Assembly (NCBI GenBank): GCA_050309795.1
Contig: JBNRMW010000016.1
Coordinates: 67,257 to 131,256 of the forward strand
Source of the DNA: Erysipelotrichaceae bacterium
GTDB taxonomy: Bacteria; Bacillota_I; Bacilli_A; Erysipelotrichales; Erysipelotrichaceae
Reading direction: 5' to 3'
Length of the DNA stretch: 64,000 bases
Shown: positions 1-64,000 of the stretch, in pieces
How the letters are laid out: the number at the start of each line of letters is the position of its first letter
How positions within the stretch are numbered: position 1 is the first letter of the stretch
The notes under the pieces: model-generated
Told to the model about the DNA's origin: nothing
The model's database searches: none
Seen by the model: the letters and a program-made list of their open reading frames with translations, nothing else
Program-made: the position numbers and the translations under genes

Positions 1-1
1 T

Positions 2-988
2 GGCGAACCACAACACGCCGATCAATATGAAATATCCTTGCGGCCTCAATTGTTAGAGGAGTATATTGGTCAACAAGCCTTAAAAGCCAATCTTCAAATA
101 TTTATGAAAGCCGCCATGGGTCGTCAAGAAGCGTTGGACCATGTCCTTTTATATGGGCCACCAGGCTTAGGTAAAACGACCTTAGCTTATATATTAGCTA
201 ATGAAATGAACCGTCAAATTCGAACTGCATCTGGTCCTAGTATCGAACGAACCGGGGATTTAGCCGCCTTATTGTCGTCGTTGGAACCAGGAGACATTTT
301 GTTTATTGATGAAATTCACCGAATTCCCAAGATTGTCGAAGAAGTTTTATATTCGGCAATGGAAGATTTTGCGATGGATGTCATGGTCGGTAAAGATCAA
401 ACATCCCGTTCCCTGCGTCTGGATTTACCGCCGTTTACTTTAGTTGGTGCGACCACCCGAGCGGGGGATTTAAGTGCACCGTTACGGGATCGGTTTGGGA
501 TTGTCAGCAAATTAGACTATTATACCCACGAAGAATTAGAGCAAATAGTTGCTCGTTCTTCTCGAGTCTTAGAAGTTGAGATTGAAGATCAAGCCGTTGT
601 CGAACTCGCAAAACGATCGCGTGGAACCCCACGAATTGCGAATCGTTTACTACGGCGCGTCCGTGATTTTGCTCAAGTCCAAAACGATAATCAGATTGAT
701 CTTGAGATTACGAATTATGCTCTTAATCAATTGAAAGTTGATCATCTTGGTTTAGATGACGTTGATTTACGTTATTTATTAGGCATTATCGAACGTTTTA
801 AAGGCGGTCCTGTTGGTTTAGATGCCTTGGCCGCATCTATATCCGAAGAACCGATGACTTTAGAAGATGTGTATGAACCGTATCTTTTACAAATTGGCTT
901 TATCAATCGGACTCCGCGTGGTCGGGTCGTGACCGAAAAAGCTTACGCCCATTTAAAAATAAATTATCGTCAACAATTGTTTGACTAA
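2..988 (+). CDS. ruvB: Holliday junction branch-migration ATPase RuvB; 5' end lies upstream of the window
   Basis: Walker [14 protein letters not shown] box and RuvB-type C-terminus. The frame is open back to base 2 ([24 protein letters not shown]), so the TTG at 38 is not the real start. Confidence 0.95.
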
Positions 989-996
989 TAGAAAAG

Positions 997-1022
997 GATT
1001 GAGTGAATGCTCAATCTTTTTT
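997..1022 (+). terminator. Rho-independent terminator after ruvB
   Basis: gattgag-tgaatg-ctcaatc 7-bp stem followed by TTTTTT. It lies between convergent ruvB and the HAD gene. Confidence 0.75.
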
Positions 1023-1692
1023 ATAAGTATAAATGTTGCTCCAACTCTTCGGGACGATTTAAGATAATTTGAGCTTGTTGTTTAAAATAACGGTGATTAT
1101 GGGGACTGATTTGGCTATATTGGGCATACGCAAAATCTACTTGGGCTTGCTGAGCCATTTGCAGGCCATATTGTAAATCGTCAACCATGAGTATTTCATT
1201 GAATTTTAAATCATAGCTAGACATAATTTCAAAGAGTTGTTGAGGATTGGGTTTAATTAACTGTTCGTACTGATCTTTGCAAAAAATATCGGTAAGAACA
1301 ACTTTTGGAAAATGGGCTAAATAATCGCGTTGGATAATTTCTAAGTAATTAAGGGAACTCACAAAGATTAAACCGCCATGTTGATTGTATTTCAAGAGTA
1401 TATCATTGATAAAAGGGAAGGGTTGCGGAACAATTCCCTTCGAAAATTCACGCCAAAGCGTTTCTTCCCATAAAATCTCTTCATCACTCATCTCTAAGAC
1501 TTCTTTATAATACGTGATCAATCCCGGATTCAAATTCATTTTCTGAAATTCCATTAGACTCAGCACTGAATGATGGGGACGGATTTGCTTAATGGCTTTG
1601 ACAAAGGCTGGATAGTGGACGGATTGGGTAGAAGCTACGACCGTATCGTCATGATCGAGCACTAAGGCTTTGTATTTCAATAATTTATTCAT
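1021..1692 (-). CDS. HAD-superfamily hydrolase or phosphatase
   Basis: Motif I DHDDT sits about 14 aa from the Met at 1692 (MNKLLKYKALVLDHDDTVV). The longer ORF reaching 1821 would overlap murG and its promoter, so I trimmed it. Confidence 0.75.
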   Translation of the reverse strand: MNKLLKYKALVLDHDDTVVASTQSVHYPAFVKAIKQIRPHHSVLSLMEFQKMNLNPGLITYYKEVLEMSDEEILWEETLWREFSKGIVPQPFPFINDILLKYNQHGGLIFVSSLNYLEIIQRDYLAHFPKVVLTDIFCKDQYEQLIKPNPQQLFEIMSSYDLKFNEILMVDDLQYGLQMAQQAQVDFAYAQYSQISPHNHRYFKQQAQIILNRPEELEQHLYL

Positions 1693-1698
1693 GGGTCT

Positions 1699-1707
1699 AT
1701 TATAGCA
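1699..1707 (-). promoter_or_regulatory. Extended -10 element (TGCTATAAT) placed 6 nt before the HAD ATG; implies a leaderless mRNA
   Basis: The minus strand reads TGC TATAAT agaccc ATG, and there is no Shine-Dalgarno sequence. Confidence 0.45.
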
Positions 1708-1763
1708 AAGAAGCCGCTTAAAATATGGTATGATAATTAAGCGAAAAGGGAGTAGGTGAACAC

Positions 1764-2843
1764 TTGAAAATTTGTCTTTGTGCGGGTGGTACAGGCGGCC
1801 ATGTTTATCCTGCGGTAACACTAGCCAAATATTTGAAAGAAACGGGGGATACTTTCTTTTTCATTGGCAACAGCCAGATGATGGAAGAAGCGGTTTGTCA
1901 ACAACATAATTTTCGATTCTTACCCATTCATAACAAAGGTCTTTTTAAGAATACCTTCAAAAGTCGTTTTGAAGCGATGACTTCCACGATACGCTCTTTT
2001 TTTGATGCCCGAAAATATTTGAAACATGAAAAACCTGATCTAGTGATGGGTTTGGGTGGCTATGTAACCGTTCCAGTTGGTTTGGCAGCGTTTTCGTTGC
2101 GGATTCCACTCTTACTCCATGAACAAAATGCGCTACCTGGGAAGGCGAACAAGTTTTTATCAACATTTTCTAAAGGTGTTGCTTTATCCTATGCCAGTAG
2201 TGCGTCGTATTTTAAAGGTAAAACGACGCGTTTGACCGGTAATCCGCGTGCAAGCGAAGTGGCTTTACAGCGACCAGATGCTTCTATTTTAAAACAGTAT
2301 GGTTTAGACCAAGACCGACCTATTTTATACATCGTTATGGGTTCTTTGGGTTCGGGTTCAATGAATCGTTTTTTAGTGGAGCTCTTTGAACAATTTGATT
2401 TTAGCGAATTTCAAGTATTGATTTCCGGTGGCGTTCAAAATACTCAAAAACTTCAAAAAGCATTGGAAAAATTTGCATACATTCACATTTATGAACAAAT
2501 CGATCAAGTGGCGATGTTGCCGTTTTGTCGGGTGGTTTTATCACGGGCTGGAGCCACGGGACTGGCTGAATTAATGGCTAGTGGTTCCATTGCTATTTTA
2601 GTGCCTTCCCCGTTTGTTGCGGATAATCATCAGTATTATAATGCGCTTGATTTAGTCGAGCAGCAGGCGGCAGTGATGTTGGAAGAGAAAAAAATGACGC
2701 CTCAAGAAATGTATGATTTAATCGTTGATTTACAAACGAATGAGCCCAAGCGACAACAGTTACGTGAAAACGCCTTGCGGTTGGCTTATCCAACAGCGAC
2801 CACCGATATTTACCAATGGATGAAGGAGCTTGTTAATGACTGA
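1764..2843 (+). CDS. murG: UDP-N-acetylglucosamine--lipid I transferase MurG
   Basis: N-terminal GGTGGHVYPA motif and full-length MurG architecture. TTG start preceded by aaagggag. Confidence 0.9.
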   Translation: MKICLCAGGTGGHVYPAVTLAKYLKETGDTFFFIGNSQMMEEAVCQQHNFRFLPIHNKGLFKNTFKSRFEAMTSTIRSFFDARKYLKHEKPDLVMGLGGYVTVPVGLAAFSLRIPLLLHEQNALPGKANKFLSTFSKGVALSYASSASYFKGKTTRLTGNPRASEVALQRPDASILKQYGLDQDRPILYIVMGSLGSGSMNRFLVELFEQFDFSEFQVLISGGVQNTQKLQKALEKFAYIHIYEQIDQVAMLPFCRVVLSRAGATGLAELMASGSIAILVPSPFVADNHQYYNALDLVEQQAAVMLEEKKMTPQEMYDLIVDLQTNEPKRQQLRENALRLAYPTATTDIYQWMKELVND

Positions 2844-3750
2844 GTATCAACTAAATCGCTTGCGTGAATACGGGGAATTGGTTTTAAATCCTTCGTTTAA
2901 GGAATTGACAACCATTCGTATCGGTGGCCAAGCAAAAGCCTTGTTTTATCCTCAATCCATTTTGTCTTTACAGGCGATGGTTCGCTTTTGTAAACAGGAA
3001 AAGCTTCCGTATTTTGTGATTGGTAATGGGTCCAACTTGCTTGTGAGTGATGAACATTACCCAGGAATTATTATAAAATTAAACCGTACGATTAATGAAG
3101 TGTATTTAATCAATGAAACCCGTTTTGAAGTTCATGCGGGGACATCTTTGATTGCTCTTTGCCATAAGGTTCGCAAGTTAGGCTTTAGTGGTTTGGAGTG
3201 GGCAGCCGGGATTCCTGGTTGTGTTGGTGGAGCAACGTTTATGAATGCTGGTGCCTACAACAAAAGTATGTCTGATTTAATAACTGAAGTCTGTGTGCTC
3301 AAAGATGACGAGATCATCTGGCTGAAGGCCGAGGCGTGTGACTTTAATTATCGAGATTCCATCTTTAAGAAACATCGCGATTGGATTATTGTCGCCATTC
3401 GGATAAAATTAGAAAAAGGCGATCCCTTAGCCATCGAATCTTTGATGCAAGATCGCCAAAAACGCCGCTTAGCAGCACAGCCTTTACAGTCCCCAAGTTT
3501 TGGTTCAACTTTTCGTAATCCACCATCTGCCTTTGCCTGGCAATTGATTGATGAGATTGGATTACGTGGGTTTCAATTGGGCGGGGCTCAAGTGAGTGAA
3601 AAACATACGAATTTTTTAATCAACGTTGCTCAAGCGAGTTTTATGGACATGTATGGGTTAATTACCCGTATTCAACAAGAAGTGAAACGACAACATCAAC
3701 TGGATTTACGCTTAGAAGTGGAGATTTTTAATTGGCCCCAAGAAACATAG
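2836..3750 (+). CDS. murB: UDP-N-acetylenolpyruvoylglucosamine reductase MurB
   Basis: FAD-binding domain TIRIGGQA, GNGSNLL, and C-terminal SFGSTFRNP. ATG at 2836 lies 7 nt after gaaggag and overlaps the murG stop. Confidence 0.9.
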   Translation: MTEYQLNRLREYGELVLNPSFKELTTIRIGGQAKALFYPQSILSLQAMVRFCKQEKLPYFVIGNGSNLLVSDEHYPGIIIKLNRTINEVYLINETRFEVHAGTSLIALCHKVRKLGFSGLEWAAGIPGCVGGATFMNAGAYNKSMSDLITEVCVLKDDEIIWLKAEACDFNYRDSIFKKHRDWIIVAIRIKLEKGDPLAIESLMQDRQKRRLAAQPLQSPSFGSTFRNPPSAFAWQLIDEIGLRGFQLGGAQVSEKHTNFLINVAQASFMDMYGLITRIQQEVKRQHQLDLRLEVEIFNWPQET

Positions 3751-4562
3751 ACCCCATGAGTCGTCTTCAAAAATCCATTCGTGATAAAAAGCGACAGCAC
3801 CGAAAACTCGTGATTAAGCGAATTTTGATTCTGTTAATCGCGGTTTTAAGTGTGCTCAGTGTGGTGGTTTTTGCTTTTTGGTATGATCAATCCGATTATT
3901 CGAAAATTTTAAGCATGACGGTCTTCAATAATCGTTTTGTTAGTAGCCAAGAAATTATTGACGAATTAGAGCTAAAAGAAGGTCAGCGCATTTATACCTT
4001 ATCGATGTCAAACATCGCTGAAAAAGTAAAGGCGGATGGCTTAATTGAACGGGTTGAGGTTAAGCGAAAACTATTTGAACAACACTTAGATATTGTTGTC
4101 ACGGAGAAACCGATTTTGGCTTATAGCGACTTAAATAATCAACAATTTATCGTTTATGCGGCCGATGGTTCCACTAAAATTTTCGAAAATAGTCGAAAAG
4201 ACTTGAAATCGGATTTGATTTATCTTAATGTAAACGACAGTGAGTTGGCAACTCGCGTCATTTTAGCGTTAGCGGGCATGGATCCCATCATTCTAAAGAA
4301 TGTATCGGAAGCCACGATTACGCCGGTATCGTATGACCAACATTTACTTCAACTCACATTGAGTGGTGGGTATTATTTACATAGTGCGCTCTCGGAGATC
4401 GAAATATTCCAAGCCACCCACTATCAAGAAATTATCAACCAACTCCAAAGCGATCTTGATTTAAAGTGTTTAGAACTTGATAAATTAAGTCGAACCGTTC
4501 GTGCGTATCGTTGCCCATGGCAGCCCGAGCCACAAACGCCAGCCGTGGAGACTCAACCTTAA
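3732..4562 (+). CDS. divIB: Cell division protein DivIB/FtsQ (basic N-terminus, one TM, POTRA domain)
   Basis: Basic N-terminus, TM helix ILILLIAVLSVLSVVVFAFW, POTRA-like segment, and synteny after murB. The start is ambiguous: TTG at 3732 or ATG at 3756. Confidence 0.75.
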   Translation: MAPRNIDPMSRLQKSIRDKKRQHRKLVIKRILILLIAVLSVLSVVVFAFWYDQSDYSKILSMTVFNNRFVSSQEIIDELELKEGQRIYTLSMSNIAEKVKADGLIERVEVKRKLFEQHLDIVVTEKPILAYSDLNNQQFIVYAADGSTKIFENSRKDLKSDLIYLNVNDSELATRVILALAGMDPIILKNVSEATITPVSYDQHLLQLTLSGGYYLHSALSEIEIFQATHYQEIINQLQSDLDLKCLELDKLSRTVRAYRCPWQPEPQTPAVETQP

Positions 4563-4608
4563 TAGATAAACTATTCGTGGTATAATTTAACGAAACAGGA
4601 GGATATTT

Positions 4609-4968
4609 ATGTCAATAGAACAATCAAATCGACTTGGTAGCATAAACATTTCACAAGATGCGATCGCCATGTTAGCGGGTGGAACCGTAACCGAATGTTA
4701 TGGTGTCGTCGGAATGGCATCACAAAAATTACTTAAAGACGGCTTTGCTGAGCTCTTACAAATTCAAAACTTTAAAAAAGGGGTCGTAGTCCGTAAAAAC
4801 GAAACCGGACTTGAAATCGATCTGTATATTATGGTCATGTACGGCACAAGAATTAGTGAAGTAGTCACTGGTGTTCAAGAGAAAGTCAAATATATTCTTG
4901 AAAAATCACTCGGCTATGAGATTACCGCCGTAAATGTTTATGTACAAGGAGTAAAGGTAGTTAAGTAA
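4609..4968 (+). CDS. Asp23/Gls24 family protein (YloU-like)
   Basis: Asp23-type sequence (ISQDAIAMLAGGTVTECYGVVGM). Paired with a DAK2 protein as in B. subtilis yloU-yloV. TGGTATAAT promoter at 4578-4586. Confidence 0.85.
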   Translation: MSIEQSNRLGSINISQDAIAMLAGGTVTECYGVVGMASQKLLKDGFAELLQIQNFKKGVVVRKNETGLEIDLYIMVMYGTRISEVVTGVQEKVKYILEKSLGYEITAVNVYVQGVKVVK

Positions 4969-4969
4969 T

Positions 4970-6604
4970 ATGAATAAATTAAACGCACAGGGTTTCAAGG
5001 CTATGTTGGAAAGTGGTTCCAATCACTTAACTAACCGCTACCGTGAAATCGACCAATTAAATGTGTTCCCCGTGCCGGATGGCGACACGGGAACAAATAT
5101 GAGTTTAACCTTTAGCGCTGGGGTTAAAGATGCGCTAGCGAATCGTTCCGATCACCTCGGAGAGGTTTCCAAGACCTTCTCCAGAGGTTTATTAATGGGC
5201 GCACGAGGCAACTCGGGAGTTATTCTTTCTCAAATCTTTAGGGGTTTTACAAATTCCGTTGTCGATAAAACCGAATTGAATGCGCTTGATATTGCGCTTG
5301 CTTTTGACGAAGGTAAACGTGTCGCGTACAAAGCCGTTATGCGTCCTGTAGAGGGCACGATTTTAACCGTCTTAAGAATGGCGGCGGAAGCCACCTTAAC
5401 CTATGCTAATGGCCATGAGATGAATGTCGTTGAGGTGATGGATTATTTCTTAAATCAAGCCAATATTGCCTTGGAACAAACGCCTGAAATGCTTCCTGTG
5501 TTAAAGGAAGTGGGTGTCGTTGATAGTGGCGGATATGGATTCACGACCATCATTGAAGGGTTTAAGAGCTATTTACTGGGTGAACCCATCGTTGCTCAAG
5601 CCGTGAAAACAGGAGATCAACAAGCCGTTCAAGCGAGCTTTGATCATGAAGAATTTGGCTATTGTACGGAATTCATTGTCCGTTTAGATGAATCGGGTCA
5701 ACGCCGTTTTAACGAAGATAAATTTAAAGCCCAATTGGAAGAACTTGGGGACTCTTTAGTCGTCGTTCAAGATGAAGACATTGTTAAAGTCCATGTCCAC
5801 ACCTTGACGCCAGGAGACGCTTTAAATTTAGGTCAACGTTATGGTGAATTTGTAAAACTAAAAATTGAAAACATGTCCGAGCAACATGCCGCTATTTTAG
5901 TGGACGAAGCTAAAATCTATGATGAACCAGAGCAACAAGACAAAGCGGTCAACATCATATCGGTTTGTGCTGGGGATGGTTTACGGGACTACTTTTTATC
6001 CTTAAACTGCAATAAAGTCATTTCCGGTGGACAAACCATGAACCCATCAACCACAGATTTTGTAGAAACTATTCGTGAATTAAAAGCTGAAACCATTATT
6101 ATTTTACCGAATAATTCCAATATCGTGATGGCTGCTAAACAAGCTCGTGATCTCTTGGAAGATCGAAACATTGTCGTCTTAGAGACCACATCGATTGCGC
6201 AAGGCGTCGCTGCCAGCATCGCTTTTAACCCGATGGTTGAAATAGAAGAGAATCTAGAAAACATGCAAGAAGCCATCGACCATGTCGTTTCCGGTCAAAT
6301 TACATATGCGATTAAAGATACCTCCATTGATGGCATTGAAATTACGAAGGATGATTATATGGCAATGATGAATAAAAAGATCGTTTGTTCCATTAAAGAC
6401 CGCGAAGAAGCCTTAATTACTCTAGTTGAAGCGATGGTTAATAATGAAGAAGACTATGAAATTGTCACCTTAATTTATGGCGAAGATGTGAACGAAGACA
6501 TCGCCACCGAAATGGCTGATTTAATTGAAGAAAAAACGGATTTAGAAGTCGAGTTGGTGAATGGCCAACAACCGGTCTATTCTTATATTGTCGGTGTAGA
6601 ATAA
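4970..6604 (+). CDS. DAK2 domain-containing protein (YloV-like)
   Basis: The N-terminal motif NVFPVPDGDTGTNM is typical of the DAK2/YloV family. About 545 aa. Confidence 0.85.
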   Translation: MNKLNAQGFKAMLESGSNHLTNRYREIDQLNVFPVPDGDTGTNMSLTFSAGVKDALANRSDHLGEVSKTFSRGLLMGARGNSGVILSQIFRGFTNSVVDKTELNALDIALAFDEGKRVAYKAVMRPVEGTILTVLRMAAEATLTYANGHEMNVVEVMDYFLNQANIALEQTPEMLPVLKEVGVVDSGGYGFTTIIEGFKSYLLGEPIVAQAVKTGDQQAVQASFDHEEFGYCTEFIVRLDESGQRRFNEDKFKAQLEELGDSLVVVQDEDIVKVHVHTLTPGDALNLGQRYGEFVKLKIENMSEQHAAILVDEAKIYDEPEQQDKAVNIISVCAGDGLRDYFLSLNCNKVISGGQTMNPSTTDFVETIRELKAETIIILPNNSNIVMAAKQARDLLEDRNIVVLETTSIAQGVAASIAFNPMVEIEENLENMQEAIDHVVSGQITYAIKDTSIDGIEITKDDYMAMMNKKIVCSIKDREEALITLVEAMVNNEEDYEIVTLIYGEDVNEDIATEMADLIEEKTDLEVELVNGQQPVYSYIVGVE

Positions 6605-6605
6605 A

Positions 6606-6626
6606 AAGCGGCGAAAGCCGTTTTTT
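6606..6626 (+). terminator. Rho-independent terminator after yloV-like gene
   Basis: cggc-gaaa-gccg tetraloop hairpin followed by TTTTTT. Confidence 0.6.
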
Positions 6627-6629
6627 AAT

Positions 6630-6658
6630 TTGCAAGAAATCGTTAAAGGCTCTACAAT
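6630..6658 (+). promoter_or_regulatory. Sigma-A type promoter for recG
   Basis: TTGCAA, 17-nt spacer, TACAAT, located 24 nt upstream of the recG GTG. Confidence 0.5.
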
Positions 6659-6681
6659 AGAAAATAAAGGAGATTGAAAAC

Positions 6682-8667
6682 GTGCTAACTGCGAAACAAA
6701 AGGAAATTATTCAACGCTATTTAGGTCCCGATTTTAACGAGATCGATGCTTTAGGTATTTATCCGTTTCGCTACGATCATTTTGAAATTAAACACCCAAG
6801 TGCCTATGAAGTTGATGATGACGTTCTCATCTCCGGGCAAATTACAAGTACGATCCAAATCTTGCGTTTTGGTCGGCGAACGATTGTGAAGTTTCGACTG
6901 AGTACTTTAGCCGAAGATTTTCAAGTCACTGTTTACAATCAACCGTATTTTAAACGTCAATTGGAAGGACAAGTTGTTTCCGTTTTAGGAAAGCTAACTT
7001 CCCATAATCAAATTGTCGCCAGCAAAGTCAATCAACAACCTTTAGAAAAAATGGAAGGCTTTTTTCCAATTTATCCCCTAAAGGGTGAAGTGAAACAATT
7101 TCAAATGCGGGCGATTATGAAAAAACTACTTAGAAAGTACCAAGAACACATCGACGATCAAATACCTGTTGAACTCATTGATCGCTATCACTTATCTAGT
7201 CGGCGCCAAGCCATAAAACAAATTCATTTCCCATCCAATCAACAGCATTTAAATCAAGCGTTACGCACGCTTAAATATGAAGAACTTTTAAGATACCAAG
7301 TTGCTCTACAGCTCCAACGTCAAGAGGTTCAAGACGTCGCCAAACCGCTTCGTAACTTGGATCTTACGTCTTTAAATAAGTATCGTCAACAACTGCCATT
7401 TGAGCTCAATGAGCCTCAAAATCTCGTCTTAAAAGAAATTATTGACGATTTAAACGGACCGACCTTAATGCGGCGGCTCTTACAAGGCGATGTTGGTTCG
7501 GGCAAAACGGTTGTTGCACTTTTATCTTCCTTGTTAATGATGGAACAAGGTTTTCAGATTTGTTTATTGGTTCCAACGGAGGTGTTGTATCATCAGCATT
7601 TGAACTGGTTTATCGATTACTTTGGTTCGCGTTTTAATATTGCCGGTTATACCTCCAGTTTACCAACGGCTCAAAAACGTTTGTTTTTAGAACAATTGGC
7701 GACGGGAGAAATACAAGGGGTGGTGGCAACCCACGCAATTTTTAGCCCCGAAGTTGAGTTTTCAAATCTTGGTTATGTCATTATGGACGAACAGCACCGA
7801 TTTGGGGTTCAACAACGTCTAGCCTTACTTGATAAGGGTAAAGAAGTGGATGTCTTAATGATGTCCGCGACCCCAATTCCCCGGACCTTAGCAGCGAGTG
7901 TCTATGCCCATTTGAGTATTTCAACCTTAACGCAAACGATTGCTAGTCGTCATCATATTCAAACAAAACTAATTCTTGAAAATAGTATTCGGACGATTTT
8001 AGATCATCTTCTTGAGCGCATTGAAAACCACCATGAACAAGTTTACCTTGTGTTACCGGCGATTACCGAAGGCGCTCTACCGACCCGAAATGTATCCAGT
8101 GTTACTAAGAACCTTCAACAATCGCTCGGGCATCGGATACGTATTGAACAAATTCATGGACAATTACCAAGCGAGGTTATCCAAGAACGCCTGGCTCAGT
8201 TTAGAAATCATGAGATAGATCTCTTGGTTTCAACAACGATTATCGAAGTTGGTATTGATGTATCCCGGGCGAATACTATGGTCATTTATGATGCCGACCG
8301 TTTTGGTTTGGCGCAGCTTCATCAACTACGGGGACGAATTGGCCGGCAGACTGGTCGGGGTTGGTGTTATTTATTAACCAACAGCCAAAATGAAGACGCC
8401 TTACATCGTTTACGGTTTCTGGAAAAGGAAGAGGATGGCTTTAAGATTGCCCAGTTTGATTTAAAATCGCGCGGTTCGGGGGACTTATTGGGTGAGCGAC
8501 AATCGGGATTCCCGGCCTTTAGTATTGCGAATATATTTGAAGACGAAAAAATCTTAGTTCAGGCCCAATTAGACGCCCAAGAGCTATGCTATAATAACCA
8601 TTACGAGCCCTTTGTTGCGTCGATCCGCAAAGACATCGACTCAATTTTAGCAAAGGCATCCATATAG
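6682..8667 (+). CDS. recG: ATP-dependent DNA helicase RecG
   Basis: Wedge/OB N-terminal domain, helicase motifs GDVGSGKT and DEQHRFG, and QLHQLRGRIGR. GTG start 9 nt after aaggag. Confidence 0.93.
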   Translation: MLTAKQKEIIQRYLGPDFNEIDALGIYPFRYDHFEIKHPSAYEVDDDVLISGQITSTIQILRFGRRTIVKFRLSTLAEDFQVTVYNQPYFKRQLEGQVVSVLGKLTSHNQIVASKVNQQPLEKMEGFFPIYPLKGEVKQFQMRAIMKKLLRKYQEHIDDQIPVELIDRYHLSSRRQAIKQIHFPSNQQHLNQALRTLKYEELLRYQVALQLQRQEVQDVAKPLRNLDLTSLNKYRQQLPFELNEPQNLVLKEIIDDLNGPTLMRRLLQGDVGSGKTVVALLSSLLMMEQGFQICLLVPTEVLYHQHLNWFIDYFGSRFNIAGYTSSLPTAQKRLFLEQLATGEIQGVVATHAIFSPEVEFSNLGYVIMDEQHRFGVQQRLALLDKGKEVDVLMMSATPIPRTLAASVYAHLSISTLTQTIASRHHIQTKLILENSIRTILDHLLERIENHHEQVYLVLPAITEGALPTRNVSSVTKNLQQSLGHRIRIEQIHGQLPSEVIQERLAQFRNHEIDLLVSTTIIEVGIDVSRANTMVIYDADRFGLAQLHQLRGRIGRQTGRGWCYLLTNSQNEDALHRLRFLEKEEDGFKIAQFDLKSRGSGDLLGERQSGFPAFSIANIFEDEKILVQAQLDAQELCYNNHYEPFVASIRKDIDSILAKASI

Positions 8668-8675
8668 GAGGTAGT

Positions 8676-9356
8676 ATGAAATTAGTGGATTGGTTGGCTA
8701 ACCACAACATTGAGGTTCATAATTTAAAACTTCTTCAGACAGCATTTGTCCATAGTTCGTATGTTCACGAAAGTGGTGAGGATGTTTTAGATAATGAGCG
8801 GTTAGAGTTTATTGGAGACGCTATTTTACAAAAATGGAGTGCAGAATTTCTTTTTCATCAACCCCAACAGCTATCAGAAGGGGACATGACCTTGATTCGC
8901 TCCCATTTGGTTTCTCAGAAAGCCCTCCATGGTTTTGGCTTAAAGTTGGGCTTAAATCAATTTTTAAAACTGGGAACCGGAGAAGAAAAATCAGGGGGAA
9001 GGACCCGTCCCTCCATTGTTGCAGATATGTTTGAAGCGTTTTTGGGTGCGTTATATCTGGATAGTGGGGAACAATCAGTCAACAAAATCTTAATGATGGT
9101 CGTCCCCGAAGCCTATCAGCGCTTGGATTTAGAAGATCTCATGGACTATAAAACAAAATTACAAGAATATGTTCAAGCGGATTTTCGCAAAACGGTAACC
9201 TATGAAATCGTTGATGTCACGGGACCCGATAATCAACCGGAGTTTGATGCGATTGTCAAAATGGATGGCTTAATATTAGGTAAGGGTTCTGGTCGTTCCA
9301 AAAAGAAAGCTCAACAAGCTGCTGCTCGTTCGGCTCTAGAAAAAATGGTTAAATAA
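8676..9356 (+). CDS. rnc: Ribonuclease III
   Basis: RNase III signature ERLEFIGDA and a C-terminal dsRBD (KKKAQQAAARSALEK). Confidence 0.93.
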   Translation: MKLVDWLANHNIEVHNLKLLQTAFVHSSYVHESGEDVLDNERLEFIGDAILQKWSAEFLFHQPQQLSEGDMTLIRSHLVSQKALHGFGLKLGLNQFLKLGTGEEKSGGRTRPSIVADMFEAFLGALYLDSGEQSVNKILMMVVPEAYQRLDLEDLMDYKTKLQEYVQADFRKTVTYEIVDVTGPDNQPEFDAIVKMDGLILGKGSGRSKKKAQQAAARSALEKMVK

Positions 9357-12300
9357 TGCTGGTTCACGACTTTTTAAAAAAGCTCGATATTCCCCAAAAA
9401 TACTTGGGGCTATTTCCAAATATCGAAATGGACGAGCTCGTCTATCGACGTCGACAAAAGCGGTTATATTGGACGCTAAAAACGTCGAAAGTTTTGAGCT
9501 TTGAATTGTATCAACAACTTCAACAAGCAATTTTAGATCATTTTCACGTGACTTTACATTTGAGTGTCCAACCGGAGAATCCACTCGCCACCCATGTCTT
9601 AGTTTCTGATTATTTGTTGTTTTTCTATGATCAATTAGGGGTGCCTAATCGTTTACGTTCGTCTTCTTTGGTTTTAGAAGGGGACCTTTTATCGATTGTG
9701 ATGTTAACGAAAGAGGATGTCGCAACGATGCGTACGTATCAATTTGATTTACAAGAACGATTGTCTCTTGTTGGCTTTGAATTAATGGTAGATTTTGTTT
9801 TGTATCAACAAATGGACAATGAAGAACCAAAAGCAAAAATCACTGTTCAACCAACCAGTGAACTTTATCGTCAAGCGACTGCTAATGGTAATGGACGTTC
9901 CCGCCACAGAGGGGAGCCAGTGATGGTTGAATTAAAGCACCTGGTCGAGGATATGAATAATATTAAAACCAAAGGTGAATTATTTAAACTAAATCTGCGC
10001 CAGTTAAAAAGCGGTACATATATTGCTAATTTCATGATTCATAGTGGCGATGATGCGATCGAATGTACAAAATTTTATAAAACCGAAGCCGAATGTCCTT
10101 TAAAAGAGAATACGTCTTATTTGGTTACGGGTGATTATCAATACAATAGTTACGCTCGAAATCACCAGTTAAAGGCCCGTGAAATAGAGGAAATTGCACC
10201 GCTTTTTACGATTGAAGATCGCGATCCAATAAAACGGGTGGAGCTTCATGCGCATTCGAATTTTTCCGAAATGGATGGGGTGAGTTCGATTGAATCCTTA
10301 ATTCAACAAGCCTATGATTTTGGTCATCCTGGCTTGGCCATCACCGACCACATGGTCGTTCACGCTTTTCCTAAAGCCCAACGTTATGTTGAAAAACTTT
10401 TAAAGAAGAATCCCGATAAGCCGTTCAAAATGGTTTATGGTTTAGAAATGAACATGGTTGAAGATCAGCTGGATATAGTCAAGCGTGCACCTGTTGGAAA
10501 CCTTAACGACCAAGTCTATTGCGTTTTTGACTTGGAAACGACGGGGTTGTCTTGTCGGAGTGATCATATCATTGAATTTGGAGCCGTTAAAATCGCCAAT
10601 GGTACGGAATTAGATCGGCTTCAAATCTACATTAAACCGCCTGTTTCGATTCCTGCCTCTATTACCCGTTTAACTAAAATAGATGATCAAACGGTTGCCA
10701 GGGCACCAGGACTTCAAGAAGCGTTTTTAACGATTAAAAACTTTATCGGTGATAGTGTTTTAGTGGCCCATAATGCGCAGTTTGATATGGGATTTTTAAA
10801 TCAAGCCGCACGTATTCTTGACCAAGATTTGTTTAACAACCCCGTCATTAATACCCTTGATTTGGCACGGACGATTATTACCGACCGCACTCGTTTTAAT
10901 TTAGGAACGGTCGCTCGTTACTATAAGATTGCTTACGATCAAGATGTCGCGCACCAAGCAGACTACGATGCGGAAGTTTTGGCTGCGGTTTTTCGAGCGA
11001 TGTTAAATACCTTGCAGCTTCAAGGGATCACGACCTTTCAACAATTAGTGCGTTTACAAATAGAAACTCCTGCCTTTGATAAATTGTTTAAACACCATGT
11101 GGTGGTTTTAGCTAAAAATAAACAGGGCTTAAAACAATTATATGAACTTGTTTCAATCTCCCATAGCGAGACATTAATGTTTAATGCCACCAAGGCGAAA
11201 GACCAAGACGAGGTTCAAGCGGAGCCGCGTATTTACCGTTCAAAATTAAATGAACTGCGTGAACATTTGTTAATTGGTTCGGCTTGCTTTAACTCCAAAC
11301 TTTTTGATGTTGCTCAAACAGGTTCGATCGAAGAGTTGGAAGCCGAAATGGCGTTTTATGATTATATTGAACTCCAGCCGCTGGATAATTACCGACCGCT
11401 GCTAGTTATGGAGTCGATATTAAGCGAAGAAGATTTAATGGAGATATTAATTACAATTGTTCAAACCGCTCAAAAATTGAATAAACTGATTGTTGCGACA
11501 GGGGACGTTCATTATCAAATGCCCCATCATAAAGTGTTTAGAGAAGTGTATATAAATGCACAAGGTATTGGTGGAGTTCGCCATCCACTCTATTTATTTG
11601 ATGAGATTAAACGTTCTACCGTTAAATCACCCGATCAACATTTACGACCAACTCAAGAAATGTTGGAAGGTTATCCATACTTAGATCCAGAAATTACCCG
11701 GCTCATTGTTTCCGATAATAGTTTAAAGATTTTAGATATGATCGAACCGGTGTATCCGATTCCCGATCAGTTGTTTACCCCGAAAATTGAAGGATCGGAC
11801 GAGTTATTGATGGAACTTTGTTATGAGCGTGCGTATCAACAATACGGTAAACCTTTACCAGAAATCGTCGAGAAACGTCTCAAACGAGAATTAGATTCTA
11901 TTATCTCTAATGGGTATGGCATTATTTATTATGCTTCTCATTTGTTAGTTAAAAAGTCGATTGATTCTGGCTATATGGTTGGTTCACGGGGCTCGATTGG
12001 GTCGAGTTTAGTTGCTACCATGACCGATATCACGGAAGTAAACCCTTTGCCTCCTCATTATTTTTGTGCGGATTGTCATTTTTCCGATTTTGAGATTGAT
12101 CCAAGTGTGCGTTCTGGTTACGATTTGGAAAGTCGCAATTGTCCAAAATGTCAACAGCCGATGCAAGGCGATGGTCAAAATATTCCTTTTGAAACCTTCT
12201 TAGGCTTTGAAGGGGACAAGGTACCAGATATTGATTTAAACTTCTCTTCACAGTTCCAAGAACATGCTCATGCCCATACGAAAGAGATATTCGGGGAAAC

Positions 12301-13675
12301 AAAAGTTTTACGAGCCGGAACGATTGGCACGGTGGCGGAGAAAACGGCCTTTGGATATGTGTCGGGATATTTTGAAAATGTGCCGACGGCAAAAGGTCAT
12401 CACGACGCCTATAAAGAGTACTTGGCGCATGGTTGTCAAGGAGTGAAACGGACGACGGGTCAACATCCGGGCGGAATTTTAGTTATTCCGCAGGACATGG
12501 ATGTGTTTGATTTTACACCGGTCCAATATCCCGCAAATAATCCGAATTCACAATGGATGACGTCGCATTATGAATTCCACGACATTCATGACAATATTTT
12601 GAAACTTGATATTCTTGGCCATATTGATCCGACGGCCATGAAGTTTTTAGAGGATATTTCAGGAATTGATGTCCGCACCATTCCCATGAATGACGAACCG
12701 ACATTATCTTTGTTTACGACAACCAAAGCCTTAAAATTAGACGAACGAAAGTCGCTGGATAAAAACGGTGCAGCGGGTCTACCCGAATTTGGGACTCCCT
12801 TTGTACGACGGATGCTCGATATTGCTCAACCAAAGACATTTTCCGACCTTGTCCAGGTCACAGGGCTTGCTCATGGAACCAATGTCTGGGCTAATAATGC
12901 TCAAGAATTGATAACCAAAGATGGTCTGAGTTTACAGGATGTGATTGGTTGTCGAGACGATATTATGACTGAAATGATAGCGAAGGGCTTGGATCCGAAA
13001 CTGTCCTTCCAAATCATGGAAGATGTCCGTAAAGGCCGCAAGTTATCGAGTACCATGATTTCGGAAATGAAAAAACATCAAGTACCGGATTGGTACATTG
13101 AATCCTGTGATGTGATTCAATATTTATTCCCGAAAGCCCATGCGGTCGCCTATTGTATGATGGGGTTCCGAGTGGCGTGGTTTAAAGTGCATCACCCACG
13201 TGCATACTATGCTCAATACTTTAGTTTACGAGCAGAAGCCTATGAGTTAAATACGATGCTAAAAGGAGTTGATGCGATGATTCATCGCATTGAAGACATT
13301 AGTTCTCGACTCAATCTCTATAACGAGCATCGAGCGACGACTAAGGAACGCAATATCTTGGCGACCTTAGAAGTGGCGGTCGAAATGTATTTAAGAGGTT
13401 ATTACTTCTCAAACTTTGACGTAAGAACGGCTCCTGCCACACAGTTTAGCTTGGATCCAGAAGATGAGAAGGCCTTATTGATTCCGTTTAATGCGATTGA
13501 TGGTCTAGGCTCTGGGGTAGCTTTAAGTATTGTTGAAGCTCGTGAGCAACATGAGTTTATTTCGATTGAAGATATTGCTTCGCGCTCTCAAATTACCCAA
13601 ACTTCTTTGGAAGCGATTCGCGCCTTGGGGGGATTAACAGGTCTTCAAGAAAGTAATCAAATTAGTTTGTTTTAA
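9356..13675 (+). CDS. polC: DNA polymerase III alpha subunit, PolC type
   Basis: 1439 aa with a PHP domain, an inserted DEDD exonuclease (VFDLETTGL, HNAQFDMGF), a zinc-finger CADC..CPKC and a polymerase core. The start overlaps the rnc stop (TAATG). Confidence 0.97.
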   Translation: MLVHDFLKKLDIPQKYLGLFPNIEMDELVYRRRQKRLYWTLKTSKVLSFELYQQLQQAILDHFHVTLHLSVQPENPLATHVLVSDYLLFFYDQLGVPNRLRSSSLVLEGDLLSIVMLTKEDVATMRTYQFDLQERLSLVGFELMVDFVLYQQMDNEEPKAKITVQPTSELYRQATANGNGRSRHRGEPVMVELKHLVEDMNNIKTKGELFKLNLRQLKSGTYIANFMIHSGDDAIECTKFYKTEAECPLKENTSYLVTGDYQYNSYARNHQLKAREIEEIAPLFTIEDRDPIKRVELHAHSNFSEMDGVSSIESLIQQAYDFGHPGLAITDHMVVHAFPKAQRYVEKLLKKNPDKPFKMVYGLEMNMVEDQLDIVKRAPVGNLNDQVYCVFDLETTGLSCRSDHIIEFGAVKIANGTELDRLQIYIKPPVSIPASITRLTKIDDQTVARAPGLQEAFLTIKNFIGDSVLVAHNAQFDMGFLNQAARILDQDLFNNPVINTLDLARTIITDRTRFNLGTVARYYKIAYDQDVAHQADYDAEVLAAVFRAMLNTLQLQGITTFQQLVRLQIETPAFDKLFKHHVVVLAKNKQGLKQLYELVSISHSETLMFNATKAKDQDEVQAEPRIYRSKLNELREHLLIGSACFNSKLFDVAQTGSIEELEAEMAFYDYIELQPLDNYRPLLVMESILSEEDLMEILITIVQTAQKLNKLIVATGDVHYQMPHHKVFREVYINAQGIGGVRHPLYLFDEIKRSTVKSPDQHLRPTQEMLEGYPYLDPEITRLIVSDNSLKILDMIEPVYPIPDQLFTPKIEGSDELLMELCYERAYQQYGKPLPEIVEKRLKRELDSIISNGYGIIYYASHLLVKKSIDSGYMVGSRGSIGSSLVATMTDITEVNPLPPHYFCADCHFSDFEIDPSVRSGYDLESRNCPKCQQPMQGDGQNIPFETFLGFEGDKVPDIDLNFSSQFQEHAHAHTKEIFGETKVLRAGTIGTVAEKTAFGYVSGYFENVPTAKGHHDAYKEYLAHGCQGVKRTTGQHPGGILVIPQDMDVFDFTPVQYPANNPNSQWMTSHYEFHDIHDNILKLDILGHIDPTAMKFLEDISGIDVRTIPMNDEPTLSLFTTTKALKLDERKSLDKNGAAGLPEFGTPFVRRMLDIAQPKTFSDLVQVTGLAHGTNVWANNAQELITKDGLSLQDVIGCRDDIMTEMIAKGLDPKLSFQIMEDVRKGRKLSSTMISEMKKHQVPDWYIESCDVIQYLFPKAHAVAYCMMGFRVAWFKVHHPRAYYAQYFSLRAEAYELNTMLKGVDAMIHRIEDISSRLNLYNEHRATTKERNILATLEVAVEMYLRGYYFSNFDVRTAPATQFSLDPEDEKALLIPFNAIDGLGSGVALSIVEAREQHEFISIEDIASRSQITQTSLEAIRALGGLTGLQESNQISLF

Positions 13676-13744
13676 AGTCCATAACACGTTGATTTACGTG
13701 ATTCAGGGGATTTGTCTATATGACAGAACGAGTAATCAAGGCGG

Positions 13745-13772
13745 TTGTTTTCGCCGAGATTTATGCTATAAT
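13745..13772 (+). promoter_or_regulatory. Candidate promoter of the rimP-nusA-infB operon
   Basis: TTGTTT, 16-nt spacer, then TGcTATAAT (extended -10 at 13764-13772). Confidence 0.45.
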
Positions 13773-13788
13773 AGACGTAATAACACAG

Positions 13789-13826
13789 CAAGGAGTGGTT
13801 TAGGCCACTCCTTGTCTTATGATTTG
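13789..13826 (+). terminator. Perfect 10-bp hairpin plus interrupted U-tract in the rimP-nusA leader; polC terminator and/or leader attenuator
   Basis: caaggagtgg-tttagg-ccactccttg followed by tcttatgattt. It sits 10-20 nt downstream of the predicted start site and 25 nt before the rimP GTG. Confidence 0.6.
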
Positions 13827-13838
13827 AAGGGAGACAGT

Positions 13839-14303
13839 GTGGTCAATTTAGAAGAAATCAAAGCAGTTATTAGCAAAGTTTTAGAAACATATGGGATGAC
13901 CTTGACAAAGGTCCGATGGATAAATCAAGCAGAACCAATCTTAGAAGTGAGCATCATGAACGAGAACTATGCCTTCGATTTAGATATGGCAGAATTGGTT
14001 ACCGAACCCATCAGCAACGCCTTGGATGAATCCAATTTAATTGAACGAGCCTATATGCTCGATATTGGTTCTCCTGGAGCGGAGCGTGAAATCGTTGGTG
14101 ATGACGATTTACGTCATCAAATTGATCAGTACGTATTTGTAAAATTGAAACAACCTAAAGCTGGATTTGATCAATATGAAGGCTACTTAAGAGAAGTTTC
14201 GAGCGAAGACATCCGTATCGAGTATCGAGAAAAAACACGCGTTAAATACGCCCAAATTGACCTAGAGAATATCGCCATGATTCGTTTGGCGGTTAAATTT
14301 TAA
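13839..14303 (+). CDS. rimP: Ribosome maturation factor RimP
   Basis: RimP-like sequence, with synteny immediately upstream of nusA. GTG at 13839 lies 5 nt after gaagggag. The upstream part of the 204-aa ORF covers the promoter and hairpin and was discarded. Confidence 0.8.
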   Translation: MVNLEEIKAVISKVLETYGMTLTKVRWINQAEPILEVSIMNENYAFDLDMAELVTEPISNALDESNLIERAYMLDIGSPGAEREIVGDDDLRHQIDQYVFVKLKQPKAGFDQYEGYLREVSSEDIRIEYREKTRVKYAQIDLENIAMIRLAVKF

Positions 14304-14319
14304 ACATTGAGGAGTTTAT

Positions 14320-16071
14320 ATGAAATTTGAAGCATTCGTGACCGCTTTACAAGGTATTGAAGAGAACCGGAATATTTCCCAAGAAATTATTTTGGAATCA
14401 CTTGAAGATGCCTTAATAAAAGCATTTAGAAAACAAGTTGAAATCCCCGATGCGCTTGCCCGGGTGGACATTAATCCGGCCACGGGGGAGATGCACCTAT
14501 ACCAATTATTTGAAGTCAAAGCCAAGGAAGATGTTGAAGACGATGTCTTAGAAGTTGAACTTGAAGAAGCTCAATCTGTGGATCCGAACCTTCAAATTGG
14601 TGATTTCATGGAAATTGAACATAGTATTCAAGATTTGGGACGAGCAGCTGCACAACTTGCCAAACAAGTTTTGAAACAAAAAGTTCGAGAAGCGGAAAAG
14701 AAAGCCGTCTATGACGAATATATTGATAAGCTCGATGAGATGATTATTGGTGAAATTGAATCGGTGGAACATAACTTTATCTTAGTTAATATTGGAAAAG
14801 CCATTGCCTTGATGCCCCGCGCTCAGCAAATTCCTAATGAAATCTATCATGAAGGTCAACGCTTACGAGTAGTGATTGTAGAAGTTGTTAAAGATACCAA
14901 AGGTGCCCAAGTTATTGTTTCACGCTCAGATGCCAAACTGGTTCGTCGCCTTTTTGAAAAGGAAGTACCAGAAATTTATGATGGTTTAGTTGAGATTAAA
15001 GCGATTGCCCGGGAAGCTGGAGAGCGAACCAAAATGGCGGTCCTGTCTCATTCCGAACAAGTCGATGCGATTGGCGCCTGTATCGGTCCTCGCGGATCGC
15101 GTGTTCAGGTTGTCATTGAAGAATTACGTGGCGAGAAAATCGATATCTTTGAATGGTCACCAAATATGATTGAATTAATTAAAAATGCGTTATCTCCGGC
15201 TCAAGTCATTGCGGTTTTCCCGCAGTTAGAAGGACGGGGATTAACAGTTATTGTAGACGATTCTCAATTATCTTTAGCGATTGGTCGTAAGGGTAAAAAT
15301 GCCCGCTTAGCGGTCCGTTTAACCGGTCAGAAGATCGATATAATATCTCAATCCGAAGCCATCGAAGCCGAGATTGATTATATGCAATTGATGGAAGACT
15401 ATCAAATTCAGTTACAAGAAGAATTTGAAGCCAAGCAAGCGGCCCAAGAAGCGAAACGTTTAGCGCAGTTACAAGAAGAATATGAACGACTACAAGCGTC
15501 TGAAACCGAAACGACCGAAGATATCTTAGATAAAGATGAATTAGATATCGATGAGTATGAAGATGACTTTAGCGAAGCCTTTACAGAAGATCACGAAGAG
15601 GACGTTGAACCGCGAGTTGAAAAAGGCGAAGCAGAAGAACTCGACATTGACCAAGCCCAAGATGAAGAAGTTGAAACGGAATCTATAGTAGAAGAAGCGC
15701 TTGAAGTTGAAGAACTTCAAGATGAGTTGGTGGAACCGGAAACGGTAGAAACGGTTGAAGATCAACCACAACCGGTTGTTGCCCCACCGAAACGCAGCAT
15801 TAAAGAACGACAAGAGTATGTATCCAAGTACGAAAAGTTTGCTGAAGGTGGAACCACTGCCCAAGAAAGTGCATCCCGTCGCCGTCGTCAAAAAGACGAT
15901 GAAGGCAAACGCATAAACACCGCCGAGCTTTTGAAAGAGCTCGAATACGAGATTAAGCCAGAATATACCCCTGAAGAACTTGCTGAAATCGAAGCTATGA
16001 ATGAAGCTGATGAATGGTACGACCAAGAAATTGATTTTGATGCCTTCGATGAATACTACGACGAGGAATAA
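14320..16071 (+). CDS. nusA: Transcription termination/antitermination factor NusA with a ~240-aa acidic C-terminal extension
   Basis: NusA N-terminal domain, S1 and two KH domains (GACIGPRGSRV, AIGRKGKNARLA), followed by a D/E-rich tail. Confidence 0.93.
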   Translation: MKFEAFVTALQGIEENRNISQEIILESLEDALIKAFRKQVEIPDALARVDINPATGEMHLYQLFEVKAKEDVEDDVLEVELEEAQSVDPNLQIGDFMEIEHSIQDLGRAAAQLAKQVLKQKVREAEKKAVYDEYIDKLDEMIIGEIESVEHNFILVNIGKAIALMPRAQQIPNEIYHEGQRLRVVIVEVVKDTKGAQVIVSRSDAKLVRRLFEKEVPEIYDGLVEIKAIAREAGERTKMAVLSHSEQVDAIGACIGPRGSRVQVVIEELRGEKIDIFEWSPNMIELIKNALSPAQVIAVFPQLEGRGLTVIVDDSQLSLAIGRKGKNARLAVRLTGQKIDIISQSEAIEAEIDYMQLMEDYQIQLQEEFEAKQAAQEAKRLAQLQEEYERLQASETETTEDILDKDELDIDEYEDDFSEAFTEDHEEDVEPRVEKGEAEELDIDQAQDEEVETESIVEEALEVEELQDELVEPETVETVEDQPQPVVAPPKRSIKERQEYVSKYEKFAEGGTTAQESASRRRRQKDDEGKRINTAELLKELEYEIKPEYTPEELAEIEAMNEADEWYDQEIDFDAFDEYYDEE

Positions 16072-16331
16072 TGACTAAAAAAATTCCAATGAGAACATGT
16101 GTCGCGACAGGGGAGCGCTTGGCAAAAAAAGACTTAATACGCGTGGTACGCACACCAGATAAAAAAGTGAAGGTTGATTTAACCGGTAAAGCTAATGGAC
16201 GGGGCGCTTATCTCAAGAAGAATTTAGAAGCTCTAACGATTGCCCAAAAAAAAGGGAGTCTAAAACGCGCCCTAAACGTAGAAATAGAACAGGAAGTCTA
16301 CGATGAACTTGCGAAAGTCATCAATGGTTGA
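16071..16331 (+). CDS. ylxR: YlxR/RnpM family RNA-binding protein (DUF448)
   Basis: PMRTCVATGERLAKKDLIRVV and GRGAY motifs. Conserved position after nusA. Confidence 0.88.
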   Translation: MTKKIPMRTCVATGERLAKKDLIRVVRTPDKKVKVDLTGKANGRGAYLKKNLEALTIAQKKGSLKRALNVEIEQEVYDELAKVING

Positions 16332-16644
16332 TCATACTTTATCTAATCTTGGATTAGCTTTCCGAGCGGGAGCTATTGTCACGGGTGATCAACTCTTAAA
16401 AGCTTTGAAGCAAAATCAAGTGTGCTATCTATTTATTGCTCACGATGCCTCAGAAAAAACCAAAATCCGATTTATGAAATCGGCAACGTCTAAGCAGATA
16501 GCGGTGAATCTCGAGTATTCGTTTACCGAACTGTCACAAGCAATCGGTAAAAAACAACGAAAAGTCCTCGGGTTGACCGACACACGCTTTTTAAAAACAT
16601 TAAGAAAAAAGGAGGAACAGGATGTCACAAAAGAGAAGAAATAG
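16324..16644 (+). CDS. ylxQ: L7Ae-family RNA-binding protein YlxQ
   Basis: [20 protein letters not shown] matches the YlxQ/L7Ae pattern. ATG at 16324 overlaps the ylxR stop (ATGGTTGA). Confidence 0.8.
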
Positions 16645-18457
16645 AAGACGTAAATCCAATAATCGACGTTCCAGCGGTAAGCCCGCATTTAAACCGCGGG
16701 CTGAAGTTGTAAAAGAGATTACTTATCAAGAGGGGATTACGGTCAGTGATCTGGCCTCTAAACTGAATAAAAACGCATCAGATATTATTCGTTTATTGTT
16801 TATGATGGGCAATATGGTGACCATCAACGATCATTTGTCCGATGAATTAGTTGAATTAATTGCTTTGGAATATGAGGTGGAAGCCACCAAAGAAGAAGTA
16901 ATTGATGAAGATGCCTTAGAAGATTTAGTTGAAGATGATCCAGCCACACTTAAAGATCGTCCACCAGTGGTGACGATTATGGGTCACGTTGACCATGGTA
17001 AGACCACGCTGCTCGACTCAATTCGTAAAACCGAAGTCACGGCAGGGGAGTTTGGGGGTATTACCCAGCATATCGGAGCATACCAAATTAAAGTGGACGG
17101 TCGACCAATTACCTTTTTAGATACCCCAGGCCACGAAGCATTTACAGCGATGCGGGCTCGAGGGGCACAAATTACCGATATTGTTATCATTGTGGTCGCT
17201 GCTGATGATGGGGTCATGCCTCAAACCAAAGAAGCCATTGACCACGCCAAAGCAGCCAATGTACCCATTATTGTGGCTGTGAACAAAATTGATAAACCCA
17301 CCGCGAATCCGGATCGTGTCATGAACGAATTGGCGGAAATGGATATTTTATCGGAAGCCTATGGTGGTGATGTACCGTTTATTGAAGTTTCGGCCTTACA
17401 AGGTTTAGGTATTGATGACTTGTTAGAAACAATCATCTTAATGTCTGATTTAATGGAACTTAAAGCCAATCCGGACCGTAATGCTTTTGGAAGCGTCATT
17501 GAAGCCCGATTGGATCGTGGTTTAGGACCTGTAGCAACCATTTTGGTTCAAAAAGGTACGTTAAAATTATCCGATCCTTTAGTTATTGGTCATACCTTTG
17601 CTCGGGTCCGTCGCATGGTTGACGACCGCGGTCGGGATTTGAAAGAAGCAGGTCCATCGATGCCGGTTAAGATCATCGGTTTATCCGATGTTCCTGAAGC
17701 TGGGGATTTATTTAGAGTCTTTGATGAAGAAAAACGAGCACGTGCCATTGCGGAGAAACGTCTTCAAGCGAAAATCGAAGCCGAACGTAAGCGTTCTTCG
17801 GCACTTTCTTTAGAAGATTTATCCCAACGGATTAAGGAAGAAGGTTTCCAAGACATTCCCATTATTATTAAATCCGATGTTCAAGGTTCGGCTGAAGCCG
17901 TAAAAGACGCTTTAGAACGTATTGATGTGGAATCAATTCGTGTTAACGTCATACGTGCGACTGCTGGAGCGATATCCGAATCGGATGTTATGTTAGCCAG
18001 TGCCTCTAATGCCCTTATTTATGGCTTTAACGTTCGTCCTAATGCCCAAGTTCGTAATAAAGCCCAAGACGAAGGCGTGACCATCCGACTTCACAATATT
18101 ATTTATAAAGTAGTTGAAGAAATGGAAGCAGCCATGAAGGGGATGTTAGCACCTGTGTTTGAAGAAGTTATTTGGGGTCAAGCCGAAGTTCGCGAAATCT
18201 TTAAAGTATCTCGAATTGGGACGATTGCGGGTTCCTATGTGACCGATGGTAAAATTATTCGTGATTCCAAAGTTCGTTTAATTCGAGATGGTATTGTTGT
18301 TTATGATGGAAAATTAGGTTCCTTGCGTCGATTTGATAAAGATGTGAAGGAAGTTAGTTCGGGTTATGAATGTGGAATTACCATTGAAAACTTTAACGAC
18401 ATCAAAGAACGCGACTTAATTGAATCCTATGGAGATCAGGAGGTGCCAGTTGAATGA
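16622..18457 (+). CDS. infB: Translation initiation factor IF-2
   Basis: GTPase motifs [14 protein letters not shown] and NKID, plus the IF2 C-terminal domains. aaggagg lies upstream of the ATG. Confidence 0.96.
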
Positions 18458-18816
18458 GTGTCAAGAAAGATCGTTTAGAAGGGTTAATTCGTAAAGAACT
18501 ATCAAACATTTTACAGTTTGAGGTCAAGAAAACATCCATTGGTTTTACAACCATTACGGATGTTGAACTAACGCGAGACTACAGCTACGCAACGATTTAT
18601 GTAAGTTTTTTAGAAACAAGCGATGTCAGTTCCAAAGATCGCTTAGCCGAACTTGAAAAAGTTAAAGGCGTGATTCGCTCAAAACTAGCAGCTAAACTAA
18701 AAACTCGAAAAACGCCTGAATTAATTTTCAAACTTGATCGAAGCTTCGATCAGGGAGCGCGTATTGATGAAGTTTTAGCTCAAATTAGTGAAAAAGAAGA
18801 AGAAACTGAAGAATAA
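18454..18816 (+). CDS. rbfA: Ribosome-binding factor A
   Basis: RbfA-type sequence (R.E.L..EL..IL) and its position after infB. Confidence 0.9.
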
Positions 18817-18820
18817 ATAG

Positions 18821-18852
18821 AAGAGACGATGCCATTTGGTTTCGTCTCTTTT
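18821..18852 (+). terminator. Terminator closing the nusA-infB-rbfA operon; possibly bidirectional
   Basis: agagacga-12 nt-tcgtctct 8-bp stem followed by TTTT. Confidence 0.75.
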
Positions 18853-18857
18853 TGAAT

Positions 18858-19589
18858 CTATAAGTATTTCGCAATAAATTGCTGAGCTTGAATGGTTTCT
18901 GGTTTTGAAAAAAACTGATCTGCGGGACTGTCTTCAATTATTCGACCGTCCATCATAAAGAGGATGCGATCACTCACTGCTTTCGCAAAACGCATTTCAT
19001 GAGTAACAATAACTAAGTTAAGGTGTTGTGTTTGACTCAACTCTTTAATAACCTCCAGCACTTCATCAACCATTTGGGGATCTAGGGCGGAAGTGGGCTC
19101 ATCTAAGAGTAAGACTTCCGGGTCCATACACAGCGAGCGAGCAATGGCGACTCGTTGTTTTTGTCCGCCAGAAAGCAGGGTAACCGATTGTTGGGCGTAG
19201 GCCTTCATTCCGACTTTTTCCAACATTTGTAAAGAAATGGCTTCGGCTTCTTCTTTTGTTCGTTTTAAAACTTTAATTTGAGCAATATTACAATTTTGAA
19301 TGACGGTCATATGATTGAAGAGGTTGAAAGACTGAAAGATCATCCCCACTTTTGATCGGTAGTAATTTTGATCAAAGGCGTCGTCATGAATGTTTTGACC
19401 TTTATATAAAATAGTTCCACTTTGATGGTCTTCCAAAAGATTTAAGGTGCGAAGCAACGTTGACTTACCAGATCCGGAAGGGCCGATGATGGCCGTAATT
19501 TCACCTTCATTAATGACAAGGTCGAGCTTGTGTAAGACTTGATGTTGGTCGTATCGTTTCGTTAATTTTTGAATTTCAAATAGGTTCAT
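18858..19589 (-). CDS. Polar amino-acid ABC transporter, ATP-binding protein
   Basis: Walker A GPSGSGKST, signature LSGGQKQR and Walker [12 protein letters not shown]. Confidence 0.92.
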   Translation of the reverse strand: MNLFEIQKLTKRYDQHQVLHKLDLVINEGEITAIIGPSGSGKSTLLRTLNLLEDHQSGTILYKGQNIHDDAFDQNYYRSKVGMIFQSFNLFNHMTVIQNCNIAQIKVLKRTKEEAEAISLQMLEKVGMKAYAQQSVTLLSGGQKQRVAIARSLCMDPEVLLLDEPTSALDPQMVDEVLEVIKELSQTQHLNLVIVTHEMRFAKAVSDRILFMMDGRIIEDSPADQFFSKPETIQAQQFIAKYL

Positions 19590-20320
19590 ACTAAAATCTC
19601 CGCCGTAGTTTGAGAAGCGATGACTTGACGTTTAAGATTCAAACGTTTCTCAACGCGTCTTAAGAAAAAGGAAACTGTTGAGGTTAAGATGAAGTAAATC
19701 AATAAATTAATAAACATCATATCAGTATAAGCAAAGGTGCTCCCAGCAATACTCATGGATTGATAAAATAAATCCGTGACCGAAATAACATTCAAAATAC
19801 TCGTATCTTTAATATTGACAATGAACTCATTACCAATCGCTGGGTAAGCGTTACGAATAGCCTGGGGCAAAATGATGAAACGAAACGTTTCTTTGGGAGT
19901 CATACCCAAAGCTAAAGAAGCTTCCTTTTGGCCTTCATCTACGGCTTGAATACCCGCTCGTAATACTTCAGCCATATAGGCAGAAGTGTTTAAAGAAACG
20001 ATGATCAATCCAGCTACAAAGGCAGACCAGTGCAGGACGGGTTTCAAACCGTAATAGAGAAAAACCGCTTGAGCAATCATCGGCGTTCCTCGAACAAATT
20101 CAATATAAAACGAGACCAGCGCTTTGATCAAACGCATGGGCCACTGTAGCCACTTTGGATAAATCGATACCTCTAGAGAACGGATTTGACTAAGAAAGAA
20201 GCCAATGAACAATCCAGCTAGGGTGGCGGTTAAGGAGATCATGAGCGTGGTTTGGATGCCCCGCCAAAGCATTGGCCAATAACGTTGTAAGAGGTTGAAA
20301 ACCTTTATAAAATCAACCAT
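19586..20320 (-). CDS. Polar amino-acid ABC transporter permease (HisM/GlnP type)
   Basis: Multi-TM protein with an EAA-type loop (EASLALGMTPKETFRFIILPQA). Confidence 0.9.
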   Translation of the reverse strand: MVDFIKVFNLLQRYWPMLWRGIQTTLMISLTATLAGLFIGFFLSQIRSLEVSIYPKWLQWPMRLIKALVSFYIEFVRGTPMIAQAVFLYYGLKPVLHWSAFVAGLIIVSLNTSAYMAEVLRAGIQAVDEGQKEASLALGMTPKETFRFIILPQAIRNAYPAIGNEFIVNIKDTSILNVISVTDLFYQSMSIAGSTFAYTDMMFINLLIYFILTSTVSFFLRRVEKRLNLKRQVIASQTTAEILV

Positions 20321-20322
20321 GA

Positions 20323-21138
20323 CTATTCACCGGAGGGTTGATTTTCCATGGCTTGGTTCATGAGGGATTCCCGCTTTTCTTGATCTAGTTGTTCCAAAAT
20401 TTCATTTACCTTTGTTAATAGTTCCGTGTTATCTTTGTTGACCGCTATTGAGACAGCGGTTGTAATATTTTCATCTTGAACAAAACCCGAACCTTCCTCA
20501 AACTCAACCATCACTAACTCCGGATTGGTCGCAATAACCGCTTGAGCTACAGGTTTTTCAACCACCGTTCCATCGACTGCTAATTGTTTAATAGCATTTA
20601 CGATAATTGGAACCGTGGCTAAAGCAGGTTCATGGATAACCTTTGGAATTTGATCAATAACAAGGTCGTAATTGGTGGCCATTTGACCAACAAATTTTGT
20701 TCCGGATAGATCTTCCAAGGAAGTCGCTTGAGCAAGCGGCGAGCTCGCCAAGGTTAAGACCACGTAATCGGAGTAGTAATAAGGCTCGGTAAAGCTAACT
20801 TCTAAGCGACGGTCTTCGGTGTCCGTCATACCAGCGATAATTAAATCGATCGAATTGGATTGAATTGCGGGAATTAAACCTTCCCATTGAGTAGGAACAA
20901 TCTCAAGGCTTAAATTTAGTTGATCAGCAATTTCTTGAGCGATGAGCACGTCATATCCTCCACAATAGGATTGAGTCGATTCAACAAAGATTGCATCGTC
21001 GCTTTCTTCTTGTTGCATCCAATTAAACGGAGCATAATTACACTCCATACCGACACTTAGTACAGATGTAGTGGTCGGTGCACTGCTACAGCTGACTAAC
21101 CAAAGACTGGTTAACAGTAATACGATCATTTTTTTCAT
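20323..21138 (-). CDS. Amino-acid ABC transporter substrate-binding lipoprotein
   Basis: Lipobox LVSC follows the signal peptide MKKMIVLLLTSLW, with an SBP type 3 fold pattern. ATG at 21138 is preceded by agagga. Confidence 0.85.
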   Translation of the reverse strand: MKKMIVLLLTSLWLVSCSSAPTTTSVLSVGMECNYAPFNWMQQEESDDAIFVESTQSYCGGYDVLIAQEIADQLNLSLEIVPTQWEGLIPAIQSNSIDLIIAGMTDTEDRRLEVSFTEPYYYSDYVVLTLASSPLAQATSLEDLSGTKFVGQMATNYDLVIDQIPKVIHEPALATVPIIVNAIKQLAVDGTVVEKPVAQAVIATNPELVMVEFEEGSGFVQDENITTAVSIAVNKDNTELLTKVNEILEQLDQEKRESLMNQAMENQPSGE

Positions 21139-21154
21139 GATGTCCTCTTTTCTA

Positions 21155-21352
21155 ATAAAAAAGACCATTTGCACTAAATGATCTGACTTGGTTTAACATT
21201 TAGCACCTCTTCACAGGAAGGAGTGTTGTAAGTATTTCCTACAACCCCATAGGTTCGTGTACCCACGAAACTATTCGGCGATGATTGCCTTTCCCGTAGT
21301 TCGTTGCCTGTCGGCTCCCTACGGTACTTTTCTGCACCGCTACCTCTATTTA
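21155..21352 (-). promoter_or_regulatory. Probable lysine (L-box) riboswitch with terminator/antiterminator, in the leader of the ABC operon
   Basis: The minus strand carries, in L-box order, AGAGGtaGC, AAGTAcc, GGGAG, GGGAAAGGcaatcatCGCCGAAtag, two hairpins (ttcgtg-ggta-cacgaa and ttgta-N9-tacaa), CCTATGGGG and CCTGTGA. A terminator follows (gatcattt-agtgc-aaatggtc plus TTTTTT), and its 5' arm can alternatively pair in ctaaatg/catttag. Confidence 0.65.
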
Positions 21353-21369
21353 TCTTTTTTACAACCTGT

Positions 21370-21397
21370 ATTATAGACATATAATTAGCAATGTCAA
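21370..21397 (-). promoter_or_regulatory. Sigma-A promoter driving the riboswitch and ABC operon
   Basis: The minus strand reads TTGACA, 16-nt spacer, TATAAT. Confidence 0.7.
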
Positions 21398-21523
21398 GTT
21401 TAGCTCCTTCAGGGGTTATCGAGTTGTTAGAAAGAAAAGGATGAGGATCGAACGGTCGCTTAGCCACTTTCGATAGATATCTTTATCATGATTATTAATG
21501 CTATAATAATCACGGAGGAAATG

Positions 21524-22372
21524 ATGGATCTATTACTCGCAATCAATAAACCAGCAAATGTAACCTCACACGATGTTACCCAAAAAATTAAACGAAAATT
21601 ACGAGTCAAGGTTGGCCATATGGGAACATTAGATCCCCAAGCAGAAGGACTCTTAATTTTATTAACAGGACGTAAAACAAAATTTTTGCCGTATCTTCAA
21701 GCAAGCCCGAAGGTTTATGAAGGTCGGCTTTTATTAGGCACTAAAACCGATACAGGAGACATCTGGGGTGAGATCATTGAAGAACAGTCGGTCGAATCAT
21801 TTTCAGTGTCTTCGATACAAACGGTTCTCCAAAGTTTTATTGGTCCGCAAAAACAACGAGTGCCCATGGTTTCAGCAAAAAAGGTAGCAGGCAGGAAATT
21901 ATATGAATATCATCGCCAAAAGCTTGATATTGACACACAATACCACGAGATTGAGATTTACGAGCTGAACTATTTAGGATATGATAAAGACCGCCAAGAA
22001 ATTGCTTTTCTAGCTAAAGTCAGTACGGGCACGTATATTCGCACCCTATGCGAAGACATTGGCGAGCGGCTAGGTACGGTTGCTACGATGAGCCATTTAG
22101 TGCGTACAGGCATTGGGCCGTATCAATTGAAGCAAGCTGGACGACCCGAAGAGGTCCTAGAAAATATACAATCGTATGTGTTAGATGAAAAAATAGCGTT
22201 AACACATTATAAGATGATTACATTAAACGATATAACACCTGTTTATCATGGCAAGCCCTTAGCCTTAAATGAAGACGTCTCTCCGGTTTTAATCCTTTCT
22301 AAGGATGAAATCGTCGCGGTGTATAAGAAAGGAAAAGATGGTTTGTATTACAATGAAAGAGGACTATGGTAA
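21524..22372 (+). CDS. truB: tRNA pseudouridine-55 synthase TruB
   Basis: The LAINKPANVTSHDV and GHMGTLDP motifs are the TruB catalytic Asp region. ATG at 21524 (or 21521) follows ggagg. The upstream ORF extension was discarded. Confidence 0.9.
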   Translation: MDLLLAINKPANVTSHDVTQKIKRKLRVKVGHMGTLDPQAEGLLILLTGRKTKFLPYLQASPKVYEGRLLLGTKTDTGDIWGEIIEEQSVESFSVSSIQTVLQSFIGPQKQRVPMVSAKKVAGRKLYEYHRQKLDIDTQYHEIEIYELNYLGYDKDRQEIAFLAKVSTGTYIRTLCEDIGERLGTVATMSHLVRTGIGPYQLKQAGRPEEVLENIQSYVLDEKIALTHYKMITLNDITPVYHGKPLALNEDVSPVLILSKDEIVAVYKKGKDGLYYNERGLW

Positions 22373-23307
22373 TGATTATTAAACAATTAAACATAAAGGA
22401 CATCCAACGCGAAACGCAGCCACTCTCCGTTTGTTTAGGCTATTTTGACGGGTTGCATTTGGGACATCAACGGTTGGTTCAACAAGCAATCAGCGTAGCT
22501 AAAGAGAAAGGCTATCGATCGGGTTTAATCACCTTTAAACAAGATCCTTTAACGGTTCTAAAGCCATCTCTTAAGAAGCAACAATTGACCACCAATGAAG
22601 ACCGCCAACAACTTGGACAAGCTCTCGGTTTAGCTTATTGGTATGAATTGGATTTTACTTTAGAAGTATCACAGACTAGTCCTGAAGAATTTATCGAAAA
22701 GATAATTGTTGACTTAGGGGTAAAACATGTGGTTGTTGGCTTTGATTATCGTTTTGGTTTTAAAGGGGCAGGGACTCCAGAAAGATTAAAGGCATTAAGT
22801 GCAAAACGCTACACGGTGGATGTCATCGAACCAGTACAATATTTAAATGAAAAGATTTCTTCAACACGAATTATTGATCTCGTTGAAAAGGGGATGGTTG
22901 AAGATTTACCAAATTTATTAGGTCGTTACTATCACCTTCAGGGTAAAGTTGGCCACGGTCGCCGTCATGGTCACAAATTAGGTTTTCCAACAGCAAACCT
23001 CCTTATCAATCCTTCCTATGTTATCCCTAAAAATGGGGTCTATATCGGAGCGGTAGAGGTCGATAAACAATGGTATCCGGCCATGATCTCGATAGGACAT
23101 AATCCAACCGTTGATCGTAATTTACCACTAACGATTGAAGCCCATCTGTTGGATCAAAAAATGGATCTCTATGATCGGGAAGTTAAAATTTACTTCCGAA
23201 AATATCTCCGCGAACAAATTGCTTTTGCCAGTATGGACTTGTTAAAAGAAAAGTTAGCCCAAGATTACGAAGAAACTAAGGAATATTTTTCCAAAAACCC
23301 TATCTAG
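22372..23307 (+). CDS. ribF: Bifunctional riboflavin kinase / FAD synthetase
   Basis: GYFDGLHLGHQ and GFDYRFG motifs, plus the C-terminal kinase motif GFPTANL. The start overlaps the truB stop (TAATG). Confidence 0.92.
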   Translation: MIIKQLNIKDIQRETQPLSVCLGYFDGLHLGHQRLVQQAISVAKEKGYRSGLITFKQDPLTVLKPSLKKQQLTTNEDRQQLGQALGLAYWYELDFTLEVSQTSPEEFIEKIIVDLGVKHVVVGFDYRFGFKGAGTPERLKALSAKRYTVDVIEPVQYLNEKISSTRIIDLVEKGMVEDLPNLLGRYYHLQGKVGHGRRHGHKLGFPTANLLINPSYVIPKNGVYIGAVEVDKQWYPAMISIGHNPTVDRNLPLTIEAHLLDQKMDLYDREVKIYFRKYLREQIAFASMDLLKEKLAQDYEETKEYFSKNPI

Positions 23308-23340
23308 TAAAACTTTAGTAAACATATAAAAAATATTTGA

Positions 23341-23366
23341 AAACTCCGCATTTAGGAGTTTTTTTA
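23341..23366 (+). terminator. Rho-independent terminator after ribF
   Basis: aactcc-gcattta-ggagtt followed by TTTTTT. Confidence 0.8.
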
Positions 23367-23630
23367 TGTTCTAAATTCAGCTCCATAATAGGTTTATTTT
23401 CCATCAAATCAATAATATATAATTTATAATCATTAAAATAAGGGTCTAAATATGGAAAAAATGATCAGAAAAGTAATTCGTTGAAATTGTTTGAAACTAA
23501 ATTTCACGTTGTGGTAAACTCATAAATGCCCAATCTTATGGGAAAAGTAGTGCTATTTGGCTACAATCGACATGATTTATTAATGCGACCGTAAATGGAT
23601 TATGATATAATTCAACAAGGTGGTGATAGT

Positions 23631-23960
23631 ATGGCAAATGAATATGTTATCTCGAAAAGAGATGAAAAATTAGGAACAGTTCAGTTATCTAAATCGGTTT
23701 TTGAATCCATCATTCGAATTACCTTAGAAGAAATGGAAGGCGTCTTTATTGTAGATACTTCCTGGAAGAGTGGTGTGGTTCCCGTGGTCCACAAAGATAA
23801 TGATTTGAGCGTCATGGTTGATGTAAAACTCCGCTATGGATTGAGCGCTCAACGAGTTTCAATGAACATTCAAGAGAAAGTGGTTAATGTAATCAAACAG
23901 ACCACCGATGTCGTTATTAAAAATGTCGACGTCAAAATTAGTGGATTCGTTTTTGAATAG
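23631..23960 (+). CDS. Asp23/Gls24 family protein (YqhY-like)
   Basis: Asp23-type fold pattern and its position upstream of nusB, as in B. subtilis yqhY. ATG at 23631 lies 7 nt after aaggtgg. Confidence 0.8.
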   Translation: MANEYVISKRDEKLGTVQLSKSVFESIIRITLEEMEGVFIVDTSWKSGVVPVVHKDNDLSVMVDVKLRYGLSAQRVSMNIQEKVVNVIKQTTDVVIKNVDVKISGFVFE

Positions 23961-23970
23961 TAGTGTAAAG

Positions 23971-23990
23971 AAAGCCGAGATGGCTTTTTT
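23971..23990 (+). terminator. Terminator or attenuator between yqhY-like gene and nusB
   Basis: aaagcc-gagat-ggcttt followed by TTT. A TGgTAAAAT promoter element follows at 24002-24010. Confidence 0.6.
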
Positions 23991-24029
23991 ACATAGGAGT
24001 ATGGTAAAATTATACCTACAGGAGAGGAT

Positions 24030-24416
24030 ATGGAAGCACAAAAAAACCGACATCAGGAACGCGAAAACGCCATGATTTTTCTTTATCAAGCATTATTAAC
24101 TGCGCCTTTAAATTCAGCCAAAACTTTGGATTTTGAGGAAGTTTCAACCTCGCAGTTTTATCCTGCTATAAAATACGCCCTAGATAACCAAACCGATTTG
24201 ATCGAGCTTATTCAAGATGAACTATTGGAATGGTCTTTTGAACGTTTAGGTTATGTCGAGCAAGCGATTTTACTATTAGCTTGTGGTGAAGCGGTCGTCG
24301 AATCGACGCCGAAGGGTATTTTAATTAACGAAGCCGTCGAAATGGCGAAACGCTTTTCCGATGAAGATAGTTATAAACTTATTAATGCAACGCTTGACCG
24401 GGTATTGAATATATGA
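24030..24416 (+). CDS. nusB: Transcription antitermination factor NusB
   Basis: NusB-like helical protein (RERENAMIFLYQ ... INATLDRV). Confidence 0.88.
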   Translation: MEAQKNRHQERENAMIFLYQALLTAPLNSAKTLDFEEVSTSQFYPAIKYALDNQTDLIELIQDELLEWSFERLGYVEQAILLLACGEAVVESTPKGILINEAVEMAKRFSDEDSYKLINATLDRVLNI

Positions 24417-25756
24417 ATCTCTCTGTATCTGAATTAGTTCGCTCCATCAAATCGGTTTTAGATAGCCAACCTCATTTACAACGGGTAAAGGTCGTTGGTG
24501 AATTGTCGAATTTAACAAAACATCGCAGTGGGCATTGGTACTTTTCACTCAAGGACGATAAAGCACGGATTAACTGCGTGATGTTTGCTTCCTATAATCA
24601 GTTGGTTTCTTTTGTTCCTAAAGAGGGGCAACAAGTGGTCGTTTCGGCGTTAACAACGGTATATGTTGGTTCTGGTCAATTACAACTTGTGTGTTTTACG
24701 ATGGCATTAGATGGAGAAGGCGCCCTATACCAACAGTATTTAGAATTGCGGGATAAATTACATAAAGAAGGTTTGTTTTCACCACAGTTTAAACAATCCA
24801 TTCCAAACTATCCCCAGCGTATTGGTGTGATTGCTGGGCACCAATCGGCCGCATTGGCAGACGTGCTAAAAACCTTAGAAAGCCGTTGGCCTCTCGCAAC
24901 CGTTGTTGTTTATGAATCCTTGGTTCAAGGGCCAAAAGCAAGCGAACAATTATTGGCCCAGCTACAATTAGCTGATCAAGCGCAATTAGATGTGATCTTA
25001 TTGGTTCGTGGCGGTGGTTCGCTGGAAGATTTATGGGCCTTCAATAACGAGGCGTTAGCGCGAGGTATCTTTGCGGCAAAGACACCCATAATTACTGGGG
25101 TCGGTCATGAAGTCGATGTGACTTTAGTTGATTATGTTGCGGATTTAAGAGCCTTAACACCAACGGCTGCGGCGCAATTAGCTACGCCTGATTATCGAGA
25201 GGTTCAAGGTCAAATTGCTCAATATGTCCGCCAAATGAACATGAAGCTGCAAGCGAAGTTAAAAAGCCAACAAGCACAGCTTCAACAGATTCAAAGTCAT
25301 CGCTATTTCCAAATGCCGGACTTATTGGTTCACCAAGAACGCCTTCAACTGAAACAAATGGATCAGCAACTGTATCGGTTTTTGCGTTCATTTGATCAAA
25401 TTCAAGAACAACTTCAGCAATCAATTGGCTTTATGAAACAACAGCTCTTATTACGGTTAAAGGACGAACATAATTCGCTCGTGTCTTTGAAAAACAAACT
25501 GAAACAACAAATAGATGGGGCCTATACGACAAGGGAAAACCACCTTCAATTATTGTTATCCCAGTTAGATGGCCAAAGTCCATTGAAAGCAATGACGAAA
25601 GGATTTGTTCTATCCCATCAAGAAAATCGAAAAATCACAAGCATTACGCAAATTAATGTCAACCAACCCTTATCCATCGAATATATTGATGGACAAGTTC
25701 AAACACAAATTGTTTCATTAGAAAAGGGGAATACCTATGGAAAAACTAAACTTTGA
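24413..25756 (+). CDS. xseA: Exodeoxyribonuclease VII large subunit
   Basis: N-terminal OB fold (V.GE.SN...H.SGHWYFSLKD), VRGGGS.EDLW.FN and a coiled-coil C-terminus. Confidence 0.92.
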   Translation: MNLSVSELVRSIKSVLDSQPHLQRVKVVGELSNLTKHRSGHWYFSLKDDKARINCVMFASYNQLVSFVPKEGQQVVVSALTTVYVGSGQLQLVCFTMALDGEGALYQQYLELRDKLHKEGLFSPQFKQSIPNYPQRIGVIAGHQSAALADVLKTLESRWPLATVVVYESLVQGPKASEQLLAQLQLADQAQLDVILLVRGGGSLEDLWAFNNEALARGIFAAKTPIITGVGHEVDVTLVDYVADLRALTPTAAAQLATPDYREVQGQIAQYVRQMNMKLQAKLKSQQAQLQQIQSHRYFQMPDLLVHQERLQLKQMDQQLYRFLRSFDQIQEQLQQSIGFMKQQLLLRLKDEHNSLVSLKNKLKQQIDGAYTTRENHLQLLLSQLDGQSPLKAMTKGFVLSHQENRKITSITQINVNQPLSIEYIDGQVQTQIVSLEKGNTYGKTKL

Positions 25757-25952
25757 TGAGGCGATAAAACGACTTCAAGAGATTGTCAAACAGCTAGATA
25801 ATGAGGATCTGTCTTTGGATAAAAGCATTGCTTTATTTGAAGAAGGTTTAAAATTATCAACCTATTGTAACGCACAATTAAAGTCTTATGAACAAAAAAT
25901 TGATGCGATTACCAATCAATACGAGCAGGGTGAAGTAGAAAATGAAGCATGA
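25737..25952 (+). CDS. xseB: Exodeoxyribonuclease VII small subunit
   Basis: 71 aa containing FEEAIKRLQEIVKQLDNEDLSLD..LFEEG, located downstream of xseA. Confidence 0.9.
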   Translation: MEKLNFDEAIKRLQEIVKQLDNEDLSLDKSIALFEEGLKLSTYCNAQLKSYEQKIDAITNQYEQGEVENEA

Positions 25953-26787
25953 ATTTGAAGAACAATTAGAAGAGCTCATCGGTAGTTATAGTTCATCCAA
26001 AGTTCTGGATGCTGCGGCTTATTCTTTATTGGGTGATGGCAAGCGGGTACGTCCTTTGTTGTTATTTAATCTTATTTCCGATTATGGAGAAGACCCTTAT
26101 ATTGGTATGGATGCTGCCTTAGCCTTAGAAATGATTCAAACCTATTCGCTCATTCACGACGATTTGCCAGCGATGGACGATGACGATTTTCGTCGTGGAG
26201 CACCATCTAACCATATTGTTTATGGAGAAGGCCATGCTATTTTAGCTGGTGATGCGTTGTTAACCGCTGCCTTTGATGTCTTATCTAGTGCGAATTATAG
26301 CGATCGTCACAAGGTTGAATTAATCCAGTTGTTTGCGCAAAGAGCCGGGCTGGAAGGTATGATTTTGGGCCAAGATTTGGATTTAAAATATGAAGAAAAA
26401 CGGCCTAAAGATTTAGAAGAACTTTTCTTAATGTACGATAAAAAAACAGGGAGCTTGTTAGCAACCGCGCTAGAGTCGGGAGCGATTTTAGTGAATCGTT
26501 CGGCCGATCGAGAAACCTTGAAAATGGTGGGTTATAAATGTGGTCGAGCTTTTCAGATTCAAGACGATATCTTCGATGTCATTAAAACACAGGAAGAACT
26601 AGGTAAAACAGTGGGCTCTGATGAAGCAAATAAGAAAGTAACCTCCTTATCTTATCTAAGTATCGAAGACGCAACTGAACTTGTTGCAAAGTTGTATGCG
26701 GAAGTTCGTGAAAGTTTATCAAGTTTAAAATTAGTTAATAACAAAGTGTATGAGATGATTGAATATCTCATGAGTCGCAAGAGCTAA
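25942..26787 (+). CDS. ispA: Polyprenyl (farnesyl/geranyl) diphosphate synthase
   Basis: First and second aspartate-rich motifs (LIHDDLPAMDDDDFRRG and FQIQDDIFD). Confidence 0.9.
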   Translation: MKHEFEEQLEELIGSYSSSKVLDAAAYSLLGDGKRVRPLLLFNLISDYGEDPYIGMDAALALEMIQTYSLIHDDLPAMDDDDFRRGAPSNHIVYGEGHAILAGDALLTAAFDVLSSANYSDRHKVELIQLFAQRAGLEGMILGQDLDLKYEEKRPKDLEELFLMYDKKTGSLLATALESGAILVNRSADRETLKMVGYKCGRAFQIQDDIFDVIKTQEELGKTVGSDEANKKVTSLSYLSIEDATELVAKLYAEVRESLSSLKLVNNKVYEMIEYLMSRKS

Positions 26788-26788
26788 A

Positions 26789-28666
26789 ATGGTTAAACAT
26801 CTATTAGAAATTACGGATCCCCAATTTATTAAATCCTTAACGAATGCTCAATGTCGCTCCTTAGCGAAAGACATTCGTGAGTTTTTAATAACGTCTGTTT
26901 CCCAAACAGGTGGCCATTTATCAAGCAATTTAGGAACTGTTGAGTTAACGATTGCTTTACACAAGGTTTTTAATTCGCCACATGACAAATTGATTTTTGA
27001 TGTGGGTCATCAAGCTTATACCCATAAAATATTAACTGGTCGGGCCAAAGATTTTAGCACCCTGCGTCAATTTCAAGGTCTTTCTGGATTCCAAAAACGA
27101 ATAGAAAGTGAACACGATGTTTTCGAAGCGGGACATGCTGGAACCTCCTTGTCTGCGGCTTATGGCATGGCCGTCGCCCGCGATTTAGAGGCCAAAGAGC
27201 ACCATATCGTAGCGGTAATTGGCGATGGAGCGATGACTAATGGCATGGCTTATGAAGCCTTAAATCATATCGGAGATTCCCGCCATAAGGTTATTATTGT
27301 CCTAAATGATAATTCGATGTCTATTTCAAAAAATGTCGGCTATTTGTCGCAACGCTTTAATACGATGCGGGTAGGAAAGCCGTATAATGCGTTTAAACTT
27401 GATTTAAATGAATTTTTAGCGAAAGGCGGGAAATGGTTAGAACCGGTTCAAAAAAGTTTAATTGCAATCCGTAATCAAGTGCGTAAAAACGTTGTTGACG
27501 AAACAATATTTAGTGAATTTGGTTTGCAGTATGTGGGACCATTCAATGGCCACCATATCGCGGATATGGTCCGGGCGTTTGAATATGCTAAAAACTATGA
27601 TGGAGGACCCATAGTTATCCATTTAAAAACTCAAAAAGGAAAAGGTTATCATTTATCCGAGCGCGATATAGATGGTAGTTGGCATGGCGTCTCGAAGTTT
27701 GATATTGACTCTGGGGAACCGTTAGAACAAGTGTGTGAATCGCGTAAATCGTACTCAACCATTGTTTCAGAATCCTTGATTCGACTAGCCAAAGATGATG
27801 AAGATATTGTGGTTATTACCCCAGCAATGAAGAAGGGTTCTTCTCTTGATCGGTTTTTTGATACCTTCCCCAAGAGGGCAATTGATACGGGTATTACCGA
27901 AGGGCATGCCGCAACCTTTGCTTCAGGGCTAGCTTTAAGTGGTAAAAAACCATTTTTATCAATTTATTCCACTTTTTTACAACGAGCTTATGACCAAATC
28001 AATCACGACATTACGCGGATGAATTTACCGGTCGTTATTGGGGTTGATCGGGCTGGTTTAGTTGGAGAAGATGGCGATACCCATCATGGGGTTTTTGATA
28101 TTGGCATTTTAAAACCTTTGCCTAATCTAGTTATTGCTCAAGCAAAAAATGGGACGGAGTTACAGCACTTACTTTATACCGCATTCCAACACGATGGGCC
28201 GTTTGCGCTTCGTTATCCGCGTGGAGTGAGTGAATATTACCCGGTGCCTTCTTTTGAGAACATTGAGATCGGTTCTTGGGAGATTTTAAAAGTTCAATCG
28301 AATCCACAGCTGATTGTCCTTACCTATGGTCAGGAAGTTCAACAAGTGGTTGACTATGCTAAAGAGCGAGAACTTCCGTTGTGGGTTGTTAATATGCGTT
28401 TTATCAAGCCATTAGATCAACATGTCTTGAATGAAATTTTACATTTAGATGTACCTATATTACTTTATGAGACTGATATTCAAGTTGGTGGCGTTGGGGA
28501 TAGCATTTGTTGTCACATGAATGATATCGACGTGCATCATAAATTACATCGCGTGGGGCTTCATGATCATTATGTAGAACATGGATCGATGGAGAAACTA
28601 CGTCAACAGGAACAGATCGACCTCGCCGCCGTGGCCAAAAAAATCGACGAACTTTTAGTTAAGTAG
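26789..28666 (+). CDS. dxs: 1-deoxy-D-xylulose-5-phosphate synthase
   Basis: GGHLSSNLG, the ThDP motif GDGAMTNGMAYEALN and transketolase-like C-terminal domains. Confidence 0.95.
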   Translation: MVKHLLEITDPQFIKSLTNAQCRSLAKDIREFLITSVSQTGGHLSSNLGTVELTIALHKVFNSPHDKLIFDVGHQAYTHKILTGRAKDFSTLRQFQGLSGFQKRIESEHDVFEAGHAGTSLSAAYGMAVARDLEAKEHHIVAVIGDGAMTNGMAYEALNHIGDSRHKVIIVLNDNSMSISKNVGYLSQRFNTMRVGKPYNAFKLDLNEFLAKGGKWLEPVQKSLIAIRNQVRKNVVDETIFSEFGLQYVGPFNGHHIADMVRAFEYAKNYDGGPIVIHLKTQKGKGYHLSERDIDGSWHGVSKFDIDSGEPLEQVCESRKSYSTIVSESLIRLAKDDEDIVVITPAMKKGSSLDRFFDTFPKRAIDTGITEGHAATFASGLALSGKKPFLSIYSTFLQRAYDQINHDITRMNLPVVIGVDRAGLVGEDGDTHHGVFDIGILKPLPNLVIAQAKNGTELQHLLYTAFQHDGPFALRYPRGVSEYYPVPSFENIEIGSWEILKVQSNPQLIVLTYGQEVQQVVDYAKERELPLWVVNMRFIKPLDQHVLNEILHLDVPILLYETDIQVGGVGDSICCHMNDIDVHHKLHRVGLHDHYVEHGSMEKLRQQEQIDLAAVAKKIDELLVK

Positions 28667-28681
28667 TTAGGAGGGAAGGCT

Positions 28682-30337
28682 ATTTTAAAACAATTATCTA
28701 TTTCAAATTACATTTTAATTAATCAATTTGAATTAACGTTCCAGGATCGTGAAATGACGGTTTTTATTGGTGAAACTGGGGCTGGGAAATCGATTTTTAT
28801 TGAAGCTCTTTCGCTTTTGGCTGGCGCCAGATCTTCGACAGATGTGATTGGTGCTTATGGCGATTTTGTTCAAATAGAGGGTCTATTTGAATTTGCTAAA
28901 AATAGCCGCGCCCATCAGATCTTGTTAGAAAACGAGTATCTAGACGATCAGTCCTGGTTATTTTCGCGTACGTTAACAAAAGCTGGACGCTCCATCTACC
29001 GGATCAATGGTCAAGTGACCACCTTACAAATGGTTCGTGATGTTTTAGCAGAAGAAATTGACATTCATTCCCAATTTGACTCACAACAATTGCTACAGAC
29101 GGCGCATCAGTTATCTTTGTTAGACCATTTTGGATCTCACCAAGAGCTTCGAGCCCAAGTCGGGAAAAGCTATCAAGAATTAACTAAAATACGCAAAGAA
29201 TACAAGGCTTTTCTTGATCAACAACTTAGTGAAACACAATTGGAGTTTCTGCGTTTCCAATTAGATGAACTAAATCAATTCAATCCTTCCGTTGAAGAAG
29301 AACAACAACTAAATCAACAAGTAAAATCGTTAACAGAGATTTATAATGCTCAAAAATCATTATTAACCGCCAGTCAACAATTAGAGACCTTAGACATTGG
29401 TTTGTTGTATGATGCGATTGGTCAATTGGAATCTTTAAAAAGTGAATCCAACGAAATTACGACCATTATTGAGATTTTAAAAGACAGTTATTTTAGCTTA
29501 GAAGAGGCCACTACACAGTTAAATCAACTTTTAAAACAAGATATTGAAGAAGATAATTTAGATCAGCTCCAAGCCCGATTGTACGAATATAGCCGGATGA
29601 AACGAAAATATCGAGTCGATACAGAGGGTTTATGTCAACTCCAGACGACGATTCAGCATCAACTTTCGCAATTGGATGATCGACAATTTACAATAAATGA
29701 ATTTGAAAAGAAACGAAAGCTCGCTCAAGATAACTACAATGAACTGGCGAGTAAACTCAGTGTTCAACGCCAACAAACGGCCAAGCGCTTAAGTGCAGCT
29801 CTAATTCCTCATTTACAAGATCTTAAATTAGAAAAAGCGCAATTTGAAGTGCGTTTTGAAACAGTTGAAAGCGAAACAGGCATCGATGCGATCGAATTCT
29901 TTGTGCGGATGAATCCTGGTCAAAAATTTACTTCTCTAGCAAAAACGGCTTCTGGAGGTGAATTGAGTCGCTTAATGTTGGCTTTGAAAACCGTTTTTAA
30001 TGAAAGTCATGCTATTTCAACCTTAATTTTTGATGAAATCGATAGTGGCGTGAGTGGTGAAGTTGCCTTACAAATGGGCTTAAAAATGCGTCAACTGGCA
30101 GCTCATTCACAAATTATTGTGGTTTCACATTTGCCGGCTGTGGCTGCAACGAGCGATCGTTTATATTTGATTTCTAAATCAAGCGATGACCAACAAACAG
30201 AAGTTACTATTGAGCAATTGAATTCGACCGAAAAGATTGAACAAATCGCCTTAATGGCCTTTGCTTCTACTCAACCGACAGCCATAAAAGCAGCTAGCGA
30301 ACTAATTGACGATGTGGTGCGAGGACGCCATGGCTAA
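28682..30337 (+). CDS. recN: DNA repair protein RecN, apparently initiated at ATT
   Basis: From the ATT at 28682 the frame encodes (I)LKQLSISNYILINQFELTFQDREMTVFIGETGAGKS, which is the complete conserved RecN N-terminus. AGGAGGG lies 6 nt upstream. There is no ATG, GTG or TTG between the in-frame TAG at 28664 and the internal ATG at 28754. Confidence 0.85.
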   Translation: MLKQLSISNYILINQFELTFQDREMTVFIGETGAGKSIFIEALSLLAGARSSTDVIGAYGDFVQIEGLFEFAKNSRAHQILLENEYLDDQSWLFSRTLTKAGRSIYRINGQVTTLQMVRDVLAEEIDIHSQFDSQQLLQTAHQLSLLDHFGSHQELRAQVGKSYQELTKIRKEYKAFLDQQLSETQLEFLRFQLDELNQFNPSVEEEQQLNQQVKSLTEIYNAQKSLLTASQQLETLDIGLLYDAIGQLESLKSESNEITTIIEILKDSYFSLEEATTQLNQLLKQDIEEDNLDQLQARLYEYSRMKRKYRVDTEGLCQLQTTIQHQLSQLDDRQFTINEFEKKRKLAQDNYNELASKLSVQRQQTAKRLSAALIPHLQDLKLEKAQFEVRFETVESETGIDAIEFFVRMNPGQKFTSLAKTASGGELSRLMLALKTVFNESHAISTLIFDEIDSGVSGEVALQMGLKMRQLAAHSQIIVVSHLPAVAATSDRLYLISKSSDDQQTEVTIEQLNSTEKIEQIALMAFASTQPTAIKAASELIDDVVRGRHG

Positions 30338-31481
30338 AGTTATTTTTCATATTGATTTGAATGCTTTTTTTGCGACCTGTGAACAGTTGCGTAATCCCGA
30401 TCTTTTTGGTAAACCAATTGCGGTGTGCACGGATTCGCGTGGGTCTGTGGTCACGACAGCTTCTTATGAGGCGCGTGCTTTTGGGGTTCATTCGGCACTA
30501 CCTTTAGCAATTGCCAAACAAAAATGTCCTCAATTGATTACGGTGGACGCTGATTTTCGTCTTTATCATAGAAAATCTATGGAGTTCATGGAATTTTTAA
30601 AAGGTTTTTCGACGATTATTGAGCCCGCTAGTATTGATGAAGCGTATCTAGATGTGACACAAATTATTAAAAAATATGAAAAACCGCTCCAATTGGCGAT
30701 TGATATTCAACAACAATTAAAACAGAAGACGGGTTTAAGGTGTTCGATAGGGATTGGTCCTAATAAGTTTTTAGCTAAAATGGCCTCCGATTTACGGAAA
30801 CCGGAAGGGATCTTTGTGCTTCGTAAGAGAGAAGTTCAACGAAAACTTTGGCCATTGGATATCGGTAAGATGCATGGAATTGGTCGTGTTAGTTCTCAAA
30901 AACTACGAGAAATCAATATTATAACCATTGGTGACTTAGCTATGGCACCATTAGAGCACTTGGTTCCGGTTTTAAAAAATCAAGCGTATTATTTCCAACA
31001 ACTTGCCTGGGGTGTTGATGATAGTGTTCTCGAAACCGACCATCAAGTCAAATCTATTTCGGCTTCCAACTCGCTGTATGATCCTTTATTTGAATATGAA
31101 GAAATAAGTCAAATGTTGAAGACACAAGCTACGGATATCGCCCGAAAATTAAATCAAGATCAACTAGGGGCACTTCAACTAAGTTTGACTGTGCGTAACG
31201 ATGTTTATCAACAATATTCCAAAAGTATCAGCATTAAATCGCCCATAACGGACGCACAAGATATGTATCAACAAGCTTTACTTCTCTATGATCAGTTTGA
31301 AGTTGAGGGTGGCATTAAATATTGTGGCTTGTTTGTCAACCGCTTTGAATCCGTCGAGGATGATATTTTTACCTTATTTAATCAGCAACAAAATATTTCA
31401 AGTCAAGAAATTATCCAAAAAGTGAATGATTTGTTTGATGGAAAAGTCTTGAAGAGGGGAAGTGAAGCATCTAATGACTGA
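30330..31481 (+). CDS. dinB: DNA polymerase IV (Y-family)
   Basis: HIDLNAFFATCEQ, SIDEAYLDV and the little-finger domain. ATG at 30330 overlaps the recN stop. Confidence 0.9.
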   Translation: MAKVIFHIDLNAFFATCEQLRNPDLFGKPIAVCTDSRGSVVTTASYEARAFGVHSALPLAIAKQKCPQLITVDADFRLYHRKSMEFMEFLKGFSTIIEPASIDEAYLDVTQIIKKYEKPLQLAIDIQQQLKQKTGLRCSIGIGPNKFLAKMASDLRKPEGIFVLRKREVQRKLWPLDIGKMHGIGRVSSQKLREINIITIGDLAMAPLEHLVPVLKNQAYYFQQLAWGVDDSVLETDHQVKSISASNSLYDPLFEYEEISQMLKTQATDIARKLNQDQLGALQLSLTVRNDVYQQYSKSISIKSPITDAQDMYQQALLLYDQFEVEGGIKYCGLFVNRFESVEDDIFTLFNQQQNISSQEIIQKVNDLFDGKVLKRGSEASND

Positions 31482-32379
31482 AACAAAACAGTTGAGTGCT
31501 GATTTTCTACAAACCTTAAAATATGTCTTGCAACATTCACCCGCAACACTGGATGCTTATCAACGGGATTTACAAAAGTTTTTTGAATTTTGTGAGCGAC
31601 ATCACTTTAAAATATTAGAAGTTACTTCTCAGGATATTATTACTTTTATTAGCTCATTGGGCGAACAATTTAGTCAGGCAACGATTTCTCGGATATTGAG
31701 TAGTTTGCATCAGTTTTATAAATGGTTGGTTTTACAACGGTATTTAACTGTTGATCCGACGTTGTTTGTTTCTGTTGTTAAGAAGCCTTCGGAAGCAACG
31801 AACTTTTTAACCCATGTGGAGTTTTTGGAATTGATTGATTTTCCTTTAGAAAAGCCGGTTGATTATTTAGATCGAACATTATTGGAGCTTTTATATGGGT
31901 CGGGTTTACGAGTTTCTGAAGCACTTTCGCTTCAGTTCAAGCATATACACCATCGCGAACGTTTACTGAATATTATTGGTAAGGGACAAAAGCAACGTCT
32001 GGTACCTTTCTCCCAAAACTTTTTTGAGATTTATGAGCAATATTTGATCACTTATCGTCAACTTTATGTAAAAAATCGCAGCGAGTTTATTTTTATTAAC
32101 CGCAAATCACTGCCACTTTCCAGGCAATCCGTTTATAATATGGTTGCTAAGCGGGCGCGTGCAGCAGGCTTTACAAAAAAAGTGAGCCCCCATGTCTTGC
32201 GTCATAGTTTTGCTTCTGCACTGATTGGTGCTGGAGCGAATTTACGGGTCATCCAAGAGCTTTTAGGTCACCAAGATATTTCAACGACGCAGATCTATAC
32301 ACATTTGAAAATGGATGAGAAAAGGGCTATGTACGATCAATATCACCCGTTAAGCAAAAGAAAGAAGGAAGAAAAATGA
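31462..32379 (+). CDS. xerD: Tyrosine site-specific recombinase, XerD/XerC family
   Basis: Catalytic [24 protein letters not shown] and no phage context. Lies next to deoB as B. subtilis ripX does. The XerD versus XerC assignment is uncertain. Confidence 0.8.
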
Positions 32380-33557
32380 AATTTAAACGAATCATTGTCC
32401 TTGTCATGGACTCGGTAGGAATCGGTAATGCCCATGACGCGCATTTATTTGACGATGTTGGAGCCAACACTCTCGAGACGATTGCTAACGCGATGGGCGG
32501 GCTAAACGTTCCAAATTTAGCTTATTTGGGCTTGGGTAATCTACACCCTTTAAAAGGAGTTGAACCTCAAACAAATCCCCATGTTGTTTATACGACCATG
32601 CAAGAAGCAAGTGCTTCTAAAGATACCATGACGGGTCATTGGGAAATGATGGGTCTCTACTTAGACGAACCATTCCAGACATTTACGGAAACCGGTTTTC
32701 CTGAGGAGTTACTAGAAGCTTTAAGTGCACAAACGGGTCATCCAATTATTGGTAATAAATCGGCTAGTGGAACCGTTATTTTGGATGAGCTTGGTGAAGA
32801 ACATATGAAAACGGGAGCAATGATTGTATATACCTCTGCTGATTCGGTCTTACAAATTGCGGCACATGAAGAGACCTTTGGTCTTCAAGAGCTTTATCGT
32901 TGTTGTGAAATTGCTCGCGAGTTAACCATGAAACCTGAATGGAAGGTTGGTCGCATCATTGCGCGTCCATTTGTTGGTCCAAAAAAAGGGGAATTCAAGC
33001 GCACATCAAATCGACATGATTATGCCTTAAAGCCTTTTGGTAAGACGGCTTTAGATCATTTGAAAGCAGCTAATTTTGATGTTGTTTCAGTTGGAAAAAT
33101 CGTTGATATCTTTGATGGGGAAGGGATAACCAGCGCCCATCGTACCGTATCCAATGAAGACGGTATGAACCAAACCATTGCCTTATTGGATGAAAACTTC
33201 ACAGGCTTACTCTTTATTAACTTGGTTGACTTCGACGCATTATGGGGCCATCGACGCGATCCGATCGGTTATGGCAAAGGATTAGAAGCCTTTGATGTCC
33301 AATTAAAAGAGGTCATTGCGAAAATAAGGCCAGATGATTTACTCTTGGTGACCGCAGATCATGGCAATGATCCAGGATTTAAAGGAACCGATCATACACG
33401 AGAAGAAGTTCCACTATTAATGTATTCTCCACAACTTGAAGGGGGTTACTATTTAAGTAAACGTCAAACCTTTGCGGACGTTGGTCAAACCATTAGCGAT
33501 AACTTCAAAGTTAATTCAACGACGTATGGAACGTCGTTCCTAGATGAATTAGAATAA
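32376..33557 (+). CDS. deoB: Phosphopentomutase
   Basis: [10 protein letters not shown], the DFD..WGHRRD motif and TADHGNDP. Confidence 0.93.
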
Positions 33558-33584
33558 TATGTCATAATATACATTATACGAAGA
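33557..33584 (-). other. dif: Candidate dif site (XerC/XerD chromosome dimer resolution site)
   Basis: The minus strand reads TCTTCGTATAA TGTATA TTATGACATAT. The 15 nt ATAATGTATATTATG are identical to the E. coli dif core. Identity is 20/28 to both the E. coli and B. subtilis dif as I recall them. The site sits exactly where gene orientation converges and 1.2 kb from xerD. Confidence 0.6.
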
Positions 33585-33608
33585 TAATTAATTCATCAAA
33601 TATTAAGT

Positions 33609-33634
33609 AAAAACGGTATCCATAATGAATACCG
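33609..33634 (-). terminator. Terminator for the minus-strand metallopeptidase/hup transcription unit
   Basis: The minus strand has cggtat-N9-ataccg followed by TTTTT. Confidence 0.6.
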
Positions 33635-33656
33635 CTTCCATATAAATCAAGATAAT

Positions 33657-33687
33657 AGCTCTAAAACCCTCGGTTTGGAGCTTTTTT
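33657..33687 (+). terminator. Terminator for deoB
   Basis: agctct(a)aaacc-ctc-ggttt ggagct extended stem followed by TTTTT. The T-tract overlaps the stop codon of the convergent gene. Confidence 0.7.
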
Positions 33688-34399
33688 AATCGCGTCGCGA
33701 ACCACGCATTAAGAACAACCGTAAAATCGTAGCTAATGTTCCTAAAAATGCAGCAATATATGTAAAAGCTGCGGCATTTAACATGCCACGTGCAGCAGAG
33801 ACTTCGCTAGAAGTCACCATCTGTTGTTCTTGAAGTTCTTTAATCGCCCGCGTGGATGCATTAATTTCAACTGGTAAAGTAATCAGCTGAAATAGACCAA
33901 TAATACCAATCAAAACGATCCCAATCAAAAACAACGAATCAAGACCGGAAAATAAACCAATCATTAAGACGGTCCAACCTAATTGGGATGAAATCATCGC
34001 TAATGGTAGAACGCGGTTTCTGAGCCCGATGAAGCCATACTGTTCATGATATTGTAAAACGTGTCCAATTTCATGAGCAGCAATGCTTGCTGAAGCGATG
34101 GTTTTACCGTAATAAACTTCTTTAGATAAATTCACCACATTCGTTTGTGGGTTAAAATGGTCGCTTAAAACGCCACCTCGTGGATTTTCTTGAACAGTTA
34201 TGTAGTTAATTCCGTGACGATTTAGTATTCTTTGAGCAACTTCATATCCCGATAATTGTGAATATGATAACATTTTTCGATATTTTTGATAGCGATTTTG
34301 AACCCATGTTTGAGCCCCTAAGGACAAGGCAAAAGTGATCATAATTAAGAAGAATTGCATGCCTCCACTATTGAAAAAATTAGTTAAAATGTAATTCAT
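33686..34399 (-). CDS. Membrane zinc metallopeptidase (YugP-like, Zn_peptidase_2 family)
   Basis: HEIGHVLQ zinc motif, with N-terminal and C-terminal TM helices. Confidence 0.8.
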   Translation of the reverse strand: MNYILTNFFNSGGMQFFLIMITFALSLGAQTWVQNRYQKYRKMLSYSQLSGYEVAQRILNRHGINYITVQENPRGGVLSDHFNPQTNVVNLSKEVYYGKTIASASIAAHEIGHVLQYHEQYGFIGLRNRVLPLAMISSQLGWTVLMIGLFSGLDSLFLIGIVLIGIIGLFQLITLPVEINASTRAIKELQEQQMVTSSEVSAARGMLNAAAFTYIAAFLGTLATILRLFLMRGSRRD

Positions 34400-34423
34400 C
34401 GTTTTCCCCCTTTCTAAAAATAT

Positions 34424-34450
34424 AAAAATTAAAGGAAGCTTCAGCTTCCT
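34424..34450 (-). terminator. Terminator after hup
   Basis: The minus strand has aggaagc-tgaa-gcttcct followed by a T-rich run (ttaatttttatattttt). Confidence 0.65.
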
Positions 34451-34455
34451 TATAA

Positions 34456-34743
34456 TTACTTATTAATGTCTTCCTTTAGTGCTTTCGCTACTTTAAAAGT
34501 TAGAGCTTTTGAAGCTGGGATTTTAATCTTCTCTTTCGTTTGAGGATTGAATCCATCTCTTGCGGCTCTTTCTTTGACTTCAAAGCGACCAAAGCCAGCT
34601 AAGTCTACTTTGTTTCCAGCAACAAGCTGATCTTTAATTTCATCTAGGACTAAATCAACGATATCTCCTGCTGCTTTTTTGGTGTAATCTAATCTTTCAG
34701 CAACAGCGTCAGCTAATGCCTTTTTGTTGAATGTTAAATTCAT
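34456..34743 (-). CDS. hup: DNA-binding protein HU
   Basis: 95 aa with GFGRFEVKERAARDGFNPQT and the beta-arm RNP-like motif. Confidence 0.93.
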   Translation of the reverse strand: MNLTFNKKALADAVAERLDYTKKAAGDIVDLVLDEIKDQLVAGNKVDLAGFGRFEVKERAARDGFNPQTKEKIKIPASKALTFKVAKALKEDINK

Positions 34744-34768
34744 AGTATAATCCTCCGTTTACATAGTA

Positions 34769-34797
34769 ATAATAGCAAAGATACCCAATGAGTGCAA
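34769..34797 (-). promoter_or_regulatory. Candidate hup promoter
   Basis: The minus strand reads TTGCAC, 17-nt spacer, TATTAT, about 25 nt upstream of the ggagga-ATG. Confidence 0.45.
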
Positions 34798-34814
34798 TAA
34801 ATGCACTACCTACT

Positions 34815-36131
34815 TTAGTTTACATTATTCTTCCGTAAGATGATCCGAATCGGTACCCCTTCAAACTCAAAAGCATCGCGTAAACGATTTTCTAAATAGC
34901 GTTTGTAAGAGAAATGACATAATTCTGGGTCATTTACAAAGAGCACAAACGTTGGTGGACCAATCGAGACCTGTGAAGCAAAATAAATACGCAGTCTTTG
35001 GCCACTATGCGTTGGGGGTGGTGTGAATAATTGAGCATCCATAATGACTTCATTAACCACCGAAGTAGCAATGCGCAACTGACTGTTCTCATATACTTGT
35101 TGGATCTGTGGAACCAGTGTATGCACGCGCTGTCTGGTTTTCGCAGAAACAAAAACAATCGGTGCATAATTAATATACACAAATTCGTTACGAATATCTT
35201 GAGTTACCTCGTTCATTGTTGTGTGATCTTTTTCAATAACATCCCATTTGTTGTAAACAATAATGATTGGTTTGCCTTCGTTATGCGCATAACCAGCGAC
35301 CGTTTTATCTTGTTGACGAATACCTTGTTCCCCATCAATGACAAATAAAACAACATCTGCACGCTCAATTGCGGTGAGTGCTCTTAAAACGGCATATTTT
35401 TCAACAGATTCATAAACTTTTCCGCGTTTACGGATACCTGCCGTATCAATGGCGACGTATTGTTGACCATCAAACTTAAACGGTGTATCGATCGCATCAC
35501 GGGTCGTCCCAGCAATATCCGAAACAATGACGCGTTCTTCATTTAGAATCGCATTAACTAAAGAAGATTTTCCGACATTTGGCTGTCCAATAATCGCAAA
35601 TTTAATAAATCCATCGTAAGCTGACTGTTTTCGTGTCCCATCCAATAGTTTGATGGTCTGATCTAAGACATCGCCGATCCCAATTCCATGAGAACAAGAA
35701 ATAGGTAACGGTTCCCCTACCCCAAGTTTATAAAACTCGTAGGATTGGTACGTTAAATGAAAATCATCTATCTTATTGACGGCAAGTACAATTGGTTTTT
35801 GTGATTTATGTAACATTCTTGCGATCATTTGATCGTCGTCGGTTAAACCTTCCCGTCCATTCACCACAAAAATAATGACATCGGCCTCATCGATGGCGAT
35901 TTCTACCTGAACTTTTATCTCTTCAATAAATGGTAATTCTTCAATTTGAATCCCCCCCGTATCAATGAAACGGAGTTCTTTGGTGAGCCATTGGACCTGA
36001 CCATAAATCCGGTCTCTAGTCACCCCGGGCGTATCTTCCACAATTGAAACCCGATCGCCAATAATTCGATTAAAAAGTGAAGATTTTCCAACATTTGGTC
36101 TTCCAACAATCGCGACAATACCATCAATCAT
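34815..36131 (-). CDS. der: Ribosome-associated GTPase Der (EngA), two G domains
   Basis: Two GxPNVGKS P-loops ([18 protein letters not shown]) and a KH-like C-terminus. The Met at 36131 gives the canonical N-terminus ([17 protein letters not shown]) and overlaps the cmk stop. Confidence 0.93.
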
Positions 36132-36804
36132 GGGTAACAACCCCTTTCTTCTTTTTTTCAATAATCGTTAATATTTCTTCAAACACTTCATCCAAGGACA
36201 AAGCAGAGGTATCAATGATAATGGCATCATCCGCCGGTCTTAACGGCGATTCTTGACGATGCCGATCTTGATAATCACGGACCATTAAGTCTTGTTTCAG
36301 TTCTTCAAATACAGGGTTTAAACCTCTGGCTTTCAATTCTAAAAATCGCCGCATCGCTCGAACATGGGTAGAAGCCGTTAAAAATATTTTCACTTGTGCT
36401 TGTGGTAAAACAACAGTTCCGATGTCTCGACCATCCATTACACAATCCATTTGTTTAGCCATAGCTTGTTGCTTTTCAACTAACTTTTCCCGAACCAAGC
36501 GGTTTTTGGAAATATCACTGGCCAACAAGGAAATAGTTTCCTCCCGCAAGGCTAACGTGATATCGACTTGGTCGAGAAAAACTTTTTGATCAGCTTTTAA
36601 TTGAAGATCCATCTGATCAATCATCGTTAATATTTCTTCTAAATCATTGTTTATGGAAAGCTTTTTTTGAGCAACAAGGTAGGCCACCGCACGATACATC
36701 GAACCGGTGTTGATATGAATCATATGGAGATGTCGGGCGATGCGCATCGCCAGCACCGATTTCCCAGAGGCACTTGGTCCATCAATCGCAATCGAAAAAT
36801 TCAT
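36124..36804 (-). CDS. cmk: Cytidylate kinase
   Basis: [13 protein letters not shown]-loop, GSMYRA and DGRDIGT. Confidence 0.92.
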
Positions 36805-36813
36805 AGTTAGCCC

Positions 36814-37698
36814 TTATTGTAATTGCAGAACAACATAAATTATTGCTGCAATAACCAATATTAATAAAATAACCACCGCCGTTAAAAGTGCATTAATATA
36901 GCGGTTAGAACTATCGACCCGTTGATCGAGATTTTTGACCACTTGGTCTTGCTGATCAAGGAGGGTTTTAATTTGTTGTGTGGTTTCTTTAAGTTCAAAG
37001 ATTTCTGTCGGCTGTTGATCGTCATGTTCAGTAAGATCGTCAAATTGTTCGAACATCGCTAAATGTTCGACTTGTAATTTAATGGTTTCATCCAGTGCTT
37101 CACTGGCGACTGGTGGTTCTTCACCTGGATCTTCTGATATTTTTTCAACTGGAGAACGTCGGGGCAAGGTTTGATCTTTTCGCAATTGACGCTCGATAGC
37201 TTCCACGGTTAAGTATTCATCCGTCGGTAAAACACTAGATAACACATTTGATTGGGTATCTTGTTTTTTACGATACCCCTTTTCTACATTATAGCGTTTA
37301 ACTTCCTTAAGAACCTCGTCCACATAAGAACTCTGAAATTCATCAGAAATTTCGTCTGGTTCATAGGATTCTAATATTTCAATTGCGGTTTCGTTTGCTG
37401 GAAATTCTCCATTAGGCACAGGTATTTCTGTGGCAAAAACTTCTTTTTCAAATTTGGGAACAGTTGTCTCATCCTCTGTGGATGTCGGTTCAGTAAACCG
37501 GCGATTTCGTCGGTACAGGGGCGACTGATAATCGGTCTGTTCGTCAATATCCATACGTTGAAAATGGTCTTTATCAAGACGGTTTAGTTGGTTGGCATAT
37601 TTAGATAATTCTTTGGTTTCAATGGTATGTTGTTGTTCGTCAATTAAATCTCGACGCAACTTCGCATAGCGTTCAATCCTTGATTTTTTTTCACTCAT
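36814..37698 (-). CDS. Hypothetical tail-anchored membrane protein with a long acidic, low-complexity cytoplasmic region
   Basis: ATG at 37698 is preceded by agaggtg and a TGCTATAAT element (37720-37728). There is a single C-terminal TM (INALLTAVVILLILVIAAIIYVVL). I recognise no family motif. Confidence 0.6.
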   Translation of the reverse strand: MSEKKSRIERYAKLRRDLIDEQQHTIETKELSKYANQLNRLDKDHFQRMDIDEQTDYQSPLYRRNRRFTEPTSTEDETTVPKFEKEVFATEIPVPNGEFPANETAIEILESYEPDEISDEFQSSYVDEVLKEVKRYNVEKGYRKKQDTQSNVLSSVLPTDEYLTVEAIERQLRKDQTLPRRSPVEKISEDPGEEPPVASEALDETIKLQVEHLAMFEQFDDLTEHDDQQPTEIFELKETTQQIKTLLDQQDQVVKNLDQRVDSSNRYINALLTAVVILLILVIAAIIYVVLQLQ

Positions 37699-37801
37699 AA
37701 AAACACCTCTATCTCCAATATTATAGCATAGTGAGCTCTTAAAATACTTGCTATATAAATACTCAACCAATCCCTTTTGTTTCTAATAAACGATTAAAGA
37801 A

Positions 37802-38410
37802 TTACTTTAAAAAGCGAGAAATGTGTTTATACAACAATGCCGTTACCACCGCGTTTAATGTCCCTTTAACCAAATTAAATGGAACGACCGCAAATATCAT
37901 CATATCCCAATACGTGTGGACTAAAGGATTTACAACTCTAGTTGCATTTAAGATAGCTTCCATTGGAAAATTCGCCACTTTCTCAAACAATGGGAAAATT
38001 AAAAAGGCATTCGATAAGGTCGCAACAGTTGTTAGGGAAAGGACCCCCAAAATCAAGGCAATACGCGAACCTTTAAAATCTCTATGCAAGCGATAATACC
38101 AAGAGGCCACGGAAACAAAGGCCGAAGTAACAATAAAATTCGACAATTCACCAACAAAACTCGTCCCCGTGCCTTGGGTTATGAGTTTAATTAAATTCTT
38201 TAAAAAAGCAATCATGACCCCTGCTAGCGGGCCATAAGCAAAGCCGCCAATTAAAACGGGAACATCCGCTAAATCAACATCCATAAAACTTGGAGCAAAC
38301 GGTAAACTAAATCTAAAAAACATAAAAATAGCCGCCAAACTGGCCATAATGGTCATCGTTACTAATTGTTTGGTTGGAACTACTTGTTTTTTTACAGAAT
38401 GGTTGGACAT
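37802..38410 (-). CDS. ribU: ECF transporter S component for riboflavin (RibU)
   Basis: Six-TM ECF S-component pattern, directly downstream of an FMN riboswitch. Confidence 0.85.
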   Translation of the reverse strand: MSNHSVKKQVVPTKQLVTMTIMASLAAIFMFFRFSLPFAPSFMDVDLADVPVLIGGFAYGPLAGVMIAFLKNLIKLITQGTGTSFVGELSNFIVTSAFVSVASWYYRLHRDFKGSRIALILGVLSLTTVATLSNAFLIFPLFEKVANFPMEAILNATRVVNPLVHTYWDMMIFAVVPFNLVKGTLNAVVTALLYKHISRFLK

Positions 38411-38444
38411 GATATTAATTCCTCCTTCATGAATTAGAGGCTCC

Positions 38445-38606
38445 TATTAAAAAAAGCCCGATCATGTCTTGGGCTAATAAAAAAGAATCCTTGCTTCTTT
38501 CATCCAGACTTTAACTGTCGCCTCCTGAATTGCACAGGATCAACCAAAATAGGCTCGCAGGGTATACTGCCGGTGAGGACTTGCACCTCGCCCCGAAGAC
38601 GCCTTA
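38445..38606 (-). promoter_or_regulatory. FMN riboswitch (RFN element) with expression platform
   Basis: The minus strand reads CTTCGGGGCGAGGTGCAAGTCCTCACCGGCAGTATACCCTGCGAGCC...GGTTGATCCTGTGCAATTCAGGAGGCGACAGTTAAAGTCTGGATGAAAGAAG, matching the RFN consensus almost position for position. An agccc..gggct hairpin plus T7 follows. Confidence 0.93.
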
Positions 38607-38635
38607 ATCATAACGATGTCCTTTCAATTTGTCAA
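38607..38635 (-). promoter_or_regulatory. Promoter of the FMN riboswitch-ribU unit
   Basis: The minus strand reads TTGACA, 17-nt spacer, TATGAT. Confidence 0.7.
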
Positions 38636-38660
38636 CCGTTTATCAATATTAAAAAACTCA

Positions 38661-38685
38661 AATAAAAACCCTGTGCTGTACAGGG
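38661..38685 (-). terminator. Terminator after efp
   Basis: ccctgt-acagc-acaggg followed by TTTTTATTT on the minus strand. Confidence 0.8.
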
Positions 38686-38694
38686 TCCGTGAAC

Positions 38695-39252
38695 TTAGGC
38701 TCTTCCGGAGTATTTTCCATCATCCGTATTGACCATGATGATTTCATCCGTATTGATAAATAAAGGCACTTTTACTTGGAAGCCGGTTTCAACCGTTGCG
38801 TTTTTCATAGCTGAAGTCGCGGTATCGCCCCGAACTGCTGGTTCGGTTTCCACCACTCTAAGAGCAACTTTATCCGGTAAAATGACCCCAATAATTTCCG
38901 TTTTAAACATGGTAATGGTGCAATTCTCATTTTCTTTGAGGAAATTAATCTCCCATTTTAAATTTTCTTTACGGATTTCTAGTTGTTCGTAAGTTGAAAC
39001 ATCCATGAAGACTAGCGCTTCTCCAGAATCATATAAATACTGCATGGTCCGTTTTTCAATCATTGCAGGTTCGACCTTATCCCCACCAGTGTAGGCCAGT
39101 TCCGTAATGTTGTTTGAGCGTAAGTTGCGAACTTTAACCTTGATATTCATTTGTCCACGAGCGGTTTTATTACGTGAAACATCCATGGCTTGATAAATTT
39201 CACCATCTTGTTGAAAGGTATAGCCTGGTCTTAAATCATTAACTAAGATCAT
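38695..39252 (-). CDS. efp: Translation elongation factor P (Arg at loop-tip position 32)
   Basis: Full-length EF-P alignment (MILVNDLRPG... VETEPAVRGDTA...). The Met at 39252 gives the canonical N-terminus. The loop reads SRNKTARGQ instead of HVKPGKGAA. Confidence 0.9.
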   Translation of the reverse strand: MILVNDLRPGYTFQQDGEIYQAMDVSRNKTARGQMNIKVKVRNLRSNNITELAYTGGDKVEPAMIEKRTMQYLYDSGEALVFMDVSTYEQLEIRKENLKWEINFLKENENCTITMFKTEIIGVILPDKVALRVVETEPAVRGDTATSAMKNATVETGFQVKVPLFINTDEIIMVNTDDGKYSGRA

Positions 39253-39265
39253 AATTGTCAATCTC

Positions 39266-39688
39266 CTATTCGTTAGCATCATAAGTATACGTCTTCATCG
39301 TAAAATTATCAAGGTCCAAACTACAGGAGGCCACAAACTGATGCTTTCCAGAAACGACAATTTTACATTCATCCGCTAAAAGATGAACCACGACCTGTGA
39401 ATTATAGAGTTCAAACTCTAAATCATCAACACAATGAGCATCGACTAAACATTTAATCGCGCGTAATTCAATCTCTTGAGCTTGTCTAGCTTTCTTGTAG
39501 AACATGGATTGAAGGCGTTGATACAGGTTCATTTGGGCGGCGATAGTCAATGAAAAAAACACAGTTGACGTAACAACCAAGGTCGATAATAGAACAAACC
39601 CTCTACTCTTTAAGTCGTTGAAAGCGCGATTGATATAAGTCTCCTTGATATTCATATTCCAAAATAATTTCCTCAGTATGTAGTTCAA
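39266..39688 (-). CDS. comGG: ComGG-like minor pseudopilin
   Basis: Last gene of the comG operon, with a degenerate prepilin-like N-terminus KSRGFVLLSTLVV. The start is uncertain (39688 or 39655). Confidence 0.6.
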   Translation of the reverse strand: MNYILRKLFWNMNIKETYINRAFNDLKSRGFVLLSTLVVTSTVFFSLTIAAQMNLYQRLQSMFYKKARQAQEIELRAIKCLVDAHCVDDLEFELYNSQVVVHLLADECKIVVSGKHQFVASCSLDLDNFTMKTYTYDANE

Positions 39689-40013
39689 TGTTTAGCGTTT
39701 TTACATCAAATAGTAAAATCTCGTAGCCCGGTGTTTTAACGAGCCGTTGATCCAAATGCTCTAAACAGCGAGTTTCTTCAGATAATAAGGTATAGCACAA
39801 CCCCTTCTCCCTTATTTCAAAATGATTTGATAACATCCATTCATGCTGAAGTTGAAGCTCAAATATCAGACGTTGATCCACAAAATTTTCACTATTTTCT
39901 ATCGTCGCTACTAAAGCCAACAATCCATAAAACAGTAAAAACAAAAGCGATAAAAAACTAAGCCCCAACAACATCTCTAGTAAAGTAAAACCTCGTGACT
40001 TCAACGAGCCCAT
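39603..40013 (-). CDS. comGF: ComGF-like minor pseudopilin
   Basis: Prepilin leader MGSLKSRG/FTLLEM and a QHEWMLS motif resembling B. subtilis ComGF QQEWMIS. Confidence 0.65.
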   Translation of the reverse strand: MGSLKSRGFTLLEMLLGLSFLSLLFLLFYGLLALVATIENSENFVDQRLIFELQLQHEWMLSNHFEIREKGLCYTLLSEETRCLEHLDQRLVKTPGYEILLFDVKTLNIELHTEEIILEYEYQGDLYQSRFQRLKE

Positions 40014-40094
40014 GTCAATACCAACAATAAAACTTCCAAAACGAACGAAAGTATTAAAAACGACAACAAGATTTCCAATAATATAAAGCCATTT

Positions 40095-40412
40095 TTAACG
40101 GATAACATAGCGACCCATACCTAATTGCACCACAAAGATCAATCTTTTAAATTTAATTGTTTGGGCTTGATTTATCGCCCCACGAGCATTAAAGGTTAAC
40201 GACGAGACATTACTATTCGTTGTCGGCAAGGTGGTCCTTTGTTTAAGAGCAAGGGCTCGGACTTGTTGGTAGAGATAATGTTGTTCAAATACTTTAACAG
40301 AATCTGATTTGGGCATTTGATACTGAAGGGTCCAGCCACTAATTAAAGTGACAATGAACATAACAACCAACATCTCTAACAAAGTAAATCCGTTAAGGCG
40401 AAATTTGAGCAT
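40095..40412 (-). CDS. comGD: ComGD-like minor pseudopilin
   Basis: Prepilin motif LNG/FTLLEMLVV. The Met at 40412 overlaps the end of comGC; an alternative start is 40445. Confidence 0.7.
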   Translation of the reverse strand: MLKFRLNGFTLLEMLVVMFIVTLISGWTLQYQMPKSDSVKVFEQHYLYQQVRALALKQRTTLPTTNSNVSSLTFNARGAINQAQTIKFKRLIFVVQLGMGRYVIR

Positions 40413-40689
40413 GACCGTTTTCAATATGGATTTTTCGACCATCATGACATTGAGTTTGTCGTTGGGTAATGTAGTTAGCTTTAACTAAGTCTTGGACACT
40501 TGCGGATTGCACATCTTGGTCTAAAAGATACTGAACCAACGCCGCATCAACAACTTTTAATTGAACGTCACAACCTTTATCTGCGACCACTTTCACCGTA
40601 TTAGAGACATTGGGTATGGTCAACAAAAACAAAACCGCAACCACTGTCATGACCACAATCATTTCTAACAATGTAAATCCTTTTTTCAT
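40393..40689 (-). CDS. comGC: Major competence pseudopilin ComGC
   Basis: MKKG/FTLLEMIVVMTVV class III signal peptide; 98 aa. Confidence 0.85.
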   Translation of the reverse strand: MKKGFTLLEMIVVMTVVAVLFLLTIPNVSNTVKVVADKGCDVQLKVVDAALVQYLLDQDVQSASVQDLVKANYITQRQTQCHDGRKIHIENGHAQISP

Positions 40690-40704
40690 ACACCTACCTC
40701 CTTT

Positions 40705-41679
40705 CTATAAACTATTTAGAAGCTGCATGGGTGTAAATAGGAGTTGATACAACAAAATCATTAATAGACCAATTAAAACGTAAACAAATCCTTGTAAAAT
40801 AGTAGAAAGTCGCTTAATCATGACCTTGATGATGCGTTCATTAATTTCTAAATAGGTTTCTAAATGCTCTTTAAGTGTGTTTGCTAAGGTGGCGATATGA
40901 ATAAAACGAATAAAACTTGGATCAAAAAGCGCTGGATTAAAGGCTTCTTCTATGCTTTGTCCTTCATCTAATTCATAAATTGTTAAAATAGCCAACCAGC
41001 GAACAATATTTGAAAATTGTGCCGTTTTCATTAACGTCAGAATTTGTTTCGTTGAAGCTCCATAAGCTAAATACAAGTGGAATAAATAAGCAAAGAAATG
41101 CGTATAGATCTTTTTCCCTAATACCAATAGCCGACTATTTTTAAAGAGAAGAATAAAGATTTTTTGATTTTTTGGATTTAAAAGCAAAAATAGTGCGACA
41201 ACTAAAAACAAAAAGGACAAACTCATAAATATAAAAACAACCAACAAAAAACCATAAATAAAAGATGCCGAAGCAGTGGTCAAATCCATATCCACCAACA
41301 AACTTTGAAGACTTGGATAAAGTCGAAATAAAAACAAACTTAACACCACATACAAAACAACTAATAATAAACTTGGATACCAAAGTTGTTTAAAAATATC
41401 CTGTTTTAGTTTTTGATTAAATGACTTAAAAGCGACATCGATTTCTAATAATTGCTCATACGATAAATACTGACTCAATTGCTCAAAAGCGCTGAGATTG
41501 TTGGCATAAGTGTACCGAGTATAGTCTTGAAGACTTTCCGGTTTTAACACCAGTTCCGTCCGGATGATGTCATAATTAATATTTAATTGTCGATATGCTA
41601 AGACGAGCGATATTTCAGCGAGCGAGGGTTTGGAGATAAGCTTGGATTTCAGTATTTCCCAAAAGTTGAAATTGTGCAT
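40705..41679 (-). CDS. comGB: Competence pseudopilus platform protein ComGB (GspF family)
   Basis: Polytopic GspF-like protein after comGA. ATG at 41679 lies 9 nt after gagg and overlaps the comGA 3' end by 65 nt. Confidence 0.75.
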   Translation of the reverse strand: MHNFNFWEILKSKLISKPSLAEISLVLAYRQLNINYDIIRTELVLKPESLQDYTRYTYANNLSAFEQLSQYLSYEQLLEIDVAFKSFNQKLKQDIFKQLWYPSLLLVVLYVVLSLFLFRLYPSLQSLLVDMDLTTASASFIYGFLLVVFIFMSLSFLFLVVALFLLLNPKNQKIFILLFKNSRLLVLGKKIYTHFFAYLFHLYLAYGASTKQILTLMKTAQFSNIVRWLAILTIYELDEGQSIEEAFNPALFDPSFIRFIHIATLANTLKEHLETYLEINERIIKVMIKRLSTILQGFVYVLIGLLMILLYQLLFTPMQLLNSL

Positions 41680-42499
41680 AGCGGTCATCCTCTTTGACTT
41701 TTAACTGTTGATAGACGAGTGTTATATCCAACATCATCAAATCATAAATAGAAACATCAAAATCTAGTAAACGAGCAATGGTGCTGTGTAAATTAGCTGA
41801 ATGAATCGTACTACAAACCAGATGACCTGCTAAACCACAGCGAATCAAAGCATGCGCTTCTTGTGGTGATCGAATTTCCCCCAGGGCTAAAATATCGGGA
41901 TCATGTCTCAGAAGTTGTTTAACCACTGCATCATAGGTCAGCCCAGTTTTGAGATTGATTTGAACCTGCATCAAAGCGTCATAGTGTATTTCTATCGGGT
42001 CTTCAATGGTATAAATCGATTGATGTGGACATTGTTGTAAGACGGTGAACATACTCGTTGTTTTTCCACTTCCAGTCATTCCAGCAAACAAAATTAAACC
42101 GCTTTTTTGTTGAAACTGTTGGCTGATGTAATGAAGAGTTGTTTGAGGTTCTCCTAATTGATATAGGTCCTCAATCATTGTTAAGTTTAAGATTCTTATA
42201 ACCCCAGATTTTATAAACAATGTTTCCAGAGCTGAAAATCGACAATAATATTCAACGTCGTTCACAATATAAGAAAAACTACCGGATTGGGGGACAAGCG
42301 TTGAGGTTAAATCCAAATTTGCTAAATACTTTAAATAGTGATACAACGATTCATCAACCAACTCCTCGTTTTCAATTTGAAGTCCCTTAATCGTGCGAAA
42401 TTGAACAACAACGGCTTGTTTGGTAAAGTGCAGGTGAATATCTGTCGCTCGTTGACTAATGGCTAGGGATAAGAGATGTTCAAGTCGATGTTCTACCAT
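41615..42499 (-). CDS. comGA: Competence pseudopilus assembly ATPase ComGA (GspE/PilB family)
   Basis: Walker A GMTGSGKTT, Asp box, Walker B and His box (LGEIR..., STIHS). Confidence 0.88.
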   Translation of the reverse strand: MVEHRLEHLLSLAISQRATDIHLHFTKQAVVVQFRTIKGLQIENEELVDESLYHYLKYLANLDLTSTLVPQSGSFSYIVNDVEYYCRFSALETLFIKSGVIRILNLTMIEDLYQLGEPQTTLHYISQQFQQKSGLILFAGMTGSGKTTSMFTVLQQCPHQSIYTIEDPIEIHYDALMQVQINLKTGLTYDAVVKQLLRHDPDILALGEIRSPQEAHALIRCGLAGHLVCSTIHSANLHSTIARLLDFDVSIYDLMMLDITLVYQQLKVKEDDRYAQFQLLGNTEIQAYLQTLAR

Positions 42500-42546
42500 A
42501 TATTTAAATAGCTGTTCAATGCGCTCATACCTAAAAAAAACCTCAT

Positions 42547-43173
42547 CTATCGATAAGGTTTTAAGAATGGATTATGTTTTTTTTCATGACGCATTTGCGA
42601 CGATGGCCCATGCCCTGGATAAATATACCAGTCGTCTGGCCATTTCATAGCTTTTGTTAGTGACCTTTTCATGGCTTCCATGTCTCCTAAAATTAAATCC
42701 GTACGTCCAATACTGTTTTTAAAAAGGAAATCCCCAACAAAGACATGATTTTCAATTTGAAAAGATAACGACCCAGGGGTATGTCCAGGCGTCTTAAAGA
42801 CTTCAAAGGTAAAGTCCCCTACTTTTAAAGGACTTTCTTCAATTTTAGTGACCTCTAAATCAATCATCAAAGGATCGGTAATCTGGGCACTTAGATTTAA
42901 TTGAGGATCTTTCAAAAAAGGAAAATCTGTTTTTGAAATAAAAATAGGCACCGGAAACTTTTCGTAAAGAAAATTCAAACCTGCGATATGGTCGTAGTGA
43001 CCATGCGTTAAAATAACGCCTTGTAGATTTGAATCTTTAAGTGCATCTAAAATGGGGTCAATAGAACCATATCGATCAATCATACAATCGAATAGAATGG
43101 CCTGGTTGCCCCTTTTTAGTACATAGCAATTGGTTTCAAAAGACCCTAATGTTAACGTTGTAATCGTTAGCAT
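42547..43173 (-). CDS. MBL-fold metallo-hydrolase
   Basis: THGHYDHIAG metal-binding motif and GHTPGS; 208 aa. Confidence 0.85.
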   Translation of the reverse strand: MLTITTLTLGSFETNCYVLKRGNQAILFDCMIDRYGSIDPILDALKDSNLQGVILTHGHYDHIAGLNFLYEKFPVPIFISKTDFPFLKDPQLNLSAQITDPLMIDLEVTKIEESPLKVGDFTFEVFKTPGHTPGSLSFQIENHVFVGDFLFKNSIGRTDLILGDMEAMKRSLTKAMKWPDDWYIYPGHGPSSQMRHEKKHNPFLKPYR

Positions 43174-43176
43174 TGC

Positions 43177-43326
43177 TTATCGTTTTTCACGATGAATGGT
43201 CATTTTACGTTCTCTTGGACAATATTTTTTTCGTTCAATACGTCCGGGTTCTTTCTTTTTATTTTTGGTAGTGATATAGTTTTCTTCACCACAATCAACA
43301 CATTTTAGTGTTACATTATCACGCAT
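43177..43326 (-). CDS. rpmG: 50S ribosomal protein L33 (absent from the supplied ORF track)
   Basis: My translation is [49 protein letters not shown] (49 aa), with the CxxC...C Zn-ribbon L33 pattern. aaggag lies 8 nt upstream. Confidence 0.9.
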
Positions 43327-43387
43327 GTTTTCAACTCCTTCATTTTCACAGACCTAATAATAACATACTTCCCTACTCTATTTCTAG

Positions 43388-45445
43388 TCAATTACTAATA
43401 TCTGATGGATTCGAAAAGTAATAGTTGATGATGTCTTTGGTTGCATAGATACAGCCGCTATATTGACCAGATTTAATAGAGGAATGAGGTGCTAAACAAG
43501 AGATGGCAATTTCTGCTTGTTGATACGGCGCAAAAGCAATTAGGGAGCTATTACTAGTACTAATCCGTTTACCATCTTCAAAAATATAGTTTTGAGCCGT
43601 CCCTGTTTTGGCTGCACTTTGGACAACCGTATCGTTCAGCGGTCGACAATAACCGGCAGTGACACAAGCTCGCATTCCTAAGTGAACACGACCAACAGCG
43701 GCTTGATCGCTGAGGACATTGAGGACTTGTGGTTGTTTTTGATAGACCACTTGTTGGCTCTTTGGTTCAATCGCATCTTTGACCATGTGTAATTGATAAC
43801 GGGTTCCACCATTAGCTAAGGTCAACGCATATTGATTTAATTGCATCGTCGTATACGCGTCGTATTGTCCCGTACCATAATCGAGTAAGTTTCCTGCTAA
43901 AGGATTAGTCCCTTTAACGCCAATTGATTCATAGGGTACATCCAGGCCAGTATGTGAACCGAGACCAAATTGTGAAAAGTTCTTGCGTAAGGCTTCAAAG
44001 GTTCCCGCTTTCAGGTTTAAAGGACGATCATATTCATAACGCGCTTGGCCCAATCTGAAAATAATGTTATACATGTAGACATTACTGGACACCGATAAAG
44101 CGCGTATATCGTCGACATATCCAAGAACGGCTGAACTTTGTTTCGTTTCGGTTCCTTGAATCTTAATCGGTTGGTCTAAAATGGTTTCTCCTGCACGGAA
44201 TAAGTCTTTCTCCAATCCCATATAAACCATCGCTCCTTTTATGGACGAACCCGGGGTATAGGCTTCTAGATAGGTCCCGGTATTATTGAAATAAAAGTTC
44301 CCGCTACTGTTTAAATAACTGCCAACGATGGCTAAGATTTCACCCGTCTGGGCATTGGAAACAACAACAAACATTCGATCCCCATAAATCTTAGCGGTTG
44401 CTCGATTATTGATCGCTTCTTCGTGGCGCGCTTGAACAATTTCTTCGACGGCTCTTTGAAACTCGGTATCAATAGTTAGCCGTATTGTTGCTCCGTTTTC
44501 ACCTTCATTGATAAGATGGAGTTGGGGTAATCCTTGGTCATTGTATAAGACTTCATAGGTTAATTTTTTACCCGACAAAATACTCTCATAAGTCCGCTCT
44601 AAACCGGACATGCCAATTTGATCGGTGAGATTATAATTCAAAGCTTGATTATAAATCGCATCTTCTTCCAATAAACCTTGTTGTGGCGTGGTTAAAGATC
44701 CAATAATATGACGTAAATTGTGTTCTTGAATGACCTGCCGCTGAGTGGAAGGATGAAGCATAAATCCCGTTAATGAAGTCGAATTCTCTATTAAAATGGC
44801 AGCTTCGGAGGCGGTGACATCACTTTTGATATCTTTAATTAAACCCGGGACGATGTGCATCTTCTGAAAAATCATATAGACTTGGTATTGTTGATCGCGG
44901 ACTCGAGCTAAATGACCTTCATTGATCCGGTCGAGCTGTAAATTGTATAAATCAGTGTCGCTAAGTTCATTTGCTCGATATTGTTGATATTCTTCGTCTG
45001 TCACTAAGCTTTTAGCTAAATCTGGAAAATAATGAATAAAAGCATCTTTCCGATCGCGTGAAGTCATGACACTATGATCAACTTCAAATAGATTAACAAA
45101 TTGTTCGGCCTTCGCCCATTTCGAACGGACCGTTTCACCAACTGGTGGAATATAAATGAAATCCATGAGTTCTTCATTCGTTGATAAAACCAAGCCATTA
45201 CGGTCAATGATTTCCCCTCTCAACGGCAATTCGTTTATGGTAGCGACATTATAACGACTTAGTTTATCACGATAAACACTCTGATTAATGATTTGAACCT
45301 GATATAAACGAGCCGTAATTAAAACCATCGATGCGAGCACAATCGCCCCTAAAAACAATAAACGGTAGCGCATGGCTGACATGAGAAGTTTATTACGTTC
45401 TGTTTCGTTGTCTGGTAGTTGTTTTTTCGTGTTCTTTTTGCTCAT
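43388..45445 (-). CDS. Class B penicillin-binding protein (transpeptidase; PBP2/PBP2B-like)
   Basis: N-terminal TM, SxxK (GSSIKG), SxN (SSN) and KTGT motifs. The Met at 45445 follows ggag. The upstream extension would overlap ispG and was trimmed. Confidence 0.88.
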   Translation of the reverse strand: MSKKNTKKQLPDNETERNKLLMSAMRYRLLFLGAIVLASMVLITARLYQVQIINQSVYRDKLSRYNVATINELPLRGEIIDRNGLVLSTNEELMDFIYIPPVGETVRSKWAKAEQFVNLFEVDHSVMTSRDRKDAFIHYFPDLAKSLVTDEEYQQYRANELSDTDLYNLQLDRINEGHLARVRDQQYQVYMIFQKMHIVPGLIKDIKSDVTASEAAILIENSTSLTGFMLHPSTQRQVIQEHNLRHIIGSLTTPQQGLLEEDAIYNQALNYNLTDQIGMSGLERTYESILSGKKLTYEVLYNDQGLPQLHLINEGENGATIRLTIDTEFQRAVEEIVQARHEEAINNRATAKIYGDRMFVVVSNAQTGEILAIVGSYLNSSGNFYFNNTGTYLEAYTPGSSIKGAMVYMGLEKDLFRAGETILDQPIKIQGTETKQSSAVLGYVDDIRALSVSSNVYMYNIIFRLGQARYEYDRPLNLKAGTFEALRKNFSQFGLGSHTGLDVPYESIGVKGTNPLAGNLLDYGTGQYDAYTTMQLNQYALTLANGGTRYQLHMVKDAIEPKSQQVVYQKQPQVLNVLSDQAAVGRVHLGMRACVTAGYCRPLNDTVVQSAAKTGTAQNYIFEDGKRISTSNSSLIAFAPYQQAEIAISCLAPHSSIKSGQYSGCIYATKDIINYYFSNPSDISN

Positions 45446-45510
45446 AAGCACTCCGCAATTATTATAACTGAAAAAGAAAGATAATGGTATAATGGGGACG
45501 AGGTGAACGT

Positions 45511-46578
45511 ATGTACACAAGATTAACAACCCGTCCTGTCCAAGTTGGACCGTATACCATTGGTGGCGAAAATCAAATTATTTTACAATCCATGACCAAT
45601 ACCAAAACCAAAGATGTTCAGGCAACGGTTCAACAAATAAAAGCATTGCTTAGCAATGGCTGTCAAATCGTTCGTTTAGCCATCTTAGATAGCGACGATG
45701 CGGCAGCAATCGCTGAAATAAAAAAGGAAATTCACGCGCCATTAGTGGCGGATATCCACTTTAGCCATCAATTAGCCCTAGCTAGTATTGAGGCTGGCAT
45801 TGATAAAATACGTATTAATCCTGGAAATATTGGGACCGCTCAACAAGTCGAACTTGTCGTGAATGCCTGTAAAGAAAAAAATATCCCCATTCGAATTGGC
45901 GTCAATAGTGGTTCTTTAGAAAAAAACTTACTTGAAAAATATGGTCAACCAACTCCAGAAGCGATGATTGAATCCGCTCAACGTCATGTGTCTATCTTAG
46001 AGAACTTAAATTTTGAGGACATCATTCTTTCGTTTAAAGCATCCGATGTCCGATTGACAATCGATACCTATCGACTAGCAGCCAAAACCTTCCCCTATCC
46101 TCTCCATTTAGGAGTGACGGAAGCCGGCCCGCTTTTATCGTCTGCCATTAAGTCAAGTGCTGCTTTGGGTACACTCATTGATCAGGGGATTGGTGATACC
46201 ATGCGTATTTCCGTATCCGACGATCCCGTGGAAGAGATGAAGATTGGTAAACAGCTTTTAAAGTCTTTTGGTTTAATGGAGGACGTGCCTGATTTAATTT
46301 CTTGTCCAACTTGTGGGCGATTACAATACGACATGTTGCCCTATGTCAAAGAAATCGAAGAATTTTTAGCTCCCCTTCAAACCAATATTAGTGTGGCGAT
46401 TATGGGCTGTGCCGTGAACGGACCCCAAGAAGCGTCGCGAGCAGATATTGGAATTGCTGGTGGACGAAAAGAAGCACTCCTATTTAAACAAGGTCAAATT
46501 ATCCGTAAGGTGCCCCAAGATCAATTAGTGGAAACGCTTAAAGCAGAAATATTACATATGATTGAAACAACGAAATAA
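45511..46578 (+). CDS. ispG: 4-hydroxy-3-methylbut-2-en-1-yl diphosphate synthase
   Basis: IspG/GcpE TIM-barrel region, C-terminal 4Fe-4S cysteines (CPTCGR ... GCAVNGP), and a TGgTATAAT element at 45485-45493. Confidence 0.93.
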   Translation: MYTRLTTRPVQVGPYTIGGENQIILQSMTNTKTKDVQATVQQIKALLSNGCQIVRLAILDSDDAAAIAEIKKEIHAPLVADIHFSHQLALASIEAGIDKIRINPGNIGTAQQVELVVNACKEKNIPIRIGVNSGSLEKNLLEKYGQPTPEAMIESAQRHVSILENLNFEDIILSFKASDVRLTIDTYRLAAKTFPYPLHLGVTEAGPLLSSAIKSSAALGTLIDQGIGDTMRISVSDDPVEEMKIGKQLLKSFGLMEDVPDLISCPTCGRLQYDMLPYVKEIEEFLAPLQTNISVAIMGCAVNGPQEASRADIGIAGGRKEALLFKQGQIIRKVPQDQLVETLKAEILHMIETTK

Positions 46579-46603
46579 TTACTTCGCTCGTTGTTTTTCT
46601 TTT
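46566..46603 (+). terminator. ispG terminator embedded in the 3' coding end of the convergent helicase gene
   Basis: aacaacga-14 nt-tcgttgtt 8-bp stem spanning both stop codons, followed by TTTTTCTTTT. Confidence 0.6.
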
Positions 46604-47907
46604 GCTCTTCGTACTTTTTCTTGTTGGATGCTCTCTCTAATTTTTTCGCGACGTTTTCGTCGTTGAATTTTATCGATTTCTTGGCGTCTTTTCTTTTTAT
46701 AATTAGGTTTGACTTTTACTTTTTTTCGATTTAATAAGGCTTTAATCTCTGGATCATACTCTTTAGTTTGACGAGTTTTTTGCATGAACGGTATGTCGTC
46801 AACGAGTTGGTTGTTTTTTATCCGTTTATAAGTGAAAGATACCCCTTCTTGTTTTAACTGCTTAATAGCTGCATCATCTTGTTGGTTGTAAAGAGCCATA
46901 CAGATTCCATGTTTCCCCATCCGTCCCGTTCGACCTGCACGGTGAATATAGTATTCAAGTTGACGTGGAAAACCACAGCTAATAACATGGGAAACTGCAG
47001 GTAAATCAATCCCTCGAGCCGCAATATCGGAACAAACTAAAATCGATACTTCTTCATTTTGAATTCGGGCTAAAACTTGACGGCGTTCTCGCGGACTTAA
47101 ATCGCCATGTAATTCCAGTAAATCAACTTTTTGTTCACGCAAATACTGGGCTATTTGAGCCACTTCTTTTCGCGAATTCGCAAAAACAAGTAATCCTGCA
47201 GGAACAAATGTTTGTAATAATTGAGCAACCACCTGCGGATAGTCCACATGTTTACGATGGACTAAATAATGGTCGATTTGGGGTTGATATTCTGTTGTAT
47301 CTTCAATTTCGATGGTCGTTGGGGTAATCATCGCCCGGCGTAAGAACGACTGTAAATCCACCGGTAATGTGGCGCTGAAAACCGTCAATTGAATTTTTTG
47401 ACTAATTTGATTTAAAATGGAACTGACATCTTCCAAAAAGCCAAATTCCCAAATCATGTCCGCTTCATCTAAGACAATCGTTTTAATCCACTGGGGACTA
47501 AAAACCCCTTCACTCATTAAATCATTCACACGACCAACACTTCCGATCACCAAATGAGGTGGATTGTTTTGGAGTCGGGTGAGCGCTTTCTTACGGTCGC
47601 TTCCACCGACTAATAGCGCAATGTTTAAATCAGGGAAAATTTCTTGAGCCCGACTAGCCATTTGCCAAAGTTGCATCGCAAGTTCTCTAGTCGGTGTTAA
47701 AATAATAGCTTGAACTTGAGATTGTTTTCGATCAATTTTATCTAAAATAGGAAACAAAAAAGCATGACTTTTTCCAGTCCCCGTTTGTGAACGCGCAATT
47801 AAATCGCGATCGCGCATGAGGATCTCGTATGTTTGTTCTTGTATAGGGGTTAATTGCTCAAAACCAAGGTGTTCTTGCCAAAGTTTTGAAGGTTTAATAT
47901 AATTCAT
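46579..47907 (-). CDS. DEAD-box ATP-dependent RNA helicase with a basic C-terminal tail
   Basis: Q motif, GTGKSHAF, DEAD, SAT and HRAGRTGR, with a K/R-rich C-terminus. Confidence 0.92.
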   Translation of the reverse strand: MNYIKPSKLWQEHLGFEQLTPIQEQTYEILMRDRDLIARSQTGTGKSHAFLFPILDKIDRKQSQVQAIILTPTRELAMQLWQMASRAQEIFPDLNIALLVGGSDRKKALTRLQNNPPHLVIGSVGRVNDLMSEGVFSPQWIKTIVLDEADMIWEFGFLEDVSSILNQISQKIQLTVFSATLPVDLQSFLRRAMITPTTIEIEDTTEYQPQIDHYLVHRKHVDYPQVVAQLLQTFVPAGLLVFANSRKEVAQIAQYLREQKVDLLELHGDLSPRERRQVLARIQNEEVSILVCSDIAARGIDLPAVSHVISCGFPRQLEYYIHRAGRTGRMGKHGICMALYNQQDDAAIKQLKQEGVSFTYKRIKNNQLVDDIPFMQKTRQTKEYDPEIKALLNRKKVKVKPNYKKKRRQEIDKIQRRKRREKIRESIQQEKVRRAKEKQRAK

Positions 47908-47960
47908 TAGACAAACCTCCTTGTAGGTTATATGGTTATCGTAGAAGAAAGGAGACTACC

Positions 47961-48872
47961 ATGGAAGTTATCCCACTTCGGCCTCGCGGTTTTTGTAAAG
48001 GGGTCGTGCGCGCGTTGCAATTAGCGAAACAAGCCCGCCTAGAAAATCCAGAGCAAGACATCACCATTTTAGGCTCGTTAGTTCATAATCGTTTTGTTGT
48101 TCAAGCTCTTCAATATTATAACATTAAAACCGTTGAGGACCGACATAAACAACGGATTGATTTGCTAGAAGAAATCACCGAAGGCATCGTGATCTTCTCG
48201 GCTCACGGCGTCAGTACAGCCGTAAAGAAGCGCGCGGCTGAGCGTGGTTTAATTGCCTTGGATGCGACTTGTGAAGATGTGGCCAGTACCCAACAGCTCA
48301 TTGAAGATTATCTAACCATGGGTCGAGAAGTAATCTATGTTGGTAAAGCGTTGCATCCGGAGTCCTTAGCCATCATTGAATCGTATCCAGAAGTACACTT
48401 CATTAGCGATATTAAGCAAGTTGAACAATTAAAACTGTCAACCAACTGCCCTTTTGTTTCCAATCAAACCACACTTTCCACCTTACAGCTGGAGGCTATT
48501 TTTGATGCTTTGGTCCAGCGGTATCCCTTGGCAGAAATCACCAATGAAATCTGTGCAGCGACGCGCTTTCGCCAATTAGCTGTGCTTGAAAGTCATGATC
48601 TCGATGCGTTGATTGTTGTTGGCGATCCTCATAGCAACAATACTCAAATGTTGGCTTCGATTGGCCAGGACAAAGGGATTGCTCACGTCTTTCGCTACGA
48701 GTCCATCGAGGATTTAGATCTCTCCCAGTTTAATAAAAGCTGGCGCGTCGGCATTACTTCCGGTGCATCCACGCCAACCTATTTAACAAATCAACTCATT
48801 GAATATTTAACTGAAGTTAATCTTGATTTTCCACATCCAAAGCCAGAAGTTGATCTACAGAAAATTCTTTAG
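47961..48872 (+). CDS. ispH: 4-hydroxy-3-methylbut-2-enyl diphosphate reductase
   Basis: The three conserved Cys contexts (GFCKGV, DATCEDV, ICAATRFRQ) and SNNT. Confidence 0.92.
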   Translation: MEVIPLRPRGFCKGVVRALQLAKQARLENPEQDITILGSLVHNRFVVQALQYYNIKTVEDRHKQRIDLLEEITEGIVIFSAHGVSTAVKKRAAERGLIALDATCEDVASTQQLIEDYLTMGREVIYVGKALHPESLAIIESYPEVHFISDIKQVEQLKLSTNCPFVSNQTTLSTLQLEAIFDALVQRYPLAEITNEICAATRFRQLAVLESHDLDALIVVGDPHSNNTQMLASIGQDKGIAHVFRYESIEDLDLSQFNKSWRVGITSGASTPTYLTNQLIEYLTEVNLDFPHPKPEVDLQKIL

Positions 48873-49488
48873 TTATGAGTTCAATTAATTGCTTTGCTTT
48901 GGGATTTCGCAGTTGATGTTGGAAATTTTGCCGGTAGAGTTTCGCGGCATAATTTAATAGCTGTGTTTTATCAAGTTTTCCGAAATATTGCTCATATAGA
49001 GAAAGTGTAATTGCTTGACCACGATAATGATAACTTAAAACCCAATAAAAATGATCCTCAAATATTAATTCTTCTTTTATTATTTCGAAACCAAGGGCAG
49101 CCATCTTCACTCTTAAGATCTCTGGTTGATGATGGGGACACATGACTATTTGGGTTGTTTGTTGTGCTTTATTAAAGGAGTCGGTAATAATTTTAATCAT
49201 TAACTCGGCCCCCATACCCGCAAGGACCCAGCATTGGGCAGTTTCAGCCACGTTTTTCATCCCATCGGTTTGATAGAAGCTTGTTTGTTGCTGGTATCCC
49301 GCCTTTTTAAGCGTTTCCTGAGCTCTTTTTAAAGGCATTGCTCGAATATCCGTGCCGATGCCAAACTTGCATTTAGAGCTCTTTAGGGCCGCTAGCAACA
49401 ACTTCCCATGGTCACAACCAATATCAGCCAGTACGGATACTGGCTGAATTTGCTGAAGGATGGTTTGTAAGCGTAGAGACAAATTCAC
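48817..49488 (-). CDS. trmK: tRNA (adenine22-N1)-methyltransferase TrmK
   Basis: LADIGCDHGKL SAM-binding motif, located downstream of sigA as B. subtilis yqfN is. Confidence 0.8.
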   Translation of the reverse strand: MNLSLRLQTILQQIQPVSVLADIGCDHGKLLLAALKSSKCKFGIGTDIRAMPLKRAQETLKKAGYQQQTSFYQTDGMKNVAETAQCWVLAGMGAELMIKIITDSFNKAQQTTQIVMCPHHQPEILRVKMAALGFEIIKEELIFEDHFYWVLSYHYRGQAITLSLYEQYFGKLDKTQLLNYAAKLYRQNFQHQLRNPKAKQLIELITKEFSVDQLLALDVENQD

Positions 49489-49489
49489 G

Positions 49490-50875
49490 CTAATTGCGAT
49501 CCATAAAGTCGCGAAGTCGTTTTGAACGCGACGGATGTTTTAATTTACGTAAAGCTTTGGCTTCAATTTGACGAATCCGCTCACGGGTCACATTGAATTC
49601 TTTACCGACTTCTTCTAAAGTTCGGGTCCGACCATCATAGAGGCCAAAACGCATGCGCAACACTTTTTCTTCACGTTCGGTTAGTCCTTCAAGAACCATA
49701 TTAATTTCTTGTTTTAATAGTTCGTTATTGGCGTATTCCGAAGGAGACATGATTTCTTTATCTTCAATAAAATCACCTAAATGCGAATCGTCTTCTTCAC
49801 CAATAGGCGTTTCAAGAGAAACCGGATCTAACGAAATCTTTTGAATTTCACGAACTTTTTCCGCTGTGATATTGCCCATTTCTTCCGCAATTTCTTCAGC
49901 GGTTGGTTCTCTGCCGTAAACTTGTACGAGTTGACGTTGAATACGTGTTAATTTATTAATGGTTTCAACCATATGGACCGGAATACGAATCGTTCGTGCT
50001 TGGTCAGCAATGGCGCGCGTAATCGCTTGGCGAATCCACCACGTTGCATAGGTCGAAAACTTAAAACCTTTGGTATAGTCAAATTTTTCAACAGCTTTAA
50101 CCAATCCCATATTCCCCTCTTGGATTAAATCTAAAAAAGACATGCCCCGACCAACATATTTCTTGGCAATCGAAACGACTAACCGCAAGTTGGCGGAAAT
50201 AAGGATACGCTTGGCTTGTTGACCATCTAAACGGGTCGCCGTGCAATTATTGAAATAGGCTAAATTTCCTTCATCATCTTTGGATAACAAATACAGTTCC
50301 CTTTCGACAGCTTCTGAATATTCAATGCGTTCTTCGTTTTCCTTGTAGATAGCATTACCTGATAATTCGGCGTATTTTTCTAAAAGTAATAATTCCGCAT
50401 ATAACCCGTCCTCGATGCGGCGAGCGATTTCCGGCTCATCTTCAGGTTCCAGCAAATTAACATAACCAATTTCTTTTAAGTATAATTTTACGGGATCATT
50501 AATCCGCATATTGGAAACCGTTAAATTCTTATTAATATAACTATCCAAGTCGACGACATTGACAGAATCGTCAAAGGGTTCGTCACTATCTTCATCAATA
50601 TAATCTCTTAAATCATCGTCGTCTTCAACAGGTTCGGTAGATAAGGCTTCATCGTCCTCTTGGTCATCGAGGTCTAGCCCTTCAATTTCTATTTTATTCT
50701 TAGCAAACCAGGCGATTAAGTTTTCAGTATCTTCGTCTTCAAGTTCAATGTTGTTGGTTAAATCATCAAAGAATTTTTGAGTAACTTTTTTTTCTTTTTT
50801 AAATTCTTCTAAGATATTTTCTTTAATTTGATCGAGAGTTAATAACTCTTCTTGTGTCTTTTTACGCTTACTCAT
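49490..50875 (-). CDS. sigA: Primary RNA polymerase sigma factor SigA/RpoD (461 aa; acidic N-terminus and an insertion between regions 1.2 and 2)
   Basis: Regions 1.2 ([11 protein letters not shown]), 2 ([13 protein letters not shown]...LIQEGNMGL...[15 protein letters not shown]), 3 and 4 ([20 protein letters not shown]). Confidence 0.96.
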
Positions 50876-52625
50876 GAAAGTCCTCCGTTAATAATTGGAT
50901 TTTATGTTGGATTTCAACCATTTGTTGAATGTACTGAGCTTTCTTTTCGACAAGTAGTTCACCTTGTGCTCTTTGTTCGAGTTGTTGTAACAAACCTTTT
51001 AAATCGATGATTTCTATTTGTTTAATGGCTTCTTGAAGGCCACCTAAGGTTAAATCAACATTAAATTGTTCGTTTTCCAATAAGGTGATTAAAACTTCTT
51101 GTTGTAACTCCGAAAGCGAGGTCGACAACATGGCCGCTAAATCGATTTCATCGACATGATTGTATTGATCGATCAGCAACAAAGCTAAATTCGTCATTTG
51201 TGGATGAATCAAATAGCCAAGGTTGTCTCTAAAGTATATAGCAAACTGTTTGGATTTCAAAATATAGACCAGAATTTCCTTTTCAATATTAAGAATCGGT
51301 AACGGTTGCTTCGTGGACACGAGTGGTCGACGTGTCGATTTTTCTGGTTGTTCCATTTGATTTAAGAGACTCTCTAAATCACTATATTCAAAATCGGTTA
51401 ACGTCGCGAGTTGGCGAATAAAGTTGACTTGATCGAGCCGATCAACTTGTCGTAGATGTTTTAGGAAAAATTGAGCAAAATCTTTGCGCCCTTCATAGGC
51501 ACCCAAATTGTAAAGAGTTTTTCCATAATCTAGAACAAATTCTAGCCAGTGCATCGGTGTTTCAACCATTTGAATCAAGGCTTCTTTACCTAATGAATTT
51601 AATAAATCATCCGGATCCAATGGAGTGGAATTATTAAGTACCGATACCTGGAGATTGGCTTGACGTAGACGCTGGCCAATTTGATAATTGGCTTTGATTC
51701 CAGCCTCGTCCCCATCGTAAGCCAAGACAATATCACTGCGCAATTGACTTAATAATGATACCTGTTGATCGGTTAGGGCTGTGCCCAAACTAGCGACTAC
51801 TTTCCGGAACCCGGCTTTATAAAAAGCAATCACATCCATTACCCCTTCGCACAGAATGACAACGTCATTTTTTAAAAGTGGATCCAATACTCGATGGTAG
51901 TTATACAAAACATGCCCCTTTTGATAAAGTGGAGTATTGGCCGTATTAATGTATTTAACATCACTCTCTACAATAGAGCGACCACTAAAACCAACCACCT
52001 GTCCCGAGCTATCTTGGATAGGAAAAAGCACTCGATTGTAAAAGGTATCCCGTAACCGATCGTCCACTAAACGAGAGAGGTCGCTCACCACTAGCAATTC
52101 ATCTTCATAATTTTTACCCTGTAAAAACGATGTCATGGCTTGAGCAGGTCCATTATAGCCAAGCTCAAAATAACTAATAATCTTGGCGTCTAATTGGCGC
52201 GCTTCTAAAAACTTCGTTAACGCTTCACTTGATTCATTTTTTAATTGATATTGAGCAAAACGACTGGCTTCCTGCATGAGTTGTTGCAGGGCTTCAAGAT
52301 GGGGATCGGTCATCTTTTCAAAAACCGGAGCAATATCCAAAGGATACCCAACTTGATCGGCAATAATTTTCACGGCTTCAACAAAAGAAACGCCTTCGTA
52401 CCGTTGCACAAAATTGTAAACATTACCCCCCGCATTACAAACGAAACATTTATAAATTTGTTTTTCACGATTCACATGCATGCTGGGGTTGGAATCGTCA
52501 TGAAATGGACAAAGAGCCAAATAACTACTGCCCTTTTTGGTTAAAGGTAAATAGTTGCCAACAACATCCATGATATCCGCTTTTTGTCGGATCTCTTCAA
52601 TAATTTTAGGATCGATATAGGACAT
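50868..52625 (-). CDS. dnaG: DNA primase
   Basis: Zn finger [15 protein letters not shown], a Toprim domain (EGVMDV, DGDEAG) and a C-terminal helicase-binding domain. Confidence 0.94.
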
Positions 52626-52628
52626 TAG

Positions 52629-54002
52629 CTACCCTTGTATACGGGATTGAAGATACTTCTCTAAATCTTCGATTGCTACCCGTTCTTGGGCCATCGAGTC
52701 GCGTTCACGTACGGTTACTTGGTTGTCTTCTAAAGTATCAAAGTCATAAGTGATGCAAAATGGCGTCCCAATCGCATCCTGACGGCGATAGCGTTTACCA
52801 ATCGAAGCTGTCTCATCAAAAGTAACCTCAAATCGTTGAGCTAACTTTTCATAAAGTTCTTGGGCATCCGTTGATAATTTTTTTGATAATGGTAAAACAG
52901 CGGCTTTGATTGGCGCTAATTCTGGTGTAAAGCGCATGACAATTCGTGAATCGTCATTATCTAATGGTTCCACATCATAGGCTTCGGTCAAAACCATCAA
53001 CATTAATCGTTCAACACCTACGCTGGGTTCCACACAGTACGGTATATATTTTTTATTCGTTTCAAGATCTAAGACTTCAAAGGATTCTTTAGCATGAATT
53101 TGGTGTTGTTTTAAGTCGTAATCGGTACGATCGGCGACACCCCAAATCTCATCAAAACCCCATGGAAACCGGTATTCGATATCGGCGGTAGCAACTGAAT
53201 AATGAGAAAGTTCTTCCGGACTATGATCCCGTATTTGAAGATTTGTTGGATCAATGCCCAAGTCAACACAAAAAGCCCATGATTTATCTAGCCAATATTG
53301 GTACCATTTTAAGTCTTCACCTGGTTTACAAAAGAATTCTAATTCCATTTGTTCAAATTCACGGGTTCTGAAAATCATGTTGCCTGGGGTAATTTCATTA
53401 CGAAACGATTTTCCAATTTGACCAATACCAAACGGTAATTTTAAACGCATGCTGCGCATCACATTTTTAAAGTTAACAAAAATACCTTGAGCAGTTTCTG
53501 GTCTCAAATACACAATATTGGTTGAATCTTCGGTCACCCCTTGAAAGGTTTTAAACATCAAATTAAAATGACGAATCGTCGTAAAGTCGTGAGAACCACA
53601 GTTAGGACAAGCGATATGGTGTTCTTTAATATAGGCTTCCATAGCTGGAATCGTCATGGAACCAGCATCGACATTAGGCATCGCATCTTCAATTAATTTA
53701 TCGGCTCGATGGCGGGTTTTACACTGGCGACAATCCATTAAAGGATCGCTAAATGTATCCAAATGACCACTAGCCTGCCAAACAGCTGGATTCATTAAAA
53801 TCGCGGCATCCATGCCGACATTAAGCGGTTGAGAATCGATGAACTCCTTCCACCATTTATCTTTTATATTTCGTTTGAGAGCAACACCTAAAGGACCAAA
53901 ATCCCAAGTATTTGCTAGACCTCCATAAATTTGTGAGCCCTGGAAAACAAAGCCAGAAGTCTTCAAATGATTTGTAATTTCTTCAAAATTCTTTTTTGAC
54001 AT
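52629..54002 (-). CDS. glyQS: Glycine--tRNA ligase (single-chain class II GlyQS/GlyRS2 type)
   Basis: Class II motifs ([23 protein letters not shown]). ATG at 54002 lies 5 nt after aaggag. Confidence 0.93.
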
Positions 54003-54024
54003 GGACACTCCTTTTCTTAGCCTT

Positions 54025-54729
54025 CTAATTATATACTATTTGCTGGTAAATTTCCCAACTTTTAAGTCGTAGATTTAGATGAAACTCAAAATAGTCGACG
54101 ATTAATTCAAAAATTTGATGAGAAATGTTTAAATCGTTCAAAACATCAATGACCGTAAAATCGCCCTTAAAAAGCCAGCGAAGATGTTGTAGTTGTTCTT
54201 TACTAAAGGGGGTTGTCGGACTACGACTCACAAACCCCCCTTCCCTTATTGAAAAAGACTTGATTTTTGTACTTTCTTGAAAGACATCGGAATCGACCAA
54301 AGGTTGAAGACCTTGTTGATTTAATAGTTGAACAAGAAATAAAACATATGTTAACATCGGATTTTTCTCTTGATTTAAGATCGAAAAGTATCGATAAACA
54401 AGATCGTATTGATCCGAAATAAAAGAACGGAGTTCATAAGTCACAGAAGCAAGAATTTGTTTTTCAACATTTGTACTCAAATGAATAAAACTCTCTTTTA
54501 GAGCCACCGATTGAGGAATTAATAAACCCGTTTCTTTATAATTGAAAAGAAACTCATAACAATGATAAAGCTGTCCTTTGTTTTTCATTTTTGAATTATG
54601 TTTGCTAAAGCCCCGATATAAAAATCGGCAAATACCATAATCTTTTAATAGGACCCAAACAAGGGCATCGTGTTCCTTATAAGATTGGGTTCCAAGCACA
54701 AGACCAAGACGTTGATCATTCATTCTCAA
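54025..54729 (-). CDS. recO: DNA repair protein RecO
   Basis: The N-terminal OB-fold pattern ([13 protein letters not shown]) and its position after era. Confidence 0.8.
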
Positions 54730-55600
54730 ACCCTAAAGATTCGAGTTTATTACTTTTATTTCGCCAATCTTTTTCAACACGAACATAAAGCTCTAATTGG
54801 ACTTCTTTATTTAAATACTTACGCATATGTCGTTGGGCTTGTTGGCGAATGCGTTTGATCATCGCCCCCTGCTTGCCCAAAATCATGGGTTTTTGTGATT
54901 CTTTTTGAACCAAAATTAATCCGCTAATTTCCACATAGTCGTCATGTTGAACAAAATGTTCTACGGCACAAGTAATTTGATGAGGGATTTCATCTTTCAT
55001 GGCATAAAGAACTTGTTCCCGAATTAACTCCGCTAACATAAATTGTTCCTGGTAATCAACTACCATGTCTTCAGGAAAGAACAGGATTCCTTCTTCGTCC
55101 AAGTAATCCAAACTCACCTTGAGTAAAGTATCTAAATTATCTTGGTTTAAAGCTGAAACAGGAATAATTTCAGCAAAAGTTCGCTGATCGGTAAATTCAG
55201 TTATCTTAGAAATCAATTCTGGTTTCTTTAAACGATCAATTTTAGTAATCACCAAAAAGATGGGAATATCTAAATCTTTTAAGCGATCGTAGACCAGCTG
55301 ATCTTGAGGGCCAAAGTAGGAAGAACCATCCACCACAAAGTAAATCAAATCCACCCCTTCCACGCTTCCAAACGACTGCCGATTTAAAAGCCGGCCAAAC
55401 TCGTCTTTCGGTTGGTGAATTCCTGGTGTATCAATAAAAACGAGTTGATAATCATCCGTTGTCAAAATACCCCGAATAATATTTCGAGTTGTTTGAGCCG
55501 TCGGTGTGACAATGGAAACCTTTTGATTCATTAATTGATTCACTAAAGTTGATTTCCCCGTATTTGGGCGACCAACGAGAGAAATAAATCCTGATTTCAT
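54716..55600 (-). CDS. era: GTPase Era
   Basis: GRPNTGKST, DTPG and TKID, plus a KH domain C-terminus. Confidence 0.94.
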   Translation of the reverse strand: MKSGFISLVGRPNTGKSTLVNQLMNQKVSIVTPTAQTTRNIIRGILTTDDYQLVFIDTPGIHQPKDEFGRLLNRQSFGSVEGVDLIYFVVDGSSYFGPQDQLVYDRLKDLDIPIFLVITKIDRLKKPELISKITEFTDQRTFAEIIPVSALNQDNLDTLLKVSLDYLDEEGILFFPEDMVVDYQEQFMLAELIREQVLYAMKDEIPHQITCAVEHFVQHDDYVEISGLILVQKESQKPMILGKQGAMIKRIRQQAQRHMRKYLNKEVQLELYVRVEKDWRNKSNKLESLGFENE

Positions 55601-56001
55601 TTAAGCACGTCCTTTGGTCCAAAAGCCATTGGTAATAACTCCCGCATGGTGGTTGTTTTCTCTGCTTTTCCATTACTTAAATGAATGGGCACATCCGCTC
55701 CAATTAATTCTGAAAGGACTTGGCGACAAATTCCACAAGGACCGGCTAAGATCTCACCACTGGAGACAATTCCAATCTCGACGATGTCTTCTTGCTGGTA
55801 TCCTTGAGAATAAACTTGAAATATCGCATTTCGTTCGGCACAAGAAGTTGCCCCAAACGACGCATTTTCGACATTTGCGCCGACAACAACGGTCCCATCC
55901 TTTAATTGGATCGCCGCCCCTACTTTATATTTTGAGTAAGGCGCATAGGCATGTTCCATCGTTTCAAATGCTTTGTCTATTAATTGTTTTTTTTGCATCA
56001 T
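55597..56001 (-). CDS. cdd: Cytidine deaminase
   Basis: CAERNAI and PCGICRQ zinc motifs. Confidence 0.92.
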   Translation of the reverse strand: MMQKKQLIDKAFETMEHAYAPYSKYKVGAAIQLKDGTVVVGANVENASFGATSCAERNAIFQVYSQGYQQEDIVEIGIVSSGEILAGPCGICRQVLSELIGADVPIHLSNGKAEKTTTMRELLPMAFGPKDVLK

Positions 56002-56363
56002 TATCTTCCTCCTAGATATTTTACAAGTATAGCAACCCCAATAAATAAGGCGCCGATACTAACGACTAAGACTGCTCCAGCACTAATGTCTTTTAGTATT
56101 TCAATTCGTTTATCCTGTTTCGGCATCACAACATTGGCTAAATGTTCGATGGCGGAATTCATCAACTCAAAGGCCATGACGACTAATGATAAGCACATCA
56201 TCAACATTATTTCGGTAAATTCAATATTCAAAATCAGCGAGCCAATGAAAACAAGCGAGGTAATGGTTAACATCAATTGCAAGCTCTTGTCTTCTTTTAG
56301 CGCAAAGATTAAGCCATCAATGGCGGCTTTAAACTTCGGCTTTTTTTCGACGGGCGATACCAT
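56001..56363 (-). CDS. dgkA: Diacylglycerol/undecaprenol kinase DgkA family
   Basis: 120-aa three-TM protein with ELMNSAIE and its conserved position between ybeY and cdd. Confidence 0.85.
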   Translation of the reverse strand: MVSPVEKKPKFKAAIDGLIFALKEDKSLQLMLTITSLVFIGSLILNIEFTEIMLMMCLSLVVMAFELMNSAIEHLANVVMPKQDKRIEILKDISAGAVLVVSIGALFIGVAILVKYLGGR

Positions 56364-56766
56364 CTAAAATCTCCTCTTGCAAATTAAACATTTCTAAACG
56401 TTGACTGCTAGTTTCATGATCATATCCTAATAAATGAAGCAATCCATGGGTCACAAGAAAGCAAAATTCGCGTTTTAAACTATGATTATATTCATTTGCT
56501 TGACGAGTAATCGCATCCACGGAAATAAAAATATCGCCCAAATAGGTTGAATCTTCGTCCACAAAGGACAAAACATCCGTCGCTTGGTTGAGATTCCTAT
56601 ACCGATGGTTTAATCGTGTGATCTCTACATCGTCAACTAAAATAACACTCACCTCTTGTTGTTGATTTTGTTGAGTTTTTTTCATCGTTGTTTCATAAAT
56701 CGGTCGTAAATAACGTTGGTAGTGACGCCATTTGTCGGCGACATTTTGTCTATAAAAATATATCAT
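56329..56766 (-). CDS. ybeY: rRNA maturation endoribonuclease YbeY
   Basis: TDVLSF and the HGLLHLLGYDH zinc motif. Confidence 0.92.
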   Translation of the reverse strand: MIYFYRQNVADKWRHYQRYLRPIYETTMKKTQQNQQQEVSVILVDDVEITRLNHRYRNLNQATDVLSFVDEDSTYLGDIFISVDAITRQANEYNHSLKREFCFLVTHGLLHLLGYDHETSSQRLEMFNLQEEILDGIARRKKAEV

Positions 56767-56786
56767 CGCAGCCCTCTTGTGAAAAT

Positions 56787-56795
56787 ATTATAGCA
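56787..56795 (-). promoter_or_regulatory. Extended -10 element (TGCTATAAT) upstream of ybeY
   Basis: The minus strand has TGCTATAAT 20 nt before the ybeY ATG. It follows the phoU terminator. Confidence 0.45.
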
Positions 56796-56848
56796 TATCC
56801 ATGTGGAATATCCGCTCTAGCCTCTTCATTTGTTGACTTTTCAGAGTC

Positions 56849-56879
56849 AGAAAACGTCAGAAATAAACTCTCTGACGTT
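56849..56879 (-). terminator. Terminator after phoU
   Basis: The minus strand has aacgtcaga-gagtttatt-tctgacgtt (9 bp) followed by TTTT. Confidence 0.7.
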
Positions 56880-56913
56880 AAGTAGTGGCTTTCACCATTG
56901 TGTTTTAATAAAA

Positions 56914-57552
56914 TCACCCGAAATCGATATGTTGACCCTTCGCTCGATAAATAACCGATTCTGCCAAGTTTTTGGTATGATCACCTGCCCGTTCAAGATT
57001 ACGGAGCATCGACATTAAATAGTAACCAGCATGGAGTTGTGAATCGGATTTCGATTCGTCTTCAATAAAGTTAATGAGTTCATTCAACGCTTGATCGACG
57101 CGTTCGTCATCGATGGGAATTTCAAAAGCTAGCTCTGGATCGTTATCTTTAATGGCCAAAACAACTTTATCATAATTCGTAATAACTTCTTTAAATAGCC
57201 GTTCGATATAAGGCATCAATTTTGCTGGTACAGGATCGTTTTTTATGATATAACGGGCAATGGATTTATTGTAATCTCCTAAACGTTCCAGGTCAATACT
57301 CATTTGAATCCCAGCAATAACCGTCCGCAAATCGCGGGCTACAGGTTGCATTAGGGAGAGTAATTCAATCGCTTTTTGATTGATTTCTTCTTCATAATGA
57401 TTAATGAAGTCATCCATTTCAATAACTTTTAGAGCCAAGACTTTGTCGTCGTTGAACAAGGCTTGTTCACTCAAAACAAACATCTGGCGCACTTTGTTTG
57501 CCATCAGTTGAATGAGATTTAAATAATTGTTTAGCAGTTCATCTAGTCGCAT
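56914..57552 (-). CDS. phoU: Phosphate signalling regulator PhoU
   Basis: Two PhoU repeats (E..D.. motifs; ERLGDY, ERAGDH). Confidence 0.92.
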   Translation of the reverse strand: MRLDELLNNYLNLIQLMANKVRQMFVLSEQALFNDDKVLALKVIEMDDFINHYEEEINQKAIELLSLMQPVARDLRTVIAGIQMSIDLERLGDYNKSIARYIIKNDPVPAKLMPYIERLFKEVITNYDKVVLAIKDNDPELAFEIPIDDERVDQALNELINFIEDESKSDSQLHAGYYLMSMLRNLERAGDHTKNLAESVIYRAKGQHIDFG

Positions 57553-57563
57553 AATTTTTCTCC

Positions 57564-58316
57564 TTATCCAAATCGTCCAGTTATATATTCTTCTGTTCGT
57601 TTATCACCAGGGGTATGGAATATTTTCGCAGTATCGTCAAATTCAATTAAATCCCCGAGTAAAAAGAACGCCGTTTGGTCCGAAATACGGGCGGCTTGTT
57701 GCATTGAGTGGGTAACAATAACAATGGTATAATCCGCTTTTAACTCTTCCATCAACTCTTCTATTTTTGCTGTAGCTATCGGATCTAGAGCGGAGGTTGG
57801 TTCATCCATCAAGATCACATCCGGCTGTAAAGCGATGGCTCGAGCAATACAAAGCCGCTGTTGTTGACCGCCAGAAAGCCGTAGCGCACTCGTATTTAAT
57901 CGATCCGCAACTTCGTTCCATAAAGCTGCTTTTTCAAGAGAAGTTTTTACCACTTCATCTAAAATTTTCCGATCCTTCACTCCTTGGCAGCGGAGACCAT
58001 AAGCAACATTATCATAAATGCTCATTGGAAATGGATTCGGAGACTGGAAAACCATGCCCACCTTGGTTCTTAATTCAACCACATCCATTTCCGGTGCGTG
58101 TACATCTTCGCCGTTAAATCGTAAATCCCCTTCTATTGTAACATTATCTATAAGGTCGTTCATCCGATTTAAACATCTTAAAAAGGTCGATTTTCCACAA
58201 CCTGATGGACCAATCAACGCTGTAACTTTGTTCCGTTTAATATCAAGTGATATTTCTTTTAGGGCTTGATTATCTCCATAAAAGAGACTTAAATCTTTAA
58301 TCGTAAATGCATTCAT
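57564..58316 (-). CDS. pstB: Phosphate ABC transporter ATP-binding protein
   Basis: [23 protein letters not shown] and the PstB-specific C-terminal motif [10 protein letters not shown]. Confidence 0.95.
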
Positions 58317-59564
58317 TTAGGCTTCCCACTTTCTATTTAAGCGTGTGGTGATGGTTTTAACCAAAATATTTAGACCAAGAACAACCACTAGGATGATAAT
58401 GGAAATCGCTGAGGCCAATTCAAAGTTCGGTTGTTCACCACTCATTATAGACCATATTTGAACGGCTAAGGTCGTTGCCGGTTGTAAAATTTCTGGATTA
58501 TCGGAAATCGCGGTCCCCATCGTGTAAATCAAAGCTGCCGATTCACCAATCACGCGTGAAATAGCGAGTAAAACAGCTGAAATGATGCCCGGCAAAGCTG
58601 TCGGTAACACCACCTTAAAAATCGTTTGGGTTTCCGTTGCTCCAAGGGACAAAGAAGCATTTCGTAACCCGACCGGCACAACCACTAAAGATTCTTCGCT
58701 CTGACGAATAACAATCGGCAAAAGCATGACCGACATCGTTAATGCTCCAAGCAAAATGCTTAGTGAATTGGCTCCAAATAGAGCCGTTACTGGAAAGAGA
58801 ATGGCTACACCCATTAAACCAAAGACAATGCTCGGAACCCCAGATAACATCTCGATTGATTGACGCATGAAGGAAGTCAGTTTATTAGGTTTCGCATATT
58901 CATGTAAATAAATGGCTGCCGCAATCCCTAGAGGTAGGGAAATTAATAAAGACAACCCAATTAACATCACGGTGGCGATTAAGGAGCCCCAAATACCCCC
59001 ACCTCGCGATTGATAAAAGATATTATTAATAGCGGTCGATTCATCCAAGGTAGTGATGAACGTTTCTGCATCCATTCCAGCTTGGGAACCAATATTTTTA
59101 TTTTTCCCATCCAAAACGACTTGCATTCGTGTAATATTATGACCGATGAGATCCCCCACTGGTTGATCAACATACGGACCTTTCGTGGTAATAATAGCTT
59201 GGTTAAGAACAGAATTTGGCGCGATGTAAGTAATTTCAATCAATCTGTTTTTTTGTTGGTTGATTCGGTCTGCTACCGCAATCCCATATTTTGTTGAAAA
59301 TACAGAACCTTCCTGTAAGTCACTCGGTTGTTCAAACGATTGATTTTCGGATGTTGGAACACGAGCTAGGAAGTTTTGAGACCAATAGTTATCACGAATC
59401 ATATCGAAAGACAAAACACGTAGTCCGCGGGTGATAACAAAAATAAAGATAGCTACCAAAACCAACGTCGCCAAACCCGAAGCAAGATATGTTAAGAGAT
59501 TGGCTAAACCATCTTTTATTTTTCGCTTTTGTTTGTTGCGACGAACATCGATAATTTGATTCAT
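58317..59564 (-). CDS. pstA: Phosphate ABC transporter permease PstA (415 aa; enlarged first external loop)
   Basis: PstA-type EAA loop (ASLSLGATETQTIFKVVLP) and a ~130-aa insertion after TM1. Confidence 0.9.
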   Translation of the reverse strand: MNQIIDVRRNKQKRKIKDGLANLLTYLASGLATLVLVAIFIFVITRGLRVLSFDMIRDNYWSQNFLARVPTSENQSFEQPSDLQEGSVFSTKYGIAVADRINQQKNRLIEITYIAPNSVLNQAIITTKGPYVDQPVGDLIGHNITRMQVVLDGKNKNIGSQAGMDAETFITTLDESTAINNIFYQSRGGGIWGSLIATVMLIGLSLLISLPLGIAAAIYLHEYAKPNKLTSFMRQSIEMLSGVPSIVFGLMGVAILFPVTALFGANSLSILLGALTMSVMLLPIVIRQSEESLVVVPVGLRNASLSLGATETQTIFKVVLPTALPGIISAVLLAISRVIGESAALIYTMGTAISDNPEILQPATTLAVQIWSIMSGEQPNFELASAISIIILVVVLGLNILVKTITTRLNRKWEA

Positions 59565-60505
59565 TATTCGCCCGCCTTTCCAATACTAGTTTTAACTCGG
59601 TTAATTAAATAGTTGGTAATTAAAATGATAATCATTAAGACAATCCCCACACTAAAGCGAATGTCATAATCTAATCCCGTGGTTTCCTTTAATCCAGCTA
59701 ACATGGTCGAGGTCAGGGTTCGCGTAATGTCAAACAGATTAAACGTCGGGCCATACATTTTATTTCCAGCAACCATTGAAACCGCGGTCGCTTCTCCAAA
59801 AGCACGGCCAAGTCCTAAGATTAAGCCCGCAAATATTCCCGATTTTGCGGCAACCAAGACAACCTTAAAGTTGGTTTGAGTTGGAGATGCCCCTAACGCA
59901 AGGGAGCCATTCTCCAAATCTTTGGGAACAGCTTTAATTGCGGCAATCGAAAGCATGGTAATGGTCGGATAAATCATGATTGCTAAAAGTAAAATAACAG
60001 CCAATAAAGAGTTCCCTCCCCAGCTTCGATAACCCAAAACTTCCGCCAGTCCATCAACTAAGGAAACAATAATCCCTGAGGCAAAAACCCCGTAAACAAC
60101 CGATGGAATAGCCGCTAATAATTCAACAACTGTAGTCATGATTGCCGAGACTTTTTTTGGTGCAATTTTAACAATGAAAAGAGCTGAAAGCACCGACAAT
60201 GGAAATGAGATCAACACTGCTCCTAATGAAGAAACCAGCGTATTGATGATAATAAATAAAACTCCATAAAGATTCTGGTCTTGTCGCCATTGTAAACCAG
60301 TTAAGAACTGCCAAAGATTTTGTTGCCCCCATTGATATCCAGGTAAAAATACTTTGATTCCTCGTTCTAGTATAAAGACAAAAATTAAAATAATAAATAA
60401 CGCTGAAATCAATCCCGCCAAGCGAAAGATGACTCGAAACGCTGCATCAGCAAAGTATTTTCGACGCTTATAGCCTTGGGGTTTTGATATTTGAATTTGT
60501 TTCAT
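59564..60505 (-). CDS. pstC: Phosphate ABC transporter permease PstC
   Basis: EAA loop GSLALGASPTQTNFKVVL and a six-TM pattern. Confidence 0.92.
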   Translation of the reverse strand: MKQIQISKPQGYKRRKYFADAAFRVIFRLAGLISALFIILIFVFILERGIKVFLPGYQWGQQNLWQFLTGLQWRQDQNLYGVLFIIINTLVSSLGAVLISFPLSVLSALFIVKIAPKKVSAIMTTVVELLAAIPSVVYGVFASGIIVSLVDGLAEVLGYRSWGGNSLLAVILLLAIMIYPTITMLSIAAIKAVPKDLENGSLALGASPTQTNFKVVLVAAKSGIFAGLILGLGRAFGEATAVSMVAGNKMYGPTFNLFDITRTLTSTMLAGLKETTGLDYDIRFSVGIVLMIIILITNYLINRVKTSIGKAGE

Positions 60506-60524
60506 ACGACCTCCCTAATTCGCG

Positions 60525-60555
60525 AAAAACTAAGCCACCCAATGGCGTGGCTTAG
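60525..60555 (-). terminator. Intercistronic terminator/attenuator between pstS and pstC
   Basis: The minus strand has ctaagccac-gccattgg-gtggcttag (9 bp) followed by TTTTT. Confidence 0.7.
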
Positions 60556-60582
60556 TCTGTTGTTCTTTTTTGTTTCGTTAAC

Positions 60583-61557
60583 CTAATTTAGGTCGTTCCA
60601 GTTCGTGATTTCTCCACCAAAGATCTTCGCGATTTGGTCAGCAGTTAAGCTTTCTGGAGCATTCGTATTGTCTTTAGAAACAACAACGACAACCGCATCT
60701 AAAGCGTAATAACCATTAGCTAAACCAGCACTTACTTCTTCTGATCCGTCCGTCTTAAACGTTCTTGAAGCAAATCCGATATCAGCAGCGTTTGCTGAAT
60801 CTTTTTCTTCACCTAAGACACGTTTGAATCCATCACCTGATCCTGTGTGGTTCATTACAAATTGAACACCAGTTTCAGCTTGGAAAGCTTCTAAAGCTCC
60901 TTGAATTGTTTTATCAACAGAAGTAGAGCCTGCGGTGCGAATAGTTACATTGGAAACATCCGAATCCAATACTGGATGGTTAGCTGAAAGTTCAGACCAA
61001 TCCTTAGCACTGCTTAAATCGACAATTCCACCAGCAGCTTCAACCGCCTCTAAACCTTCCGTAGAATTGTTTAAGAAGTCGATAAATGCTGCAACGACAT
61101 CGCGTTCGGTATCTCCAGCGAAATCATCTTCCGCTCTTGTTACATAAGAGAATGGACGGGATAAGGTATACGATTGATCCAAGACGTTTTCGAAATTAGG
61201 TTCAACGCCTTCGAAATGAACCGGTGTTAAGTTGTTTGCTTCGAAATCAGTAGTTAAGGATACATAACCAATACCGTGTTCATCTACCCCAACTTTTTGT
61301 GCCATATCGCCATTTCCTGAAGTCTCAACAGCATCTACGGTTAATTCTTCTAGACCAACACCGCCTTCAAAGGCTTCACGGGTTCCAGAAGAAGAGTCAC
61401 GTGTGTAAACGTTGATAGCCACATCACCAGATGGTTCGTTATCGGTTTCTGTTGGCGTTCCGGTTTCGCTTGGTGTTCCAGTTTCACTTGGTGTGGTTGT
61501 TCCACAAGAAACTAAAACGAGTAAAGCAATGAGTAAATATAATAGTTTTTTAAACAT
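60583..61557 (-). CDS. pstS: Phosphate-binding lipoprotein PstS
   Basis: Signal peptide plus lipobox LVSCG, PstS motifs (RDSSSGTREAF, GSGDG). ATG at 61557 lies 4 nt after ggagga. Confidence 0.9.
   Translation of the reverse strand: MFKKLLYLLIALLVLVSCGTTTPSETGTPSETGTPTETDNEPSGDVAINVYTRDSSSGTREAFEGGVGLEELTVDAVETSGNGDMAQKVGVDEHGIGYVSLTTDFEANNLTPVHFEGVEPNFENVLDQSYTLSRPFSYVTRAEDDFAGDTERDVVAAFIDFLNNSTEGLEAVEAAGGIVDLSSAKDWSELSANHPVLDSDVSNVTIRTAGSTSVDKTIQGALEAFQAETGVQFVMNHTGSGDGFKRVLGEEKDSANAADIGFASRTFKTDGSEEVSAGLANGYYALDAVVVVVSKDNTNAPESLTADQIAKIFGGEITNWNDLN
61442..61495 (-). repeat. Three imperfect 18-nt tandem repeats encoding the TPSETG linker of PstS
   Basis: On the + strand the units are tcggtttctgttggcgtt, ccggtttcgcttggtgtt and ccagtttcacttggtgtg. 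The protein reads TPSETG TPSETG TPTETD just after the lipobox. Confidence 0.8.
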
Positions 61558-61590
61558 CTTTTCCTCCATGCAGTAGTTGACTGCATAGAC

Positions 61591-61633
61591 ATTATAGAAA
61601 ACGATTATTAATTGGATTGTTTTTTTATGTTAA
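61591..61633 (-). promoter_or_regulatory. PhoP-dependent pstS promoter: four Pho-box hexamers at 11-bp phasing plus TATAAT
   Basis: The minus strand reads TTAACA taaaa AAACAA tccaa TTAATA atcgt TTTCTA-TAAT. The first box overlaps the phoR stop codon and there is no canonical -35. Confidence 0.7.
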
Positions 61634-62823
61634 TTTTCAGTTAATTTTACCAAAGGCAATTCAACAGTAAAGACAGTCCCAGCGTTTAACTCACTACTTA
61701 CTCGAACATTACCTCCGAGGGCTTCCGTCAACTGCTTAACAATACTTAAACCCAATCCCGTGCCGCCAACATCGCGAGATCGTGCCCGATCGGAACGGTA
61801 AAACCGATCAAAGACATGAACTAAATCGTTTGATGAAATACCTTCACCTGAATCTGCCACACGAATTTTAACGGTTTCTTCCGTTTTCTCGGTAATGAAT
61901 CGAATATAGCCTTCGCTTGTATAGTTTAAGGCATTAATAAAGAGATTTTCCAAAATTTGGGTGATTTTCAAACTATCTGTATAGAGCATAATATCTTTCG
62001 TTGGCAAAAGCACTTGTAGGTTTTTTTCTAAAATCGTTTGTTGATGATTAAATACAATTTCATTAATCACTTGATTGAGTGAAAATGATTCCACTCGTAT
62101 CGGAAGCCGTTTATGTGAAAGTCGCGACATCGTTAAGAGATCTTGAACTAATAACATCAAGCGATTCGTTTGTTTTTCTAAATTATCAATAAAATCTAAT
62201 CGATCGCTTTCCTTCATCTCTGGATGCTCACGCATCAATTCCAAGGTTAATTTCATCGAAGTAAGTGGCGTCTTGAGTTCATGGGAAGCGTCCGCCACAA
62301 AACGCTTCTGCATGTTTTGCCCTTCCATATATTCAGTTATATCGGATAAAGTCGTCACAAAATACGTATTATTTTCTAAGGTAATACGGGTCGACACGGC
62401 CCGGTAGGTCCTAAAATCAATCAGTAAAAAGCGCGGAATACGGGAAAAATGACTCACGATATGAGAAAAATAATTAATAAGTTCTTCATCCAAACGACTT
62501 TTTTTATGAAATAAGCGTTTAAAAATCATATTCTCAAAAACAACTTCAGCATCTTCGTCAATAATAACAACCGGAACATCAATGGCTTGGATCATAGATT
62601 CCGCGGAAGATTGATTTAAGGCGACATCTTCTTGGCGTCGTTCTGTATTTTCTTCACTATATACATACCAAGCACTTCCGAAGCCTAGTCCAAGTAAAAG
62701 CATAAAGATAAGATCGTTATCTATGAACAAATGTTCAATCGCCATGACCACCAAAAAACCAAGATAGAGCAGTAGAACTCTATTTTTTCTTGAGAACATA
62801 GCCGACCCCACGGACGGATTCAA
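61630..62823 (-). CDS. phoR: Phosphate-sensing histidine kinase PhoR
   Basis: Two N-terminal TM helices, H-box SHELKTPLTS, and N, G1 and G2 boxes (GTGLGLSIV). The start is ambiguous: TTG 62823, GTG 62811 or ATG 62799. Confidence 0.88.
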   Translation of the reverse strand: MNPSVGSAMFSRKNRVLLLYLGFLVVMAIEHLFIDNDLIFMLLLGLGFGSAWYVYSEENTERRQEDVALNQSSAESMIQAIDVPVVIIDEDAEVVFENMIFKRLFHKKSRLDEELINYFSHIVSHFSRIPRFLLIDFRTYRAVSTRITLENNTYFVTTLSDITEYMEGQNMQKRFVADASHELKTPLTSMKLTLELMREHPEMKESDRLDFIDNLEKQTNRLMLLVQDLLTMSRLSHKRLPIRVESFSLNQVINEIVFNHQQTILEKNLQVLLPTKDIMLYTDSLKITQILENLFINALNYTSEGYIRFITEKTEETVKIRVADSGEGISSNDLVHVFDRFYRSDRARSRDVGGTGLGLSIVKQLTEALGGNVRVSSELNAGTVFTVELPLVKLTEN

Positions 62824-63448
62824 TGACCACTTGGGCTCCTTCTAACTTCGACCGTAATTTAAAAATATGGACGTCAACAATACGCGTATCGCCATCATAA
62901 TCAAAATTCCAAATCTCATTTAAGATTTGTTCCCGAGACATGACTCGGTCTTCATGAGTCATTAAATATCTCAACAATTCAAACTCTGTTTTTGTTAATA
63001 AGACCTTGTCCTGATCTACTAGTACTTCGTAACGGTCAACATCCATTACTAAATTGGCGACCACATAGCGATCGGTATCCTTGGGTTTAAAGCGTTTGAG
63101 ATGCGCCTTAATACGGGCTTGTAATTGGCGAGGTGAGAACGGTTTTGTCATATAATCGTCACAACCTGCTTCAAAACCTTCAAGAATATCGGTTTCATCG
63201 TCTTTAGCGGTTAATAAAATGATGATGGTCTCAATTTGAGCTTTTCGGACTTCTTTAATAATTTCAATTCCACTTAATTTAGGTAGCATCCAATCGATGA
63301 TCATAACATCAAAAGGTTTATTTAAAGCGAGCTCGAGTCCAGACTCGCCATCGCTGGCACAATCAACTTCGTATCCAGCAATTTTTAAATCATAACGGAG
63401 AAGCTTTTGGATCGATTGTTCATCTTCAACGATTAATATTTTTGACAT
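62780..63448 (-). CDS. phoP: OmpR-family response regulator PhoP
   Basis: Receiver domain (DD...D...K) and a winged-helix C-terminus (RGVGY). Confidence 0.9.
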   Translation of the reverse strand: MSKILIVEDEQSIQKLLRYDLKIAGYEVDCASDGESGLELALNKPFDVMIIDWMLPKLSGIEIIKEVRKAQIETIIILLTAKDDETDILEGFEAGCDDYMTKPFSPRQLQARIKAHLKRFKPKDTDRYVVANLVMDVDRYEVLVDQDKVLLTKTEFELLRYLMTHEDRVMSREQILNEIWNFDYDGDTRIVDVHIFKLRSKLEGAQVVIESVRGVGYVLKKK

Positions 63449-63451
63449 CTT

Positions 63452-64000
63452 TTATTCCTTCTTTTCGTATTTAGCTAGAATCTTTGATACCAATGGGTGG
63501 CGGACAATATCGGATAATTGCAAATTAATAAAACCGATATCGTTGATCTTTTGTAAGCGTTTCTGGGCATCGAGTAATCCCGAAATTTGATTAGGTTTCA
63601 GATCAATTTGGGTGATATCCCCAGTGACAATCATCTTTGAATGAAAACCAAGGCGGGTAAGAAACATTTTCATTTGAGCCATGGTCGTGTTTTGAGCTTC
63701 ATCCAAAATAACAATCGCATCATCGAGCGTTCGTCCTCGCATATAAGCCAACGGCGCAATTTCAATCTGTTTCTTTTCAATCATTTTATCGACGGCTTCG
63801 GTCCCTAAGAGGATATAGAGCGCATCGTATAGAGGTTGTAGATAAGGATCGACTTTCTCCCGTAAATCCCCGGGTAAGAATCCTAAGGACTCTCCAGCCT
63901 CAACCGCTGGACGTGTTAAAACAATTCGTTTAATTTCATTTTTACGAAACAAATAAACCCCATAAGCTACCGCTAGAAAGGTTTTCCCTGTTCCCGCTGG
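63452..64000 (-). CDS. phoH: PhoH-like ATPase (YbeZ family); 5' end lies beyond the window
   Basis: The frame is open to base 64000 and includes the Walker [12 protein letters not shown], then [19 protein letters not shown] and DEAQN. Confidence 0.92.

Follow-up and report, generated by a model that had tools for sequence, protein, structure and literature searches.

The closest described relatives of the locus analyzed here are the XerC/XerD-dif systems of the Firmicutes, exemplified by CodV/RipX-dif of Bacillus subtilis and by sites predicted in Enterococcus and Lactobacillus, which have the same 28-bp site with an 11-6-11 layout and the same location at a GC-skew shift point. The dif sites of Lactobacillus casei and L. 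rhamnosus have a left arm of the form nCTTCG(C/T)ATAA, the same type as seen here, and in Enterococcus faecalis the centre together with the inner arms, ATAATGTATATTATG, is also the same. The outer part of the right arm departs from this group, with a Firmicutes consensus of T(A/T)AA(C/G)T against ACATAT here, including an A at position 23. In B. subtilis, ripX is located beside drm, as the recombinase gene described below is beside deoB, but the tight linkage of xer and dif is found here and not there.

More distant systems show other combinations of these features. The XerCD-dif site of Escherichia coli, GGTGCGCATAATGTATATTATGTTAAAT, has the same 15-nt core including TGTATA and the same location at the terminus, but differs in both of its outer arms. 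Proteobacterial dif sites in metagenome-assembled genomes (MAGs) of Steroidobacteraceae, Hyphomicrobiales and Caulobacterales have in common with our site the 21-mer TTCG(C/T)ATAATGTATATTATGA, with A at position 23, and are present in a single copy per genome, many of them at local skew maxima; however, these are unrelated phyla, the outer part of the right arm is CAAAT rather than CATAT, and as far as examined the sites are without the xer linkage observed here. Such linkage, together with unequal conservation of the two arms, is a feature of XerS/difSL in the Streptococcaceae and XerH/difH in the Campylobacterota. Those systems nonetheless differ in having recombinases of ∼355 aa that are only distantly related, and in the case of difSL a 31-bp site with an 11-bp centre, whereas the present locus has a recombinase of 301–305 aa and a 28-bp site with a 6-bp centre; it thus has the gene-site linkage of the XerS and XerH systems but neither their atypical site nor their larger recombinase.

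The DNA analyzed, referred to here as the window, is a 64-kb stretch of core chromosome encoding ruvB, murG, murB, recG, polC, nusA, infB, recN, dinB, der and cmk, among others. It contains a 28-mer between two converging sets of genes that is very probably the chromosomal dif site at the replication terminus of a Bacilli/Erysipelotrichales-like bacterium. The features of the region are as follows.

31462–32379, plus strand: tyrosine recombinase of the XerD/XerC family, 301–305 aa, with the residues R-K-HxxR-H-Y all present.
32376–33557, plus strand: deoB (phosphopentomutase; TIGR01696, 575 bits), the last gene of the xer-deoB operon.
33557–33584, minus strand: predicted dif site, 28 bp, TCTTCGTATAA-TGTATA-TTATGACATAT; the conserved block in alignment A1.
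33574–33584, minus strand: left arm (XerC-type), TCTTCGTATAA; the clade form is nnTTCG(C/T)ATAA and is nearly invariant.
33568–33573, minus strand: 6-bp central region TGTATA, the same as the centre of E. coli dif and invariant in all relatives.
33557–33567, minus strand: right arm (XerD-type), TTATGACATAT, with an invariant TTATG on the inner side and 6 outer nt that depart from the Firmicutes consensus.
33608–33640, minus strand: terminator-like hairpin and T-run, of intrinsic type, of the Zn-peptidase/hup operon, ending 23 bp before dif.
33657–33682, plus strand: terminator-like hairpin and T-run, of intrinsic type, of the xer-deoB operon.
33686–34399, minus strand: gene of the Zn_peptidase_2 family, the first of the opposite replichore, followed by hup, der and cmk.

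Read directly on the minus strand from 33584 to 33557, the site is TCTTCGTATAATGTATATTATGACATAT, and it has the classical 11-6-11 layout that the original prediction had assigned to it, with two 11-bp arms flanking a 6-bp centre and with inner halves, ATAA and TTAT, that are inverted relative to each other. That prediction had also reported an uninterrupted 15-nt identity with E. coli dif, ATAATGTATATTATG, which is indeed common to both sequences, and 20 matches in 28 positions to the dif sites of both E. coli and B. subtilis; the latter figure is correct for B. subtilis, but the E. coli site matches at 21 of the 28 positions. The two reference sequences quoted there are verbatim those of Kono et al. 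2011 (PMC3025954). Identity to the predicted dif site of E. faecalis V583, ACTTTGTATAATGTATATTATGTTAACT, is 22/28. The described position at the deoB stop codon is also accurate, the last base of the site being the final A of the TAA (33555–33557).

The 44 different dif sequences listed for Firmicutes in the supplementary table of Kono et al. 2011 were combined into a position weight matrix, against which the 28-mer scores 15.9 bits. The next-best position in the window on either strand scores 3.2 bits, such that a search with a dif profile, called for genome-wide in the original prediction, returns the 28-mer as the single best match within the 64 kb. An exact calculation of the score distribution gives a per-position probability of 4.8e-8, corresponding to 0.006 expected matches per window, ∼1e-5 within the 128-bp convergent gap and ∼0.2 in a genome of 2 Mb. 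The score is lower than that of any of the 44 published Firmicutes sites (leave-one-out minimum 21.5 bits), and this is due entirely to the right arm: the left arm contributes +11.9 bits and the centre +6.6 bits, or +18.5 bits together, and the right arm −2.6 bits. Position 23, for example, is T in 44 of 44 published Firmicutes sites and A in the 28-mer. The 44 sites catalogued in 2011 include none from an Erysipelotrichales-type clade, and against the relatives in its own clade the 28-mer is a near-perfect match.

The location of the site is that expected of a terminus. Across the window, GC skew changes from positive values in roughly the left-hand 33 kb to negative values in the right-hand 30 kb, and the cumulative GC skew reaches its maximum at 33385, a plus-to-minus switch of the terminus type; the extremum thus falls 172 bp from the 28-mer, in agreement with the skew test that had been proposed. 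This maximum of the 64-kb window is presumably also the global extremum of the replicon. Genes left of the site are on the plus strand and those right of it on the minus strand, with the switch at 33557/33686, and the site lies within the 128-bp gap between them, precisely at the convergence of gene orientation claimed in the original prediction. Co-orientation with the inferred direction of replication extends to 45 of the 51 ORFs of at least 150 aa and to 91% of ORF bases. The six genes in the lagging orientation have a coding-strand GC3 skew of −0.111, compared with +0.045 for genes in the leading orientation, and the skew therefore tracks replication and the leading strand, not merely transcription.

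Several polar oligomers were considered as further signals and were rejected. The octamer GATGCGAT is present in 16 copies between window positions 4657 and 63721, against 2–4 expected from low-order Markov models, and all of these (16:0) have the leading-strand orientation, which flips across the dif site. All copies are nonetheless in codon frame 0, encoding Asp-Ala-Ile/Met, and the octamer is therefore a coding artefact of codon and peptide usage and gene co-orientation rather than a KOPS-like or Chi-like signal or independent evidence of FtsK guidance. GAAGAAG points at the site (26:3) but is confounded with gene orientation, and so does not constitute independent polar evidence; GGGNAGGG also points at the site (6:0), but is either too infrequent or similarly confounded.

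The gene for a XerD/XerC-family recombinase that had been noted 1.2 kb upstream is present and ends 1178 bp from the site. The catalytic columns are invariant in the alignment of its homologues (A2), and the protein is predicted from these residues to be catalytically intact. NCBIfam scores are 274.8 bits for XerD and 271.8 bits for XerC, both under the cut-off, and 107 bits for the XerS model, for which the cut-off is 267. The best match among solved structures is E. coli XerD (1a0p, E = 3.9e-45), with XerH (5jjv) at E = 3.6e-18; annotated homologues are labelled XerD, and the closest named relative, 46% identical, comes from a MAG that carries the label Erysipelothrix sp. We conclude that the recombinase is probably a XerD orthologue. 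Neither a XerC paralogue nor any second Xer is encoded in the 64-kb window, that is, within 30 kb on either side, and FtsK is likewise not encoded in the window. The literature yielded no decisive figure for the number of Xer genes in the Erysipelotrichales.

From established Xer biology, the left arm, TCTTCGTATAA, would be expected to bind one Xer protein, and the right arm, TTATGACATAT, to bind the XerD-like product of the gene 1.2 kb upstream. Once sister chromosomes have been fused into a dimer by homologous recombination, the two copies of dif would synapse at the closing septum, most likely with the aid of an FtsK/SpoIIIE-type translocase. Strand exchange would occur within the 6-bp central region TGTATA, sequential pairs of exchanges proceeding through a Holliday-junction intermediate to restore monomers.

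The convergent gap contains, to the right of the site, the two terminator-like hairpins, both of which are conserved in the relatives with 88–97% recombinase identity and both of which are distinct from the dif site. Since the hairpin of the xer-deoB operon lies beyond the site, the transcript of this operon includes dif in its 3′ untranslated part. An Rfam scan of the intergenic region identified no RNA family, the sole match being a meaningless one of 18 bits.

Exact matches to the DeoB protein come only from short assemblies of public sequencing runs, and together with the Erysipelothrix sp. label of the recombinase's closest named relative this points to an uncultured Bacilli/Erysipelotrichales-like lineage. 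Orthologous loci were compared in relatives whose recombinases are 97, 88, 69 and 61% identical to that of the window, and the convergent gaps were aligned (A1). Gene order is the same in all of these, with recN-dinB-xer-deoB converging on Zn-peptidase-hup-der-cmk. Of the first 24 positions of the site 22 are invariant in A1, the retained block being TTCG(T/C)ATAATGTATATTATGA(C/A)AT, while the flanks cannot be aligned in the two more distant lineages. One of the loci, L010, has a 13-bp insertion between the site and the deoB stop codon, and conservation of the site is therefore not a coding constraint. In three deeper relatives with 43–46% recombinase identity, the Erysipelothrix sp. MAG among them, deoB is followed by one additional gene (DJ-1/PfpI), and the convergent gap contains ACTTCGCATAATGTATATTATG, which has the same strand orientation and is ∼100–160 bp or less from the local skew maximum. 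Eight further lineages of the clade keep the site where genes converge and skew switches at the orthologous locus, and its conservation at the orthologous position is seen in A1 and in nine other loci. It is thus a phylogenetic footprint, retained while the intergenic DNA around it diverges and between genomes whose recombinases are 43–88% identical. The profile within the window, the skew switch, the convergence of genes and the conservation in relatives agree with one another, and support the interpretation of the original prediction that this is dif at the terminus. Such a site is an ordinary feature, of a known kind.

Two aspects of the clade are mildly unusual, these being the linkage of xer and dif and the invariance of the left rather than the right arm. 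In every clade member examined the site is directly 3′ of the xer operon, 0–2 genes downstream of xer itself. The arrangement is xer-deoB-dif in the window and its close relatives, xer-deoB-pfpI-dif in L051–L053, and xer-deoB-ORF90-dif in L048, L055 and probably L023; in L045 no gene separates xer from dif, and the site abuts the stop codon of xer. The gene on the far side varies, and may be the Zn-peptidase, purF or a ribonucleotide reductase. Within the site, the first 22 nt (the left arm, the centre and TTATG) are nearly invariant across the clade, and the last 6 nt, which form the outer part of the right arm, are found as ACATAT, ACATAA, AAATTA, ACATTT, AAATTT, ACACGT, CGTAAA, TAATTA and TAATTT. 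The divergence of this outer half-arm had been taken to lower confidence in the site; it is real when judged against the 2011 catalogue, but it is a clade-wide trait, which answers that concern. The drift of the outer right arm and the diverged XerD-like protein together suggest that recognition of this arm is relaxed or co-evolving, and the divergence plausibly reflects co-evolution with that protein. We also note several lineages in which the variable right-arm end either shares bases with the upstream stop codon or adjoins it, as at window position 33557 (the A of the deoB TAA), at L052:12657–12659 (where the pfpI TAA is positions 26–28 of the site) and at L045:5189–5192 (where the site abuts the xer stop codon). 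Stop-codon overlap may contribute to how the outer right half-arm drifts.

The foremost alternative is that the site is dif but is served on both arms by a single XerD-derived recombinase, in a self-contained xer-dif module like those of XerS/difSL and XerH/difH, with strong binding at the invariant left arm and cooperative binding at the degenerate right arm. We regard this as unlikely, although several observations point toward it. The constant position of the site 3′ of the xer operon, with varying far-side genes, is suggestive, as are the poor conservation of the outer right arm and the presence of only one Xer gene within 30 kb on either side; the XerD and XerC models give the protein equal scores, both below the cut-offs, and the inner 7 nt of the two arms form a perfect palindrome (CGCATAA/TTATGCG) in the Erysipelothrix sp. 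MAG. Against this, the site has the 28-bp length and 6-bp centre of a classical dif, unlike the atypical difSL or difH, its outer arm halves consistently differ with an asymmetry about that of E. coli dif, and its left arm equals that of the Lactobacillus sites, which are served by XerC/CodV-type proteins. The recombinase is of normal Xer size rather than ∼355 aa, has all of the catalytic residues, resembles E. coli XerD most closely among solved structures, has homologues annotated as XerD, and scores poorly on the XerS model. The xerD-deoB adjacency is also present in B. subtilis (ripX-drm), so that the linkage may reflect only the terminus location. Proximity of dif to the recombinase gene has been regarded as a possible hallmark of single-recombinase systems (PMC5357621), but systems with two recombinases likewise often have a xer gene close to dif (Kono et al., PMC3025954), and XerC and XerD are reported to be widespread and ancient in the Firmicutes (PMC8136486). 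Were a single recombinase to act here, Erysipelotrichales-type Bacilli would add another to the bacterial Xer systems that use one recombinase, and theirs would be the first with a canonical 6-bp-centre dif.

The preferred reading, that of a chromosomal dif site, was also examined by searching for its sequence elsewhere. The window has no other copy of the 28-mer at up to three mismatches, and a scan of 185,579 species-representative genomes (GTDB) for TTCGYATAATGTATATTATGA matched this 21-mer core in 40 genomes, in one copy each. Multiple copies had been named in advance as the mark of a repeat element, and the single copy in the window and in each of the 40 representatives argues against one. 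One match is a relative with 61% recombinase identity. Others are a complete Coprobacillaceae chromosome, Ileibacterium valens, two MAGs labelled ‘Bacillota bacterium’ and a Thomasclavelia MAG, and in all of these others the core is at a sharp skew switch, for example from +0.30 to −0.20 in L045 and from +0.15 to −0.17 in L023. The far-side genes are different in the Coprobacillaceae, Thomasclavelia and a 25%-GC Bacillota MAG. In the Coprobacillaceae chromosome (CP139560.1) the site is at ∼1.025 Mb of 3.175 Mb, or ∼32% of the record, a figure that is uninformative without the position of the origin. Many of the 40 matches are proteobacterial MAGs with the right arm TTATGACAAAT (TTATGA), and the normal diversity of dif thus extends to sites with A at position 23. 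A metagenome scan with a clade-specific 24-mer gave a single match, with an arrangement as in Thomasclavelia, and the 21-mer core is absent from 2.9 million viral contigs, which were scanned for Xer-exploiting phages.

Two of the loci encountered have unrelated genes beside the site. In Ileibacterium valens NZ_MPJW01000110 (L018:2356–3240), the dif variant ACTTCGCATAATGTATATTATGACACGT is located 27 bp from the 3′ end of a gene for a 276-aa tyrosine integrase; this protein was rejected as a Xer orthologue on the basis of its 24% identity, internal insertion and different architecture (the contig is 3.7 kb). An unrelated Firmicute contig, Ga0307249_10001920 of JGI 3300029305 (L054:16140–19304), has a canonical-looking dif, ATATCCGACAATATATATTATGTTAACT, on the minus strand at 16140–16167 and near a local skew maximum, adjoined by small minus-strand ORFs that include a rolling-circle Rep (PF01719) and an AAA protein. 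Another dif-like 28-mer, weaker but oriented in the same way, is at 19277–19304. This block may be an integrated Xer-exploiting element (IMEX).

Elements of this type create dif-like sites beside dif, and both the Rep-encoding block in the unrelated locus and the non-orthologous integrase in Ileibacterium lend some plausibility to the idea that the 28-mer is a secondary Xer-type site – an IMEX attachment site or remnant, or a plasmid-type resolution site – rather than one for chromosomal dimer resolution. We consider this very improbable, as the window has one dif-like sequence with no mobile-element genes around it, the housekeeping genes on its flanks show synteny throughout the clade, and the core is single-copy per genome and has no match among the viral contigs. 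That the 28-mer is a chance AT-rich palindrome or a transcription element 3′ of deoB (an operator, terminator or RNA motif) is close to refuted, its position in the 3′ untranslated region and a weak sigma-70-like match that overlaps it being outweighed by the ∼1e-5 expectation for the gap, the absence of an Rfam match, the placement of the actual terminators in separate hairpins further downstream, and the occurrence of the same 21-mer at skew switches in other phyla beside different genes.

As a chromosomal dif site, the 28-mer would mark the terminus and the replichore boundary of an uncultured and poorly sampled lineage of the Bacilli, a placement that is useful for genome finishing, the orientation of MAGs and analyses of strand bias. 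It would also extend the catalogue of Firmicutes dif sites to an Erysipelotrichales-type clade, whose right arm would fail a profile trained on the 44 catalogue sites. The clade-wide linkage of xer and dif and the reversed pattern of arm conservation offer small but testable hints about the co-evolution of recombinase and site.

Two further observations concern the genes to the right of the terminus. In the window cmk directly adjoins der, with an overlap of 38 bp (36124–36161; 34815–36161) and without rpsA between them, unlike the order cmk-rpsA-der of B. subtilis and many Bacilli. At 38695–43173, or 5–10 kb to the right of the terminus, synteny with annotated relatives identifies efp followed by a comG-type competence pseudopilus operon encoding a T2SSE ATPase, T2SSF, and ComGC and ComGF-like prepilins.
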